This document shows, one piece after another, positions 1 to 64,000 of a DNA stretch of 64,000 bases. A program made the position numbers and the translations under genes. The notes beneath the pieces were generated by a model. That model was not told where the DNA came from. It worked only from the letters and a program-made list of their open reading frames with translations, and did not search any database. The stretch's first letter is position 1, and each line of letters begins with the position of its first letter. Source of the stretch: a bacterium (GTDB taxonomy: Bacteria > UBA8248 > JACPRG01 > G963555815); assembly GCA_965218795.1 (NCBI GenBank), contig OZ244653.1:896001-960000 (forward strand). The letters run 5' to 3'.

Positions 1-1
1 G

Positions 2-2219
2 AGCCTCCGCTCTCAACGTCTCACGTTGTACGGGACAATCGACGCCCCCGTCGAGAGAAACCGGAAGACCGACCGCCTGTACCTGGCGCTGAACCGAGCC
101 GAATGGCGCGGCCGGTCGCTCCCCCTCTCCGGTCGCGCCCGTCTGACAGTTTATCAAAAAGGGGTTTCCGCACAGTACGGGGATCGGGTTCGAATTCGCA
201 ACGTCCGGCTTCATCATCCCCGTGGATTTCAGAATCCCGGCTCCTTCGATTACGAGACCTAACCTGGCCGTGCGCGGGATTGTGGCGGTCGGAGGAATCA
301 GTCGTCTATCGCAGATCGCAACCCTGAAGGCGGGAGCGCTGTCGTTCCGTTCCGCGCTCTACGATTTTCGGAAGCGGCTGATCCAAACCGTCCGGGCCGG
401 ACTGCCCGGCCTCGAATCCCAGGTGTTGAACGCGATCCTCTTTGGAGAACGGCACGACGTCCCCCCGGAAATCCGATCCGCCTTCCGGGATTCCGGCGCG
501 GCCCACCTCCTGGCCATATCCGGTCTCCACGTCGGCTTCGTCGCCATGTTCCTGTACCAAGCGCTTTTCTGGACCGCCCAGTGGATGCCGCGGAGGATAC
601 GTGTGAGCCTGCCTGCCTTTCTAACGCCTGCGAGAGCGGCGGCCCTGGGGGCACTGCCTCTCGTCCTGGCCTACATGGTCATCGCCGGCGCCCGTGTCTC
701 GACGGTGCGGGCGACCGTCATGGTCGGCGCATACCTGGTCGCCCGGTTCCTCCAAAGGGAGCGAAACCACTTCAATACCCTCGGGCTGGCCGCAATTCTG
801 ATTCTTCTTTGGGACCCACGATTTCTTTTCGATACGGGGTTCCAACTCTCCTTCGTTGCCGTTCTGGTCATCCTGGCGAGCCTGAGGGAGTACGGCGGGG
901 GGAATCGAATTCAAGACTTCCTCCGAATCACGGTTCTGGTATCGACCGCGATGATTCCCATCCTGGCGTTCCATTTTCATCGGGTCAGCCTGTATGGAAT
1001 CGCCGCCAATGTCGCGCTGATCCCCCTCGCCTCGCTGCTGGTTCCGGCCGGATTGACGGCATCCCTGCTCGGGGCGACGTTGCCCCTGGCCGCGAAAACA
1101 TTCTTTTTCCCGGTCCATCTGCTCATGGTTTCTCTGATAGAAACAGCGCGATGGTTCGCGGAGCTGCCCGGGGCCGTTTTCAGAGTACGGCCCCCCACGC
1201 CCCTGATGCTCCTCGCGTTGTATAGCCTGGGCGCCGCTTGGGTGGGGTTGCGGGCCCGCGGACGATCGCGGTGGGTAGCGGCCGCGGCTTCGATCGCCCT
1301 CTTTGTCGGTGCGACACTCTGGAACGCCTACGTGACCTCGGATCTGAAGGAACGTGACAACTTGAGAATCACGTTTCTGGACGTGGGCGACGCGGACGCG
1401 ACCTTCGTCAGGCTTCCGGACGGACGGAACTTCCTGGTCGACGCCGCTGGAAAACTATCCGAATCCTTCGATGTGGGCGAGGCCGTCGTCCTGCCCTATC
1501 TCGAAAAGCAGTGGATCCGGAAACTCGACTACGCCTTGCTGACCCATCCGGAGCAGGACCACGCCGGCGGCTTGATTCCCATTCTTAAGACCCTGCCCGT
1601 CGGTCAACTGTGGGAAAGCGGGCTTCTTTCCTCCAACAGCCTCCGCCTCCGCGTTCTGAAGACCGCAAAGGAGCGTGAAGTGCGGATTCGAGCGGTCCGA
1701 AGAGGGACCCGGCTCGTCGGCCGGGGATTTCGGATAGAGGTACTGCACCCTCATCCGCTTCGCAGGCACGCGGGCTTTCGGCGGGACAACGATCAGTCCG
1801 TCGTCCTGCGTATTGTGCATGGAAAGATGCGCATCCTGCTGGCTTCCGATTTGGAGAAACGCGGGGAAAGGGAACTCGTCCGTTCAGGGCAGGATTTGAG
1901 CGCAGAGGTCTTGCGCGTCCCCCACCACGGCAGCCGGACCTCCAGCAGCAACGCCTTCCTCCGCCGGGTGCGCCCCCGGGTCGCCGTCATTTCGGCAGGC
2001 CGCCCCTGGAGGGGGCACCCTTCCCGGCGAGTCGTCCGACGGTACGCGAATTGGAGCGCGCTGATCTTTCGAACGGATCGGGATGGGGCCATCCATCTCC
2101 GGTCGGACGGCGAGACGTATCGCGTGTCCGGAACCAGGCCTTCCGCCCACCGGTTCGAGGCCCGAGCGGGGACCGCCGCCTTTACGCGGCTCGCGCCCGA
2201 AGACCTTGCCCAAGATTGA
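2..2219 (+). CDS. comEC: DNA uptake channel ComEC/Rec2 (5'-truncated by window edge; +1 frameshift near 261)
   Basis: N-terminal OB-type region ending NPGSFDYET (frame of 26..262); competence domain AHLLAISGLHVG, FQLSF; beta-lactamase domain FLDVGDAD, THPEQDHAGG, PHHGS, FRTDRDG. Removing one A at 261 gives DYETYLAVRGI and joins the two ORFs. Confidence 0.93.
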
Positions 2220-2314
2220 CTTCCGTTTCCGCCGGAACCATTCTTTTACGGTTGTTGTCGAGCAAAGCCTTCGCCGCACTGTTTGCCTGCGATGGATTGG
2301 CCGAGGGAGAAAGG

Positions 2315-3077
2315 GTGACCGGTCCTGGATTAAAATCCTGAGATTTCCGAAACGGGACTGGGCGCCCTGGCGGCATCCCGTTATACCGTCGCTCTCACCG
2401 GAGCCGGCGTTTCCGCCGAGAGCGGAATCCCCACCTTTCGCGGAGAAGGAGGGCTGTGGCGAAACCATCGCCCCGAACAACTGGCCACGCCGCAGGCGTT
2501 CGACGAGGACCCCGGGTTGGTTTGGGAATTCTATGACTGGCGCCGCTCGGTGATACACCAAGCCCGGCCGAGCCCGGCCCATGAAGCATTGGCCGCGATG
2601 GAGGAGGCGTCCGAGGAATTTGCTCTTCTGACGCAGAATATTGATGGCTTTCACCGTGACGCCGGAAGCAGAAACATTGTCGAACTCCACGGCAACATTT
2701 GGGAAGTCAGAAGCCTCGCGGACGGAAGTATCCGCGAGAACCGGCAGGTCCCCATCGACCCCCTGCCCCCGAAGGAGGGGTCGGGCGCCCTCCTGCGGCC
2801 CAATGTCGTGTGGTTTGGCGAATCGCTGGATCCGGGCATCCTGGAAACTGCCTTCCGGGTCTCGGGCGAATGTCATTTCATGATCGTCGCAGGAACCTCC
2901 GCCGTGGTGCAGCCCGCCGCGCATCTGCCCTTGCTGGCCAAGCGGAACGGGGCGTACGTTCTGGAGGTGAATCCGGAGCCGACCCCGATATCCGAATGGG
3001 TCGATGAAACCCTCCACGGGAAGGCTGGTGAAATCCTGCCGGCCCTTGCCGAGGCCGTGGTCAGGGGTGAATCGTAG
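2315..3077 (+). CDS. cobB: NAD-dependent protein deacylase, class III sirtuin (apparent +1 frameshift in AAAA at 2332-2335)
   Basis: In frame upstream of ORF 2517..3077: LTGAGVSAESGIPTFRG; also TQNIDG, ELHGN, RPNVVWFGE, GTSAVVQPAA. GTG at 2315 with purine-rich RBS is one base out of frame. Confidence 0.9.
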
Positions 3078-3135
3078 CAATCTCCGCGCTCGTTGCGAAA
3101 CGGGACGCGCCCGGGAACAGAGGAAAATTTTCGAA

Positions 3136-4398
3136 GTGAAGAGAGAAAGAGTCCGCGCTGTCCGCGGCGTTCAAGACATCCTCCCAAAGGACACGCCCGG
3201 ATGGCAGCGGGTCGAAGCCGTATCCCGGGACGCTTTTCACCGGTATGGCTACGGGGAGATCAAGGTCCCCGTCTTTGAGAAGACGCCTTTATTCGCCAGA
3301 GGGATCGGCGAGGCCACGGACATCGTTCATAAGGAGATGTACACCTTCGAGGACCGGGGCGGCGACAGCCTGACCCTCCGTCCCGAAGCGACGGCGTCGA
3401 TCGTCCGGGCGTACATGGAGCATCACCTGGAGAAGACCGGGGACGTCGTCAAGGTTTTCGTTATCGGTCCGATGTTCCGTTATGAGCGCCCCCAGGCGGG
3501 ACGTCTTCGCCAATTCAACCAGATCGACTGTGAGGTCTTCGGCAGCGCACACCCGGCGGTCGACGCAGAAGTCATCTCGCTCGCGTGGGAAATTCTCACC
3601 GGCCTCGGACTCAAAGGATTGAGCGTCGAGTTGAATACGCTGGGCGAGCCCTCGGACCGGCCGGTTTATCAGGAGGCGCTGAGGACATATTTCGGCGGAT
3701 ACCTCGACAGCCTATGCGGGGATTGCAACCGGCGGTTTCACGACAACCCCTTGCGCATTCTCGACTGCAAGGTCGAAGGCTGCCGGCAGATCGCCGCGAA
3801 GGCCCCCGCCTTTCTCGATCATGTCAGCGAAAAATCGAGAGGAATCTTCGAAGAAGTCCAGCGGTACCTGCAGGAGCAGGACATCCCCCACAAAGTGAAC
3901 CACCGGCTGGTGAGGGGACTCGACTACTATACCCATACGGCATTCGAAATCACCGCCGAGGGTCTGGGCGCGCAAAACGCGGTGGCGGGCGGCGGCCGTT
4001 ACGACGGTCTGGTCGAAACCCTGGGCGGGCCACCGACCCCGGCCACCGGCTTCGCCATCGGGATCGAACGCCTGGTCTCGCTGGTTCCCGATCAACCGGA
4101 CGAAAGGGATGGACGGAAGGTCTTTCTGGTGGCGCTGGGAAGGCAGGCGGAGGCTCGTGCCTTCGGGTGGGCGCAGTCTTGGCGAAAGGCCGGCCTTTCG
4201 GTTCTCTGGGACTACGAGGGCAGAAGCCTGAAGGCCCAGATGAAAAAGGCCGACCGCTCGGGGGCGGCATACGCCGTGCTGATCGGCGATGACGAGCTCG
4301 ATGCGGCGGAGGCGCAGGTCAGAGACTTGAGGGAAGGCTCTCAGGAGGCCGTTCCTCTGGACCGTATCGCCGAAAGCATCCTGGACCGATCTCACTGA
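3136..4398 (+). CDS. hisS: Histidine--tRNA ligase
   Basis: RGVQDILP, KEMYTF, LRPEATA, FRYERPQAGRLRQFNQ, LVRGLDYY, GGGRYDGL, anticodon-binding domain. Start GTG 3136 chosen by family length. Confidence 0.98.
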   Translation: MKRERVRAVRGVQDILPKDTPGWQRVEAVSRDAFHRYGYGEIKVPVFEKTPLFARGIGEATDIVHKEMYTFEDRGGDSLTLRPEATASIVRAYMEHHLEKTGDVVKVFVIGPMFRYERPQAGRLRQFNQIDCEVFGSAHPAVDAEVISLAWEILTGLGLKGLSVELNTLGEPSDRPVYQEALRTYFGGYLDSLCGDCNRRFHDNPLRILDCKVEGCRQIAAKAPAFLDHVSEKSRGIFEEVQRYLQEQDIPHKVNHRLVRGLDYYTHTAFEITAEGLGAQNAVAGGGRYDGLVETLGGPPTPATGFAIGIERLVSLVPDQPDERDGRKVFLVALGRQAEARAFGWAQSWRKAGLSVLWDYEGRSLKAQMKKADRSGAAYAVLIGDDELDAAEAQVRDLREGSQEAVPLDRIAESILDRSH

Positions 4399-4465
4399 CC
4401 AAGTCGGGCTCAGCTTCCGGGCATCCCGGAGAGGGACTCCCACTGTCTACCGTTCAGGGAGGGGG

Positions 4466-4984
4466 TCAGAAACGCTCCGGCCGATCCTCAAGGGTCCTCG
4501 CATCTTCTTCCAGCCTGGCATCTCCGCCCGGCCGGCGGCGGACGGACTCCGAATGAATATCGTAATCACCGGGGTCGGATTCCCTCCAATGAGCCTGGGC
4601 GTGAACGTTGATCGTTCCTCGGTCGATCCGCTCCATGATTTTTCTCACCACCCATCTCTGGATGATGATCCTCGTCCCGGGAATCAGACAGAAAAATCCG
4701 ACGAGGTCCGTCAGCAGGCCCGGCGTCAGCAGGAGCGCTCCACCCACCAGTATGAACGCCCCGTCGATGAGCTCGCTGGACGGTGGGCTCCCGGCATGAA
4801 TCGCCTCCCGAATTCGCCTCAAAACGCCCACCCCCTGTGCCCGGGCGAGCCAGGCGCCGGCCGCCCCCGTTACGAGGACAATGGAGATGGTGCTGATCGC
4901 CCCAATCTCCTTTCCAACCTGGATTAAGACGGCCAACTCAAACAGAGGAATCGCCGTGAAGAGGAAAAACAGCTTGAGAATCAT
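4466..4984 (-). CDS. fxsA: FxsA family membrane protein
   Basis: IPLFELAVLIQVG, GAWLARAQG, GGALLLTPGLLTDLVG motifs. Confidence 0.92.
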   Translation of the reverse strand: MILKLFFLFTAIPLFELAVLIQVGKEIGAISTISIVLVTGAAGAWLARAQGVGVLRRIREAIHAGSPPSSELIDGAFILVGGALLLTPGLLTDLVGFFCLIPGTRIIIQRWVVRKIMERIDRGTINVHAQAHWRESDPGDYDIHSESVRRRPGGDARLEEDARTLEDRPERF

Positions 4985-5136
4985 CCAAACCCGCCTTTGA
5001 AGATTCGCCCTATCGAATGTGAACCAAAGAACAGATTAGGGGCAGGCCGGCAATCCGTCAAATCAGGTTCTCACGATTCATCTAATCTCTCTGAATTCCT
5101 TTATTCCCATTCCAAACGATTTCACACGAAAAAGCG

Positions 5137-5145
5137 TGTTATAAT
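5137..5145 (+). promoter_or_regulatory. Extended -10 sigma70 promoter for the K+ channel gene, overlapped by palindrome ACACG-N6-CGTGT (5124-5139)
   Basis: Perfect TGnTATAAT in an AT-rich divergent intergenic region 60 bp upstream of ATG 5205. Confidence 0.55.
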
Positions 5146-5204
5146 ATTGTTCTGCAAGGCGGCACAAAACGAAAGCGGTTTCGTACTCATTCAATGGAGC
5201 TTTC

Positions 5205-6212
5205 ATGGTCAGGAAAATCCTGGTGCTGACCTCAACGCTCGTCGCCTTGTTTCTTGGAGGAACCGTTGGCTTCAAATTCATCGAGGAAGACTGGACATAC
5301 TTCGACTCTTTTTACATGACGGTGATCTCGCTGACGACGGTGGGTTACGGCGAAGTCCGACCCTTGAGTCACGCAGGGCGGGTTTTCACGGTCTTTCTAC
5401 TGCTCGGAGGCGTCGGCACCTTGGCCTACGGAATTTCCACCACCACCGCATTTTTGGTGGGCGGTCAGTTCGCCCAAGTCATGAGGAAGCGGGCCATGGA
5501 ATCAAGGATCCGACAGTTGTCCGCTCATATCGTCCTGTGCGGACTGGGAGAGACGGGACGTCATGTGGCCGAGGAATTCGTCCGGACGCATCGCACCTTC
5601 GTTGCGGTTGAAAAAGACCCGGAGCGCATCGCCACACGTCTCAAGGAATTCTCGGGTCTCCTTTATGTCGAGGGGGATGCAACGAGCGAAGGTTGCCTGG
5701 AGAGCGCCAACATTCACAATGCGTTCGGCCTGGTGACCTGCCTTCCGGATGACAAGGACAATATCTTCGTGGTGCTGACGGCGCGCGAGTTCAGTCCCAA
5801 TATCCGAATCATCTCCCGCGTCATTCATCCGGATGCGGAGGCCAAACTACAAAAGGTGGGAGCCGACGCTACGGTCTCCTCAAACTATATCGGCGGGATG
5901 CGCATGGCGTCGGAGTTGCTCCGGCCGACTGTGGTTTCCTTCCTGGATACGATGCTGCGGGATTCCAGCGAGACTTATCGTGTAGAGGAGGCCACCATCA
6001 CTGCGGGTTCTCCCTTGATGGGCAAGAGTCTTCGGGAAGCCTCGATTCCCCGAAAGACGGGCCTGCTGGTTCTGGCCGTCCAGAAAAATGGAGATCGGCG
6101 GTACACGTACAACCCGGAGGCGGACAGTCGCCTCGAGGCGGGGGACACCATCGTGGTGATAGGCAAAATGGATCAGATCGACCAGATCCGCGAAATGGCG
6201 GAACACGGCTAA
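5205..6212 (+). CDS. Potassium channel with TrkA-N/TrkA-C (RCK) domains
   Basis: Selectivity filter TTVGYGE, two TM helices, CGLGETG Rossmann motif, GDAT, C-terminal TrkA-C. Confidence 0.95.
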   Translation: MVRKILVLTSTLVALFLGGTVGFKFIEEDWTYFDSFYMTVISLTTVGYGEVRPLSHAGRVFTVFLLLGGVGTLAYGISTTTAFLVGGQFAQVMRKRAMESRIRQLSAHIVLCGLGETGRHVAEEFVRTHRTFVAVEKDPERIATRLKEFSGLLYVEGDATSEGCLESANIHNAFGLVTCLPDDKDNIFVVLTAREFSPNIRIISRVIHPDAEAKLQKVGADATVSSNYIGGMRMASELLRPTVVSFLDTMLRDSSETYRVEEATITAGSPLMGKSLREASIPRKTGLLVLAVQKNGDRRYTYNPEADSRLEAGDTIVVIGKMDQIDQIREMAEHG

Positions 6213-6228
6213 TCGACGGAGGTGTAAC

Positions 6229-7050
6229 TTGGCTGCCAAGCGAAGGATCCACACCGCGTCGTCCGGCGTTTTGGACGATCCCATGGATGCGGTTTCGTGG
6301 GCCGTAGCGTTCGCGAACACGGAGTTGACCGAAGAGAATTGGAAGGAGCGCCTTTGGAACTGGTTCCGGGTTTCCTTTCATGGTGATGACGGTCAGGCTC
6401 CCGAAGCAGCCGAGCCGGTCGTTTCCGGGAAACGATCCCCTCGCTGGCATTACGGAGGCATGGGACCGACGCTGGCCCATATCCACCGGACCCAGGAAAG
6501 TATCCGGGAGATGCTGGAGACCCTGACTGACCGGGGGACCATCCCGCGGGAAGTCGTCGAGAGGGTCAACAGCTATCTGATGGGCTTGCATGGATTCAAA
6601 TTCCATATCATCACAGAATTACCCTACGGCAGTGAGACCGTCCGAGAGGCGAACCGCTCCCTGCGGTCCGGCCCGGGCGATGCCTCTCCAGAAAGCGGAA
6701 ATAACGGCGGAGAATCGAAATCTCCGGAGAAGCAGAAAGGGATTCGGCCTCAGACTTTGCGCCTTGAGCCGAAGACCTATGACCTCAGAAGCCTTTTTTA
6801 TTATAAGATTTCGCTGTTCCTGATCAGTGCAGCGGCCCGGCGCATACGCAAGTGCAAGCAATGCGGAGAATATTTTATCCAGCGCTTCAACCACCGAAAG
6901 CTCTACTGCGGTGACCTGTGCAGATTCCGATCGCACAATGAGGCGCGGGGCAGAAGGTTCCAGCCCGATCAGAAAAGGGCCGCCACGGCGGGGGGAGATG
7001 ACAACCAGGTCTGGTGGCGCAAATACGAAGGAAATTCCCCCTCGAAGTAG
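6229..7050 (+). CDS. CGNR/ABATE-type zinc-finger domain protein
   Basis: C-terminal CKQC-x14-CGDLCR..HN motif; GGAGG RBS before TTG start. Confidence 0.65.
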   Translation: MAAKRRIHTASSGVLDDPMDAVSWAVAFANTELTEENWKERLWNWFRVSFHGDDGQAPEAAEPVVSGKRSPRWHYGGMGPTLAHIHRTQESIREMLETLTDRGTIPREVVERVNSYLMGLHGFKFHIITELPYGSETVREANRSLRSGPGDASPESGNNGGESKSPEKQKGIRPQTLRLEPKTYDLRSLFYYKISLFLISAAARRIRKCKQCGEYFIQRFNHRKLYCGDLCRFRSHNEARGRRFQPDQKRAATAGGDDNQVWWRKYEGNSPSK

Positions 7051-7620
7051 CATCAGAGGGACCGGATGTTCCATTGCCTTTCTTCGGCCATCTACGAAAC
7101 GACCCTCCCGTCTGATCGTCACCCTGGGCGTCAGCGTGCTCGTTGTTAGCCGGCCCGGCCCTCCTGTGGGTGCCGGACGTCTTTGAGCTCGCAGAGCTCA
7201 AAACCCAGGATCACCGATTGGATGGGATTGGCGGAAGGCGCCCCGGTGTTCTCAGGCGGTCTTGAGCATGAACGGAGATGAGGAAATGAAGTCCCTGTTC
7301 GATCAAGGGCTGGACCTGATACCTGGAGTTCGAAGCAGACCCACTGGGAGCCGATTTCTGCTCGCGCGTCGGTTACGACCCGAACGGCGCGCGGCGATAC
7401 CTGCTGACGCTTCAGTCGCTTGGGGAAGTAATGAGATGGATTCCGTACCGGAGTCCACCCATCCTTTCGCTCAGGAGCGTTTGGACGTGATAGATGAGTC
7501 GTTCAGCCGCCCGAAGGATGAAAAAATCGACACCGCGGCGGACGGCCACGGGAGGAAGGGTGTAAAACAAACCGCTCAGAGCGTTCCCGGCGTTCGCTGA
7601 AAGCGGGAAATTACACCCTT

Positions 7621-8943
7621 CTACCATCTCTCCCACAACTTGGCGGCACGCTCCCGTGCGAGAGCGAAGATTTCTGCTTCTTCCAGGGTGACGATCTCTC
7701 GGTCGCGCATGATGATCTCTCCGCCCACGACGACGGAACGGGCCTGCAGGCCCGCGCACCCGTACAACAGATGCCCCCAGAAATTGTCCCCCGACAGAGG
7801 CGTCGGCGCACGGTAATCCGCAATGACGACATCCCCCAAGGCCTCGGGCTTGAGAATTCCCACCTGAGCTCCGAGAAAATGGGAGGCAATGGCCGGGTTT
7901 CCCACGGTCAACAGGTCTTGGACCTCAGCCCATGCCACCCGCGGGTCCCCCGCTACGTGTTTCTGGAGAAGGTAGGCGGACATGGTGGCGGAGAACATGT
8001 CCTGGGTCATCGCGTCCGTTCCCAACCCACCGCGGATTCCCGCCCATTTCCGGATGGGGGCGCAGCCCACGGCGTTGTTCATGTTCGATTGGGGGTTATG
8101 GACGGCGAAGGAGTTGCTCTCACGCAGGGCGGAAAGGTCCGCCTCGTCCACATGGATGCAATGGGCGGCGATGGAATGGCTACCCAAAACCCCCGACTCT
8201 CGAAGGCGCTGCATCGGACGCTTTCCGAAACGCTTCAGGCTGTCCGCCACCTCAGGCTCGTGCTCGGAGACATGGACGTGAAATCCCACGTCGGACCCCA
8301 CTTCCCTCCCTGCCTCCAGACAGGCCTGCAGGGATTCATCCGAGAGCGTGAGCGGCGCGTGGAGTCCGAACAACCCAGCCAACCGGGCGTCCTCACGTCT
8401 CCTGGTCTCGTTGAGAAACCGGACGTTTTCCTCGATCCCTGCCTTCATCCCGTCCTTCCCGTTCCGGTCCGTCACTTCATAACAAAGGACGCTTCGCAGG
8501 CCCGATTGTAAGCTGGCCTCGGCAATGACGCCGAGACTTCCCTCGATGGCGGACGGGCTGGCGTGGTGGTCGATGAAGGTCGTGGTCCCGTTGCGGATAT
8601 AGCCGACGATAGTGACCAGCGCGCTCAGGCGGACATCCTCCATTTCCAGGGCGCGGTCCAGGCGCCACCATAGACGTTCAAGGATTTCCAAAAAGGTGGC
8701 GGGCGGCTCCTCTTTGAGGGCAATGCCTCGCGCGAATCCGCTATACAGGTGGGTGTGGGCGTCGATGAGACCGGGCAAGACAAGTCGTCCCTCGGCGTCC
8801 AGGACCTCCTCCCCGGGGTTCTCCTTCACATCGCCGGTGGTCCCCATGTCCGAGATTCGTCCCTCATCGATCCGAAGGGCGCCGGATTCGATGAACGGAT
8901 TTTCCGGATCGAACGTGAGCAGGGAGCCATTGGTAACAAGCAT
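7621..8943 (-). CDS. ssnA: SsnA-like metal-dependent aminohydrolase
   Basis: DAHTHLYS, FLEILERLWWRLDRAL, GTTTFIDHHASP, GLHA, HNPQSNMNNAVG, LGTD. Confidence 0.85.
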   Translation of the reverse strand: MLVTNGSLLTFDPENPFIESGALRIDEGRISDMGTTGDVKENPGEEVLDAEGRLVLPGLIDAHTHLYSGFARGIALKEEPPATFLEILERLWWRLDRALEMEDVRLSALVTIVGYIRNGTTTFIDHHASPSAIEGSLGVIAEASLQSGLRSVLCYEVTDRNGKDGMKAGIEENVRFLNETRRREDARLAGLFGLHAPLTLSDESLQACLEAGREVGSDVGFHVHVSEHEPEVADSLKRFGKRPMQRLRESGVLGSHSIAAHCIHVDEADLSALRESNSFAVHNPQSNMNNAVGCAPIRKWAGIRGGLGTDAMTQDMFSATMSAYLLQKHVAGDPRVAWAEVQDLLTVGNPAIASHFLGAQVGILKPEALGDVVIADYRAPTPLSGDNFWGHLLYGCAGLQARSVVVGGEIIMRDREIVTLEEAEIFALARERAAKLWERW

Positions 8944-9098
8944 TTCAGGCGCTCTCCTTCGGCCAAGCGGAAACTTTCCGATGATCCGCCCGGCGAACGG
9001 CTTTTCGGATGTGAACACACAACGACCGACGAAGGCGGCCGGAAGGACTCTCCGCCATGCAACCGTCGCCTTTTCCAATGAGATGATATGATCCAATC

Positions 9099-9767
9099 AT
9101 GAATGCGGCTCCCCAGATTGTCAAAGTCCCGTCCCCCCCGAAGATCCGCCGGCCATTCCGTGGCGGGTTTATGTCGGTGTGTTGCCCGATTCTTCTGGCC
9201 GCGGTTGTCGGATGTGGGATGTTCGAGGGGCCTGAGCCGGAACCCGTGGATCCTCCGGCGCCGGCCGGGAAGGAGAAAGATTCAAAAGAGGCGAAAGAAC
9301 CCAGGGACGCCCCGGTGCTTCGTCGAATCAGACCGGAACAACCCTCCGATGGAAAAATCAAAGAGCTGAAAAGACACTGGGTTCGCGTTCTGAAGGTCAT
9401 TGACGGCGTTACGTTCTCCCTGGATAACCTGCACGTCGTTCGCCTCATCGGGGTCGCCCGCCCGAAACCCTTTGCCGACAAGAAATACAAAGAGTTTTTT
9501 GAAGAGGTGACGACCCCCGAGGTTCGGCAGATCGTCGAGGGAAAGCGCGTATTTCTCATGCGGGACAAAGCCATTGAAGGGCGCGACGGAAGACCCGTGA
9601 TTTATATGTTTCTTGATGACAAGACCATGCTGAATGCCACACTCATACAAAAAGGGTACGGTCGTCTGAGCCAAGAGGTGCCTTTCAAGTTTCAAGATGA
9701 ATTCCGCCTATGGGAGCGGGATGCGCAAAGCATCGGACTCGGCTACTGGGGACGCGACGACGATTGA
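9099..9767 (+). CDS. Thermonuclease (SNase)-fold protein, putative lipoprotein with degenerate active site
   Basis: VLKVIDGVTF, VRLIGV, LNATLIQKGYG, ERDAQSIGLGYWG; hydrophobic stretch ending VVGC. True start may be at 9171. Confidence 0.8.
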   Translation: MNAAPQIVKVPSPPKIRRPFRGGFMSVCCPILLAAVVGCGMFEGPEPEPVDPPAPAGKEKDSKEAKEPRDAPVLRRIRPEQPSDGKIKELKRHWVRVLKVIDGVTFSLDNLHVVRLIGVARPKPFADKKYKEFFEEVTTPEVRQIVEGKRVFLMRDKAIEGRDGRPVIYMFLDDKTMLNATLIQKGYGRLSQEVPFKFQDEFRLWERDAQSIGLGYWGRDDD

Positions 9768-9866
9768 TTTCCCGAGCGGCCCCGTCCCCGCATACATGAG
9801 GCGGCCGAACGGCCGCCTTGAACCGCCCTTCGGAGCCGGGAGGCGGAACGTGGGAGCACCCGGTGG

Positions 9867-10631
9867 CTACTCGCGGCAGGCGAGGTGTCCGGCGACCGCA
9901 CCGAACCCGAATCTCATGACGACGGGCACGGTAAACCCTTCGGATATCAGCATGTCGGTCAGGACGGAGGCCGGCGGGAACGCCTCCAGCGACCTCCGCA
10001 GCCAAAGGTAGTCCTCCTGACTGCCTTTGGCCAAGTTTGCCAGAAGGGGGAGAAGCCAGCGCAGATAGCAGAGGATGAGGGGCCGCATCGGCCCCCGCTC
10101 CGGGCGCGTCAGCTCGAGCGAGACGAAGAGGCCTCCGGGGCGCAACACCCTCGCCGATTCACGAAGTGTGGCGGGAAGGTCGATTACATTCCGGAGCCCG
10201 AATCCCACTGTCACGAGGTCGAAGGACGCATCCCGAAAGGTGGAAAGATCCGTAGCGTCGCCCTGAAGCCAACCCAAGACGCGGGGCCCGGCCGATTTTC
10301 GGCTCCGGTCCTGGGCCTTCCGGATCATCGGCTCGCAAAAATCCAGGCCGATCCACCGGGCGTCCGCTCCGATTTCCTCAAGCGCCAGGAAGGTGTAATC
10401 CCCCGTGCCGCAACACAGGTCGAGCCCGACGAGGGGTCCTCCGGAATCAACGGATTGAAGAAGCGCAAGCGCCCGCCGCAGGGTGGCCCGGCGCCAGGCC
10501 CGATGCATGCCGCCGGTGATGAAACCGTTGGCCAGGTCATAGTGGGGAGCGATCCTGGCGAACAGACTTTGGACATACCTAGCGCGGTCGGAACCGGTCA
10601 GGGTCTCGGGTCTTTGAACACGGGTATTCAT
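9867..10631 (-). CDS. ubiE: Ubiquinone/menaquinone biosynthesis C-methyltransferase UbiE/MenG
   Basis: FARIAPHYDLAN, GMHRAWR, LDLCCGTGD, GFGLRNV, RVLRPGG, YLWLRRSL. Confidence 0.9.
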   Translation of the reverse strand: MNTRVQRPETLTGSDRARYVQSLFARIAPHYDLANGFITGGMHRAWRRATLRRALALLQSVDSGGPLVGLDLCCGTGDYTFLALEEIGADARWIGLDFCEPMIRKAQDRSRKSAGPRVLGWLQGDATDLSTFRDASFDLVTVGFGLRNVIDLPATLRESARVLRPGGLFVSLELTRPERGPMRPLILCYLRWLLPLLANLAKGSQEDYLWLRRSLEAFPPASVLTDMLISEGFTVPVVMRFGFGAVAGHLACRE

Positions 10632-10725
10632 GTTTCGCTCCAATGATTGGAGAAAAGTCTCCCCGGAGGTTCTACCATTTGCGTTTGGGTTTATAATCCA
10701 CCTTTGAATTGGTTTGACCTCGCAA

Positions 10726-10754
10726 TTTACACCTGAAGGCAGATTTGGTAAAAT
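10726..10754 (+). promoter_or_regulatory. Predicted sigma70 promoter of the ABC transporter operon
   Basis: TTTACA-N17-TAAAAT with TG extension; downstream inverted repeat CTTGA-N12-TCAAG (10763-10784) may be an operator. Confidence 0.5.
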
Positions 10755-10917
10755 TCAACATTCTTGAGCGCATCAAATTTCAAGACGTAGTATTTGTATG
10801 AAGAACACAAGGGGGATTGGCTCTTCTTGGCAAGCGCATCATCAAGCCTCTTGGTCCCGGGCTTTACAGCAGAGGGCAAAGCCCAAAACCCTATCCATGG
10901 AAGGGGAGACATTCCAA

Positions 10918-11928
10918 ATGAGCAAGGGAAGAGGAATCAGCCGCCGCAGATTCGTGCAGGGTGTCGGATGGGTGGCAGCCGGCGCGATGGCAGGGCCCTT
11001 TGCGGCATCTCGCCGCTCGTTTGGGGCCACCCCGGTCGTGGGTGCCGGCCTCGGACCGCCGTCCAACTCCACGATGATGGTTCCCATCATCAAGGGGAAA
11101 AAGCTTGACCAGAAGCACGGCCTCGATTTCCAGATCAATCTGTATCGCCGGCTGGGCGCAATGTATTCCGACTTTGCCGCTCATAAGTGGGAGAGTGTCT
11201 ACTGCCCCGCTTTCTCCAACGCCGCGAGATTTTACAACAAGGGCGTGGACATACAACTGATGTTTACGTATACGACCGCCAACCACGCGTTCGTCACGAA
11301 AAACCCGGCCATCCGAACGGCTCAGGACCTGAAGGGCAAGACCGTCGCCGCGACGACGGCTTCCGGCTTCTGGGGCATGGCCGTCCTCTTCCTGCGGGCC
11401 AACGGGCTCAACCACCGGACCGATCTCAACGTCATCAGCGCCTCCCCGCCGGCTGTGACGACGCAGCTCATGGCCAACAAGGTCGATGTAGGTATCGTCT
11501 GGGAGCCGAATCTCTCGAGGATGCTGACGTCGGGATTCCATCTGGTGGGCGATATGAGCGCCGGTATCCGGAAGGCCATCGGGATCAAGGCGGACCAGCC
11601 TGTCTGGTATCTGGGCGCCTACGCCTGGAAGGAATGGCTGCACGGCGACCACAAACGGAATGTCGGCATCCTGAGAATGTGGCAGGACGCGGTCGATTTT
11701 TATCACAAGCAGCCCGAGAAGGCCGACAAGTTGATCAGCGAGTTCACGAAGATCCCAGTGAAGGCGCTGAAATACAGCCGCGAACACAAGTTCATGACCT
11801 TCCGTGTGGAGCCTGCCATGAACCAGAAAGCGAACATCATGGCGACGCTCGAAGGCTTCAAGTCGGTGGGTCGGATGAAGAAGCTTCCGAATGACGGCAT
11901 TTATTACAAATGGCCGGGGTTGAGTTGA
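10918..11928 (+). CDS. NitT/TauT-family ABC substrate-binding protein with Tat signal
   Basis: SRRRFV twin-arginine signal, DLKGKTVA, GIVWEP; precedes permease and ATPase. Confidence 0.88.
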   Translation: MSKGRGISRRRFVQGVGWVAAGAMAGPFAASRRSFGATPVVGAGLGPPSNSTMMVPIIKGKKLDQKHGLDFQINLYRRLGAMYSDFAAHKWESVYCPAFSNAARFYNKGVDIQLMFTYTTANHAFVTKNPAIRTAQDLKGKTVAATTASGFWGMAVLFLRANGLNHRTDLNVISASPPAVTTQLMANKVDVGIVWEPNLSRMLTSGFHLVGDMSAGIRKAIGIKADQPVWYLGAYAWKEWLHGDHKRNVGILRMWQDAVDFYHKQPEKADKLISEFTKIPVKALKYSREHKFMTFRVEPAMNQKANIMATLEGFKSVGRMKKLPNDGIYYKWPGLS

Positions 11929-11989
11929 GAGCCGAGGCCGGAATGCTTTCCTGAAAACAGGAAGCGTGACGTGAAGCGAAGCAATGAGA

Positions 11990-12015
11990 GGCGGCCTTCC
12001 CACGGGAGGGCCGCC
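11990..12015 (+). other. Intercistronic stem-loop after the binding-protein gene
   Basis: GGCGGCCTTCCC-AC-GGGAGGGCCGCC inverted repeat; no U-tract, consistent with an mRNA-stabilising hairpin. Confidence 0.45.
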
Positions 12016-12044
12016 ATTCCAGATATGAGACAGGACAGGGTGCC

Positions 12045-12908
12045 ATGACGCAGGCGGAGATTACCGAATCCGGCGCGGATCAGGAGCACGCTTCCGGAGC
12101 GGGTCTGCCCGTCGCCGCCGGCGAACGGGTGGGGACGGGCGGATTCCTGGGCGAAGGATTTTCCTGGAAGGCCGTCGTTACGTTTTTGACCATTGCGGTG
12201 ATATGGCAGATCGTCTCTTTTTTCAGCCCCGTGTATCTGTTCCCGGGCATTCAACTCATTGCGCAGTCTTTCTATGAAATCCTGACTTCCTTCGAGATGA
12301 TCATCCAGTTGGTTTGGACCTTCGGCCGTTTGCTCTCAGCCATTATCGTTTCCGTCATCATTGGCGTGCCCATTGGCATGTTCATGGGCATGTCCAACCG
12401 GATTGACGATTTCGTACGCCCCCTCATCAAGTTCATCATGGGCGTCCCGGCTCTCAACTGGGTGATCATCGTTATCGTGTGGTTCTCGGCCACCGAGGTC
12501 CGCATCGGCTTCGTCCTCCTCATGATCTGCGCGCCGATTACAATCTTCAACGTGTACGACGGTATACGATCGATCGACCAGAAGACCATCGACATGGTGA
12601 AGACCTTCGGGGCGAATCCGTTTCAAATGATTAAGATCCTCTTCTGGCCTTACGCCAAATCCTTCGCCTTTACGGCAACGAAGATCAACGTCGGCGTGGG
12701 CGTTCGCGTCGTTATCGTGGCGGAATTGGTCGGGGCGCCGACCGGCATCGGCAAGGAGCTCGATCTCGCCAAAAGCCTGTTTGACATGTCGCTTATCCTC
12801 GCCTGGACGTTGTGGATGATCCTCATCCTGCTGCTCTTGGAATATTTCATCGAATGGCTGGAGAGCCATGTCCTCCAATGGCGGGCGGAGGAAGGGGGCA
12901 GAACCTGA
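12045..12908 (+). CDS. NitT/TauT ABC transporter permease
   Basis: Six TM segments, EAA-like loop DMVKTFGA, VAELVGAPTGIG. Confidence 0.92.
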   Translation: MTQAEITESGADQEHASGAGLPVAAGERVGTGGFLGEGFSWKAVVTFLTIAVIWQIVSFFSPVYLFPGIQLIAQSFYEILTSFEMIIQLVWTFGRLLSAIIVSVIIGVPIGMFMGMSNRIDDFVRPLIKFIMGVPALNWVIIVIVWFSATEVRIGFVLLMICAPITIFNVYDGIRSIDQKTIDMVKTFGANPFQMIKILFWPYAKSFAFTATKINVGVGVRVVIVAELVGAPTGIGKELDLAKSLFDMSLILAWTLWMILILLLLEYFIEWLESHVLQWRAEEGGRT

Positions 12909-13732
12909 TGGCAGAAGGCGCCCGAATTTCCGGAAATGGATCCCGCCGGGAAACGAAAATCGCCGTCCGGGACGTCCACAAGACCTTCTACCAAAAGCAG
13001 AAGGGGGTGGAAGTCCGGGCGATCGCCGGATTGGATTTTGAAATTTTCGAAGGCGAATACCTGGTGATCGTCGGCGAGACCGGTGCGGGGAAGTCGGTCT
13101 TTTTCGACTGCCTCTTGGGTCTGAAGGATACCACCGCCGGGCACATCCTGATCGACGGGACACCGGCTGTTCAGTTTCGCAAAAAAAACGTCGGGGGCAT
13201 CACGCGAATCTTCCAGGAAGACCGACTGCTCCCCTGGCGGACGGCCACCGAAAACGTTTCTCTCGGATTGGAGATCCAGGGGGGTCCAAAGGAGGAGCAA
13301 ACCGAGACCGCCCACAAGTGGTTGAAGCTGGTCGGACTTTGGGGGTTTGAGAATTCCTACCCCAATGAGCTTTCCGGCGGGATGCGACAACGGGTGAACA
13401 TTGCCCGCGCCTTCGCCACCCAGCCGGACATCCTCCTGCTGGACGAGGCGTTCGGCGGACTGGACGAGGTGACGGCGACCCGTCTGCGCAAGGACTTTCT
13501 CGATATTGCGCATCAGCAGAAAATGACCTTTGTGATGGTGACCCACAGCCTGGAAGAGGCGCTCGTTCTCGGAAAACGGGTTCTCGTCTTCGGCGTGCCG
13601 GCCCGGGTCGTCCACTCCATTGCCATTCCGGACGGTATCGAAAACGACGAGGCCCTGTTCGAAGAAAAGAAAGAGGAAATCAAGTACTGGATTGCCAAGG
13701 AAGGGCGCCTGAAGTCGGTCGATAGGGATTAG
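12908..13732 (+). CDS. NitT/TauT ABC transporter ATPase
   Basis: Walker A GETGAGKS, LSGGMRQR, LLLDEAFGGLD, VTH; TGATG overlap with permease. Confidence 0.95.
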   Translation: MAEGARISGNGSRRETKIAVRDVHKTFYQKQKGVEVRAIAGLDFEIFEGEYLVIVGETGAGKSVFFDCLLGLKDTTAGHILIDGTPAVQFRKKNVGGITRIFQEDRLLPWRTATENVSLGLEIQGGPKEEQTETAHKWLKLVGLWGFENSYPNELSGGMRQRVNIARAFATQPDILLLDEAFGGLDEVTATRLRKDFLDIAHQQKMTFVMVTHSLEEALVLGKRVLVFGVPARVVHSIAIPDGIENDEALFEEKKEEIKYWIAKEGRLKSVDRD

Positions 13733-13737
13733 GACGG

Positions 13738-13764
13738 ATGGAGAAAGACGGCGTCTTTCTCCAT
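13738..13764. terminator. Perfect 12-bp hairpin between convergent operons
   Basis: ATGGAGAAAGAC-GGC-GTCTTTCTCCAT, 5 bp after the ATPase stop. Confidence 0.55.
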
Positions 13765-13843
13765 TGATAGACCGTCCTTATGTAGAATCGAACCAAAGGG
13801 GTGACCGGAGCAGGTCGTCTCTTTTCGTTTCCATTGAAGAATT

Positions 13844-15418
13844 TCACCGAATCAGTTCCCTCCGCAAAATTTTCCCCACGGGACTCTTGGGCAGTGATTC
13901 CGCAAATTCGATGACGTGCGGAACCTTGAACGGCGCTATCCGCTTCTTCAGGTTCGCTTGCAACAGGGAGGCCAGGGCCGCCGTCGGATCGACCTTCTCC
14001 CGCAGTACGACAATCGCCCGGATGCGGTTCCCGATTTCCTCATCGGCCACTGGAACCACCGCGGCTTCCGCGATTTCGGGCTCCCGGCGCAAAGCGCTCT
14101 CAATCTCCACCGGCGAGATGAAGATCCCCCGGCTCTTGAAGCACTCGTCGCTCCTGCCGGCAATCCAAAAATATCCCTCGGCATCCCGGTACGCGAGATC
14201 CCCCGTGTGGTACCAACCCTCCCGCCGCACCTCGGCCGTTCGATCAGGATCCTTGTGGTATCCAAGAAAAAATCCCGGGTTATCCGCCCGGATGAGAAGA
14301 TTGCCGATGTCGCCGGGCGGCAGCGCCCGGTATTCGTCGTCCAGCACTTCGACGTCTACGCCGGGGAGCGGCTTGCCGATGGACCCCGGCCGTACGGGGT
14401 GTCGAGGGCCCTGCCCCAAAACCATCTGCATCTCCGACACGCCGTAATGCTCGTAGATGTCGCAACCGACCCGTCGCTTCCATTCGTAATACGTAGCGTC
14501 CTGCAAAGGCTCTCCCGTCGCGTTGCAACATCGGAGGCTCGACAGGTCGTATTTTTTTTCGACACCGTCGATGGAAAGAATTCGCCGGTACACCGTCGGA
14601 ACGGAATACAAGACCGTGACCCGAAAACGCTGGACGGCGTCGAGCACCTGCGCCGGGTGCGCGCGTCCTTCCAGAATGGCGCCGGCCATACCATTCCGTA
14701 AGGGGAACAGAACATTGTGCCCAAGTGCGCTGATAAAGCTCCATTCGCCCGTTGCCATCACCACATCGCCTTCCAGGGGCGGGATCCGCAGGTTGTTGGC
14801 GTCGCCCAGGGCGATGATCCAGCGGTGCGCGTGGCAAATCCCCTTTGGTCTTCCCGTCGTCCCAGAGGTGTACACGAAAAAGGCGGGGTCATCGGCGGCT
14901 GTGTCGGCGGCCTCCAAACCCACGGCATCTTGCTCATGCGTCAACTTCTCGAAGGCCCGGTCCCCGTCGCTCGCTCCTCGAGCAACGATTAAACCTTGGC
15001 TGAGCCGGTCGCGGATTTTCCGCAGCGAACCCGCCACCGAGTCCAGCGTGACGGCCGCGGCGGCTTCGCTGTGCTCCACGACGTAGCTGACTTCGTCTTC
15101 TCCGAGAAGCGAGTTGAGGAGGACGGGAAGGGCGCCGATTTTCAACAAGGCGAGAAAAGAAAGGATAAACTCCGGACAGTTCGGCATCCGGAGGATAATC
15201 GGCATCCCCCGGCTCACACCCTCCCGGATGAAACCTCTGGCCAGAGAATCGACGCGCGCCCCCAGGGCTTCATAGGAGAGCCGGCCGCTCTTGTGCAAAA
15301 ACGCGGTCCCTTTCCCCAGCCCCCGTTCGATCGGCCGGTCGAGAATCTCCCCGGCGATATTCACCCGCAGGGGGATCTTCCGATACCCGGACGGCAGCCC
15401 TGAAACGTTAGCTTCCAT
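13844..15418 (-). CDS. Aryl/acyl-CoA ligase (benzoate-CoA ligase-like)
   Basis: YTSGTTGRPKG, YGVSE, YHTGD, GRSD, LPKSPVGK. Alternative start at 15445. Confidence 0.9.
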   Translation of the reverse strand: MEANVSGLPSGYRKIPLRVNIAGEILDRPIERGLGKGTAFLHKSGRLSYEALGARVDSLARGFIREGVSRGMPIILRMPNCPEFILSFLALLKIGALPVLLNSLLGEDEVSYVVEHSEAAAAVTLDSVAGSLRKIRDRLSQGLIVARGASDGDRAFEKLTHEQDAVGLEAADTAADDPAFFVYTSGTTGRPKGICHAHRWIIALGDANNLRIPPLEGDVVMATGEWSFISALGHNVLFPLRNGMAGAILEGRAHPAQVLDAVQRFRVTVLYSVPTVYRRILSIDGVEKKYDLSSLRCCNATGEPLQDATYYEWKRRVGCDIYEHYGVSEMQMVLGQGPRHPVRPGSIGKPLPGVDVEVLDDEYRALPPGDIGNLLIRADNPGFFLGYHKDPDRTAEVRREGWYHTGDLAYRDAEGYFWIAGRSDECFKSRGIFISPVEIESALRREPEIAEAAVVPVADEEIGNRIRAIVVLREKVDPTAALASLLQANLKKRIAPFKVPHVIEFAESLPKSPVGKILRRELIR

Positions 15419-16310
15419 TCCCGCTTCCAAACGGCCAATTCTCATAAAACGGTCCTCGGTAGTCCGGGTCCCGCTTTTCCATGAAGGAACGGATGCCCTC
15501 CTGGCAGTCTTTTGTGCGTGTGATCTCGAGGATGGCGGCCAGCTCTTTGCCGTATCCCTCTTCGGAGCGGTTGGCGTTCCAGTAATACTTGACCAGATCT
15601 TTGGCATGGCGGACGGAAAGGTACGGATTGCTGGAGATCTGCCCGGCCAGCTCGAACGCCTCATCCATCAGCTTGTCGTGGGGGACAACGCGGTCCACCA
15701 GTCCGATCCGCTCGGCCTCCTGGGCGTCGACGCGCTTGCCGGTGAGGATCATCTCAAGCGCCTTCCCCACACCGATGAGCTTTGGCAGGTTGCGCGCGCC
15801 GCCGGCCTCCGGGACGAAACCGGCGGGCACGGCGACCTCGCCCAGCCGGGCCTGATCGGACGCAATCCGTAAATCGCACAGAGTGCACATCTCCAGCCCG
15901 GCCCCGACCGCCCAGCCGTTGATGGCGGCGATGGTGACGGGAGGCAGGTCTTCCAGCTTTCGAAAACAGCGCTGAAGGACCTGGTGGCGCAGATCGTTGA
16001 AAAAATAGTGGGCGAGTTCCTGATAGGGTCCGTGGATGCCCATGTCATAATCCTCGGTCGCCCCCAGCGGTCCGGCCTCCGTCGTGACGTCCCCTCCCGC
16101 GGAAAACCCCCGGCCCTCTCCCGTGATGATGACTGTCTTCAGGTGGCTGTTCCATCTGATTTCATCGCACAGGATGTCGAGTTCCACGCGCATTCGGACG
16201 TCGATCGCGTTCATGGTCTCGGGCCGGTTCAGCTTGATCAGTCCGATGCATGGCTCTTGGGGCCTGTTCGGGTTGGAGTGAACAGACCAGTCCAGTGCCT
16301 GATATTTCAT
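15408..16310 (-). CDS. Enoyl-CoA hydratase/crotonase-family protein
   Basis: LNRPETMNA, FSAGGD, AVGAGLE, CDLRIA, EGIRSFMEKR. Confidence 0.92.
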   Translation of the reverse strand: MKYQALDWSVHSNPNRPQEPCIGLIKLNRPETMNAIDVRMRVELDILCDEIRWNSHLKTVIITGEGRGFSAGGDVTTEAGPLGATEDYDMGIHGPYQELAHYFFNDLRHQVLQRCFRKLEDLPPVTIAAINGWAVGAGLEMCTLCDLRIASDQARLGEVAVPAGFVPEAGGARNLPKLIGVGKALEMILTGKRVDAQEAERIGLVDRVVPHDKLMDEAFELAGQISSNPYLSVRHAKDLVKYYWNANRSEEGYGKELAAILEITRTKDCQEGIRSFMEKRDPDYRGPFYENWPFGSGNGS

Positions 16311-16461
16311 CGTCCCTCCTCCTTTGCATGGGTCGTTTCACGGCGCAAGCCTCCGTCTGCCGCAAGGGCCTCCTCGAATCGCTGATTGGGCTGCTCGCTA
16401 TTGTACCGGCTTCAGTGAAGGGGAAGGGAAAGGATGGCCGGCGGTGGAAAACCCGAATGGG

Positions 16462-18768
16462 TCACTTCTCCTCTCGCTGTCTCTCAAAAGACCGGGCGAT
16501 CTGTTCGAGATAGAGAGGAGGCGGAGGGCCTTCCTTGGGCTCTCCAAAGTAAAGCGTCCGGTGGGGAAACGGGATCTCGATGCCGCGCTCATCGAAGACT
16601 TTCTTCATCCGGCGATTGAACTCCCGCCCCACCCGCCATTGCTTGATGGGCCGGGTGATCAATCGAGCCCGGACGATGACCGCCGAATCCTCGAATCGGT
16701 CCACCCCCATGATATCGATGGGCTCGAGGATGTCATCGGCATAGTCCGGCTCGGCGCGCATCTCTTCGTCGATTTCCCTCAGGATGGCCACCACCTGATC
16801 CGTGTCCTCCCGGTAGGCAACGCCGACGTCCAGAACGTACCGCGAAAAGTCCTTCGTCATATTCGTGATCCTATCGACGCTGCTGTGCGGGATGACGTGA
16901 ACGTTTCCTGCGAGATCGCGAATCCGGACGGTTCGAAGGTTGACGTTCTCCACAATCCCGGCCGTCCCTTTCAGAATGACGATATCCCCCACCGCCATGC
17001 TGTCTTCGACGAGATTGAACAGTCCCGAGAGGATGTCCTTGATGAGCGATTGCGCCCCGAAACCGACCGCGAGACCCAACACCCCGACGCCTGCGAGGAT
17101 GGGCGTGATGTTGATACCCAGCCGTCCCATCACGATCAAGGCCGCGATGGAAAAGACTGCGACCTTCAGCGTCGCACGTCCCAACGGGATGAGGGTCTTC
17201 GCCCGCGAAAAAGGCTCGCTCAAGGTTCCGCCGGGGTCTCGCCGCGGTTGCAGCAGAGCCTCCGCCGCGAAATCCCCCCCCTCCATCGCAATACAGGCAA
17301 TCCCGATGGTGACGGCAATGGCCACGATCCGTTCGATCAGGAAGCGTCCGATATCGGAGAGGAGAAAATCGATGAGCCGAAGCTGCCAGGCTTCCAGAAT
17401 CAGGAGGATCGTCAGGATGTAGAGGATTCCAAATACAATGCGGTGTGCGATTCGAACGTATCGGTTGACCCTTCCCTCCAGGGTAGGAAATCGAGCCTTG
17501 AACCGATCGGGCACACGGAACAACCGATTCAACAAGGCCCTCAGACCCTGCCGGAAGGCGAAAAAGAGAGCGAGCAGAACAATCGTGGAGATTGTGGACT
17601 GGAACATGAGGGCGAGAGCGCTCGGATGGTCCAGCAACAGGAGACCGTACCCCACCATGAGATACGCGATCGCAAACCAATGCCAGTAGGCGATCAAAAA
17701 CCGGCCCGTGATGCGGAGGGATTGAAACCGCGATCCTTTCGAGGTCTCCCTCGCTTCCATTCGGGCTGCCAACTCCTTTCGTTGCTGGAGAAAGAGGACA
17801 ATCAGTTGAATAACGACCAACGCTCCAAACAGGTCGAACCAGGCATCCTTCGTGCCCGGTGAAGCTCCCATGATTCCGGTGATCTCGACGATGTAGTACC
17901 CGAAGACGCCCACGCCGCTCAGGCGGCCGATCCAGACATTCCAGTAGGCGGCGGTTTCATCGCGTAACGGGAGAAAACGCAGATTCGGCCGATGTGCGGC
18001 GAGGAACATCCTGAAGACGGCCAAAATCATCTTGCGAATGAAGTAGGCCCAAACAGCCGTCAGGACGATGGCCGTGCCCCGGGTCGAGGGTTGAAAAACC
18101 GTCAGGACGAGAAAAACCGCCGCGAGCATGACGACTGGAGGGATGAGGCTCAAGACAGAAACGCCCAAGGAGGACGTCAGCTTGCGAGAGGATGGAGCGC
18201 CGTTCGGCAGATCCAGGCGGTCCGCGGCGCGACGGGTATGCTTAAGAGTCATCCATCCGAGAAAAATGGCCACGCCGAAGGCCGCGGCGAGCTTCCATGC
18301 CAGATCGACGAGCTTGCGAACCGACTCTTTGTCCCGAAGCTTTTTGAGACCGGCCGAAAACGCCTCCGGGAGCGTCCGGATTTCCGTTGTCGCTCGCCTG
18401 AGCGTACTGTCAATCTCTCCGACCACCTGTTCGTAGATTTCCACGAACGTAATACCTTGCCCCAACAACGCCTTTTTCTCTGTTTCCTGCGCCGAGCGGC
18501 GCTGTTCCAACAGCGCCCGGAGCTGCCGGATCAGCTTCTCCCGTTCAGCGGGGTTTTCCAACGTCTTCAGCAACAACTCGAAATCGACCCGGGCCGTCAG
18601 CCCTTGGAGGGCCTTCCCGGTCTCGGCGCGTTTCGTTATGCCCGCCGGCAAACCGGTCTGTGCGAAAACAGACACGGAGGACGTCAGGAGGAGAACGAGG
18701 ATGAAGAAAAACCGGAGAGATCGATTGAGATAACGCATGGGACGACTCACCGTTGGTTCCATGATCAC
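16462..18768 (-). CDS. Large MscS-family mechanosensitive channel (YbiO-like)
   Basis: Signal peptide, multiple TMs, LAGVGVLGLAVGFGAQSLIKD, FDERGIEIPFP. Confidence 0.93.
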   Translation of the reverse strand: MIMEPTVSRPMRYLNRSLRFFFILVLLLTSSVSVFAQTGLPAGITKRAETGKALQGLTARVDFELLLKTLENPAEREKLIRQLRALLEQRRSAQETEKKALLGQGITFVEIYEQVVGEIDSTLRRATTEIRTLPEAFSAGLKKLRDKESVRKLVDLAWKLAAAFGVAIFLGWMTLKHTRRAADRLDLPNGAPSSRKLTSSLGVSVLSLIPPVVMLAAVFLVLTVFQPSTRGTAIVLTAVWAYFIRKMILAVFRMFLAAHRPNLRFLPLRDETAAYWNVWIGRLSGVGVFGYYIVEITGIMGASPGTKDAWFDLFGALVVIQLIVLFLQQRKELAARMEARETSKGSRFQSLRITGRFLIAYWHWFAIAYLMVGYGLLLLDHPSALALMFQSTISTIVLLALFFAFRQGLRALLNRLFRVPDRFKARFPTLEGRVNRYVRIAHRIVFGILYILTILLILEAWQLRLIDFLLSDIGRFLIERIVAIAVTIGIACIAMEGGDFAAEALLQPRRDPGGTLSEPFSRAKTLIPLGRATLKVAVFSIAALIVMGRLGINITPILAGVGVLGLAVGFGAQSLIKDILSGLFNLVEDSMAVGDIVILKGTAGIVENVNLRTVRIRDLAGNVHVIPHSSVDRITNMTKDFSRYVLDVGVAYREDTDQVVAILREIDEEMRAEPDYADDILEPIDIMGVDRFEDSAVIVRARLITRPIKQWRVGREFNRRMKKVFDERGIEIPFPHRTLYFGEPKEGPPPPLYLEQIARSFERQREEK

Positions 18769-21155
18769 CGGCTCAAACCCGGGCCCATGATTCGCCAGAT
18801 GCGGTTGGGGCTGAGCGGGAGTGCGGTCACCTCGATTCCGAGCGGCGAGAGCGCGTCTTCCACGGCGTTCGCGATAGCGGCCGGAGCCGGGATGGCGCCG
18901 CCCTCCCCCGCCCCCTTGGCCCCCAGGGTCGTAAAGGGAGAAGGGGTCTCCAGACTGTCCACCTCGATATGTGGGGACTCCATGGTCGTCGGTTTCAGAT
19001 AATCCATGAAGTTGGCGGTGAGGAACTGCCCGTTCTCGTCGTAGATGAACTCTTCATACAACGCCGCGCCGATTCCGTGAACCGTGGCCCCGTGGGCGAG
19101 CCCCTCGACGATCATTGGATTGATTTCGGTGCCGCAGTCGTGAACCATACCGTATTTGAGAATGTTGACCTTCGCCGTTCCGGGATCCACCTCCACCATC
19201 GCCATATGCACCGAGTTGCTGGCAAACAACTGTGTGCGGACGCGCCGCTCCGAATCCGGCAAGTCGGCTTGGGGATTGACGTGGTAGTGGCGCGCCTCGA
19301 GTCCCGCCTCCATCCCCTTCGGGAGCATCAGCAGATCACGGTAGGCGATCCGGGCGATTTCAGCGAGGGGCATCGAGGATGCCTCTTCTCCCCGATCATG
19401 CACGACGCCCTCTTCGACCGACAGGACCTGCGGGTCGGCGCCCATGAGGTGCGCCGCCAAGTCCAGCAACTTGGTCCGGACCTTTTCAGCCGCCCCGATG
19501 ATCGCTGCCGTATTCGTCCCTGAGAACTTGTTGGAATAATTTCCGGACGCGTAGAGCCACGGCGTCGTGTAGGAATCAAACCAGGACGCCACGTGGACGG
19601 TATCCGGGTGAACGCCCAGTTCGTCCGCCACGATTTGGGCCACTGTGGTTTCGTATCCCTGTCCGCTGCCGGCGTCCCCGACGGCCACGCGGACGGAGCC
19701 GTCCGCCTCGATTCGCACCAGGGCGGCCTCCCCCATGCCCGAGGCCAGCCGGCGTCCCGTGGTCAGGATGTAAGAGGAAAGGTTCGAGCTGCTCGGCTCG
19801 ACCGCGGCCGCGATGCCGATTCCCACGTACCGTCCCCCGGCCCGGGCCTCTCCCTGAACCTTCCGAAGCCCCTCATAATCCATCTGGTCCAACGAGCGCC
19901 GGAGGGTTTCCGGGTAATCGCCGCTGTCAAAGACGGTTCCCGAAGGGATGCGGTAGGGAAAATCCTCCGGGGGGATGAAGTTCCGGAACCGGATTTCCGC
20001 CGGGTCGAGGTCCAGCTCCCTCGCGATGAGATCCATCATTCGCTCGACGGCGAAGCACATGAAGGGTTTGCCGATGCCCCGGTTCGCGCCGGAAGGGCAT
20101 TTGTTGGTCAAAACGGCGCGGGCCTCGAACCGCACGGCGGGAATCTTGTAACAGTTGGTCAGGTTCCCCATTTTCAGGAGGGAGTGGACCGTCGGGTTCG
20201 CGAGGTTGTTTCCTTCGTCCGCAAGGTCCCGGACGATGAGCGCTTGGACCGTGCCGTCGGCGTCGAAAGCGGCCTCCACTTCGAGAACGCCGTTGCAGGC
20301 GTGCATCAGGGCCATCAGGTTCTCACGCCGGTCCTCGACCCATTTGACGGGTTTCCCGGTCTTCTTCGCCAAGAGTGCGGCCATGAGCAAATAGGGCGCT
20401 CGGCGCTTATTGCCGAATCCCCCCCCGACGTCGGGGACGATCAGGCGGATTTTCGCATGGGAGACGCCGAGAGCGTCGGCCAGCAATCCGGCGGTCAACC
20501 CCGGCCGCTGGTCGTTCGACCAGAACGAGTAGCTTTCGCTCCCCGCGTCGAATTGGGCGATACAGCCGAAAGTCTCAAGAGGGGTGGAGGCATAGCGCTG
20601 GATGTGAAAGCGCTTCTTGAGCGTCCGCCCGGCTTTCTCGAATGCCTGGTCAACCTCGCCAAAGGTGAACGAGTCGGACCAGATCACGTTCGACTTCATC
20701 TCTTCGTAAAGAGCGGGCGCTCCGGGCTCAACGGCTTTCTCAGGGTCCACGATGGCTTCCAGGGGTTCATACTCCCCGCGGATTCGCTCGCTCGCGTCCT
20801 CCGCCACGTATCGGTCGATGGCCGCCACCGCGGCGACGGGTTCTCCAACGTAACGGACCCGGTCGATGGCCAGACAGCCGTACCCCAGCTTGACCGGAAC
20901 GGGGATGAGGGATTTCATCGTGTGATGGACCGCGTCCTGTCCCGTGATCACGGCTTGGACTCCGGGAATCTTTTCGGTCTCGGACGTATCGACTGAGATG
21001 ATCCGGGCGTGCGGATAGGGGCTCCGGTAGACCGCGGTGTGGAGCATCCCCGGAAACGACAGGTCGTCCACATAACTCCCCTGCCCGGAGATAAACCTGC
21101 CGTCCTCCTTTCGAAGGACCCTCTTCCCCGTCCACCCCGTTGCCGTCCCGCTCAT
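18765..21155 (-). CDS. Xanthine dehydrogenase-family Mo-binding large subunit (HmfA-like paralog)
   Basis: RKEDGRF, RSPYPHA, VGGGFGNK, TNKCPSGANRG, GQGYET, HDCG, KGAGEG. Confidence 0.92.
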   Translation of the reverse strand: MSGTATGWTGKRVLRKEDGRFISGQGSYVDDLSFPGMLHTAVYRSPYPHARIISVDTSETEKIPGVQAVITGQDAVHHTMKSLIPVPVKLGYGCLAIDRVRYVGEPVAAVAAIDRYVAEDASERIRGEYEPLEAIVDPEKAVEPGAPALYEEMKSNVIWSDSFTFGEVDQAFEKAGRTLKKRFHIQRYASTPLETFGCIAQFDAGSESYSFWSNDQRPGLTAGLLADALGVSHAKIRLIVPDVGGGFGNKRRAPYLLMAALLAKKTGKPVKWVEDRRENLMALMHACNGVLEVEAAFDADGTVQALIVRDLADEGNNLANPTVHSLLKMGNLTNCYKIPAVRFEARAVLTNKCPSGANRGIGKPFMCFAVERMMDLIARELDLDPAEIRFRNFIPPEDFPYRIPSGTVFDSGDYPETLRRSLDQMDYEGLRKVQGEARAGGRYVGIGIAAAVEPSSSNLSSYILTTGRRLASGMGEAALVRIEADGSVRVAVGDAGSGQGYETTVAQIVADELGVHPDTVHVASWFDSYTTPWLYASGNYSNKFSGTNTAAIIGAAEKVRTKLLDLAAHLMGADPQVLSVEEGVVHDRGEEASSMPLAEIARIAYRDLLMLPKGMEAGLEARHYHVNPQADLPDSERRVRTQLFASNSVHMAMVEVDPGTAKVNILKYGMVHDCGTEINPMIVEGLAHGATVHGIGAALYEEFIYDENGQFLTANFMDYLKPTTMESPHIEVDSLETPSPFTTLGAKGAGEGGAIPAPAAIANAVEDALSPLGIEVTALPLSPNRIWRIMGPGLSR

Positions 21156-21661
21156 GAGGTACCCGTCTCCCCGGATTCGCCAGCGCCCTCCCGGGTCATG
21201 CGCGCCCCGGCCAGAACGGCGCGCACGATGTTGATGTAACCCGTGCACATGCAGAGATTTCCGGCGAGGGCTTCCCGGACTTCCGATTCGTCGGGGTCGG
21301 GGTTTCGCTCGATGAGCTCGCTGGCCGTCATCAGCATTCCCGGCGTGCAAAACCCGCATTGCAGCGCGTGATTTTCATGAAACGCCTGCTGGAGGGGATG
21401 CCATTCCCCGTCGCGGGCAAGTCCCTCGACCGTCGAGACCTCGCATCCGTCGACCTGTACGGCGAACGTCAGGCAAGACCTGGCCGTCGCACCGTCGATC
21501 AACACGGTGCAGGCCCCGCACACGCCGTGCTCGCAGCCCAGGTGGGTTCCCGTCAGCCCCAGGTTCTCGCGCAAAAAATCGGCCAGCGTCCGCCGAGGCT
21601 CGACCGTCCCGCCGACCTCTGCGCCGTTGACCTTCAGCCGGATTTCGCGCCGATGAATCAT
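21152..21661 (-). CDS. 2Fe-2S small subunit (CoxS/HmfC family)
   Basis: GCEHGVCGAC, QCGFCTPG, NLCMCTGY. Confidence 0.95.
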   Translation of the reverse strand: MIHRREIRLKVNGAEVGGTVEPRRTLADFLRENLGLTGTHLGCEHGVCGACTVLIDGATARSCLTFAVQVDGCEVSTVEGLARDGEWHPLQQAFHENHALQCGFCTPGMLMTASELIERNPDPDESEVREALAGNLCMCTGYINIVRAVLAGARMTREGAGESGETGTS

Positions 21662-22518
21662 GGGATTCTCTGGTGGGCCGCCGTCAGGCCCCGCTCGACG
21701 AGAACCCCGGTCAGGTGTTTCCGGAAATCGGCGGTCGCGTGAACGTCCGAGGGCGGACGGACCGATTCTGCCGCAATCCGTCCGGCTTCCCGGAAGCAGC
21801 CCGGGTTCGGCGGGTTTCCGCGAAGCGATTCTTCCGCCTCGGTCAGGGGAACGGGCGAAGATCCGATACCACCGGCCACCAACCGCGCTTCGGCGCAGAC
21901 GCCGCATTCATCCATCCGCAGCCCAGCCGCCACGCACACCACGGCGAAATCGCCGAACCGCCGGCTCATCTCCTGAAAGGACCATCCCCATCCCGCATCC
22001 GGCAAAGGAATGACGACCTCGGTCAGCATCTCCAGTGGTGACAGGGCGGTCTCGAAATAATCGGTAAAAAAAGCGGCGGCCGGGATCTCGCGCGTGCCGC
22101 CGGGACCGGCCGCAAAAAGCGTCGATCGGAGCGCTACGGCGATCACGGGAAGCTCGGCGGCCGGGTCGGCGTGGCTCAGGCTCCCGCCGACGGTTCCCCG
22201 GTTCCGTATGGCCGGGTGACCGATCAGTGGAACGGCCTCGGTCAGGAGGGAAACTTCCTTTACCGCCGGGTCATCCTCCAACGCGCGGTGGCGCGTCAGG
22301 GCGCCGATACGCAACTGTCCGTTCCTTTGGATGTAACGCAGCGACCGGACGGGATTCACATCGATCAGGCAGGCTGGCCTGGCCAGACGGAAACTCAGCA
22401 ACGGGACCAGGCTTTGGCCTCCGGCGAGAATCCTGGCCTCGTCGCCAAATTCGCCCAGGTGGGCCAGGGCTTCCTCGACGGTCGAGGCGCGGCGGTACTC
22501 GAAGGGGGCGGGTTTCAT
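21658..22518 (-). CDS. FAD-binding medium subunit (CoxM/HmfB family)
   Basis: MKPAPFEY, AGGQSL, IRNRGTVGGS, DPAAE, GDFA. Confidence 0.95.
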   Translation of the reverse strand: MKPAPFEYRRASTVEEALAHLGEFGDEARILAGGQSLVPLLSFRLARPACLIDVNPVRSLRYIQRNGQLRIGALTRHRALEDDPAVKEVSLLTEAVPLIGHPAIRNRGTVGGSLSHADPAAELPVIAVALRSTLFAAGPGGTREIPAAAFFTDYFETALSPLEMLTEVVIPLPDAGWGWSFQEMSRRFGDFAVVCVAAGLRMDECGVCAEARLVAGGIGSSPVPLTEAEESLRGNPPNPGCFREAGRIAAESVRPPSDVHATADFRKHLTGVLVERGLTAAHQRIP

Positions 22519-22519
22519 C

Positions 22520-23509
22520 CTACAATCGGAAGATGTGCGTGGGGTTGCTCTCGAGGATCATGCGTTGATCTTTTTCTTGAAGCTCGATCCTTTCAACCGT
22601 ATGCACCGGATCGGGATCTTCTATGGGAAACGGGTAATCGGTTCCCATGAGGACGCGCTCCACGCCCACGATGTTCAACAGATGCTTGATGTTCCCGGTG
22701 TGGTACAGGAGGGTGTCGTAGTAGAACCACGACAGGTAACGAATCGGCGTTTTCCTGATTCCGTCTCCCATGAGCTGCGGATATCGCTCGTATCCCCACT
22801 GGAGACGACCGATGAGGTACGGCAGACATCCGCCCCCGTGGACCAGGACCATCCGGATGGACGCGTGGCGGTCCGCTACGCCCCCGAAGATCAGGCTTGC
22901 GGCCGCCAGGGTGGTATCCAGCGGGTTGCCGACCAGGTTGTTCAGGAAGAAGGAGGTCATCCGATCGTGCCCCGCAACGTTGTACGGATGGATAACGACG
23001 ACGGCCCCCAATTCCCCGGCCCGCTGCCAGAATGGCTCGAACTCAGGATTGTCCAGGGTCCTTCCGTCCACGTTGGAGGCGATGGCCGCCCCCCGCATCC
23101 CGAGATTCTCAACGGCATGGGTCAACTCATCCGCGGCGCGCGGGCCCGAGACCAGCGGAACCGTGGCAAGACCCTCGACATAATCCAGGCCCGCGATGTC
23201 CGCCATCATGGTCTCATTCTGAAGTCTGCACCACGCGGCGCACTGTTCGACGGGCAATGAATACCCCACCACATCGAGCCAGGTGTAGACAATCTGGAGG
23301 TCCACCCCCTGGGCTTTCATGATGGTCTTCCTTTCTTCGAGCTCCCGGAGCCTGGGCCTGAGAGGCCGCGTCAACGGACCGTCCCCGAACCCAAGGCGTG
23401 GATTTCCCTCCTCGTCCTCTTCCACCCGGATTCCGTACCGGGTGCGATTTTTTTTGATTTCGTCAATCGCGTCCGGAGCAATGTAGTGACCGTGCGTGTC
23501 GATGTTCAT
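22520..23509 (-). CDS. Amidohydrolase_2 family, ACMSD-like decarboxylase/hydratase
   Basis: IDTHGH, IHP, NLVGNPLDTT, HGGG..PY..GR, MGTDYPF. Confidence 0.88.
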   Translation of the reverse strand: MNIDTHGHYIAPDAIDEIKKNRTRYGIRVEEDEEGNPRLGFGDGPLTRPLRPRLRELEERKTIMKAQGVDLQIVYTWLDVVGYSLPVEQCAAWCRLQNETMMADIAGLDYVEGLATVPLVSGPRAADELTHAVENLGMRGAAIASNVDGRTLDNPEFEPFWQRAGELGAVVVIHPYNVAGHDRMTSFFLNNLVGNPLDTTLAAASLIFGGVADRHASIRMVLVHGGGCLPYLIGRLQWGYERYPQLMGDGIRKTPIRYLSWFYYDTLLYHTGNIKHLLNIVGVERVLMGTDYPFPIEDPDPVHTVERIELQEKDQRMILESNPTHIFRL

Positions 23510-23690
23510 GGCTGTCCTGTTCCGCCGGGAGGCCCCTGCGGCCTCTCTGACAATTGGATGATCGAGGCGTTATGATACTCGTTTTCCGGGCGATTGACAC
23601 GCCGGCCGGGAACTCCCAGCAGATCCCGCGTTTCCGGCCTTCCCATGATACGGTGACGGATGAGCCGGCTCGAATCGGCTCCGATCTTTG

Positions 23691-24587
23691 ATGGATGTAC
23701 TGCTGCTTGCCCAAATATATGCTCTGCTCACCGCCCTTGGTTTTGCGACCAGCGACGTGGCCGCACGTTACGGGCTCCGGTCATCCACGCCCATCTCCGG
23801 CATGCTCATGATGGTCGTCATGACCCTTCTCATGTACGGACCCAATGCCGTCGCGGGTTTCCGCATGCGGGAGACCGATTACGTCGGACTCGCCATTTTT
23901 TTTCTCGCCGGCGTCGGCGCCCCCGGTCTCGGTCCGACTTTCCACTACATGAGCTTTCAGCGAATCGGAATGGCCCGGACGATCAGCATCGTCGGATCCA
24001 CCCCCTTGCTGACGGTCTTCATCGCCGTTCTCGCCCTGGACGAGAGGCCAACCACGCTGACTTATATCGGGACCGTTTCCATTGTGGCCGGCGTGATCAG
24101 CCTGGCGAACGAGCAGCGGTCGGCGACCCGTCAAGAAGCGGCCGCCAAGCCCGTATGGACCTATTTCATATTCGCCGTGGGCTCCCTCCTGGGCTTCTCG
24201 GCCGCTACCGCCCTGCGGAAGTTCGCAATTCAGATGGTTCCGAATTTGAGCCTTGCGCTGACCGTCTCCGGGCTCGGCGCCCTTCTGGTCATCATCTGCT
24301 GGTACCCATTCCTCCCGCCTTCCGACCGATTCAGGTTCAATCACCGAACTTTCTGGATCTTTGTAGTCAGCGGCGGATTGGCGGCGTTGGGGCACCTCGC
24401 ATTGTTCGCGGCCCTCCAACACGGCCCCCTGTCCAGCGTCGCCCCCCTGGTTTACACGACCCCCCTGTTTGCCGTGGCATTCTCCTGGATATTTTTTCCC
24501 GAACTTGAAAAATTGAATTTTCGTGTCCTGACCGGGGCCGCTCTGATTTGTGCGGGAGCAATCCTCGTAACGGTTTCCCGAGGTTGA
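23691..24587 (+). CDS. DMT/EamA family transporter
   Basis: About ten TM helices in two EamA repeats. Confidence 0.88.
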   Translation: MDVLLLAQIYALLTALGFATSDVAARYGLRSSTPISGMLMMVVMTLLMYGPNAVAGFRMRETDYVGLAIFFLAGVGAPGLGPTFHYMSFQRIGMARTISIVGSTPLLTVFIAVLALDERPTTLTYIGTVSIVAGVISLANEQRSATRQEAAAKPVWTYFIFAVGSLLGFSAATALRKFAIQMVPNLSLALTVSGLGALLVIICWYPFLPPSDRFRFNHRTFWIFVVSGGLAALGHLALFAALQHGPLSSVAPLVYTTPLFAVAFSWIFFPELEKLNFRVLTGAALICAGAILVTVSRG

Positions 24588-24709
24588 TTTTTGAAGGGTA
24601 ATCCTCGCCCATTTCTGCTATCTTGCCTGGAGCGCGGAACCGGCCGCGGCCCCGGCCGTCCGAAGGACCAAGGACGATGGACGCACCCGGCTGACGAAGA
24701 GAACGCACA

Positions 24710-25750
24710 ATGCAATTCGCCCTCAGCTACTACAGCCTGCTGGACCTCTCCCTCGAAGAAATCATCGAGACAATTCAATACGGCGAAAAATCGGGCGTTC
24801 AATACGCCCTTCTGGGACAGTCCGCGGTCCGGGATTGTTTCATCGGCCTTTCCCAGATAGCGAGTGCGACAGAGACCATCCGACTGGGGACCAATATCGT
24901 CCCCATCTACACGCGGACCCCGACGGACCTGGCCATGTCCGTCATTACCCTGAACGAGGCCACGGGGGGAAGGTTCAGATTCCTGGGGATTGGGGCGGGC
25001 GGGCGCCTGAAGATCGAGCCCAACCACGGCGTCAAGGTGAACAAGACGGCGGACCGAACCAAGGAATACATCGAAATCATACGGGGCGTCCTCACTGGTC
25101 AACGCCTGAGCTATCAGGGAGCTTTTTTCCAGCTGGATAACGCATGGATTCCCCAAACGCACGGAGTCGGGGCCACGGCCAGCGATTTCGCGCAGGAGGA
25201 GTACGTGCCCATCTACGTCGGCGCGACCGGACCTCTGGTGTTACGGGTCGCCGGGGCCTACGCCGACGGGGTCATTTTCAATTCCCTCTCGACCCCGGAG
25301 TATATCGAGTGGGCCAAGGGGGTGATTCGTGACGGGGCGGCGGAAGCCGGACGGGCTCCCGAGGAAGTCGCCCTCGCGTGCAGTATGGTGACGGCCGCCC
25401 ACCCGGACCCCGAACAGGTGAGGGAAGCCGTGCGGCGGGCGTGCCTGTATTATCTAAGGGAGGATCACCACCGGTTCACGATGGAGAAAGCCGGAATGGG
25501 CGGCCTCCATGCCAGGATCCGGGAGACCTATTTGAAGGGGGATGTCGACGGCGCCCTTGATTTGATCGACGGGGAGGTTCTCGACAGAATTGCGTTCACC
25601 GGGACCCCCGAGAAAGTCAGACAGAAATACCGGGAGTACAAGAAACTGGGAATCGGCCTGGCCGTCATTCGGAACGTCATCGACAGGGAAACGGGGAACC
25701 GTCCGGTAATGGATAATATCGACGCCCTCACCCCCCTGATGAATTCCTAG
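24710..25750 (+). CDS. LLM-class (Mer-like) flavin/F420-dependent oxidoreductase
   Basis: IRLGTNIVPIYTRTP, IYVGATGP..LRVAGAYADG, GTPE. Confidence 0.87.
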   Translation: MQFALSYYSLLDLSLEEIIETIQYGEKSGVQYALLGQSAVRDCFIGLSQIASATETIRLGTNIVPIYTRTPTDLAMSVITLNEATGGRFRFLGIGAGGRLKIEPNHGVKVNKTADRTKEYIEIIRGVLTGQRLSYQGAFFQLDNAWIPQTHGVGATASDFAQEEYVPIYVGATGPLVLRVAGAYADGVIFNSLSTPEYIEWAKGVIRDGAAEAGRAPEEVALACSMVTAAHPDPEQVREAVRRACLYYLREDHHRFTMEKAGMGGLHARIRETYLKGDVDGALDLIDGEVLDRIAFTGTPEKVRQKYREYKKLGIGLAVIRNVIDRETGNRPVMDNIDALTPLMNS

Positions 25751-25809
25751 ACCATCTCCACCGGCTGGTCTTGCGAGAAGACCCGCACCCTCCAAGAGGG
25801 AGTCACATC

Positions 25810-28422
25810 ATGGTCACCTCAAAGTCCATGGAAGCGCCGGCGGCCGCAAAAGAGCTCGACGAGGCGTGGGTCCGCTCGACCTGTATCATTTGTCTCAACC
25901 GGTGCGGCATCCTGGTCCACCGCAACGGGGAGGGCTACGTCGATCAGATCGTGGGCGACCCCGACAACCCGCACAACCGGGGCAAGACCTGCGCGAAGGG
26001 GAATTCGGGGATGGAGGGAATCGCGCCCGAGGTGCGTCTGACCACCCCCCTTCGGCGGACCAACCCGGAAAAGGGCCTCGGCGTCGATCCCAAGTTCGAG
26101 CCCGTCTCGTGGGACGAGGCGCTCGACGAGATCGCCCTCCGCATCAAAGGGGTCCGCGACGACGACCCCCTCCGCTTTCTCTTGTGCACCTTCGACGCCT
26201 ATCACATCCGGGGGTCCATGCTCCCCGCCTTCGTCACCGCAGTCGGCGCGCCCGCGGTCAATACCTGGTCGGCCCAGATCTTCTGCGGGAACAATGTCCA
26301 CGGCATCCACTGGATGGCGCAGAACGCCTTCGAGGCGAACCCGGACGCCGCCTATACCGAATACATCCTCCACTTCGGGTCCCAGTTCGGCTCTGTCATC
26401 CACTATGACACGATGAAAAGCACGCGGGAACTGGCCGGCCGACGGCCGGGCAGCCTCCGGCAGGTTGTTGTCGATCCCGTATGCGGGACCGCCGCCTCCC
26501 GGGCGGAGGAGTGGGTTCCCATCCGGCCCGGAACGGACGCCGCCCTGATCCTCGGCATGGTCAACCAGATGATCAACGTCAACGGGCACTACGACCGGCC
26601 CTTCCTCGGCCAATCCACGAACGCTCCCTATCTGGTCGGGGAGGACGAATTTTACGTCCGGGATCCGGAAACCGAAAAACCCCTGGTTTGGGACACCGCG
26701 GCGCAGGCCGCCCGGCCGTTTGACGCCGGTGTGACCGAGCCCGCCCTGGAGGGTCGATTCGAGACCCACGGCAAACCGGTCAAGACGGCCTTCCAGGCCC
26801 TCAAGGACCATGTCACGCGTTACACGCCGGAATTTGTCGAGGAGGTGACCACCGTCCCCGGAGAGACCGTGACCCGCCTCGCCCGTGAGTTCGGCGAGGC
26901 CGCCCGGATCGGCGAGACGATTGAAATCGACGGCGTCAAGCTCCCCTTCCGCCCCGCCACAGTGACGTGGTACCGGGGCCTTGCGGCCCACAAGCATTCG
27001 TTCCTGTCGGGCCTCGCGGTCAACCTCCTTCCCACCCTGATCGGCGGCTTTGACGTTCCGGGGGGACTTCTCGGGGATCCCTTCACCTCCAGGGGAAAGG
27101 CCACCGGGAAGGGGCCTTATGAATGCGGCGTCAGTCCGGACGGCCTCATCTCGCAAAGCACGGTGGGCGGCGGAGCCGTAGCCGGGGGCATCGTGAAGGG
27201 CTGTTATCCCCCCCGCAAGGCGCGCGCTCCGATGACGCCGGAAATGTTCGAGCTGATGCCGGTGGGTCCGTACGGCGCCGTCTTCTACCTGTTGACCTCC
27301 GAGAAGGAGGAGGTGTACAAACCGCCTCCTTTCCCGAAGATGCTCATCCAATGGCACAGCAACATGATGAAGACGTCGGGACCGCCGGACGTTGTCGCGC
27401 GGTTCCTCCAGCGCATCCCCTTCATCGTCTCCATTGCGCGCCGCCGGGAGGAGACCGTCGAGTTCGCCGATATCGTCCTGCCCGACCTTCATCACCTGGA
27501 GCGGCTGGTGCCTTTCGTTTACAACAACATCGGTTCCGGAGAAGGCTCCCACGCGACGTACGGGGCCAAGCCCGCCGTCCACCCGCCGTTCGAGCATCCG
27601 TTCGAAGGCGAATACGTGGATTTGATGCAAGTTTTTCTCGAAGTGGCGAAGCGCGCGGGATTTCTGAACGATTTCAACGAAGCCATCAACACCATCGCGG
27701 GGCTCAAGGGCGAAAACCGTCTGGACCTCGAAACCGAATATGCCTACGAAGAGATTGTCGACCGCCTGCTGAAGAATGAGCTGGGCCCGGAACACGATTT
27801 ACAGTGGTTTCTGGAAGATGGACTGTGGTCCGAAGAGAAAACGATTCGAGAAAAGTACCCCCGACCGTTCATGGAAGGGCGCTCTCCCGTTTATTTCGAG
27901 TTCATGAAGCACGCGGGAGAGGATCTGCGAAAGGTCACCCAGGAGCTGGGCATCCCCTGGGATACCGGGGATTATCAGGTTCTGCCCGACTGGAAACCCG
28001 GGCCTTCTTTTCACCGGGAGCCCCCCCACGACCTCATCGTCATCAACATGAAGGTCGCGAATCACGCCCTGTCCCATACCCACAGTAACCCGCTGCTTTT
28101 GTCCCTGTCCGCCCGCCACAACGACCTCCGCACGGTCTGGATCAACACCCGGACCGCCGCCGCGCGAGGCGTCGAGGACGGAGACCGCGTGACCATCGAG
28201 ACGTTCGAGGGCAGGGAGCAGACGGCTACGGCAAGAGTGACGGAACTGATCCATCCCGAGGTCCTGGCCACGCAAGGGTGCGGGGGCGGGTGGACGGATT
28301 CGACGACTCGAGAGGAAGTCAACTTCAACGCCCTTCTGGCGATCGACGAGGACCATATCGACTTCCTCAACGGTGCGCTCGACTCCACCGTCTCGGCTCG
28401 TATATTCAAAAAGAACCCGTAG
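25810..28422 (+). CDS. DMSO-reductase-family bis-MGD oxidoreductase catalytic subunit, cytoplasmic
   Basis: CX2CX3CX28C-x-K 4Fe-4S motif, RRTNPEKG..DP.F..VSWDEALD, PIRPGTDAAL, ETVEFADIVLPD, C-terminal molydop-binding domain; no Tat signal. Confidence 0.92.
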   Translation: MVTSKSMEAPAAAKELDEAWVRSTCIICLNRCGILVHRNGEGYVDQIVGDPDNPHNRGKTCAKGNSGMEGIAPEVRLTTPLRRTNPEKGLGVDPKFEPVSWDEALDEIALRIKGVRDDDPLRFLLCTFDAYHIRGSMLPAFVTAVGAPAVNTWSAQIFCGNNVHGIHWMAQNAFEANPDAAYTEYILHFGSQFGSVIHYDTMKSTRELAGRRPGSLRQVVVDPVCGTAASRAEEWVPIRPGTDAALILGMVNQMINVNGHYDRPFLGQSTNAPYLVGEDEFYVRDPETEKPLVWDTAAQAARPFDAGVTEPALEGRFETHGKPVKTAFQALKDHVTRYTPEFVEEVTTVPGETVTRLAREFGEAARIGETIEIDGVKLPFRPATVTWYRGLAAHKHSFLSGLAVNLLPTLIGGFDVPGGLLGDPFTSRGKATGKGPYECGVSPDGLISQSTVGGGAVAGGIVKGCYPPRKARAPMTPEMFELMPVGPYGAVFYLLTSEKEEVYKPPPFPKMLIQWHSNMMKTSGPPDVVARFLQRIPFIVSIARRREETVEFADIVLPDLHHLERLVPFVYNNIGSGEGSHATYGAKPAVHPPFEHPFEGEYVDLMQVFLEVAKRAGFLNDFNEAINTIAGLKGENRLDLETEYAYEEIVDRLLKNELGPEHDLQWFLEDGLWSEEKTIREKYPRPFMEGRSPVYFEFMKHAGEDLRKVTQELGIPWDTGDYQVLPDWKPGPSFHREPPHDLIVINMKVANHALSHTHSNPLLLSLSARHNDLRTVWINTRTAAARGVEDGDRVTIETFEGREQTATARVTELIHPEVLATQGCGGGWTDSTTREEVNFNALLAIDEDHIDFLNGALDSTVSARIFKKNP

Positions 28423-28557
28423 GGTCAACGATTGGTTCCGTAATCCACATCCGACGCTCACACCCGAAAGGCGAATGGGGTCACTGAGCGTTTTACCGCC
28501 GGATTCCGTCCGAATCATGAAAGAACGTTCGGGCTCCGGCCGACCGGAGCAAATGCC

Positions 28558-29997
28558 ATGAAAACACTCATCCGCGGCGGATATGTCGTGGCCTTCGACG
28601 GCGAGACACACCGGGTCCACCGGGATGGGACAGTCGTGTTCGAGGGTGACCGGGTTCTCCACGCCGGCGGAGGCTATGAGGGGGAAGTCGACCGCATCAT
28701 CGAGGCCCGGGGAAAGCTAATCAGTCCGGGTCTCATCTGCACGCACTTTCACGCCAACGGAGAAGCCGGAGGCCGAATCATATCGGACGTCGGGCGTCCG
28801 GATTACTTCCAGGCCGGCTTCCTCAATTATTCGGCGCCCCCCCCTGGCCGGAAGGGAATCCGGTCGATGGAAAAGCCCGAGGTGGGCGGGAAATCAGCCA
28901 TCGTGGAGCTCCTGAAGAGCGGTTGCACGACCGCCGTGGAACTGGGCGGAGAGCCCCACTACGAAGACCTGACCCATGTGATCGGAGATCTCGGCATCCG
29001 GGCCTATGTGGGACCCAGCTTCCAGTCCTGTTATTACCGGACGGGCGATCGGGGGCAACTGACCTATGAATGGGACGAGAAAGGTGGAGAGGAGGGCCTC
29101 GAACGGGCGATTGAATTTGGAAGGAAGTTTGACGGCGTCTACGAAGGGCGAATTCGTGGGATATTGAACCCCGCTCAGGTGGATACGTGCACCCCCGAGC
29201 TATTGGGTCAAACCCGGGACGCCGCCGCTGAATTGGGGTGCCCCGTCCAAACCCATACCGCCCAGAATCTGATGGAGTTTCACGAGATCCTTCGGCGCAC
29301 CCGCCTGACGCCCGTGGAGTTTCTCGCAGATGTGGGTATTCTGGGTGAGGCCACCCTTTTGGGGCATTGCATCATCACCAGCGCACACACCTTATCGGCC
29401 TTTCCGGGCGGAAGAGACCTGGAAATCATCTCGGGATCCGGAAGCAGCGTGGCGCATTGTCCGCTGGTGTTCGCGCGGCGGGGGATCGGACTGGAAAGCT
29501 TTAACACCTATCTCAAGGCGGGCATCAACGTAACCATCGGGACGGACACCTATCCCCGAGACATGATCAGCGAGATGCGCTGGGTATCCCTGATCGGAAA
29601 GATCATGGACCACGACTACAGGTCGGCCTCGGCCCGGGACGTATTCAACGCGGCCACGCTGGGCGGCGCCCGGGCGCTCAACCGCGGGGACCTGGGCCGT
29701 CTGGCTCCCGGCGCAAAGGCCGACATCACCATCGTGGACATGACTAATTTCCGGATTGGGCCCATCCTGGATCCCATTCGCGCGCTGGTCAATTGCGCAT
29801 CCTCGGCGGACGTGGAAACCGTCATCGTCGACGGCCGCACCGTTGTCGAAGAGGGCCGGGTCGTAGGCGTCGATGAATCGGCGCTCCTGGCCGAGGTCCA
29901 GTCACAGGCCGAACGACAATGGGCGTCGGTTCCCGATTTTCATTGGCAGGGTCTTTCACCGGAAGAATACTCGCCCCCCTCCTTCCCATGGGGATGA
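28558..29997 (+). CDS. TRZ/ATZ-type amidohydrolase (deaminase/chlorohydrolase family)
   Basis: PGLICTHFH, QTHTAQ, LGHC, IGTD, ATLGGARAL, GAKAD. Confidence 0.88.
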   Translation: MKTLIRGGYVVAFDGETHRVHRDGTVVFEGDRVLHAGGGYEGEVDRIIEARGKLISPGLICTHFHANGEAGGRIISDVGRPDYFQAGFLNYSAPPPGRKGIRSMEKPEVGGKSAIVELLKSGCTTAVELGGEPHYEDLTHVIGDLGIRAYVGPSFQSCYYRTGDRGQLTYEWDEKGGEEGLERAIEFGRKFDGVYEGRIRGILNPAQVDTCTPELLGQTRDAAAELGCPVQTHTAQNLMEFHEILRRTRLTPVEFLADVGILGEATLLGHCIITSAHTLSAFPGGRDLEIISGSGSSVAHCPLVFARRGIGLESFNTYLKAGINVTIGTDTYPRDMISEMRWVSLIGKIMDHDYRSASARDVFNAATLGGARALNRGDLGRLAPGAKADITIVDMTNFRIGPILDPIRALVNCASSADVETVIVDGRTVVEEGRVVGVDESALLAEVQSQAERQWASVPDFHWQGLSPEEYSPPSFPWG

Positions 29998-30064
29998 ATG
30001 GACGAAGGGAGTCGGCAGCAAAGCGGAGGGACGATTTCCTTCTGAATGCCCGAGGAGGTCTGGT

Positions 30065-30364
30065 TTGAGTGCCGTTGAAATACGGGTATCTTATTTGGGT
30101 CCGCTCCGCCGGCAGATGAACTGTCGGGAAGAAACCCTTTCACTGGAACCGCCCGTCACCGTGCGGTCTGTTTTGAACCATCTGATTCAGCGCCACGGCG
30201 AACACCTCAAGGATGTGTTTTTCAATGCGCAGGGGTGGCTGGACCCCCGGGTGATGTTTTTGATTGACGGAGGGCGTCCTCATGCCAAGCAAGGCCTCGA
30301 GATGGAGCTCTCCGGGAGAGAGGAAATCCAAATTTTTCTGGGCCTTCCCATGGCGGGAGGCTGA
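30065..30364 (+). CDS. MoaD/ThiS ubiquitin-like sulfur carrier
   Basis: About 99 aa beta-grasp pattern, C-terminal AGG-stop; GAGGAGG RBS before TTG 30065. Confidence 0.85.
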   Translation: MSAVEIRVSYLGPLRRQMNCREETLSLEPPVTVRSVLNHLIQRHGEHLKDVFFNAQGWLDPRVMFLIDGGRPHAKQGLEMELSGREEIQIFLGLPMAGG

Positions 30365-30448
30365 TGCCGCTCTGAATCATCTTTCGAAGCCGAATTCCGG
30401 CGACCCGGCCCTCGGCCCCTGTCGCGGAGCTCGAAGTCATACCACTCT

Positions 30449-31333
30449 ATGATACTGACCGCTCAGCTGTTCGCCTTACTGACATCTCTGACTTTCTCCA
30501 CCAGCGATACCGTCACCCGCTACGGAATTCGCACCTCGACGCCCATCACCGCTATTCTCACGTGGGCCTTCGTGACCATCCTTCTTTATGGTCCGGCCGG
30601 CGCATTGTCCTTCGGAGAATATGCCAACCCGCGCGGATTGTTCTTTCTGGTCTGCGCGGGCGTCACATCGCCTGGTTTGGCGGGAATTTTCTTCTATCAG
30701 AGCATGCAGCAAATCGGGTTGTCCCGCACAAGCTGCTTCACGGCCTCTTCTCCCCTGGTCATGGTCCTGTTGGCCGTCCTGATTCTCGGCGAACGTCCCC
30801 GGCCTCTGATTTACGTCGGCACCCTTCTGGTCGTGGTCGGGATGATGGTATTGGCCCTGGAGCGCCGTCAGTCCGCAGGAGGCGACGCCGATCAGCCTTT
30901 CTGGAAACATTACGGCCTGGCGGCCCTGGCCACGCTGATGTTCGGAGCGTCGGCATTGCTCCGCAAGACCGGTATCACGCTGGTTCCCAGCATGAGCGTC
31001 GCGCTTTCCGCGACCGCCGTAGGGATGTTCCTGGCGATCCTTCTCGCGAACCCTCTCATCTCCGCGGACAACCGGATTCGATGGACCCGACAGAGCGTCG
31101 GATATTTCGCGGCCAGCGGGGTGCTCAACACGGTGGCCCATTTCTGCCTTTTCGCCGCGCTCAGTCGGGCGCCGGTTTCGCTCGTCGTCCCTTTGGCTTA
31201 CGTCACCCCGCTTTTCGCCATGGGATATTCCTGGCTTCTGTTTCGCGAAATGGAACGATTGAACTTCAGGCTGCTGATCGGAGCCGTTCTCATCATTGCC
31301 GGGGCCGTGATCGTGACGATATCCCAAGTTTGA
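30449..31333 (+). CDS. DMT/EamA family transporter
   Basis: Ten-TM pattern; paralog of 23691..24587. Confidence 0.88.
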   Translation: MILTAQLFALLTSLTFSTSDTVTRYGIRTSTPITAILTWAFVTILLYGPAGALSFGEYANPRGLFFLVCAGVTSPGLAGIFFYQSMQQIGLSRTSCFTASSPLVMVLLAVLILGERPRPLIYVGTLLVVVGMMVLALERRQSAGGDADQPFWKHYGLAALATLMFGASALLRKTGITLVPSMSVALSATAVGMFLAILLANPLISADNRIRWTRQSVGYFAASGVLNTVAHFCLFAALSRAPVSLVVPLAYVTPLFAMGYSWLLFREMERLNFRLLIGAVLIIAGAVIVTISQV

Positions 31334-31385
31334 GCCTGCGTCCGACACCCGACTCCGCGGCTCGCCGTTCGGTGAGGATCAGGGA

Positions 31386-32285
31386 ATGACTTCTTCGATC
31401 CAAACGGCATACATCCTTGCGCTCCTGACGGCCTTCGGCTTCGCATCGTCGACGGCCGCGGTCCGCTACGGAATGCGCACGTCGAGCCCGCTGACCGCCA
31501 TCCTGACACTGGCCCTCGTCACCCTGGCCCTTTTCGGACCCGCCGCCGTGATGACGGCTCGCTCGCAGACGCTCGACCCGTGGGGAGTCTTGACGCTCAT
31601 CCTGGCGGGCATGGCGGCCCCGGGCCTGGCCGGAACCTGTCACTACATGGGTGTGCGGCGAATCGGACTTTCACGCTCGACTTCGATTGTCGGCTCCTCT
31701 CCCCTTGTGGTTGTGGTGATCGCCGTGCCCGCGCTGGGCGAGCGCCCATCGGCCTTGATCTTCTTCGGTACGTTTCTGATAGTGCTTGGGATCGTTTTCC
31801 TCTCGCATGGACGTAAATCGGCGACGCCGGAGGGGGGAAACCGGGCATTCTGGCGGGGGGCGGCCTTCGCCGGGATGGCGTCGCTCATGTTCGGGATCGC
31901 CGGGATTTTGCGGAAGGCCGGTATCACGCTCGTCCCCGCAATCAGTGTGGCTCTCTGCGCGTCGTCCATCGGGTCCCTGATCACCATTGCCGTCTGGCAG
32001 GCATTTGCGCCCAAGGTGGACCGCATCCAGTACGGCCGCAAGAATATCGGCTTCTTCCTTCTCAGCTCCACGTTGAATTGCATGGCCCACGTCGCCTACT
32101 ACAGCGCGCTGCAACGCGCGCCGATTTCCAGCGTCGCGCCCATTGCCTACACGACGCCGCTCTGGGCCCTGATCCTCTCCTGGCTGCTTTTCAGGGACCT
32201 GGAGCGCTTGAGCGGGCGGCTGGTCCTGGGGGCCATCCTGGTTGTCCTCGGGGCAGCGTTCGTGACGCTCTCACGGCCCGGATAA
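31386..32285 (+). CDS. DMT/EamA family transporter
   Basis: Ten-TM pattern; tandem paralog. Confidence 0.88.
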   Translation: MTSSIQTAYILALLTAFGFASSTAAVRYGMRTSSPLTAILTLALVTLALFGPAAVMTARSQTLDPWGVLTLILAGMAAPGLAGTCHYMGVRRIGLSRSTSIVGSSPLVVVVIAVPALGERPSALIFFGTFLIVLGIVFLSHGRKSATPEGGNRAFWRGAAFAGMASLMFGIAGILRKAGITLVPAISVALCASSIGSLITIAVWQAFAPKVDRIQYGRKNIGFFLLSSTLNCMAHVAYYSALQRAPISSVAPIAYTTPLWALILSWLLFRDLERLSGRLVLGAILVVLGAAFVTLSRPG

Positions 32286-32400
32286 TCGGATACGGATGGC
32301 GTGCCGGCCCGCTTGCCTGCTTCTCCATCGATCTCTATATTAGGCAGGTTTTGAGTCGAAACCGAGATTCCAATTTTCCAGGAAACATTCGAGACTCCCG

Positions 32401-34506
32401 TTGAGTGGATCGGCGAAAAACGGCTATCGCTACCGCCTCGGAGTGGACATCGGCGGGACTTTCACGGACGTGGTCCTGCTCGATCTGGAAGAGCGCGCCA
32501 ATTACGTCGGGAAGGTCCTGACCACCCCCGAATCACCGGCGGATGCGGTCATCGAAGGGCTCAAGAAGATACTCTCCGAGCATGGCGTCTCCCCTTCCGC
32601 CATCGATAGCCCCATTCACGGCACGACCCTCGTGACCAATGCCATCATCGAGCGCAAGGGCGCCAAGACTGCGCTCATTACAACCAAAGGCTTCCGCGAT
32701 TCGGTTGAAATCGGTACGGAGAGGCGATACGACCTGTTCGATATCTTCATGGAAAAACCCGCGCCGCTCGCGCCTCGGGCCCTTCGCCTGGAGGTCGCCG
32801 AGCGGCTGGATCCCGAAGGCAACGTTCTGACGCCGCTCGACGAAAATGAGGCGCGCCAGGCCCTCGAGAAACTGGCCGACATGGGAGTCGAGGCGGTCGC
32901 CGTTACCCTCTTGCATTCCTTCCTGAACCCGGTCCACGAGAGGCGGATGGAAGCGCTGCTCCGCGAGCAGGCGCCCGACATCGTAACGTCCATCTCCTCC
33001 GAGGTGACGCCGGAGATCCGGGAATTCCACCGGAGCTCAACGACCTTGGCGAACGCCTACGTACGGCCGATCATGCGGACGTATCTCGACCTGCTCTCCC
33101 GGCGCATTCTGGAAGAGGGCGTCGAACGGGATATGTACATCATGCTTTCCAACGGCGGAATCGCCACCGTGGATACGGCCAAGTCCTTCCCCATCCGCCT
33201 CATAGAATCGGGACCGGCGGCGGGCGCCATGGCGGCAGCCTATTACGGGCGGCAACTCGACATCCGGAACCTGATTTCTTTTGACATGGGCGGCACGACG
33301 GCCAAGACCTGTTTTGTCGAGGACGCGCGGCCCGCCACGGTGACGGAATTCGAAGTGGCCCGCGTCTATCAATTCAGAAAAGGCAGCGGGTTGCCGGTCA
33401 AGGTACCGGTGATCGACATGATTGAAATCGGCGCGGGAGGCGGAAGTATCGCCAGGGTCGACGAGATCGGCTTGTTGAAAGTCGGACCGGAAAGCTCGGG
33501 GGCCGACCCCGGCCCCGCCTGCTATGGCCGGGGCGGCAAGCAGCCCACGGTCACCGACGCCGACCTCCTCCTGGGTTATCTCAATCCGGAATTTTTCCTG
33601 GGCGGGGAGATGGATCTGGATCTGGACGCCGCCAATGTCTCGGTGGACCGCCTCGCCAAGACGCTGAACCTGGAACGAATCCAGACGGCCTGGGGGATCC
33701 ACGAGGTGGTCAATGAAAACATGGCCAACGCCGCCCGGATTCACGGTATCGAGAAGGGAAAAGACGTTCAGCGGTACGCGCTGATGGCCTTCGGGGGCGC
33801 GGGACCCATCCACGCGGCCCACGTCGCGGAAAAGCTTCGCATCGAGACGCTCATCGCCCCTGCCGGCGCGGGTACGTTATCGGCGTTCGGGATGCTGACG
33901 GCCCCTATCTCCTTTGATTTCGTCCGCACGAAGATCATGAAGCTCGACGACCTCGACCCCGACGTCCTGAATGCAATTTATGACGAACTGGAGGCCGAGG
34001 GCCGGGCCGTGCTGGACCGCTCGGGGGTGCCTGAGGATCGAATGACGTTCCGCCGGACGGCCGATATGCGCTACGAGGGGCAGGGGCATGAAATCATGGT
34101 CCCCTTGCGGTCCGGTGAAATGTCCGCCGAGACCGAGGAGGAGATCCGAAAAAGTTTTGAGGACGCCTACCGGGCGATTTACCAACGACTTGGGCCGAAC
34201 GTGCCCGTGGAGGCTCTGAACTGGCGACTCGTGGCTTCCGGGGAAACACCCGACCTGGACCTCCGGCCGACGGAGGCCGCCTCTCTCGCCGTTGAAGAGG
34301 CGAAGAAACCCTCCCGGTTGGTATACTTCCCGAGCTGGAAAGAGATGCGGGTGTGCGACATCTACGATCGCGCGCGTCTGACACCCGGCGCGGCCATTAC
34401 AGGCCCGGCCGTGGTCGAGGAATCCGAATCCACTGTGGTGGTCCCGCCCGGTTGGGACGCGCACGTGGATGAGTTCTGCAACTTGGCCCTTCAGAGGAAA
34501 GCATGA
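32401..34506 (+). CDS. Hydantoinase A/5-oxoprolinase family subunit (ATP-dependent lactam hydrolase)
   Basis: GVDIGGTFTD, HGTTLVTN, ESGPAAG, DMGGTT, IGAGGGS, GGAGP. Confidence 0.94.
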   Translation: MSGSAKNGYRYRLGVDIGGTFTDVVLLDLEERANYVGKVLTTPESPADAVIEGLKKILSEHGVSPSAIDSPIHGTTLVTNAIIERKGAKTALITTKGFRDSVEIGTERRYDLFDIFMEKPAPLAPRALRLEVAERLDPEGNVLTPLDENEARQALEKLADMGVEAVAVTLLHSFLNPVHERRMEALLREQAPDIVTSISSEVTPEIREFHRSSTTLANAYVRPIMRTYLDLLSRRILEEGVERDMYIMLSNGGIATVDTAKSFPIRLIESGPAAGAMAAAYYGRQLDIRNLISFDMGGTTAKTCFVEDARPATVTEFEVARVYQFRKGSGLPVKVPVIDMIEIGAGGGSIARVDEIGLLKVGPESSGADPGPACYGRGGKQPTVTDADLLLGYLNPEFFLGGEMDLDLDAANVSVDRLAKTLNLERIQTAWGIHEVVNENMANAARIHGIEKGKDVQRYALMAFGGAGPIHAAHVAEKLRIETLIAPAGAGTLSAFGMLTAPISFDFVRTKIMKLDDLDPDVLNAIYDELEAEGRAVLDRSGVPEDRMTFRRTADMRYEGQGHEIMVPLRSGEMSAETEEEIRKSFEDAYRAIYQRLGPNVPVEALNWRLVASGETPDLDLRPTEAASLAVEEAKKPSRLVYFPSWKEMRVCDIYDRARLTPGAAITGPAVVEESESTVVVPPGWDAHVDEFCNLALQRKA

Positions 34507-36206
34507 GCGGAGTCACGGCCGAGACCGATCCTATTCGCTTGGAGGTCATCTGGAATCGGCTCATATCGATTGTGGATGAGCAGGCGGTCACGCTGATGAA
34601 CGCCTCTTTCACGACGGTGGTCCGGGAGGCGGGCGATCTGTCGGCCGGACTGTTCGACACCAAGGGCCGGATGCTGGCCCAGGCCGCTACGGGAACGCCC
34701 GGGCACATCAATTCCATGGCCACTGCGGCCAAGCACTTCCTGAAGCACTTTCCCCTGGAGAGCTATCAGCCCGGAGACCACGTCATCACGAACGACGCCT
34801 GGATGGTCTCCGGCCACGTGAACGACGTTACGATTTTTACGCCGGTGTTCTTCAAGAACATACCGGTCGCCTTCTTCGCCTCCACGTGCCACACCTGCGA
34901 CTTCGGCGGCCGCCCGCTGGGGGCCGAAGCCCGCGACGTCTACGAAGAAGGGCTCGCCATCCCCATCATGAAGTACATCGAGGCGGGAGAGCCCAACCAT
35001 ATCCTGGAGACCATGATCCGCGCGAACGTCCGCATGCCCGACGAGGTGATCGGCGACATCTACGCGCAGATCTCGGCCAATGAGGTCGGCGGCCTGAAGT
35101 TGACGCAGTTCATGGACGAGGCGAGCATCGACTCCATCGACGAAATCGGCGAAATCATCCTGGAGCGTTCCGAGACCGCAATGCGCAATGCCATCCGAGA
35201 GATCCCGGACGGGGAATACACGGGCGTGGCCAACGCCGACGGATTCGACGATCCCATACGAATGCCCATCAAGCTCATCGTCAAGGACGGCGGCGTTCAT
35301 TGCGACTTCGCGGGGACATCCCCCCAGAGCCCCTGGGGGATCAACGTCGTCGAGAACTACACGTATGCCTATTGCGCCTATACAGTGAAGTGCGCCGTGG
35401 GAGCGTCAATCCCGAATAATGAGGGGAGCTTTCAGCCCATCACGATGGACGTCCCCGAGGGGTGCATCCTCAACCCGAAGCATCCGGCCCCCGTGGGCGC
35501 CCGCCATATTCTGGGTCACTTCGTGGCCGCGGCGGTCTTTGACGCCCTGGCCAAGGCGATTCCGGCCAAGGTGCTGGCCGAGGGTTCGACGGGGCTGTGG
35601 CTCACCCAACTCGCCGGAACGGATCGGAAGGGCAAGACCTTCAGCTATATCTTTTTCTCATCGGGAGGCATGGGCGCCCGGCCCACGTCGGACGGCCTCT
35701 CGGCCACGGCGTTTCCCAGCGGCGTGCAGGGAACACCCGTGGAAATCATGGAGAACGTCCTGCCCATCCTGATCACCAGAAAAGAGCTGAGGAACGACAC
35801 GGGCGGCCCGGGGAAATTCCGGGGCGGATTGGGACAGGCCATCGGGCTCAAGCCGATGACCGCCAAGCCGATCCACCACTCGCCCATGTACGATCGGTTC
35901 CACCACCAGGCCAAGGGAGCGGCCGGCGGAATGGACGGCGCGCTGGGCGGTCTCGTCCTCTCGACGGGCGACCATCTGCACTCGAAAAAGAAGTACGAAT
36001 TGTATCCCGAGCAGGAGGCCACGCTGAACCTGCCGGGCGGCGGCGGATTCTATCCCCCGGCCGAGCGTGACCCGGAATTGGTGCGCGAGGACGTTCTCAA
36101 CGATTACGTGACCCGCGAATCCGCGGAGCGATATTACGGCGTGGTATTGAACGACGATCTATCGATCAATCAGGAAGCCACGCAGAAAAAACGCGGTGAG
36201 AAATAG
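34503..36206 (+). CDS. Hydantoinase B/oxoprolinase family subunit
   Basis: GHVND, HTCDFGG, YEEG, GGPGKFRGGLG, PGGGG; overlaps the A-subunit stop. Confidence 0.94.
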   Translation: MSGVTAETDPIRLEVIWNRLISIVDEQAVTLMNASFTTVVREAGDLSAGLFDTKGRMLAQAATGTPGHINSMATAAKHFLKHFPLESYQPGDHVITNDAWMVSGHVNDVTIFTPVFFKNIPVAFFASTCHTCDFGGRPLGAEARDVYEEGLAIPIMKYIEAGEPNHILETMIRANVRMPDEVIGDIYAQISANEVGGLKLTQFMDEASIDSIDEIGEIILERSETAMRNAIREIPDGEYTGVANADGFDDPIRMPIKLIVKDGGVHCDFAGTSPQSPWGINVVENYTYAYCAYTVKCAVGASIPNNEGSFQPITMDVPEGCILNPKHPAPVGARHILGHFVAAAVFDALAKAIPAKVLAEGSTGLWLTQLAGTDRKGKTFSYIFFSSGGMGARPTSDGLSATAFPSGVQGTPVEIMENVLPILITRKELRNDTGGPGKFRGGLGQAIGLKPMTAKPIHHSPMYDRFHHQAKGAAGGMDGALGGLVLSTGDHLHSKKKYELYPEQEATLNLPGGGGFYPPAERDPELVREDVLNDYVTRESAERYYGVVLNDDLSINQEATQKKRGEK

Positions 36207-36447
36207 CCGTCTCCATCCCCCCTTCCCTCTTCGCTTTCCTCATACCTTCATCTGCGCCTGCCATTCAGAACGGGGGCCGCAAGAAGTTGACGGACATGTG
36301 GGGCAAGGCGCTGCGGTCGCTGTACCGTGGGGCGCGGGATTCAGGATCGATCACGGAACGAAACACCACTCAGGCGGTTCTCATCGCGAAGGTTCACCTT
36401 CTCGCCGATCAGACCCTTCCCACTCCCAAGACATTCACCACGGCCTC

Positions 36448-37827
36448 TTAACACCAGTCCGGGAGGAACTTGCTCAAGTCGATCCCTTCCTCTCCCGGGA
36501 CGCGTACTTCGTCCGGATAGCCTTCCTTCCGCGTGGCGTCGATGCCCGTCTTGGTGACAAGGTGAGAGCCCGCGGCGGGGTCGTAAGAGGTCGTGTCCAA
36601 CGGTGATCCTTTCGCATAGGTTGCCATGAAGATGTCCCGGTCCGCCCTCACGCGCGTGGCGATGGCGTGCATGACGTCGCTGTCGTCGGTGATGTCCACG
36701 TCGTCGTCCACGACAACCACGAACTTCAGGAACGGGTCTGCAATGAATGCGGCCATGGCCGCATTCTTGGCCTCCCCTTCGATCATCTTCTCGATCGCCA
36801 CGTAGCAGACGAATCGGCACCTTCCGGACGGCGGCATATGGACGGTCCGGGCGGTCGGGCAAGCGGTCTTTACGGTCTTCAGAATGAACGTCGAGCGCGT
36901 CACGCCCGCCATGAGCAGGTGGTCCGGGTGGGCGGGGAACGCGTCCTCGTAGAGCGGATCCTTCCGCATCGTCATGCATTTCACCTTCACGACCGGACTC
37001 ATGCGCTCCGGCCCATACGTTCCCGGGAACTCTCCGAACGGGGCCTCCCGCTCCCGGATATGGGGCAGGATCTCCCCCTCCAGGATGATCTCCGACCTTG
37101 CCGGAACGTCCAGCGGGAGAGTCTCGCACGGAACCAGCTCCAACGGCTCCCGAAGGATGCCGCCGGCCACGTGAAACTCGTCCGTGTCGTGCGGCGTGAA
37201 GCTCATGCATCCGAGGAACATCCCCGGATGGTGACCGATGACGACGGCGATGGGAGCCGGCAGTCCCCGATCTTCGTAGTACCGGCAGATGGGAAAGGCA
37301 TGGGAGGTCTGTGAGACGAGGATGCCGAGGCGGTCTCTCCCCTGCTTCATGAGCCGGTAGATCCCGACATTGTTGATCCCGGATTCGGGGTCTCGCGTGA
37401 CGCCAAGACCGGCCGTGATGTAAGGTCCGGCATCCTGTTCGTGGTACGTGGGGATGGGCAGCAACCCCAGGTCCACGTCTTCGTCGCGGAGGATGACCTC
37501 CTTGACCGGACCGGTCTTCACCTTCTTCGGCTCGATGGGTTCGCTTTCCCTCTCCCCGTAGACCCTCAACAGTTCGCTCAGATCGCCTTCCTTCACGCCC
37601 AGTGCGAGTTTCAGCCGGGTCAGATTCCCGTGGATATTGGCGGCGAGGGGGATCCCGGACCCTTTGATGCTTTCGAAGATCACCGCGGCATCCCGCCCCG
37701 CTTTTTCCAATCGCCCCCGGATCCCGGCCAGCTCGAATACCGGGTCGACAGGCTCTCGGATGCGGAGGACTTCCTGCGGGTATCGCTCTTCCAGAAACTT
37801 GATGAATTCGCGGAGGTCCTTGGGCAT
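36448..37827 (-). CDS. hmfF: UbiD-family prFMN decarboxylase, HmfF (2,5-furandicarboxylate decarboxylase)-like
   Basis: DAGPYITAG, GIYR, EAPFGEFPG, VVDDDVD, LD.T, KTGIDAT; His/Arg/Arg triad (DHLL..TR..GRCR); adjacent to hmfDEABC. Confidence 0.8.
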   Translation of the reverse strand: MPKDLREFIKFLEERYPQEVLRIREPVDPVFELAGIRGRLEKAGRDAAVIFESIKGSGIPLAANIHGNLTRLKLALGVKEGDLSELLRVYGERESEPIEPKKVKTGPVKEVILRDEDVDLGLLPIPTYHEQDAGPYITAGLGVTRDPESGINNVGIYRLMKQGRDRLGILVSQTSHAFPICRYYEDRGLPAPIAVVIGHHPGMFLGCMSFTPHDTDEFHVAGGILREPLELVPCETLPLDVPARSEIILEGEILPHIREREAPFGEFPGTYGPERMSPVVKVKCMTMRKDPLYEDAFPAHPDHLLMAGVTRSTFILKTVKTACPTARTVHMPPSGRCRFVCYVAIEKMIEGEAKNAAMAAFIADPFLKFVVVVDDDVDITDDSDVMHAIATRVRADRDIFMATYAKGSPLDTTSYDPAAGSHLVTKTGIDATRKEGYPDEVRVPGEEGIDLSKFLPDWC

Positions 37828-37848
37828 CTTTCGGTTACTCTTTCGGGA

Positions 37849-38706
37849 CTATCGCGCCGGTTTTTCGGTGATATCGAGGATCCGCGAGGCGTTGCCGCCG
37901 AGAATCTTTCGGACTGTCTCGTCCTTCAACCCCAAATTTCGGATGGTCTCGATGTTCTGGGCCATGGTCTTCGGAATGGCCGGCCAATCCGAGCCGAAGA
38001 TGAACTTGTCCGGAAGGCGCTCCAGTTCGGGGAACAGCTTGAGGAGATTCTTCAGGGCGATTCCGCAGATGTCGATGTGCATATTCTCGTGCAGCCGGCA
38101 AAGCGTGAACGCCCGGTCGTACCAGAAAGTCCGGCCGCCGTGGCACTGGAGGATCGTCAGGTCGGGGAAATCCACCGCCAGGTCGTCCAGGTGGAGCGGG
38201 TCGCCGTATTTCAGCCGGGGCCCTGCGAGGATGGAGGTGCCGGTATGAAACATGACGGGAATGCCCAGACCTTCCGCCACGGAATAGACGGGATAGAGCA
38301 TCCGGTCGTTCGGATAGAAATACTGGTAATTGGGATACAGCTTGAGGCCTCTGAGACCCCCCTTCTCCGCCAGGTCGCGGACAATCCTGGCGGGACGGTG
38401 GTCCAGATAAGGGTTGACCGAGCCGAATGGAATGAGCCGGTCCGAGGCGGAGCAATACTCGATGATCCGCTCGTTGGTCGCCATGCCCGCCGAGATGGGC
38501 GAGGTTTCCGCAAGCACCACGGCATAATCGACGCCATTCTCATCCAGGACACCGAGAAAACCTTCGGGAGAACCGTATCGCTCGAGTAACCGCTCATAGG
38601 GCATGTTGGTCATCTGAACCATGAGGTCCTGATAGACTTGGTTTATATCCGAATACTTGATGATGTGGACGTGGAAATCGATGATCAGCTCGTTTGTATC
38701 GGACAT
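37849..38706 (-). CDS. Amidohydrolase_2 family metallo-hydrolase
   Basis: IDFHVH, GLKLYP, FHTG, CHGG, FGSDWP. Confidence 0.88.
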   Translation of the reverse strand: MSDTNELIIDFHVHIIKYSDINQVYQDLMVQMTNMPYERLLERYGSPEGFLGVLDENGVDYAVVLAETSPISAGMATNERIIEYCSASDRLIPFGSVNPYLDHRPARIVRDLAEKGGLRGLKLYPNYQYFYPNDRMLYPVYSVAEGLGIPVMFHTGTSILAGPRLKYGDPLHLDDLAVDFPDLTILQCHGGRTFWYDRAFTLCRLHENMHIDICGIALKNLLKLFPELERLPDKFIFGSDWPAIPKTMAQNIETIRNLGLKDETVRKILGGNASRILDITEKPAR

Positions 38707-38766
38707 GAACGTGAAGGCCCCAAAAACGTTGTACGCGGCGAATCAATATTCGAACCAGACAGGCGG

Positions 38767-38861
38767 ACCCTAGCAACTCCAGCCAGCAGGTGTCAACGGA
38801 CCGCAATCCTGTCCGGGCTACTCGACACGGGTTTGGTCCAGGTCGTCGGCTTTGATAACAT
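38767..38861. promoter_or_regulatory. Candidate divergent sigma70 promoters
   Basis: Minus strand TTGACA-N18-TAGGGT with TG (38796-38767); plus strand TTGGTC-N17-TAACAT with TG (38833-38861). Confidence 0.35.
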
Positions 38862-38930
38862 CCCCATCGAGCTTTGTCCGGCCCAGCCCCCAGAGACTTC
38901 AAATCATGATCCATCCTTTGTGATCCGACC

Positions 38931-40478
38931 ATGGACCTGATCCAAAGACTCGAGCTTTCGGTTCTGCGGCACCCGGACAACGAATTTCTGGTGGACGGGC
39001 GGATCCACCTGACATTCGCAGAATGGGAGAAACGCGTCAACCGCGCGGCCCGGGCTTATCGCTCCCTCGGCGTCGGGCGCGGAGACCACGTCGTCCTGGC
39101 CCTGCGAAACCGCGAGGAGCTCATCACGTCCTGGTACGGCCTGATGAAGCTCGGCGCCATCGCCACCCCCGTCAACCACCGGTTCAGCCCGGGAGAGATC
39201 GCCTACGTCGCCGGCGATGCCGGCGCCAAGGTCTTCGTGTATGAGCATGCCTCCCGGCAATCGGTCGGGAGCGCATCGGGAGATCTCCCCAAAGGTTGCC
39301 GGAAGGTCTACTGCGACGAGGACATTCCAGGAGGATGCGATCCTTTTTCGGGCCTCATGGAGTCCCAGGAAGAGGGCTGGATCGGAGAAACGCCGGCCGA
39401 AGACCTGCCCTGCCTGATGTTGTACACCTCCGGGACGACCGGCCGCCCGAAAGGGGTCCCCCGCCTCCAGCGGGCGCAGGATGCGAGCGCCTTGGCCCAT
39501 GCCATCCAATGCGGCTATCCCCCCGGCGACCGGACCTTGGGCGTGATGCCGCTCTATCACGTCATGGGCGTCGTTTCGCTGATGACCACGGTCATGCTCA
39601 ACGGCGCCTTCATCGTCATGCCCGCGTTTGAGGCCGAAGCGGCAGTTGAGCTGATGGAAAGAGAACGGCTTACGTCCCTGTATCTCATTCCCACTCTCTT
39701 TCACGAACTCCTGAGGGCCGGAAACATCGACGATCTCGACCTTTCCAGCGTCCGCCGCCTGGCCTTTGCGGGAGCGCCGATGACCCGGTCCCTGGTCGAA
39801 GACCTGGTCGAGCGCTTCAACCCTGAAATCTTCACGAATCACTACGGAAGCACCGAGATCTATACCTTCTCGATCAACCAAAACCTCAGGGGAAAGCCAT
39901 CCTCCGCGGGAAGGCCCGGAATCGGCTCGGAACTGCGGCTTGTGCGCGCGGACCCGGAGGAGCGCGTCTCACCGGATGAAGTTGTTCCCCGTGGCAAGGT
40001 CGGCGAGATCATTGCCGCCCTCAGGAGCGAGGAAGCCTTCGGAGGATATTGGCGGCGGCCCGACGCGGACGAGAAGGCGCTCCGGGAAGGATGGTACTTC
40101 ACAGGCGACATGGGCTATGAGGACCCGGACGGAGACATTTTCGTTACGGGGCGCGTCGATGACATGATTATCTCCGGCGGGGAGAATATCTACCCGACCG
40201 AGGTGGAAGACGTGCTCGCCCGGCACCCGGATGTCGTGGAATCAGCGGTGATCGGCGTCGAGGATCCAAAATGGGGACAGGTGGTGACGGCCTTCGTCGT
40301 TCCGGCAGGGGGCGGCCTCACGACCCGAGACATCGACGAGCACTGCAAGGCCCAATCCGATTTTTCCGATTTTAAGCGGCCGAGGGAGATCGTATTCATC
40401 AAGAAGGTTCCCCGGACGGCCTCCGGGAAAATCCTTCGCCGAATCCTGCGGGCCGGCGAGTATGAGGAGTACTCGTAA
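38931..40478 (+). CDS. hmfD: 2-furoate--CoA ligase-like
   Basis: LYTSGTTGRPKGVPR, RTLGVMPLYH.MG, LYLIPTL, F.NHYGS.E.YTFS, EAF.GYW.RPDA, DDMIISGGENI resemble HmfD as I recall it; cluster context agrees. Confidence 0.82.
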   Translation: MDLIQRLELSVLRHPDNEFLVDGRIHLTFAEWEKRVNRAARAYRSLGVGRGDHVVLALRNREELITSWYGLMKLGAIATPVNHRFSPGEIAYVAGDAGAKVFVYEHASRQSVGSASGDLPKGCRKVYCDEDIPGGCDPFSGLMESQEEGWIGETPAEDLPCLMLYTSGTTGRPKGVPRLQRAQDASALAHAIQCGYPPGDRTLGVMPLYHVMGVVSLMTTVMLNGAFIVMPAFEAEAAVELMERERLTSLYLIPTLFHELLRAGNIDDLDLSSVRRLAFAGAPMTRSLVEDLVERFNPEIFTNHYGSTEIYTFSINQNLRGKPSSAGRPGIGSELRLVRADPEERVSPDEVVPRGKVGEIIAALRSEEAFGGYWRRPDADEKALREGWYFTGDMGYEDPDGDIFVTGRVDDMIISGGENIYPTEVEDVLARHPDVVESAVIGVEDPKWGQVVTAFVVPAGGGLTTRDIDEHCKAQSDFSDFKRPREIVFIKKVPRTASGKILRRILRAGEYEEYS

Positions 40479-40631
40479 GATCGACCGGCAGAAAGCGCCG
40501 GGCTGGCGATATGGCGCTCACTGAGGAATCCGTTCAGGCCGTTCCGCCGCCGAGATGGCACGAGTCGGTTCCTCACGGTGTTCGAGAGGACAGAATCATA
40601 GAAGTTGCCGGAAACCGGACGGAGACGTTGA

Positions 40632-41405
40632 ATGGGACAAATCAGAGTGGAGCGCACCCACGAAGGAAAGGCCGCCACGGTCATCATCGATCGCGTGGAC
40701 AAGATGAACGCCCTGTCTGTCGCCATGCGCGCCGCCTATGGCGTCGCCATCCACGAGTTGGGGGAGGATCAGGAGGTCCGCGTGATCGTCGTTCAAGGCG
40801 CGGGCGAGAAGGCCTTCTCCGCGGGCGGCGACGTTGCCCAGTTTCTCGACCTGGAGCCCCACGAATTGGTGGATTGGGGGAAGGAGATGGAGAACGCGGA
40901 GGCCTGTCCGAAGCCGGTGGTCGCTGCGATTGACGGGTTTTGCCTCGGAGCCGGATTCGAACTCGCCCTGGCCTGCGATATCCGAATTGCGACGGTGCAG
41001 TCCCAGTTCGGGCTCCCGGAAGTCCGCCTGGGCATGATGCCCGGGAGCGGAGGAAGCCAGCGGCTGATGCGTCTCATCGGAATCGGCCGGACCAAGCATT
41101 GGCTGCTCACCGGAAGGCGGATGAGCGCTTCGGAAGCCGAGCGGTTCGGTGTGGTCACACAGGTCGTTCCTGACAAGGAAGGGTTGGAGAGTGCGATCGA
41201 AGAGCTCAAGCAGGAGTTCCTCAAACTGTCCCCCCTGTCGCTTCGCGTCCTCAAGCGGACCCTCCATGAGGGCGCGAACGTTCCATTGGAAACCGCCCTG
41301 GAGCTGGAACGAAAGGCTTACGCCTATCTGCGCTCAACACGTGACTATGAGGAGGGCGTCAAATCCTTCATCGAAAAGCGGCCGCCCAAATACGAGGGTC
41401 GGTGA
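40632..41405 (+). CDS. hmfE: Crotonase-family hydrolase, 2-oxoglutaroyl-CoA hydrolase-like
   Basis: FSAGGD, GFELALACD, PGSGGS.RL..IGIGRTK, LELE..AY..LRS..D.EEGV; lies between hmfD and hmfA. Confidence 0.78.
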   Translation: MGQIRVERTHEGKAATVIIDRVDKMNALSVAMRAAYGVAIHELGEDQEVRVIVVQGAGEKAFSAGGDVAQFLDLEPHELVDWGKEMENAEACPKPVVAAIDGFCLGAGFELALACDIRIATVQSQFGLPEVRLGMMPGSGGSQRLMRLIGIGRTKHWLLTGRRMSASEAERFGVVTQVVPDKEGLESAIEELKQEFLKLSPLSLRVLKRTLHEGANVPLETALELERKAYAYLRSTRDYEEGVKSFIEKRPPKYEGR

Positions 41406-41653
41406 ACCCTTGTGGTTCGTCTAAGCGGCCATTTTCTCATTGAAAACGGGACATGCAGTGTCACCCCGCTTCCCGGCGAGACTTTCATCGTAGGAATGAT
41501 TCCGATCAGGGTCTGGAAATTGGTTTCTCCTGGAATATCTGTTAACGTAATGCGCTAATCGAAGATGACTGAACCCTTTGGATGAAGGGCCCCGGCCTTT
41601 CCCTTTTCGCTTGCCCGAAAACGCCCACGCCCAGGGACGTCCAGGAGGCCGGC

Positions 41654-44119
41654 ATGGCTGACCCGGCTGCGGCTTCGTCTGAACCCCAACGATGGATCGG
41701 GCGAAGCATTCGCCGAAACGAAGACAAGAGACTGATACAGGGCCGGGGTCAATTCACCGACGACATCAAGCTCCCCGGTATGCATCACGCCGCCGTCTTG
41801 CGGAGCCCCTATCCTCACGCGATCATCAAGTCCATCGAAGTCTCCCGCGCCCTTGAGATGCCGGGCGTGCGCGGCGTCCTCACCTGCGAGGACGTGGGCG
41901 CGATGTCCAACCCGTTCCCCCAGGCGGTGGATAAGCCTTTCAAGTACTACTGCATCGCCGTGGACCGTGTCCGCTATGTGGGCGAAGGGGTGGCGGTCGT
42001 CGTTGCGGAGAACCGGTACCTGGCCGAAGACGCCATGGGCGAAATCCGCGTCGAGTACGAAATCCTGCCCGCCGTTGTGGACATCGAGAAAGCCGCGGCG
42101 GACGACGCCCCTCTCCTGCATCCCGAGGTCGGAAGCAACATCATCAATCAGCGCGAGCTCCGTTACGGAGAGCCGGACAAGGCCTTTGCGGAAGCGGACG
42201 TCACGGTTTCCGAGCGCTTCCACTTCCCCAAGTACTCCTCCGTCCCCATGGAGACCTTCGTCGCCATCGGGGTCTACGAGCCCATTGAGGACGTCATCAC
42301 GATCTATTCCAACTTCCAGGGGCCGTTCACCATGCACCCGGTCTCCGCAGCCGCGCTCCGTATCCCGGAAAACCAGCTGCGATTCATCGTGCCGCCCGAC
42401 ATCGGCGGCGGATTCGGCATCAAATCGAGCATGTTCCCCCAGATGGTGATGGCGGCCCTGGCCGCCAAAAAGACGGGGGTTCCGGTCAAGTACGTCGAAG
42501 ACCGCATGGAGCATCTGATGTCCAGCTCCAGCGGGACCGACCGGGTGACGTACATCGAGGCTGCGGCGAAGAAGGACGGAACCATTCTCGCCATTCGCAA
42601 GAAGACCATGGACAACGTGGGGGGATACCTTCGGAGTCCCGAGCCGGCCTGCACGTACCGAACGACGGGCAACCAGCTTGGCGCCTACGACATCGAGAAC
42701 CTGGCCTGGGATACCTTCGTCGTCCATACCAACAAGAGCCCGACCGGCCCCAACCGCGGCTACGGATGCCAGCAGCTCTATTTCGAGATGGAGAGGGTCG
42801 TCGACCTTCTGGCAGATGAAATCGGGATGGACCCCGCCGAGATTCGCCGAAAGAACCTCGTGCAGAAGGACCAGTTCCCGTACCACACGGCTACCGGCGG
42901 GATCTACGATGCGGGGGATTACGTGGGATGCCTCGACATGGCCCTTGAGATGGGGGACTACGCACAACTCCGCAAGGACCAGGAAGAGGCGCGGAAAAAC
43001 GGGAAGCTTTTCGGCGTCGGGGTGTCGACCGTCGTCGATCCTTCGGTGACGAACATCGCCTACATCACCGTGGCCGACACGCCCGAATTCCGGGGGCGTG
43101 AGGAATACAACGCGAAATCCGGCTCCGGCGAAACGGCCGTCGTCAAGATGGACCCCCTGGGTCATGTCAGCGTAATCATCAACACCGTTCCCGAGGGGCA
43201 GGGCCACGAGACCGTCGTTTCCCAGATCGTCGCCGACGAGTTGACCATCTCGCCCGACGCCGTGCGGGTGGTATCGGGCATGGACACCTTCCAGCGGTTC
43301 TGGAGCATCACCACCGGGACCTATTCCAGCCGCTTCGCGTCCGTCGGGGCCAGCGCGGTCGCCATGGCCTCGCGCAGGGTCAAAGAAAAGCTGATGGCCA
43401 TCGCCTCCCATGAACTCGAGGTCGACGTGAAGGACCTGGAACTGTCGGGAGGCGCCGTCCGGACCCGAAGCGCGCCCGAGCGCAAGGTCTCCATCCGGCG
43501 TCTCGCCGGGACGGCTCACTGGAACCAGGGCGCCCTGCCGGAGGGCATGGAACCCGGCATCCAGGGGACTTACACGTACAACTTCCCCACCTCCAAGGCC
43601 CCCGACGACAAGGACCGGGTGGACTCTTCCGCCACGTACGGATTCATCGCCGACCTGGCGGCCGTTGAAATCGACCCGGCCACCGGGCAGACCGAGATCA
43701 AGAAGTACGTCACGGTCCATGATTGCGGAAAGGTGATCCATCCGAAAATCGTCGAAGGGCAGGTACACGGAAGCTTCCTGCACGGTCTGGGCGGCGCCTT
43801 TTTCGAGGACATGGCCTATGACGAGAGCGGGCAGTACCTGGCCGGGTCGTTCATCGATTACATGTGCCCGACGGCCGCCGAAATGCCCGACCTCGATGTG
43901 GGACACATGGAGATTCCCTCGCCGGTGACGGTCCTTGGCTCCAAGGGCTGCGGGGAGTCGTGCACGATGAGCGTTCCCGCCTGCCTGGCAAACGCCGTGG
44001 CCGACGCGCTGAACCCCCTGGGGGCGACCGTCACACGCCTCCCCCTCAAACCCGGCGATATCTGGCAGCTCATCCAGGATGCCAACGGAGCCGCGGGCAG
44101 AGACGGAGGCGGCGAATGA
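41654..44119 (+). CDS. hmfA: 2-furoyl-CoA dehydrogenase-like Mo large subunit
   Basis: GGGFGIK, TDRVT, R.PEPA, TNKSPTGPNRG, QLYF, GQGHET, YSSRFA, YGFIAD, KGCGE. Confidence 0.82.
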   Translation: MADPAAASSEPQRWIGRSIRRNEDKRLIQGRGQFTDDIKLPGMHHAAVLRSPYPHAIIKSIEVSRALEMPGVRGVLTCEDVGAMSNPFPQAVDKPFKYYCIAVDRVRYVGEGVAVVVAENRYLAEDAMGEIRVEYEILPAVVDIEKAAADDAPLLHPEVGSNIINQRELRYGEPDKAFAEADVTVSERFHFPKYSSVPMETFVAIGVYEPIEDVITIYSNFQGPFTMHPVSAAALRIPENQLRFIVPPDIGGGFGIKSSMFPQMVMAALAAKKTGVPVKYVEDRMEHLMSSSSGTDRVTYIEAAAKKDGTILAIRKKTMDNVGGYLRSPEPACTYRTTGNQLGAYDIENLAWDTFVVHTNKSPTGPNRGYGCQQLYFEMERVVDLLADEIGMDPAEIRRKNLVQKDQFPYHTATGGIYDAGDYVGCLDMALEMGDYAQLRKDQEEARKNGKLFGVGVSTVVDPSVTNIAYITVADTPEFRGREEYNAKSGSGETAVVKMDPLGHVSVIINTVPEGQGHETVVSQIVADELTISPDAVRVVSGMDTFQRFWSITTGTYSSRFASVGASAVAMASRRVKEKLMAIASHELEVDVKDLELSGGAVRTRSAPERKVSIRRLAGTAHWNQGALPEGMEPGIQGTYTYNFPTSKAPDDKDRVDSSATYGFIADLAAVEIDPATGQTEIKKYVTVHDCGKVIHPKIVEGQVHGSFLHGLGGAFFEDMAYDESGQYLAGSFIDYMCPTAAEMPDLDVGHMEIPSPVTVLGSKGCGESCTMSVPACLANAVADALNPLGATVTRLPLKPGDIWQLIQDANGAAGRDGGGE

Positions 44120-44991
44120 AGCCTCCGGTATTCGAATACATCAAGGCCGACAGCGTCGAAGCCATCCTGGCAGCACTCGGCGAGCACGGGGACGACGCAA
44201 AGATTCTAGCGGGCGGTCAAAGCCTCGTGCCCATGATGAACTTCCGAATCGCCGAACCCGCGGTGCTGGTGGACATCAATCCCGTGACGGCTCTTGATTA
44301 CATCCGGGTCGAAAACGGCGCCCTCTGCATCGGTGCCCGAACGCGCCAGCGGGCTCTCGAGCGTTCGCCGGAGGTCAAGGAGAGGTGTCCAATCCTCGCC
44401 GAGGCGACGAAGTGGATCGGCCATACGCAGATTCGCAACCGGGGGACGGTCGGAGGCAGTCTGGTTCATGGCGACCCCACGGCCGAGCTGGCCCTGATCG
44501 CGACGCTTCTGGACGCGGAGTTGATCGTCCGGGGACGAGAGAGCACCCGGACCGCATCGCCAGCCGATTTCTTCGAAAGCTTCATGACGACGGACATCGC
44601 CCCGGACGAACTCCTCACCGAGGTCAGGGTTCCGGCGAGTCCCGTGAACTCTGGCTTCAGCTTCCAGGAGCTTTGCATCCGGCACGGCGATTTCGCCGTC
44701 GTGGCCGCGGCGGCTCTGATCACGACAGACGGGAAAGGGAACTGCGCGGAGGCACGCGTTGCGGTCGCGGGCGCCGGCCCCTCCCCGCTCCGCCTTTCAG
44801 GTGCTGAAATGGTGCTGACGGGCGGCGACGGCAAAGCGGAGAACCTTGACGCCGCGGCGGAAACGGTTCCCGGAGAAGTGGATCCCATTCCCGACCTCAA
44901 GGGAAACGAAGCGTATCGGCGGGCCATGGCGAAGGTCTTTGTCCGCCGGGCCCTGGAAGACGCCTGGGGCATGGCGAGGGAGAACGGCTGA
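44116..44991 (+). CDS. hmfB: FAD-binding subunit (HmfB/CoxM family)
   Basis: MKPPVFEY, AGGQSL, GHTQIRNRGTVGGS, RHGDFA. Confidence 0.82.
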   Translation: MKPPVFEYIKADSVEAILAALGEHGDDAKILAGGQSLVPMMNFRIAEPAVLVDINPVTALDYIRVENGALCIGARTRQRALERSPEVKERCPILAEATKWIGHTQIRNRGTVGGSLVHGDPTAELALIATLLDAELIVRGRESTRTASPADFFESFMTTDIAPDELLTEVRVPASPVNSGFSFQELCIRHGDFAVVAAAALITTDGKGNCAEARVAVAGAGPSPLRLSGAEMVLTGGDGKAENLDAAAETVPGEVDPIPDLKGNEAYRRAMAKVFVRRALEDAWGMARENG

Positions 44992-44992
44992 G

Positions 44993-45478
44993 ATGGCCGA
45001 GACGGTTCCCATCAAGATCCGGGTCAACGGCGTCGAGCATGATCGGCGGGTCGAGCCCCGTCTCCTGCTTTCCGATTTCCTGCGCGAGGACCTGGGCCTG
45101 ACCGGTACCCACGTCGGGTGCGAGCACGGCATCTGCGGCTGCTGCACGGTCATGGTCCAGGGGGAGACGATGCGCTCCTGCCTGATGTTCGCCGTGCAGG
45201 CTGACGGCCTCGAGATGACAACTGTCGAAGGGCTGGCCAAAAACGGCGACCTTCATCCGATCCAGGAGGCGTTTTGGGAGCATCACGGCCTTCAGTGCGG
45301 CTTCTGCACGCCCGGTATGATGTTTTGCGCGATCGAGCTGTTGAACGAGACGAAGGACCCGACCGACCGGGACATCCGGGAGGGGATCTCCGGGACCATC
45401 TGCAGGTGCACCGGGTATCTTCACATTATCGAAGCAGTAAAGTCGGCCGCCGCGAAGATGTCGGGTCACAACAAGTAG
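44993..45478 (+). CDS. hmfC: 2Fe-2S subunit (HmfC/CoxS family)
   Basis: GCEHGICGCC, QCGFCTPG, CRCTGY. Confidence 0.82.
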   Translation: MAETVPIKIRVNGVEHDRRVEPRLLLSDFLREDLGLTGTHVGCEHGICGCCTVMVQGETMRSCLMFAVQADGLEMTTVEGLAKNGDLHPIQEAFWEHHGLQCGFCTPGMMFCAIELLNETKDPTDRDIREGISGTICRCTGYLHIIEAVKSAAAKMSGHNK

Positions 45479-45490
45479 GGAGTGGGTATC

Positions 45491-46834
45491 GTGAGTCAGG
45501 TGAAATTCGAAGACCTTTACCTCGATCCGGATATCGAAACCGCCTCCCGCGGGACCATGCGGGGGATCCAGAGAAAAAAGTTCCTGGAGCAGGTCCGCCA
45601 CGCCTACGACAACTCGCCCTTTTACCGGAAGAAGTTCGACCAGGCCGGCGTAACACCGGACGATATCCGGTCGCTGGACGATATCCGCAAGCTCCCCTTT
45701 ACGACCAAGGATGAGCTCAAGGCCGATCAGGCTGAGAATCCGCCCTGGGGGACCCTTCTCGCCGTTCCGTTCGAGGAGTGCCACCGCATCCATTCGACCT
45801 CGGCCACCACCGGCCGCCCCGTCATGTACCTGGACACCGTCGAGGACTGGTACGGTTTTTACCGGAGCTACGCCAGGGGCCTGTACGGGATGGGCATCCG
45901 AAAATCCGACATGGTAATGTGCGCGTTCAGCTACGGGCCGTGGATCGGTTTTTGGTCGGGGTTTTACGCGGCGCAGGAGCTGGGGTGCCTTCTGTTCCCC
46001 GCGGGCGGCTTCACGACCGAGCAGCGCATCGACGCCCTGTTGACCTACCCCATTACCGTCCTTGGGTGCACGCCTTCCTATGCCCTGTACGTGGCCGAGT
46101 CGGCCAAGAAGCGCGGGATTGATCTCGCCAAGGAATCACAGATTCGTATCACTTGGCATACCGGAGAACCCGGGGCGAGCATCCCGGCGACCAAGGAGAA
46201 AATCGAGGATGCCTTCGGGGCCGATGTCTTCGACCTGCCCGGCCTGACGGAGCTTGCCGCGTGGGGGTTCTCCTGCACCGAGCATTCGGGAATCTCCCAC
46301 GTCCATGAGGATTATTGCTACCCGGAAGTGCTGGATCTCGAAACCGGAGAGCCCGTGGGACCCGGCGGCGAAGGCGAGCTGGTCTTCACGAGCCTGTACC
46401 GCAAGGCCATGCCGCTGATCCGCTACCGCACGCGGGACCTCATCAAGATCGTTGACCGGCAGTGCCCCTGCGGCCGCACGCTCTTCTCGGTGGAAGGCGG
46501 GGTCCTGGGGCGGCTCGACGACATGAAAAAGATCCGCGGCGTGATCGTCTACCCCAAGCGCATCGAGGAAATCGTCCGGACCTTCCCGGAGATGGACGAG
46601 TTCATGGTCTATCTCCGCCGCAAGGAGGGCCTGGATGAGATCAGCGTCGAAGTGGACCCATCGCCCGACATCCCGAAGGAAGGCTATCCCGGCCTGCAAG
46701 AGAAAATAGCGTCGGAATTGCGGCTGGGCCTGGGCATCCGCGTGAGCGTGGAGATCGTCGACTCCGGCTCCCTCCCCCGCTGGGATCACAAGGCCCGGCG
46801 CGTGAAGGACGAGCGGGAGGAAGTGCCGTTCTGA
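45491..46834 (+). CDS. Phenylacetate--CoA ligase (PaaK) family protein
   Basis: LPFTTKDEL, STSATTGRP, TGEPG, PLIRYRTRD, GRLDDM..IRGV.VYP. Alternative GTG at 45482. Confidence 0.9.
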   Translation: MSQVKFEDLYLDPDIETASRGTMRGIQRKKFLEQVRHAYDNSPFYRKKFDQAGVTPDDIRSLDDIRKLPFTTKDELKADQAENPPWGTLLAVPFEECHRIHSTSATTGRPVMYLDTVEDWYGFYRSYARGLYGMGIRKSDMVMCAFSYGPWIGFWSGFYAAQELGCLLFPAGGFTTEQRIDALLTYPITVLGCTPSYALYVAESAKKRGIDLAKESQIRITWHTGEPGASIPATKEKIEDAFGADVFDLPGLTELAAWGFSCTEHSGISHVHEDYCYPEVLDLETGEPVGPGGEGELVFTSLYRKAMPLIRYRTRDLIKIVDRQCPCGRTLFSVEGGVLGRLDDMKKIRGVIVYPKRIEEIVRTFPEMDEFMVYLRRKEGLDEISVEVDPSPDIPKEGYPGLQEKIASELRLGLGIRVSVEIVDSGSLPRWDHKARRVKDEREEVPF

Positions 46835-47091
46835 GAACGGGCATTTCATGATCACGGCGGGTCGGATGCCCGTCTGTCTGAGTTCTCCTCAGTGTAAGCG
46901 GACGATAAAAAATGATGGAGCTCCTTTCCAGAAGCAAAGTGCCTTCGCCTTTTCGCGACGCCTGTTCGGCGCTGCAGCCGGGCTGGCCGATGGGAGTGAA
47001 GCGGGAGCATTCCGCAGGAATGCGCGAATCAGGACAAAAAAGCCCTCGTTCCGTGCTGACTGACCGGCGCTCAGCGGGCTCACCCGCACCG

Positions 47092-47120
47092 TGACAGGCC
47101 GGGCAAGAGCCCGGCCGTCA
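47092..47120. other. GC-rich intergenic hairpin
   Basis: TGAC-a-GGCCGGGC-AAGA-GCCCGGCC-GTCA. Confidence 0.4.
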
Positions 47121-47326
47121 AAGGTTTCCAAGGGGGGTCTGAAAGGACAGTTTTTACAATGTCCTCCAGATTGAATCCCCAAAAACAAGGGATCACTGAG
47201 CCGCCCGTGTCTTGACAATCAGAGAGAGCCTTTTCATGCGATGATCTCACAGACCTACTGGGAGGGCACAACGCCCTCCTCGATATTTTTTTGAGGATTG
47301 ATTCGATCCAATCGGGAGTGTTCCCA

Positions 47327-48355
47327 ATGAAAGCCGCCATCTTTCACGAGCACGGGGGGCCTGAGAAGCTCCTTTACGAGGACTACGATCCCCCCGCGAC
47401 TGGACCGGGCGACGTCATCGTCCAGGTCAAGGCCTGCGGGATGAACCACGTCGACCTGCTCCTCCTCGACGGCCGATACCCGCCGCCGGGCGGCCTGCCG
47501 CACATCAACGGCTGCGAGGTGGTGGGGCTGATCTCCGAGGCGGGTGACGGCGTTACAAACGTCAAAGCAGGAGACCGGGTGATCGTCTTTCCCGGCTTTT
47601 CGTGCGGGAAGTGCGAGTACTGCCTGAAGGGCGAGCGCACGGTCTGCCTGAAATACGGTTACCTGGGCGCGGCGCGCCACGGCGGGTACGCGGAGCTCGT
47701 CAAGGTTCCGGCCGAGAACTGCGTCCCCCTGACCGAAAAAATATCGGACGCGGACGGCGCGGCCATCCCCCTCGCCTTCCTGACTTCCTGGCACGCCCTC
47801 TTCGCCCAGGCCGGGCTCGCGCCCGGGGAATGGGTTCTGGCCCAGGCGGGCGGCAGCGGCGTGGGCAGCTCGGCCATCCAGATCGCCAAGCTGGTCGGGG
47901 CCCGCGTGATCACTACCGTCGGGTCGGACGAGAAGGCCGAGTTCGCCCGCTCCATCGGCGCGGACCACGTCATCAACTACAAGACGCAGGATTTCGTGAA
48001 AGAGACCCGGCGGATCACAGGCAAGCGCGGCGTGGACGTCCTCATCGAGCACATCGGGGACGAAACGTTCGAGAAGAGCATCTACTGCCTGAACCGGATG
48101 GGCCGGCTGGTGAGCGTGGGTTCGCACGGCAATCACTGGGCCCGGATGGACCTGCGGCATGTCTACATGAAGAACCTTCGGATCTTCGGGACCAACCTGG
48201 GGAGCATCCTCGAGCTCAGGACGATTCTGGAATACCTGGAATCCGGTCAGCTCAAAGCCGTCGTGGACACCCGCATCCCCCTTTCAGACGCCCGGGACGC
48301 TGTCCAGTACCTGATCGAGCGCAAGAACAAAGGGAAGGTGATTCTGGTTCCGTAA
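47327..48355 (+). CDS. MDR-family (quinone-reductase-like) oxidoreductase with structural Zn site
   Basis: CGKCEYC..C structural Zn, AGGSGVGS, GKVIL; catalytic Zn Cys replaced (MNHVD). Confidence 0.9.
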   Translation: MKAAIFHEHGGPEKLLYEDYDPPATGPGDVIVQVKACGMNHVDLLLLDGRYPPPGGLPHINGCEVVGLISEAGDGVTNVKAGDRVIVFPGFSCGKCEYCLKGERTVCLKYGYLGAARHGGYAELVKVPAENCVPLTEKISDADGAAIPLAFLTSWHALFAQAGLAPGEWVLAQAGGSGVGSSAIQIAKLVGARVITTVGSDEKAEFARSIGADHVINYKTQDFVKETRRITGKRGVDVLIEHIGDETFEKSIYCLNRMGRLVSVGSHGNHWARMDLRHVYMKNLRIFGTNLGSILELRTILEYLESGQLKAVVDTRIPLSDARDAVQYLIERKNKGKVILVP

Positions 48356-48728
48356 CCCCGACTCGACCCGGCAACTCAGATATACAACCCGTTTTCCCGC
48401 TCGGGTACTCACGCTTCAGATAGGGAAGACTATCCCATGACAATCACCTGGAGGTAGACTTTCTCGTCCCCGCCGCCGGTTGTCCCAATCCGTCGGGCCG
48501 TACCGCCGTTCGCACATCCAAGCACCCGAAGTGCTTTTGAGAAAACTCAGATGGCCTTGCTTCGCAGGAGAGAAACATCTTGCTTTACAATCTGTTATGT
48601 GACTCGCACCCTAACCGCTTCGTCTCCTTCCAAACCTCGAACCCGTTGCGCTTTCAGGACACCGCCTCAGCCCAAATGGTCCCCGATCAGCAAACGTTCC
48701 ACAAGGCGGTCGATTGTTCAAACGGCGA

Positions 48729-48798
48729 TTATACCCTTGACGCACCCGGCCACTAGATGTAGGATTTCAGCCCACGAAGGCCAGATCACAAGATGTAG
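48729..48798 (+). repeat. Left copy of ~70-bp inverted repeat: promoter TTGACG-N17-TAGGAT plus two NrdR-box-like motifs
   Basis: TTATACCCTTGACGCACC...CACTAGATGTAG...CACAAGATGTAG; matches the reverse complement of 49420-49487 (17/18 at the start, last 12 nt identical). Confidence 0.75.
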
Positions 48799-48856
48799 CG
48801 ATTGACAAGCCAGCCTCCCCTGCCTGAAACTGAAGCCTCCTTTTCACATTCTTTGA

Positions 48857-48932
48857 TGGAGCCCCGGAGGGGATTCGAACCGAGACCTCGTACCTTGCAG
48901 GGGACGCGGTCTTGCCGTTTGACCACGGGGGC
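48857..48932 (-). tRNA. Non-canonical or degenerate tRNA-Cys(GCA)-like gene
   Basis: 76 nt: GCCCCCG-TG-GTCAAACGGCAAGAC-CGCGTCCC-CTGCAAG-GTACG-AGGT-CTCGG-TTCGAAT-CCCCT-CCGGGGC-T-CCA. It has U8, D-loop GG, TTCGAAT, U73 and CCA, but the T-stem pairs at only 2 of 5 positions and the anticodon stem is irregular. Confidence 0.7.
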
Positions 48933-48936
48933 TCCG

Positions 48937-49248
48937 TCAAGTAACTTCGAAGTAAAAATTACATTTAGAAGTGATTTTCTCCATTCTCGGTTTCCCTTTG
49001 ACAGGTTCGAATTCACTTTCAATCCCGTCAATTTCGATAGAGATCCATGGTGACTTCTCAATGGCTGCGTCTAGGTCCGCCTTTTTCCATTCACGAAGCA
49101 TCTCTTTCAGCATTAGCTTGACTTCATCCTTCCCTGCAACCGATATTTTGCACGTAGTACAATACAAACGAATTATCTTACCCTCCGGTTTATCCACATT
49201 CACTTTGAAGCGGCAATGTCCACAAAATATCCGATCAATCAGGCTCAT
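48937..49248 (-). CDS. Small hypothetical zinc-ribbon protein (CxxC-17-CxxC), AT-rich
   Basis: AGGAG RBS 7 nt before ATG; CGHC and CTTC; composition unlike the flanking genes. Confidence 0.7.
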   Translation of the reverse strand: MSLIDRIFCGHCRFKVNVDKPEGKIIRLYCTTCKISVAGKDEVKLMLKEMLREWKKADLDAAIEKSPWISIEIDGIESEFEPVKGKPRMEKITSKCNFYFEVT

Positions 49249-49276
49249 TTTGCGCTCCTAGGACGCACCTATCCTG

Positions 49277-49305
49277 TTGACATGGGTGGTGGGATTTGCT
49301 AAAAG
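49277..49305 (+). promoter_or_regulatory. Candidate sigma70 promoter firing antisense to the islet leader
   Basis: TTGACA-N17-TAAAAG with TG extension. Confidence 0.45.
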
Positions 49306-49419
49306 GAGGGTGCCAACCCGTTCCTCACAGCAACCCCCCAAGGTTCCCTTGGGGTTCCAGCCCTACGAGATTCAACCTACACCCAATGACGGGAAGTGGT
49401 CAAGCGTTTGGTGGCTGAT

Positions 49420-49487
49420 CTACATCTTGTGGTCAGCCGATATGAGGGCGGGATCTACATATGGGGGCTGGTGCGTCAAGTGTATAA
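49420..49487 (-). repeat. Right copy of ~70-bp inverted repeat (TTGACG promoter plus two NrdR-box-like motifs)
   Basis: Minus strand TTATACACTTGACGCACC...CCCATATGTAG...CACAAGATGTAG. Confidence 0.75.
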
Positions 49488-49583
49488 CTCCGATTTGTTT
49501 CCCCCTCCCCGTATGCTACAACTGAGCAGTCTCGATTTACGCTTTTTATCATTGTACGAACCAGTCGTGGGGGGAGTGCGGCC

Positions 49584-50897
49584 ATGGAGCTGTCGAAGGA
49601 CGAATCACGCCTGCTGAAGTGGATCGACGACCACAAGGATGAGGCCACCCAGCTGCTCAAAGACCTGATCCGAATCCCCAGCCCGACCGGCGAGGAAGGA
49701 CCCGGCCAGGAGTTCGTCACGAAGTATCTCTCCGACATGGGGCTGGAGATCGAAACCCTCGTCGGCGACATGGACGCCCTCAAAGACCACCCCGAGTTCA
49801 TCCCCGTGGACCCGGAGATCAACGTCGGCAACTACGAAGAGCGTCCCAACGTCATCGGCACGTACAAGGGCGGGGACGGCGGAAAATCCCTGCTCCTGTT
49901 CGCCCACATCGACACCGTCCCGCCCGGCGACGGCTGGGATTACGACCCCTACGGCGCCCAGATCGACGACGGACGGATGTACGGCCGGGGCACGGCCGAT
50001 ATGAAAAGCGGCATGGCCGCCGCGTTCTTCTCCCTCAGAGCCTGCCTCGAAGCCGGACTGCGTCCCAAGGGCGACGTGGTCTGCATGAGCAACATCGAAG
50101 AAGAAATCGGCGGAAGCGGCGGCATTCTCGCCTGCATCGAGGGGGGCTACCGCGCGGACGCCTGCATCTATCCCCACCCGGGCGAGGGAAAGCCCCCGCT
50201 GGTGATGATCGCCTCATCCGGCGTGCTTTCCTTTCGCGTGAAGGTGCAGGGGCAGACCGTCCACGGCTTCCAGGCCCACGTGGGCGTCAACGCCATCGAA
50301 AAGGCCTTCCTCATCGCCGAGTCCCTGTGGGAGCTCGACCGCCGTATCGGCGTGACCTCGCGCGAGGAGTTGACCGAGGCGGCGTATTACACCAGCGGGC
50401 GTCCGGTGCGGGCGGCGAACCTCTACATGAGCGCCCTCCACGGGGGCGGATGGCTTTACCAGGTCCCCCCGTCGTGCGAGATGGACTGGGTCTACACCTT
50501 CCCCAACAACGAGACCCTGGAAGAGAACCGCGCGCGAATCGAGGAAACCGTCAAGGCCGCGGCCGCGGCCGACCCCTGGCTGCGGGAACACCCGCCCGAG
50601 TTGCAATGGCTGCCCGTGAAGTTCAGCCCGTCCCGGGACGATCCCGGGCATCCTTTCATCCAGCTGTCTCAGGAATGCGTAAGCTTCGCCAGCGGAACCG
50701 AGGCCCCGATGGTCGCGAATCCGGTGGGGAGCGACACGCGGGTCCCCGTCCTCTACGGGAAGATCCCCACGGCCAACATCGGACCTCTGGGCGAGAACGG
50801 ACACGCGCCCAATGAGTGGATGGATCTTGATTCTTACTTTGTATCCATTAAAATGTTCTCTCTTATCCTCGCACGCTGGTGTGGTATCGCAACTTGA
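49584..50897 (+). CDS. M20 family ArgE/DapE-like deacylase
   Basis: AHIDTV, GRGTADMKSG, EEEIGG, GVNAI, GHAPNE. Confidence 0.9.
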   Translation: MELSKDESRLLKWIDDHKDEATQLLKDLIRIPSPTGEEGPGQEFVTKYLSDMGLEIETLVGDMDALKDHPEFIPVDPEINVGNYEERPNVIGTYKGGDGGKSLLLFAHIDTVPPGDGWDYDPYGAQIDDGRMYGRGTADMKSGMAAAFFSLRACLEAGLRPKGDVVCMSNIEEEIGGSGGILACIEGGYRADACIYPHPGEGKPPLVMIASSGVLSFRVKVQGQTVHGFQAHVGVNAIEKAFLIAESLWELDRRIGVTSREELTEAAYYTSGRPVRAANLYMSALHGGGWLYQVPPSCEMDWVYTFPNNETLEENRARIEETVKAAAAADPWLREHPPELQWLPVKFSPSRDDPGHPFIQLSQECVSFASGTEAPMVANPVGSDTRVPVLYGKIPTANIGPLGENGHAPNEWMDLDSYFVSIKMFSLILARWCGIAT

Positions 50898-51030
50898 TCA
50901 TGACCTGAGGACATCGGCGTGTAGGCCCGTTCCAAGCCCCTCAGAGTGTCCGTAATTTCAGAGGACCGGCCCCGCGGGGGTCGACGGCTGACCGGCCGAC
51001 CCGGCGGGCAAGCAGGACAGGGGGAGAGTT

Positions 51031-51624
51031 GTGGCGAACACCGCCTCGAAAATTATGTCCCAGGTGATTCGGTTGATCCGAGGAATCCTCGGGACCTTGA
51101 TGCTCATCGGGGTGTTCCTGAACCTCGCCAACGTCATCGGCCGCTACGTATTCCTCAAACCTATCATCTGGGCGGAGGAAATCCTGACCTACGGGCTCGT
51201 CTGGGTGGTCATGCTGGGCGCCGCGCTGGTCACTTGGCGGGCAAACCACCTGAAAATGGACGCAATTTATGACCTGATGCCCCGTAATATGAAGCGGGTG
51301 ATCAATGCTCTGGTCAACCTGTCCATTATCGCCTGTGGGGTTTTCGTCGTCTCTCAGTCCTACATATTCGTCAGCTTCCTGAACCGGGTAGGCCAGAAGA
51401 GCGTTGCCGCGGAGATCCCCATGACCTTCGCCCATGGGGCGGTCCTGGTGGGATTCATCCTGGTCATCCTGGTGGTTTTGATCAGGTTCCGTGACCTCGT
51501 GATGGAAGAACAAAGCATCATTGCCCAGGTCGAGGCGGAGATCGGCTCGGGGGAGGCTTCCCCTTTCCAACCGTCCAGTCTCCAGGAAGGGCCCGAGGTC
51601 TCAACTACGCAACAAGGCGCCTGA
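51031..51624 (+). CDS. dctQ: TRAP transporter small permease
   Basis: NVIGRY, WAEE, four TMs. Confidence 0.88.
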   Translation: MANTASKIMSQVIRLIRGILGTLMLIGVFLNLANVIGRYVFLKPIIWAEEILTYGLVWVVMLGAALVTWRANHLKMDAIYDLMPRNMKRVINALVNLSIIACGVFVVSQSYIFVSFLNRVGQKSVAAEIPMTFAHGAVLVGFILVILVVLIRFRDLVMEEQSIIAQVEAEIGSGEASPFQPSSLQEGPEVSTTQQGA

Positions 51625-51651
51625 ACATGGGCCTGACAAAGGGAAATTGAC

Positions 51652-52926
51652 ATGGGCTGGATCATGCTCATTACCCCGGTGGTTCTCCTCATTCTGGGGT
51701 ACCCCGTTTTCCTCTGCTTCCTGTCGACCTCCGCGATTCTGCTTCTGTGGTTCATGGATGTCCCGCTGACCGCCCTCCCCCAGGTCATGTTCGGCGGCGT
51801 GGACAAGTACACCCTGTTGGCCGTTCCCTTCTTCATCTTCGCCGGCGAGATCATGGGGCACGGCGGGATCTCCAGGCGGATCATCAAATGGGTGCTGAGC
51901 ATGTTCGGCAGCTTCCGCGGGAGTCTCGGCCTCACGACCGTCGGCACGTGCGAGTTTTTCGGGGCCATATCGGGATCGAGTCCGGCGACGGTGGCGGCCG
52001 TCGGACGCCTGATGTACCCGGCACTGCGCGAGAACGGTTACGAAGAGCGGTTCTCTCTGGGCCTGGTCACGGCATCGGGGGCCATCGCGGGCATTATTCC
52101 GCCCAGCATCGTCATGATCCTCTACGGGGCCTCGGCCGAGCAGTCCGTCGCGCACCTTTTCATCGCGGGCTTTTTCCCCGGCATCCTCGTGGGATTATTC
52201 ATGGCGGCCTACATCTACTGGTACGCGAAAAGCCGCGATATTCCGATCACGGAGAAGTTCAATGGGAAAGTCTTTCTCCGCGCCACGCTCAACGGAGCTT
52301 TTGCATTGGGAACGCCGATGGTGATTTTGGGAGGCATTTACACGGGGGTGTTTACGCCCACGGAAGCGGCGGGCATCGCCGGAGGCTACGGCCTGCTGGT
52401 CACGAAGTTCATCTACCGGGACATCTCCTGGAAGGGCATCTGGGACGTCGCCGTCAATTCGACCTACCTGACGAGCCAGATCATGATCATCGTCGCCTGT
52501 TCGGGGGTGTTCTCCTGGATCCTGACGATTGCCGGGATACCCGAAACGATGGTGAACTTCATCGGAAGCTTCAACCTGCCCCCCTGGGGCACGCTGGTCA
52601 TCATCAATATCTTCTTGATCATCGTGGGCGCGCTGATCGATCCCACGTCCGCCATTCTCGTATTGACGCCGCTCCTCCTCCCAATCGTCAAAGCCATCGG
52701 AGTGGACCTCATTCATTTCGGCATTATCATGGCCGTCAACTTGGCGCTGGGGATGTTCACGCCTCCTTTCGGGCTGAATATCTTTGTCAGCCAGTCCCTG
52801 TTCCGCGTTCCGGCCGTGCGAATCGTCCCCGGGGTGATTCCCTTCGTGGGACTGCAAATCATCGCCCTGGCCTTGATCACGTATATTCCGCAAATATCGC
52901 TCTATTTGACGCAGTTCATTCGTTAG
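51652..52926 (+). CDS. dctM: TRAP transporter large permease
   Basis: LLAVPFFIFAG, ISGSSPAT, IIPPSI, FTPTEA, TPPFG. Confidence 0.94.
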   Translation: MGWIMLITPVVLLILGYPVFLCFLSTSAILLLWFMDVPLTALPQVMFGGVDKYTLLAVPFFIFAGEIMGHGGISRRIIKWVLSMFGSFRGSLGLTTVGTCEFFGAISGSSPATVAAVGRLMYPALRENGYEERFSLGLVTASGAIAGIIPPSIVMILYGASAEQSVAHLFIAGFFPGILVGLFMAAYIYWYAKSRDIPITEKFNGKVFLRATLNGAFALGTPMVILGGIYTGVFTPTEAAGIAGGYGLLVTKFIYRDISWKGIWDVAVNSTYLTSQIMIIVACSGVFSWILTIAGIPETMVNFIGSFNLPPWGTLVIINIFLIIVGALIDPTSAILVLTPLLLPIVKAIGVDLIHFGIIMAVNLALGMFTPPFGLNIFVSQSLFRVPAVRIVPGVIPFVGLQIIALALITYIPQISLYLTQFIR

Positions 52927-52970
52927 GGAGTCAACTCAAGCGGGGACATCACAAACCAAGGAGGGAGACC

Positions 52971-53993
52971 ATGAAGCGAATCGGTTTTACAGTCTGCGCC
53001 GCGGCCATCGCAGTGCTTTTCCTCACGGTGGGCCTTCTGGCCTCGCCGGCATTCGCCGCGAAAAAGTTCAACATGAAGTGCGGTCTGGCCACGCTGAAGG
53101 ACGTTCAGGTGGAATGGGGCAAGCGGTTCTCCGATCGGGTCGTCAAGCGATCCGGGGGCCGGATCACCGCCAAGGTTTACCCCGGGGGACAGCTTGGAAA
53201 CGTCATGCGCCTGATTGAATCGGTCCAGCTGGGTACGCTGGAATGCTGGATGGCTCCCCCTGCGTTCATCGTCGGGGTGGACCCGCGCTTCCAAGTCCTC
53301 GCGGCGCCGGGACTCTTCAAGGACTACGATCACGCGGTTCGGACCGTCAGCGACCCGAAGTTCCGGGAGGTGTTTCTCGGTCTCGGAGAGGCCAAGGGAA
53401 TGAAGGGCGTAAGCCTTGTCGTCTTCGCCCCCACGGTCTATGCGACCCGCAAGCCAGTCAAGAAATTCGGAGACTTCAAGGGGATGAAGATCCGTGTCTT
53501 CGCGTCCCCCATGCAGACCATCCCCATCAAAATGCTGGGCGCGGCGCCCGCGCCGATGCCGTTGATGGAGGTCCTGCCCGCGCTACAGCGGGGCGCGATC
53601 GACGCCGTCCGGTCCGGCGTGTCCATCTTCACCACCTTCAAATACTACGACATCATCAAGGACATTACGGTGACCAACGACGGGATGATCACGAGCATCG
53701 GCATGGTCAGCAAGCTCTGGTATGACAAGCTGCCCCCGGACCTCCAGAAGATCATCATGGAGGAAGGGAAGGCCGTCCAGCCTGAGCTTTTCAAATGGGG
53801 CAAGGATTTCATCGACAAGAACTTCAAGATCTGGACGGATAACGGAGGCAAATTCCACATGTTGCCCGCGGCCGACCAGAAGAAGATGATGGGCATGTTC
53901 TCCACCGTCGGAGGCACGGTACTCAAAGACAATCCGTCGGTCAGAAAGGTCTACGACCTTCTGGTGGCAACGGCCAAGAAGAACGCCCGATAG
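52971..53993 (+). CDS. dctP: TRAP solute-binding protein
   Basis: Signal peptide, YPGGQLG, DFKGMKIRV (carboxylate-binding Arg), ALQRGAID. Confidence 0.92.
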   Translation: MKRIGFTVCAAAIAVLFLTVGLLASPAFAAKKFNMKCGLATLKDVQVEWGKRFSDRVVKRSGGRITAKVYPGGQLGNVMRLIESVQLGTLECWMAPPAFIVGVDPRFQVLAAPGLFKDYDHAVRTVSDPKFREVFLGLGEAKGMKGVSLVVFAPTVYATRKPVKKFGDFKGMKIRVFASPMQTIPIKMLGAAPAPMPLMEVLPALQRGAIDAVRSGVSIFTTFKYYDIIKDITVTNDGMITSIGMVSKLWYDKLPPDLQKIIMEEGKAVQPELFKWGKDFIDKNFKIWTDNGGKFHMLPAADQKKMMGMFSTVGGTVLKDNPSVRKVYDLLVATAKKNAR

Positions 53994-54073
53994 CAGGGCG
54001 GCCATCCTGGCCGCACCTGCTTGTGCGTGCGGCGGGCAGGCAAGTCGGAAGGCGGGCTCAAAGCCCGCCCTAC
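53993..54073. repeat. Cluster of REP-like palindromes
   Basis: GCAGG-GCGGCCA-TCC-TGGCCGC-a-CCTGC, and minus-strand GTAG-GGCGGGCT-TTG-AGCCCGCC (54051-54073). Confidence 0.5.
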
Positions 54074-54254
54074 CGGGCTTTGAGCGTTTAGCGCGGCAGG
54101 ACCATATCACACCCCTTGCTTCGGTAAGGGGAGCGGATTGAAACGCTTCCGGGAAGGCTCTCGGGTCGAATCCTGCCCTGATGCGCGCGGGGGCAGGCTC
54201 CATCCCGTCACCCCGGCAGGCCGGGGGCGGCGGGCGGGGGAAAGGGATTTCGCA

Positions 54255-55046
54255 ATGCCGAGTATCAAGGCCGGCGAAGTCAACCTGTATTACGAAAGCT
54301 ACGGCGAGGGCGCTCCGGTCCTCCTCGTGCCCGGTCTGGGCGGCGAGGGAGGCTACTGGCAGCCCCAGATCGAATCGTTCTCAAGGAACTACCGGGTCAT
54401 CATCCACGACCACCGCGGGACCGGCCAAAGCGACCGCCCGGTCATGGAATACTCCGTCGAGCAGATGACGGCGGACGTGCTCGGGCTTATGGACGCGCTC
54501 GATATCGAGAGCGCGCACCTGGTGGGCCATTCCACGGGCGGCGCCATCGGCCAGATCATGGCCATCGAGCGCCCGGAGCGGCTTCGAAGCCTGGTCATCG
54601 CGAGCAGCTGGACCAAAGCCGACCCCTTCTTCATCCGGTGCTTCGCCGTCCGGAGCGAGCTCTTGCGCGAAAGCGGCGCGGCCGCCTACCAGCACGCGGC
54701 GCCCCTGTTCCTCTTTCCAAGCTGGTGGATCCGGGACAATGCGGACAAGATTGCGGAGGCCGAAGAAGCCAGCGTCCCCCGGCTTCCTGTGGCCGAAATC
54801 GGCCTGAGCCGGATCGAAGCCATCGTGGCCTTCGACCGGCGGAACGAGTTGTCGCAAATCCGAACCCCGACACTCGTGATCTGCGCGAGGGACGATCACC
54901 TGACCCCCGCGTACTATTCGGAGGAGTTGGCGGAGGCCATCCCGGACGCCGAGTTGGTCATTCTGGAACGCGGCGCACATGCGTGCACCATCACCGTCCC
55001 TGATGAGTTCAATGCGCCGGTGCTGGAGTTCCTGGCAAAGCACTGA
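54255..55046 (+). CDS. rutD: RutD-like aminoacrylate hydrolase (alpha/beta hydrolase)
   Basis: GLGG.GGYW.PQ, DHRGTG, GHSTGG, RCFAVR..LL..SG..AY..A.PLFL.P.WW, GAHAC. Confidence 0.85.
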   Translation: MPSIKAGEVNLYYESYGEGAPVLLVPGLGGEGGYWQPQIESFSRNYRVIIHDHRGTGQSDRPVMEYSVEQMTADVLGLMDALDIESAHLVGHSTGGAIGQIMAIERPERLRSLVIASSWTKADPFFIRCFAVRSELLRESGAAAYQHAAPLFLFPSWWIRDNADKIAEAEEASVPRLPVAEIGLSRIEAIVAFDRRNELSQIRTPTLVICARDDHLTPAYYSEELAEAIPDAELVILERGAHACTITVPDEFNAPVLEFLAKH

Positions 55047-55193
55047 GTAGAAGCGTGGGCGCCTGGAAAGACGGATGATCGTTCCGGATCTCCAATCAAT
55101 TTCAAAAAATATATCATAGAATCAATTATAATTCAATTGATTATAAAATTAGTCTAATGTATCACATTAACTTACTTCAAGGAGGACGAGACA

Positions 55194-55580
55194 ATGGCAG
55201 GCACTCCGATAGTCCCGAAGGGCAGTCCACCCCCGTTGGCCCCCTATTCTCCCGGCACCAAGGCGGGCAACACGATTTACGTGGCCGGTACTTTGGCCAT
55301 TGACTCCGATGGCAATACGGTCGGCCCGGGCGACGTCAAAGCTCAAACCGAACAGGTCATCCAGAACATCAAGGCCGTCTTGGAGGCCGCGGGCGCGGGA
55401 CTTCAGGATGTGGTGATGAACCATATCTTCGTCACGGACTTTGCGAATTATGCGGCCGTGAACGAGGTCTACGGGACGTATTTCGGCGAATCGAAGCCCG
55501 CGCGGTATTGCGTGAAGGCCGACCTCGTAAAACCGGAGTTCCTCGTCGAGATTGCCTCCGTCGCCGTTATCGGGGGATGA
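55194..55580 (+). CDS. rutC: RutC-like Rid family protein
   Basis: PLAPYSPGT, YVAGTL, NHIF, KPARYC...LVKPEFLVEIA. Confidence 0.85.
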   Translation: MAGTPIVPKGSPPPLAPYSPGTKAGNTIYVAGTLAIDSDGNTVGPGDVKAQTEQVIQNIKAVLEAAGAGLQDVVMNHIFVTDFANYAAVNEVYGTYFGESKPARYCVKADLVKPEFLVEIASVAVIGG

Positions 55581-55727
55581 GGGCCTAGAAATTTCCCGGG
55601 TTTCTCGAAATTGCCTTTCAACCTGATCGTACGGCGAAATCCCGTTGCCGACCCATTCGTATCCGGCAGGCCTCCTCGGCAAGCATGATCCCGTGCCGGG
55701 CGCCACTTTCCGGCAGGAGCATATCGC

Positions 55728-56981
55728 ATGGCGACCCCATCCGGACGGGGCAAACCCTTCTATGGGTGGACGATTGTGCTTCTCGGCTTCGGCGCCATGG
55801 CCTTTGCCGGGGGCATCTGGTCGGGATTCGGCATCTTCTTCAAGCCCCTCCTGGAGGAATTCGGCGGGAGCCGGGCCGGGTTGTCCCTGGTCATCACGGT
55901 CGGTATGGTTTTTTGGGCTGTCGGGGCGTTCATGGCCGGGATCCTGGTCAACCGATTCGGCCCCCGAAAGCTGATCGTTTTCGGCGTCGGCCTGATGGGC
56001 CTGGGCTGCCTCCTCTCCTCCTTCACGGTCTCGACCGTGACGTTGTTCGCCACCTACAGCCTGTTCGTGGCCATCGGGACCGGTCTTTCAACCATGAACA
56101 CCAATTCCGTCCTGGTCTCCCGGTGGTTCGTCCGAAAACGGGGGACCGCGCTCGGAGTCTCCACGGCGGGGTACAATGCCGGCCAACTCTTGCTGATTCC
56201 TTTCACCGCATTGCTCATCGGCGCCTATGGCTGGCGGTGGGCTTTCATCGTCTGGGCCGGAATGTTCTGGTTCCTGCTCGGGCCGGTTCTGCTTCAGTAT
56301 CTGAAAGACTCTCCGGAAGAGATAGACCTGGCCCCTGACGGCGACCCGCCGGAAGAACCCGCTCCCGCGGAACCGTTGGAAACGCGCGTCGATTGGATCC
56401 CGCAAGGGGACGTTCGGGACGCCATGCGAACCCGGTCCTTCTGGCTGTTGTTCTCGAGTTATGTGGGGTGCGGCTTCACTGATTTTGTCATGTACGTGCA
56501 TTTCCCGATTTTTGCGACCGGCATCGGAGTGAGCGAGCAGACGGCCGCGAACGCGTTCGGTCTGATCGGGGGGCTGGCCATCATCGGCGTGATCGGGATG
56601 GGCGCATGGGCGGACCGGGTCGGGTTCAAGATTCCGCTCGTCCTCATCTACGCGGTTCGCTGCGTCGGGGTCCTGCTTCTGGCCATGACGGGAAGCGCGG
56701 CCATGCTGTTCGTCGCCGTCGTCGTCTACGGTCTCGTCCATCAGGCCACCACGCCCCTGACGCCCGGCATGACGGCCCATTTGTACGGACGGGACTCCCT
56801 GGGAACACTGTACAGCTATCTCCTGATCGGACATTCCCTCGGCGCTTTGACGGGGCCGTTCATCGCCGGCGCGACGTTTGACGTGACCGGAAGCTATCGC
56901 CCGGTTTTTATCCTGACGGCCGCCATTCTGGCGGGAGCCTCAGCCTGCTGCTCGGGGATGAAATCGAAGCCCGACCGCTAG
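55728..56981 (+). CDS. MFS transporter
   Basis: FYGW N-terminus, G.LVNRFGPR motif A, RWF..KRGTALG, twelve TMs. Confidence 0.92.
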   Translation: MATPSGRGKPFYGWTIVLLGFGAMAFAGGIWSGFGIFFKPLLEEFGGSRAGLSLVITVGMVFWAVGAFMAGILVNRFGPRKLIVFGVGLMGLGCLLSSFTVSTVTLFATYSLFVAIGTGLSTMNTNSVLVSRWFVRKRGTALGVSTAGYNAGQLLLIPFTALLIGAYGWRWAFIVWAGMFWFLLGPVLLQYLKDSPEEIDLAPDGDPPEEPAPAEPLETRVDWIPQGDVRDAMRTRSFWLLFSSYVGCGFTDFVMYVHFPIFATGIGVSEQTAANAFGLIGGLAIIGVIGMGAWADRVGFKIPLVLIYAVRCVGVLLLAMTGSAAMLFVAVVVYGLVHQATTPLTPGMTAHLYGRDSLGTLYSYLLIGHSLGALTGPFIAGATFDVTGSYRPVFILTAAILAGASACCSGMKSKPDR

Positions 56982-57068
56982 CGGAAAGTCAGGTTTCAGG
57001 GTCATTTTCTTCCTGATCGAATACAATAAGACCGGATCACCGAAGGAACCGCGCGGAGGGATCGGCAC

Positions 57069-58457
57069 ATGGCAGCCGCGCAGAGGCTTGACTGCGTCAT
57101 TCTGAACGGGACGGTCGTATCGCCTCACGGCCGATTCAAGGCCAACGTCGGGATACGGGAGGGGCGCATTACGGTCCTCACCCGGTCTCCCCTGAACGGG
57201 GAGGAAGAAATCAACGCGTCCGGGAAGCTCCTTCTCCCCGGACTGGTCGATCCCCACGGCCACATGGCGCACGCCTGGACGAACGGCGACGCCTTCCGCA
57301 ATGAAACCCGGCGGATGATTCTCGGCGGTGTGACCAGCTACCTGGATTATCCGGCTGGGGTCGGGGGACCGCTTGGTTCGATCGGCGGGTGGATCTCCCA
57401 CATCGAGTCCCATTCCTACGTGGACATCGGGATCCAGCCCATCATCAACGGCGCTGAGATCCTTTCCGAACTCGAACAGCTATTCAAGAAATATGGGGTT
57501 TCTTCGTTCAAGTTTTTCTTCGGCGGGCAGGAGCGTGAACTCTATCCTCACATCTTCGCCCTGAACGACGGGGTCCTGCTTCGGGGCTTCGAGATCGTCT
57601 CCGCCCTCGGGCCCCCGGCCCGCGCGTGCGTCCACGCGGAAAACTGGGAAATCGGGTGGTTCCTGGAAAAGGAGTTACGCGAAAGCGGGCGCACGGACGG
57701 GCCGGTCTGGACGGACGCTCACCCCCACATCTGCGAAGAGGAATCCATCGAGCGGGCCCTCCTCTATGCCGCCCAGGCAACATGCCCCCTTTACATTGTC
57801 CACATCGCCCTCGGAAAGGGACCGAAACTCCTCGAAAGGGCGAAAAGGCGGGGGGTCGATGTCGTCGGTGAGACCTGCCCCCATTACCTTTCGATGCATC
57901 GTGGCCACCGCCTGATCGGGCCGGCCAAATACAACCCGGCGGTCAAATTGAAAAAGGATCAGGATGAAATCTGGGAAGCGGTGGTCGGCCGGGGGCTTGA
58001 CTGCATCGGCTCGGACCATATCGCTTCGACCGGGCAGGAGGAGGGGTTTGTCGACAAGGACAAGGATATATGGAATGCGTGGGCCGGGCTTCCCGGTTCA
58101 GGCACGATCCTGTCCACCCTCCTGCAAGGGGTCCGGAAAAAGGGACTCAGCTTTGAAAGGCTCGCGGAGGTCTCGAGCTACAATCCGGCCCGGACCTTCG
58201 GGCTTTACCCCCGCAAGGGGCACATCGGCCCGGGGGCCGACGCTGACATCGTGATCCTGGACCCGGACAAGGGTTTCACATTCCGGAACGAGGATTTCCT
58301 CCTGAAGGTCTCCCTCCTGGACGGCGTGCGGATCAAGGGCAAAGTCGACAGGGTCATTCTTCGCGGAAGAACAGTCGCCGAGAACGGCCGGGTGGTTCCC
58401 CAGGAGCCTACCGGCCAATATCTGGAGCGCAGAGGAACCAATGGGGCACGGGTGTAA
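57069..58457 (+). CDS. Cyclic amidohydrolase (dihydropyrimidinase/allantoinase/dihydroorotase family)
   Basis: DPHGH, SFK (carboxylated Lys), VHAE, VHI, ETCPHY, SDH, NPA..FGLYPRKG. Confidence 0.9.
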   Translation: MAAAQRLDCVILNGTVVSPHGRFKANVGIREGRITVLTRSPLNGEEEINASGKLLLPGLVDPHGHMAHAWTNGDAFRNETRRMILGGVTSYLDYPAGVGGPLGSIGGWISHIESHSYVDIGIQPIINGAEILSELEQLFKKYGVSSFKFFFGGQERELYPHIFALNDGVLLRGFEIVSALGPPARACVHAENWEIGWFLEKELRESGRTDGPVWTDAHPHICEEESIERALLYAAQATCPLYIVHIALGKGPKLLERAKRRGVDVVGETCPHYLSMHRGHRLIGPAKYNPAVKLKKDQDEIWEAVVGRGLDCIGSDHIASTGQEEGFVDKDKDIWNAWAGLPGSGTILSTLLQGVRKKGLSFERLAEVSSYNPARTFGLYPRKGHIGPGADADIVILDPDKGFTFRNEDFLLKVSLLDGVRIKGKVDRVILRGRTVAENGRVVPQEPTGQYLERRGTNGARV

Positions 58458-58610
58458 GGGTTGCCGTTGCGGCCATTCAATCATTCACAGAGCTCCCTGT
58501 GTATCCGCAAACGAGCCGGAAGGGTCCCGGAGTTTCTCCGGCCGAAGCCGCATTCCGCGGCCAGGTAGAAAACCTTGACGTAACGATCGGCCGCGGCGAA
58601 CCGTTCCGGT

Positions 58611-59285
58611 TCAGTCCCAAACAAGCCGCGGGATATAGCCCTCATCTTCCGGGTATGAGGTCACGGGCTTCAGCCCCTCCGCCCGCTTGTGCATCTGAAT
58701 GGTCTTCAGGTGGACGTAGGCTTCCCACAGGCAGTGCCGGAAGGCGGCCTCGAGGTTCTGGTGGAAAAGGTCGGGATCGCTCTCGTCCTTCCAAAATCCG
58801 ACCGGGTGCGCCGGCACGACAAGGCTCTCCAGATACTCCTTCACGCTCTCCCCTGTTTCCCATTTCATGTCGGGCGGCGTTCTCCTCTCCAGGACTTTGT
58901 CCCTCAACGAGCCCAGCGTCTCGTTCCCGAGAATATCCCGGGCAAGCGTACAGCTGTCCTCGAATGCTGCATGGATCTCGTCCATGGTCCGGAACTTTTT
59001 CGGGTCAAGCATGCGGTCCGCCCCGCCCGCGTGAACCAGCTCGATATCGCGCGGCAGATCTCCCCCGAACAGCGTCTTCCCCCAGAAGAGGAGGAAATGC
59101 AGGTAGGGGATCCAGGCCACGTGGCCGACTTGTTCGCGGACCGACCACTGCCCCCAGCCCTTGTCCATTCGCCGGCGGTCGAGTTGTTCATCCGCCATGC
59201 CGCGGACTTCATCTCTGAAAATATCGGGCAACGTGGCGTATTCGGGAAAGATTACGATCGCGGGGATGTTGAGATCCTCGGACAT
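58611..59285 (-). CDS. DinB-superfamily protein
   Basis: WSVREQVGH near the N-terminus and C-terminal H...H (RHC..EAYVHL). Confidence 0.7.
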   Translation of the reverse strand: MSEDLNIPAIVIFPEYATLPDIFRDEVRGMADEQLDRRRMDKGWGQWSVREQVGHVAWIPYLHFLLFWGKTLFGGDLPRDIELVHAGGADRMLDPKKFRTMDEIHAAFEDSCTLARDILGNETLGSLRDKVLERRTPPDMKWETGESVKEYLESLVVPAHPVGFWKDESDPDLFHQNLEAAFRHCLWEAYVHLKTIQMHKRAEGLKPVTSYPEDEGYIPRLVWD

Positions 59286-59435
59286 TGGACGGCTCCGGAT
59301 TCAGCAGGAAAAATCACGAATCGGGGTTTGCTCTATCAGGCCCCGGCTCTCGATGTCATTCCGAGCGGATGCCGTTTGGCTTTCGCGGGTAATCTGCTCC
59401 AGCCGATACCGCTTGCTTCCGCCTGGTTCGGCAAT

Positions 59436-60821
59436 CTACTTTTCGAATAACGGCGCCTTTCCCAGATACCCGCTCCACGCGAACCAGTAGGCAATGTGTC
59501 CGGGCAGACGCGATAGTGTCCGCCCGCCGGTCCCGATCAACGCCGCTTCGGTGACCTTCCAGACCTCCTCCCCGGCGGACAGGCGGGCGGGACCCGGACC
59601 CTTCTTGAACTGCCGGCCGCCCGATCGGTACGCCCGGACTGTACGGTTTGCGGCGTCGCCGACGAGCACGATATCCACCACCCCCACCCTGTCGTTGATC
59701 ACTCGCCCGCCTTTGAAGGCCGTCAGCGGCCACGCCTTTTCCGCACCGGTGATCCGCAGTCCAAAGACGTAATCCTTCGGCCGGAGACGCCCGTCCGAGA
59801 CGGCCGCGGGAAACATCAGGGCCGTACTCGAAAAATATTTCCCATACGGTTTTCCTGGCGTGTAATCCCGCTGATGCCCGGTCTTCAACGAGAGCGCTTT
59901 GGTCTCGGGGTGCCCCTTCAGCCATTCCGCCCAGGATGTGATCACCAGGGGCAGCACGTTCAGCCGGATGCCGGAGCCTGTCAGTTTTCCCGCCACGGGC
60001 CGGCCGGTGAACTGGTTCCAGAGGGAATGGGTCTGGTGGTCATACATCAGCTTGTTTGAGCGAAAGAGGAAACCGGACGACCCGAACACAAAGGGCTTCC
60101 TTCTGCCCTCGGTCCTTGTGTCGAACAGAATGCCCGACCCGCACAGGGTGCAATAGGCGAGAGAAACCGGTACACCCCCTACCACGTCGTTCAGCATTTC
60201 GTGCCAGTCCATGATTCGAAGGGGGTAGGCGCGCGCGTCCCCGGCGATTTCCACGCCGAAGACCAAATCCTCGCCCGTCAGATAGTCCGCCTCCTTCGCG
60301 GCGACCAGTTTCGGATTCGTCAGCGCCGGAATCCCGTCCTTCTTGACGCCGCCCCAGACGATCTCCTCCAACCGAATCTCGTGCTTCATCCCCGGCAGCA
60401 GAAAGAGACGGAAGTTTTCGTCGATGAAGGAGAAGAGATCGGCCTGAAATCGATCGTACCCGTCAAAAGGCTTGACTTCGGGGTGGGCCTGCTGCCAGAG
60501 CATCCAGTCGAACCATCTCCCTCCGTTGTCCGCGCCCGTTACGTGCCGCAACACGGACAGGATTTTGGTCTTGTGACCGGGGACGAACCGAAGGACCTTG
60601 ATCAGCGGGGCGGCCATGTCCGGCTTTCCCCGTTGGACAATCCGCATCAACGCCGCATCCCGAATCTCGGAAGCGGGCGCGAATAACGCAATCGCCATCT
60701 CATGGGGCTCATCGATCTGCTCGAAGACGGCTTCGAACTGTTGTGCGATCGCCTTTGCTGGGAAACAACACAGAACCAGCGCCAGCGACGTCGGGATCAG
60801 GCGTTTCTTGAATCCAGCCAT
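59436..60821 (-). CDS. Exported DUF3179-domain protein
   Basis: Signal peptide, GG..DGIPAL, RAYP..I..WHE..ND, YCTLC, SG.L..SN.LMYD..T.SLW, YWFAW. Confidence 0.88.
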   Translation of the reverse strand: MAGFKKRLIPTSLALVLCCFPAKAIAQQFEAVFEQIDEPHEMAIALFAPASEIRDAALMRIVQRGKPDMAAPLIKVLRFVPGHKTKILSVLRHVTGADNGGRWFDWMLWQQAHPEVKPFDGYDRFQADLFSFIDENFRLFLLPGMKHEIRLEEIVWGGVKKDGIPALTNPKLVAAKEADYLTGEDLVFGVEIAGDARAYPLRIMDWHEMLNDVVGGVPVSLAYCTLCGSGILFDTRTEGRRKPFVFGSSGFLFRSNKLMYDHQTHSLWNQFTGRPVAGKLTGSGIRLNVLPLVITSWAEWLKGHPETKALSLKTGHQRDYTPGKPYGKYFSSTALMFPAAVSDGRLRPKDYVFGLRITGAEKAWPLTAFKGGRVINDRVGVVDIVLVGDAANRTVRAYRSGGRQFKKGPGPARLSAGEEVWKVTEAALIGTGGRTLSRLPGHIAYWFAWSGYLGKAPLFEK

Positions 60822-60994
60822 GGACCCTGTCCTCGGGGGACCCGGATGATAGAGGAAGCGGCCTGGGCGGCGGCTATATTTGTCCTCTTCAGCTTCAGTC
60901 GATCGTATACTAAAAAGTGGAAGGCAACCCTTAAAGATTCAAATTGCGGAGCCGCGCGTGAAATTTCAATTCACCATCGGAAAGGGGAAAAACC

Positions 60995-61630
60995 ATGAAC
61001 GCCTTATCGTCACTGGTGCCGGAAGAAACCGCTCTCGTGGTGGTCGACATGCAGAACGGGTACGTGGATCCCGAGGGAGGGCTTGCGCAGGCCGGCATGT
61101 CGATCCCGGATGCGGACACGATTGTGGACAATACGGCAAAACTCGTCCGCGCCTGCCACGATGCCGACATCCCCGTTTTGTTCTCACGCCAGGAGCATTG
61201 GCCGGACGATCACACCCGGGCCAAGCACCGTCTCCCGATGCATCTGTCAAAGAACAAGCTCCGCGTCGCCGAGCGCGGAACCTGGGACTCCGATATCGTT
61301 CCAGCGCTTCAGGAGGAAATCCGGTCCGAGGACCATGTCTTCGTGAAACACCGGATGTCGTGCTTTTTCGACACCAACCTGGACACGAAGCTCCGGATGC
61401 TGGACGCCTCCTTGCTGATCGTTTGCGGACTGGTGACGAACGTCTGCGTGGAATCGACCATCCGGGACGCCTACTTCCGGGATTACGACATCATGGCGGT
61501 CGGTGATGGCATGGGTTCCTGGATACAGGACCTTCACGACGCCACGCTGAAAAACGTCCGGCTCCTGTTTGGGGAGGTTCACTCCACGGAAGAGATGCTT
61601 TCGCTCCTGGGGGTCAAGGCGGCGGTCTGA
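60995..61630 (+). CDS. Isochorismatase-family cysteine hydrolase (RutB-like)
   Basis: Catalytic triad VVDMQN, K (VKHRMS), TNVCVEST.RDAYF.DY. Confidence 0.87.
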   Translation: MNALSSLVPEETALVVVDMQNGYVDPEGGLAQAGMSIPDADTIVDNTAKLVRACHDADIPVLFSRQEHWPDDHTRAKHRLPMHLSKNKLRVAERGTWDSDIVPALQEEIRSEDHVFVKHRMSCFFDTNLDTKLRMLDASLLIVCGLVTNVCVESTIRDAYFRDYDIMAVGDGMGSWIQDLHDATLKNVRLLFGEVHSTEEMLSLLGVKAAV

Positions 61631-61642
61631 TCCCTCCGGGAA

Positions 61643-62650
61643 TCAGTCCCTTTCCCTGAAGGGGGCCATCACGTCCTTGGCGAACCATTCCATCTGCTCG
61701 CGCATTTCCGTAACGGTGTGGGAGGGGAACTGTATCGCCGTGATCTGATCCACTCCGACTCCGTCCAGAAACTCCAGTTGTTCCTGGATGCTGGCGGGGC
61801 TTCCGATCAGGTTGTGGGTCGCGGCGAGGGCGGGATCGCGCCCGGAATGCGCCAGAGATTTCCGGTGGGCGACCATGCCCGTCTTGCCGTATCCGGCCTG
61901 GGCCTCCTCCAGCGTCTTTCCCACGAACAGGGTCAGCTGGACCGCCGCCTCCACCTCGGAAGGGTCCCGTCCCGCCTCCTCGGTGAATTGCCGCAGGAGC
62001 GCCACCCGCTCCTTGAGTTGATCGAAAGGCCGCCAGCCGGGGAGCCACCCCTGCCCGAACCTGGCCGCGCGCTTGATCACCTCGGTGTTGTGCCCGCCCA
62101 CGTAAATCGGGAACGGGTCCTGGACGGGCTTGGGCCGCATGGCGATGTCCTTGAAAGCGATATGCTTTCCTTCGTACGATGCGTCACGCTCAGTGAAGAG
62201 AACCCTCAGCGCCTCCAGGCTTTCGTCGAGCAGATCGCCCCGGCGGGCCTTGCGCATCCGCGGACAGTTGGCCAGGAATTCCTCCCGGTAGGCCCCGATG
62301 CCGACGGCCAGCGTCACCCGCCCGTTTGAGAACCGGTCCAGCGTGCTCACCTGCTTGGCCACGAGGACGGGGTCCCGCACCGGGACCATCAGCACGGCGG
62401 TTCCCAGGCGTATGCGGCTTGTCTGCGCGCCGACCGTCGCCAGGGTCATGAGGACCTCGTAAAAGTTCGGCGGCTCGGAGAATTTCTCCCGGACGTAAGG
62501 CGCAGGCGTGATGTGATCGTTGCCGAACACCCCGTCGTATCCCAAACGTTCGGCGTCCTTCGCCAGCGTGATGAACTCTTCCGGTTTCACGAACTCAACG
62601 GGGTTGACCAGCCCTTCGGTGCAGGTTGGCAACTGAATGCTGAATCTCAT
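61643..62650 (-). CDS. LLM-class, probably F420-dependent oxidoreductase
   Basis: AERLGYD....DH, RLGTAV, AKQVSTLD.FSNGR, PKPVQ.P.PIYVGG. Confidence 0.88.
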   Translation of the reverse strand: MRFSIQLPTCTEGLVNPVEFVKPEEFITLAKDAERLGYDGVFGNDHITPAPYVREKFSEPPNFYEVLMTLATVGAQTSRIRLGTAVLMVPVRDPVLVAKQVSTLDRFSNGRVTLAVGIGAYREEFLANCPRMRKARRGDLLDESLEALRVLFTERDASYEGKHIAFKDIAMRPKPVQDPFPIYVGGHNTEVIKRAARFGQGWLPGWRPFDQLKERVALLRQFTEEAGRDPSEVEAAVQLTLFVGKTLEEAQAGYGKTGMVAHRKSLAHSGRDPALAATHNLIGSPASIQEQLEFLDGVGVDQITAIQFPSHTVTEMREQMEWFAKDVMAPFRERD

Positions 62651-62692
62651 CTTTTCCCTCAGATCACATGTCCGGCCGGCTTCAGGGTTTCC

Positions 62693-63955
62693 TCATCTCG
62701 AATAGCCATATTTCTCACCCAAGGCATGGAGCAGCGCTTCCAGGTCGCCGGGGACCACGGGGATCTCTTCAAGCCGGCTTTCCGTCGCCGCGGGGTCTTT
62801 CAGGCCGGTGGCCGTCAGGACCGCGACGACAACGTCTGATTCCCTCATTTCCCCCGACTCCCGCAGGTTTCGAACCGCGGACAGGGCGGCAAGCGACGAG
62901 GGCTCGGCATAGATGCCCTCCCGCGCGGCCAACTCCGACTGAAGCTCGATGAGGGATTCGTTCGGGGCGGTCGAGGCGAGGCCGTTCGACGCCCGGAGCG
63001 CGTGCAGGGCCTGATACGTACTCTGGGCCACGTTGATGGACCCGGCGACGGAAGGGGAAGGCGTGGACCGGAGGGGGATCGCGTCCAACCCCTCCCGCAA
63101 GGCGGCCTCCAGCGATCCGGCCGTCTCGGCCGCGACCATCCGAGGACTCGATTCAATCCAGCCCATCTCCGCCCACTCGTCGAATCCCTTCCAGATACCG
63201 TACATCGCGTCGCCGTACGCCACGGGGAACACGCAGAAGTCGGGCGCGCGCCAATCGCGCTGCTCGCAAATCTCGTACGCGATGGTCTTGTAGCCGTCCA
63301 CCCCGTAGCAGTTGCTTCCGATGGGAGGACCGAAAAAGGGCGAGGTTGGATACCAGCCCAATTCTCGAATCGCGGCCTGGAGAAGCGTCCAGCGGTCTTC
63401 CTTTTTCTCCGTCGCGACGGTCATGGCCCCGTAGGAGCGGATCTGCGTCACCATGGCCGAGGCCGCCCCGCCCACGGTCAGGACGACGCACGGGAGCCCT
63501 TGTTTTGCTGAATACGCCGCTGCCGCCGCTCCGGCGTTTCCGGTCGAGCTGACGCCGACCGTCTCCGCGCCGAACCGGGCGGCCATGGCGAGGGCCACCA
63601 CGGCAAGCCGGTCCTTGAACGAGCCGGTCGGATTACGGGATTCATCCTTGAGGTAGAGATTCGGGACTCCGAGGCGAGCGCCCAAGGCGGAGCAGTGGAC
63701 AAGGGGCGTCCCCCCCTCTTCCAGGGAAGCCACATCCTCCATGTCCGGCGGAAGGCACTCGCGGTAGCGCCACATATTGAAAGGACGGCCGGCCAGGATC
63801 TCTTTTTGGAGGGCGGACCGGATCCCTGCGTCATCGTACGTCGGCGTAAGGTTGGACGGCGCTTCGGCCGCGCATTTCGGGCAGCCGTCGAACCTCGGCT
63901 CGATGGGATACTCCGCGCCGCAGCGGATGCATTCGAGCCCGCTCAGAAAACTCAT
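62693..63955 (-). CDS. Threonine-synthase-like PLP enzyme with N-terminal zinc ribbon
   Basis: CIRC...CPKC, EGGTPL, NPTGSFKDR, SSTGNAG, GYKTIAYE, EPSS, TATGLKD. Confidence 0.9.
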   Translation of the reverse strand: MSFLSGLECIRCGAEYPIEPRFDGCPKCAAEAPSNLTPTYDDAGIRSALQKEILAGRPFNMWRYRECLPPDMEDVASLEEGGTPLVHCSALGARLGVPNLYLKDESRNPTGSFKDRLAVVALAMAARFGAETVGVSSTGNAGAAAAAYSAKQGLPCVVLTVGGAASAMVTQIRSYGAMTVATEKKEDRWTLLQAAIRELGWYPTSPFFGPPIGSNCYGVDGYKTIAYEICEQRDWRAPDFCVFPVAYGDAMYGIWKGFDEWAEMGWIESSPRMVAAETAGSLEAALREGLDAIPLRSTPSPSVAGSINVAQSTYQALHALRASNGLASTAPNESLIELQSELAAREGIYAEPSSLAALSAVRNLRESGEMRESDVVVAVLTATGLKDPAATESRLEEIPVVPGDLEALLHALGEKYGYSR

Positions 63956-64000
63956 CGTCCAGGCTCCGTATTCTGATCGCCCACGATCTCAAGCCCCCGG
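63952..64000 (-). CDS. 3' end of an upstream gene, truncated by window edge
   Basis: Open frame RGLEIVGDQNTEPGR* whose TGA overlaps the downstream ATG (ATGA). Confidence 0.35.
   Translation of the reverse strand, partial: RGLEIVGDQNTEPGR

Follow-up and report, generated by a model that had tools for sequence, protein, structure and literature searches.

De Palmenaer et al. reportedly described, in 2004, the Bacillus cereus mobile insertion cassette (MIC) MIC231, which derives from IS231, and Siguier, Gagnevin and Chandler are said to have described, in 2009, an IS1595 family that includes 'transporter IS' forms with passenger genes. The MIC is defined as an element type in passages of PMC3129680, and according to parts of PMC8101967 members of the IS1595 family usually have 8-bp duplications at their flanks. 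Irregular tRNA genes are also relevant here. Portions of Mukai et al. (2017; PMC5389517) report an allo-tRNA pseudogene with several disrupted pairs that overlaps a transposon-related ORF, and suggest that some irregular tRNAs are unused in translation. Allo-tRNAs have, in the same portions of PMC5389517, a 12-bp acceptor branch arranged as 8/4 or 9/3, and usually a long variable arm.

We compared these systems with an islet of 769 bp (48724-49492) in a window of 64,000 nucleotides, the whole stretch of DNA that was analyzed. The genome under study is referred to as G000 and a related genome as G004. The islet is very probably a non-autonomous DDE transposon, namely a MIC with ends of the IS1595-family type. 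As an element it would be of an ordinary kind, although its freight is unusual. As in MICs, insertion-sequence terminal repeats enclose a transposase-free interior with passenger genes unrelated to transposition, mobilization is presumed to occur in trans, and several versions of cargo are found between the same ends. In contrast to MIC231, the islet has ends of the IS1595-family type, not of the IS231/IS4 type, and sister copies have 8-bp duplications; the repeats are about 75-80 bp long, a 13-nt motif occurs twice inside each, and the cargo includes a tRNA or its relic. Sister copies share the 8-bp duplications with the IS1595 family. The islet itself has passenger genes between its ends, which resemble those of an IS1595 element in the same genome and have the same 12-nt offset to CTTGAC, but it is without a transposase. 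The original prediction knew of no described element with this architecture, which was too strong a statement, as MICs and IS1595 elements with passenger genes are both described in parts of PMC3129680 and PMC8101967. A seemingly unique "regulatory islet" is thereby moved into a recognizable class, that of transposase-less cassettes on IS1595-type ends.

Terminal inverted repeats of the islet

The features of the islet are as follows.

48724-48798, plus strand: left terminal inverted repeat (inverted repeat with the right end; aligned to six other cassettes of the genome)
48737-48765, plus strand: predicted inward sigma-70-like promoter in the left repeat (TTGACG, 17 nt, TAGGAT; consensus scan, 9/12 matches)
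48799-48852, plus strand: subterminal region, conserved at the left end of element c3 and partly so at that of a G004 element
48857-48932, minus strand: degenerate tRNA-like, tRNA-derived sequence, 76 nt in cloverleaf register, ending in UCCA (hand-built cloverleaf)
48937-49248, minus strand: passenger ORF of 103 aa, stop codon included (from the ORF list; N-terminal CxxC...CxxC zinc ribbon, then a helix)
49249-49419, minus strand: leader between the right repeat and the ORF (read directly)
49420-49492, minus strand: right terminal inverted repeat (motif repeats 49420-49432 and 49455-49467; CGTCAA, 49474-49479)

What had been described as twin "promoter/operator cassettes" are the terminal inverted repeats of the islet, each about 75 bp long. 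An inverted pair of about 70 bp had been predicted, with limits at 48729 and 49487. The pair was recovered by repeat search, with arms at 48729-48751 and 49465-49487 (23 nt, 87%) and at 48784-48798 and 49420-49434 (15 nt, 93%), and its extent came out at about 75 bp. The limits had to be moved outward, as the true ends are at 48724 (or 48723) and 49492. The outer 24 nt of the two ends are identical at 18 positions. In the left repeat, 12 terminal nucleotides are followed by CTTGAC and then by CCAC-N3-ATGTAG-type repeats at 48750-48762 and 48786-48798. TTGACG and two motifs of this type can be read in each cassette, as had been predicted.

The subterminal region (TTGACA ... GAAACTGAAGC) adjoins the left repeat, and 83% identity to G000:384265-384390 runs beyond the left cassette. 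No integrase or transposase had been noticed in the islet, and indeed neither the ORF list nor Pfam gave such a domain inside it; the sole long ORF encodes the 103-aa zinc-ribbon protein, without a transposase domain. A target duplication was not found at the window copy, where GTTCAAAC on the left stands against ATTTGTTT on the right.

Cassette copies and cargo in two genomes

The 12-mer CACAAGATGTAG occurs 9 times in the genome, against about 0.3 expected occurrences. Eight of these sites belong to full cassettes; the remaining one is in a degenerate end that resembles a cassette (1747228-1747311). The entire cassette aligns at 7 sites in G000 and at dozens of sites in G004. A second copy of the islet (G000:3051287-3053403, 99-100% identity) is flanked by the 8-bp direct repeat GTTTCTTC, and an IS3-family insertion of 1334 bp, with rve and HTH_Tnp_1 domains, disrupts its ORF. 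A diverged element, c3 (G000:384261-385105), has the same ends with a tRNA(GCU) and a 66-aa membrane ORF as cargo. At G000:1745465-1747311, a methyltransferase-like gene and a 250-aa gene lie between a cassette and the degenerate cassette. For some cassettes, the searches made did not recover a partner end.

In G004, an element of 908 bp with islet-type ends is present in 11 copies of 99.7-100% mutual identity. Perfect 8-bp target duplications were found in 6 of them, and two have reciprocally swapped flanks. Because target duplications are swapped, these copies show that the cassettes drive rearrangements. Three others (3/11) have flanks in common with one another as reverse complements, which is expected from recombination between copies. 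Other cassette pairs in G004 carry different cargo, and two have duplications of their own (CTTGGATT at L024, GTTTGATT at L029). Among the genes carried by other cassette pairs are methylase, restriction-like, toxin-antitoxin-like and defence-candidate genes. The cassette family is a natural example of the shuttling of small cargo within and between related genomes, with a cargo range that covers restriction-modification, methylases, toxin-antitoxin-like pairs, a defence candidate and tRNA genes.

The variety of cargo bears on the interpretation preferred in the original prediction, namely a sense/antisense RNA switch or small toxin module. Co-regulated promoters with one operator would transcribe leader, ORF and tRNA from the right cassette, and the antisense from the left one. 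The inward sigma-70-like match in the left cassette and the motif repeated in both cassettes agree with this proposal, as does an ORF that is small, A+T-rich and orphan, like many toxins of mobile origin. However, the same cassettes enclose unrelated cargo, and some have no partner that could be found, so the architecture belongs to the vehicle and not to the gene pair. The right cassette fails the sigma-70 consensus scan that the left one passes, a regulator gene linked to the islet is absent, and the ORF has no PADLOC, Pfam or PHROG match. RNA contigs do not cover the islet either; run X15 gave a single contig of 173 nt, at 49723-49895 only, outside the islet. A twin promoter/operator dedicated to an RNA switch is not supported, given the unrelated cargo, the unpartnered cassettes and the scan, and we consider a switch or toxin module very improbable.

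It has also been proposed that the unit is invertible. A phase-variation segment bounded by inverted repeats, or an inert phage or island remnant, would agree with the segment of about 620 bp between the inner repeat ends and with the foreign G+C content (about 44-47% at the ORF versus 60.5% for the genome). Inversion is contradicted by the interior, which has a constant orientation relative to the unlike ends in all 11 copies in G004 and both copies in G000 (13/13). No recombinase ORF was seen by eye in the 6.5 kb listed around the islet, and the contig joint is a skip, not an inversion. The islet has no match among 50,697 phage and 72,556 plasmid records. The 8-bp duplications favor transposition, and it would be most surprising if the islet were an invertible segment or an inert remnant.

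Relation to transposase-bearing elements

A mobile cassette on IS1595-type ends, our preferred reading, can be compared with a transposase-bearing element in the same genome (G000:4625867-4628208). This element has the domains DDE_Tnp_IS1595 (2.3e-37) and Zn_ribbon_IS1595 (1.5e-13), an 8-bp duplication (TTTCCTTC) and 30-nt ends that match at 87%. A candidate transposase of 294 aa is encoded within it (G000:4626095-4626979), and G000 has two other IS1595-family candidates. Over the outer 24 nt, the islet ends agree with it at 17-18 positions for one end and at 15 for the other. The spacing from the terminus to the [C/T]TTGA that follows is 12 nt in each of the 13 ends compared. The likeness to transposase-bearing ends is confined to the outer 24-39 nt; the inner motif pair was found in no transposase-bearing element, and neither genome gave a transposase gene enclosed by a full cassette pair. 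The 8-bp duplication, an IS1595 trait, is absent at the window copy, and is present at the second copy of the islet, in 6/11 of the 908-bp copies in G004, and at L024 and L029.

As a candidate for the autonomous parent, we considered a 4.1-kb composite in G004 (L026), which has an IS1595 transposase gene, the only one beside a cassette in G004, 50 bp behind a cassette. The candidate was rejected, as the transposase gene is part of a nested element. The nested element measures 2920 bp, its 23-bp ends are perfect, it has a duplication of its own (ATAAAAAA), and L027 shows the site empty. At 15-17 of the outer 24 positions, its ends agree with those of the islet. Its transposase has a second, 100% identical copy in a 1945-bp fragment without cassettes, and the closest transposases of G000 are only 37-40% identical to it.

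From these comparisons a mechanism can be proposed. The outer 24 nt or so and the two CCAC-N3-ATGTAG repeats of each end would be binding sites of a transposase supplied in trans, and the TTGAC inside each end could be the -35 element of an inward promoter. In transposase-bearing relatives, such a promoter would be directed toward the transposase gene from one end and toward passenger genes from the opposite end; the islet would be a derivative that has lost the transposase gene. Transcription of the passenger ORF and the tRNA-like sequence may then start from the right end, with a weak promoter in the interior contributing, and the left-end promoter may be a vestige that gives the antisense of the tRNA-like sequence. 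Mobilization in trans by a cognate transposase is predicted. In practice, the ends of about 75 bp are a useful annotation marker, because gene callers give these elements only as hypothetical genes.

Other strains and wider searches

Contigs from other strains place breakpoints at the element ends. In runs X8 and X9, 4.7-kb contigs match the right flank from 49493, the base past the element end, and on the far side of this point they go on with unlike sequence. Contigs of run X7 contain diverged copies, with flanks that switch at 48723 and 49488. On the left side, contigs from other strains lose the match at 48383, not at 48723, the 340 bp between (48384-48723) being absent there, and a clean empty site was not recovered from the contigs of other strains. 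The stretch 48710-49357 is without contig cover in runs X8 and X9, which carries no evidential weight. A non-autonomous mobile unit was among the possibilities in the original prediction, and it is the one supported by multiple copies, 8-bp duplications in sister elements, varied cargo, and strain breakpoints exactly at the ends.

The immediate neighbors of the islet, judged by eye, are dehydrogenase-like and peptidase-like. Synteny is lost in all 5 relatives searched, where the two flanking genes are not adjacent, and in G004 and G006 these genes are on separate contigs.

A scan of 185,579 species, with one genome each, found the cassette with both motifs only in G000 and the G004 assembly. 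It returned 23 stretches, 19 of them in G004. The 4 stretches elsewhere do not look related; two are chance-like, another is flanked by ybaB and recR, and the last is ambiguous. A metagenome scan with the ORF alignment gave 136 pattern stretches and no relatives among them, and the 6 stretches returned for a 19-nt subterminal word all lack a cassette.

tRNA-like sequence and tRNA cargo

The original prediction had placed a tRNA-Cys-like gene directly after the stop codon of the ORF. The position was correct, as a tRNA-like sequence starts 1-4 nt past the stop, but its identity was not, the trinucleotide at the anticodon positions being UGC and not GCA. The only cloverleaf register has a 7-nt loop, CCUGCAA, with C in place of the universal U33. 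In this register, 6/7 pairs form in the acceptor stem, 4/4 in the D stem and 2/5 in the T stem, and the anticodon stem has 5 pairs and a bulged U. The cloverleaf is worth -16.3 kcal/mol, versus -28.1 for the minimum free energy structure, which is not a cloverleaf. A longer helix that includes the flanks spans 48853-48940 and overlaps the stop codon of the ORF. ARAGORN made no call, even in low-threshold mode, and Rfam gave no match at E <= 10. On these criteria, together with the T stem, C33 and the bulged U, a canonical tRNA gene was rejected.

An allo-tRNA was rejected as well. The tRNA-like sequence of the islet resembles allo-tRNAs as a non-canonical or decayed tRNA-like gene on or beside mobile DNA, but it has neither the 8/4 or 9/3 arrangement nor a long variable arm; folds were read by hand, without a model score, and an 8-bp end helix can be drawn, with no abutting 4-bp T stem and a variable region of 5 nt. 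Derivation from a host tRNA was unconvincing too, the best global alignment being to tRNA-Thr(GGU) over a stretch of anticodon stem, variable loop and T loop.

Element c3 has a tRNA in the same position and orientation. This tRNA is an ordinary 7/5 cloverleaf according to ARAGORN and Rfam, where it scores 49 bits (gathering score 29). Its anticodon is GCU. The variable loop is short and a U73-CCA end is encoded, which is unusual with a Ser anticodon. Ser tRNAs need a long arm. The tRNA-like sequence of the islet is most likely a relic, the decayed copy of a tRNA gene carried by an ancestor of the element. Units of the type GGAGCC...GGCTCCA with both conserved flanks occur three times in the genome, and all three were already known.

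The tRNA cargo is the one point of wider interest, and a different reading of it, compatible with a mobile cassette, is that the element serves to deliver a functional tRNA-like RNA, alone or along with the zinc-ribbon protein. Such an RNA might be a non-canonical decoder, a decoy or replacement directed against tRNA-cutting defence nucleases, or a structure that processes or stabilizes the 3' end of the ORF mRNA. Consistent with such a function, the tRNA that c3 has at the corresponding place, in matching orientation, passes Rfam. The acceptor helices of the two RNAs have compensating changes (CC/GG in the window, GGGG/CCCC in c3), and the helix-extending flanks TTGAC...ATCAA are common to both. 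A contig of run X7 keeps 48818-48881, that is, the subterminal region and the 3' acceptor and T part, and differs in the rest. The cassette family has defence-type cargo (GmrSD/HNH in the nested element, methyltransferases, and a PDC-S42-like match at 2.8e-8), and parts of PMC5389517 record irregular tRNAs beside transposon and toxin-antitoxin genes. On the other hand, the window RNA has the defects listed above and escapes ARAGORN and Rfam, its cloverleaf is 12 kcal/mol worse than the preferred fold, and the ORF is destroyed by the IS3 insertion in one of two copies. The two genome copies are identical, so they are uninformative on selection, and neither tRNA was found in 60 relatives. We regard a functional RNA cargo as unlikely.

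A more specific version, which we hold to be quite improbable, is that the conserved block of left end, subterminal region and tRNA or tRNA-like sequence with its extended acceptor helix constitutes a working module that spreads non-canonical tRNAs or mimics between genomes, the ORF protein being the partner of the RNA. The module would carry, with the same low likelihood, a GCU tRNA without the Ser long arm in c3, and a tRNA mimic with a long central hairpin in the window. If so, decoding could be changed, or the host or element could be shielded from tRNA-targeting nucleases. Were the c3 tRNA(GCU) or the window mimic active, odd decoders or tRNA decoys would be able to spread by way of small cassettes.

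Passenger ORF and leader

In the reading as a mobile cassette, the 103-aa ORF (ORF103) is freight. All that had been predicted for this part of the islet is present: an AT-rich ORF with two CxxC motifs (residues 9-12 and 30-33), a good ribosome-binding site (AGGAG, 6 nt upstream of the ATG) and a leader of about 171 nt. Two very large protein searches gave only two full-length relatives, with 72-73% and 41% identity, and the four cysteines are invariant among them. ORF103 had no significant family match in Pfam (best E = 0.078) or PHROG (best 0.11) and none in PADLOC, and in a protein atlas the best score was 0.89, to unnamed clusters. An AlphaFold2 model had a mean pLDDT of 52.9, too poor for a fold search. 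Judged by its sequence, ORF103 is a near-orphan passenger.

In IS1, part of a promoter lies within a terminal repeat, and the gene for the InsA repressor, a small zinc-finger protein, is located just inward of the end. The islet resembles IS1 in having a promoter-like site in the repeat and a small zinc-ribbon gene inside. ORF103 was nevertheless rejected as an InsA-like truncated transposase, as it is dissimilar to the IS1595 transposase compared (BLASTP E = 21), has no similarity to the IS1595 zinc-ribbon Pfam model, and is missing from the other cassettes. Its absence from all other cassette-bounded elements examined indicates that ORF103 is not the regulator of the family.

By eye, the leader contains a G+C-rich hairpin and a weak promoter-like site (TTGACC at 49403-49398, an 18-nt spacer, and TAGGTT at 49379-49374), which is below the threshold of the consensus scan. 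A 30-nt stretch of the leader (49347-49376) matches G000:3572085-3572114 at 97%.

Cassettes as element ends in the window's own genome

The pair of inverted cassettes proposed in the original prediction was borne out by a repeat search. Two cassettes of about 75 bp lie in inverted orientation, with the described contents between them:

48729-48751 / 49465-49487, inverted-repeat arms, 23 nt, 87%
48784-48798 / 49420-49434, inverted-repeat arms, 15 nt, 93%
between the cassettes, minus strand, leader of 171 nt
48937-49248, minus strand, 103-aa ORF; AGGAG 6 nt 5' of the ATG, CxxC at residues 9-12 and 30-33
48932 to 48857 (on a cloverleaf), minus strand, tRNA-like sequence ending in UCCA; starts 1-4 nt past the ORF stop codon

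Besides TTGACG, each cassette contains a CCAC-N3-ATGTAG-type motif twice, at a spacing of about 35 nt. The G+C content of the ORF region is 44-47%, versus 60.5% for the genome.

We searched the window's own genome (G000; 5.17 Mb, one contig) for the islet and its cassettes. This copy-number check revealed a second copy of the whole islet at G000:3051287-3053403 (99-100% identity), with GTTTCTTC on both flanks. Its ORF is split by a 1334-bp insertion with a 3-bp duplication (L003:1863-3196, G000:3051649-3052982), which encodes HTH_Tnp_1 and rve proteins and is therefore an IS3-family element. A diverged sister element, c3 (G000:384261-385105), has the islet's cassettes at both ends and a different interior. 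Further cassettes were found at 1660375, 1316143, 1745477 and 1566578. Between the cassette at 1745477 and its degenerate partner at 1747228-1747311 (G000:1745465-1747311) lie a methyltransferase-like gene and a gene of 250 aa. No partner was found for the cassette at 1660375, which is followed by homologues of a 213-aa/106-aa gene pair from the related genome G004 and by a 171-aa gene (G000:1660375-1661800).

Alignment of seven cassettes gave the conserved pattern ATTATAC-N-CTTGAC, first motif, about 22 variable nucleotides, then ACCACAAGATGTAG. The 12-mer CACAAGATGTAG occurs 9 times in G000 against about 0.3 expected, eight times in full cassettes and once in a degenerate cassette-like end. 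These cassettes form a repeated family that marks the ends of mobile elements.

Elements in a related genome, and spread

Among 60 relatives, the cassette was present in just one, G004 (6.2 Mb, same family, another genus), in many copies. Eleven of these genomic loci hold a cassette-bounded 908-bp element, 99.7-100% identical between copies. An invertible unit had been considered, with orientation variants to be expected; none were seen, the 908-bp interior being collinear with its two slightly different ends in 11/11 copies. Perfect 8-bp direct repeats flank six copies (ATTTCAAT twice, ATTTTTTT, ATTTTTAA, AAATGATT and GAAAAAAA). Two more (L039 and L040) have exchanged flanks with each other (GTTTTTTC, ATCATCCT), and the other three (L018, L037 and L042) have flanks in common with one another as reverse complements. 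The exchanged target duplications are the footprint of recombination between copies (inversions or translocations in G004).

Other cassette-bounded elements of G004 differ in size and cargo:

L024, 2.6 kb, duplication CTTGGATT
L025, 3.2 kb, gene resembling a DNA methyltransferase by eye, interrupted by another insertion sequence
L027, 1.2 kb, gene pair encoding 213 aa and 106 aa
L029, 1.7 kb, duplication GTTTGATT; 295-aa protein matching PADLOC candidate PDC-S42 (2.8e-8)

When 185,579 species, each represented by one genome, were scanned for exact matches to the two-motif cassette, 23 stretches were returned, 19 of them in the G004 assembly and 4 elsewhere, seemingly unrelated. Nothing related was found in two metagenome scans or in plasmid and phage collections. 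The islet is thus an uncommon lineage within an already described type of element; what is less usual about it is the length of its ends, each with two internal repeats, and a cargo of tRNA or tRNA relic.

Family assignment and transposases

According to one account (PMC3129680), the term mobile insertion cassette is used for derivatives that carry cargo but lack a transposase, and passenger genes on insertion sequences blur the boundary with transposons. Neither G000 nor G004 yielded a transposase enclosed by two complete two-motif cassettes. We considered L026, a 4.1-kb composite of G004, as an autonomous parent; its IS1595-family transposase (PF12762 1.2e-39, PF12760 2.8e-9) begins 50 bp behind one cassette. 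This candidate was rejected, as the transposase lies inside a nested IS1595-family element (L026:1521-4440, 2920 bp) with perfect 23-bp ends, a GmrSD/HNH gene and its own duplication ATAAAAAA. L027 is the same host element with the site of the nested element unoccupied. With the G004 transposase, the closest ones in G000 share only 37-40% identity.

An apparently intact IS1595-family element was found at G000:4625867-4628208 (L082:1249-3590), with 30-nt ends (87%) and duplication TTTCCTTC. Its transposase is 294 aa long (PF12762 2.3e-37, PF12760 1.5e-13); two passengers are read inward from the opposite end, one of 144 aa with two DksA/TraR zinc fingers and a membrane-like one of 228 aa. This element is the best transposase-bearing relative.

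The terminus lies 12 nt before [C/T]TTGA in 13/13 ends compared. Over the outer 24 nt, the islet ends match those of G000:4625867-4628208 at 17-18 positions at one end and 15/24 at the other, while the islet's two ends match each other at 18/24; for the 908-bp element of G004, the same comparison gave 19-21/24. The common offset and these matches argue that the cassettes are ends of the IS1595 type.

Other strains and the flanks of the window copy

Contigs from four public sequencing runs of other strains were compared over 47900-50300. Two contigs, one of 4714 nt from run X8 and one of 4680 nt from run X9, match the right flank starting exactly at 49493, the first base outside the element, and run on for 140 and 107 nt (record coordinates) with sequence dissimilar to the window. 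On the left side, the contigs of other strains match through 48383 and then diverge, and the 340 bp at 48384-48723 are specific to the window's strain as well. A clean empty site was not recovered from these contigs. Run X7 contains diverged islet copies with flank changes at 48723 and 49488. One X7 contig joins 48881 to 49329; this variant retains the subterminal region along with the 3' portion of the tRNA-like sequence and lacks the ORF region. From the sole RNA run, a single contig matched the region, and it falls on the neighbouring peptidase gene.

No target duplication flanks the window copy (GTTCAAAC versus ATTTGTTT), which together with the strain difference on the left side suggests a later rearrangement beside this copy. 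Within the left flank, the stretch of about 140 bp at 48570-48707 has two more G000 copies (2773649 and 2579900, 76-82% identity) and is also matched by short contigs from other strains. It may be another small repeat family.

Proposed working

Starting from the observed ends, copies, duplications, varied cargo, non-inversion of the interior and other-strain breakpoints at the ends, we infer the following. An IS1595-family DDE transposase, supplied elsewhere in the cell, would bind the outer part of the ends and the repeated motifs, and would move the unit via an 8-bp staggered cut. The TTGAC of either end would be the -35 element of an inward promoter; in a consensus promoter scan, the threshold was reached by the left end only (TTGACG, 17 nt, TAGGAT). 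In the transposase-bearing relative, one end points at the transposase gene and the opposite end at the passenger genes. For the islet, transcription of the ORF and the tRNA-like sequence would start from the right end and from a weak internal promoter, and the promoter in the left end would be a remnant that reads antisense to the tRNA-like sequence.

ORF cargo

Relatives of the ORF were sought in 5.8 billion proteins by word-indexed search and in 1.84 billion representatives by a full HMMER scan. Only two were full-length, both metagenomic (98 aa, 72-73% identity; 102 aa, 41%), and the only further close match was the truncated second copy. All four cysteines are invariant. No significant family was found in Pfam, PHROG or PADLOC, and the structure model was poor (mean pLDDT 52.9). 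The ORF is a near-orphan.

A 30-nt stretch of the leader (49347-49376) matches G000:3572085-3572114 at 97%. That site adjoins the apparent tail of a small duplicated gene, with another transposase gene of the IS1595 family (3573053-3573985) about 1 kb away.

tRNA-like cargo

The tRNA-like sequence, originally described as a tRNA-Cys-like gene, was a tRNA by no model. ARAGORN called zero tRNAs across the whole window, low-threshold mode included, and Rfam gave no tRNA match at E <= 10 across 48300-49900. On a cloverleaf, the acceptor stem has 6/7 pairs and the D stem 4/4, the T stem has just 2/5, and the anticodon stem has a bulged U; the loop is CCUGCAA, so that the anticodon positions read UGC and position 33 is C. 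The cloverleaf reaches -16.3 kcal/mol versus -28.1 for the minimum-energy fold, a long central hairpin within an extended end helix.

In c3, an RNA in the same place and orientation forms a good cloverleaf, is called by ARAGORN and scores 49 bits with the Rfam tRNA model versus a gathering score of 29. The anticodon of this tRNA (in the element at L004:1497-2341) is GCU, its variable loop is short and its U73-CCA end is encoded; a Ser anticodon without the long arm is odd. A search of the 60 relatives did not turn it up, and only the neighbouring canonical tRNA-Cys and tRNA-Gly were matched there. c3 lies about 200 bp upstream of these canonical tRNA-Gly and tRNA-Cys genes, and also carries a 66-aa two-helix membrane ORF on the strand opposite the tRNA.

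The tRNA-like sequence and the c3 tRNA have flanks in common, and the differences between their end helices are compensating changes. On the simplest reading, the tRNA-like sequence would be a decayed version of a tRNA gene carried by the common ancestor of the islet and c3; an active role of the predicted tRNA-like RNA is kept as a rival explanation. tRNA pseudogenes and irregular tRNAs beside transposon and toxin-antitoxin genes are among the cases reported in PMC5389517.

ARAGORN also called six odd 'tRNAs' in G000 (256424, 2822551, 3751553, 3898388, 4234820 and 4616140), 71-92 nt long; their stems contain mismatches or their extra arms are long. The one at 4234820 falls within a 358-aa ORF, so false calls probably account for some or all of them.
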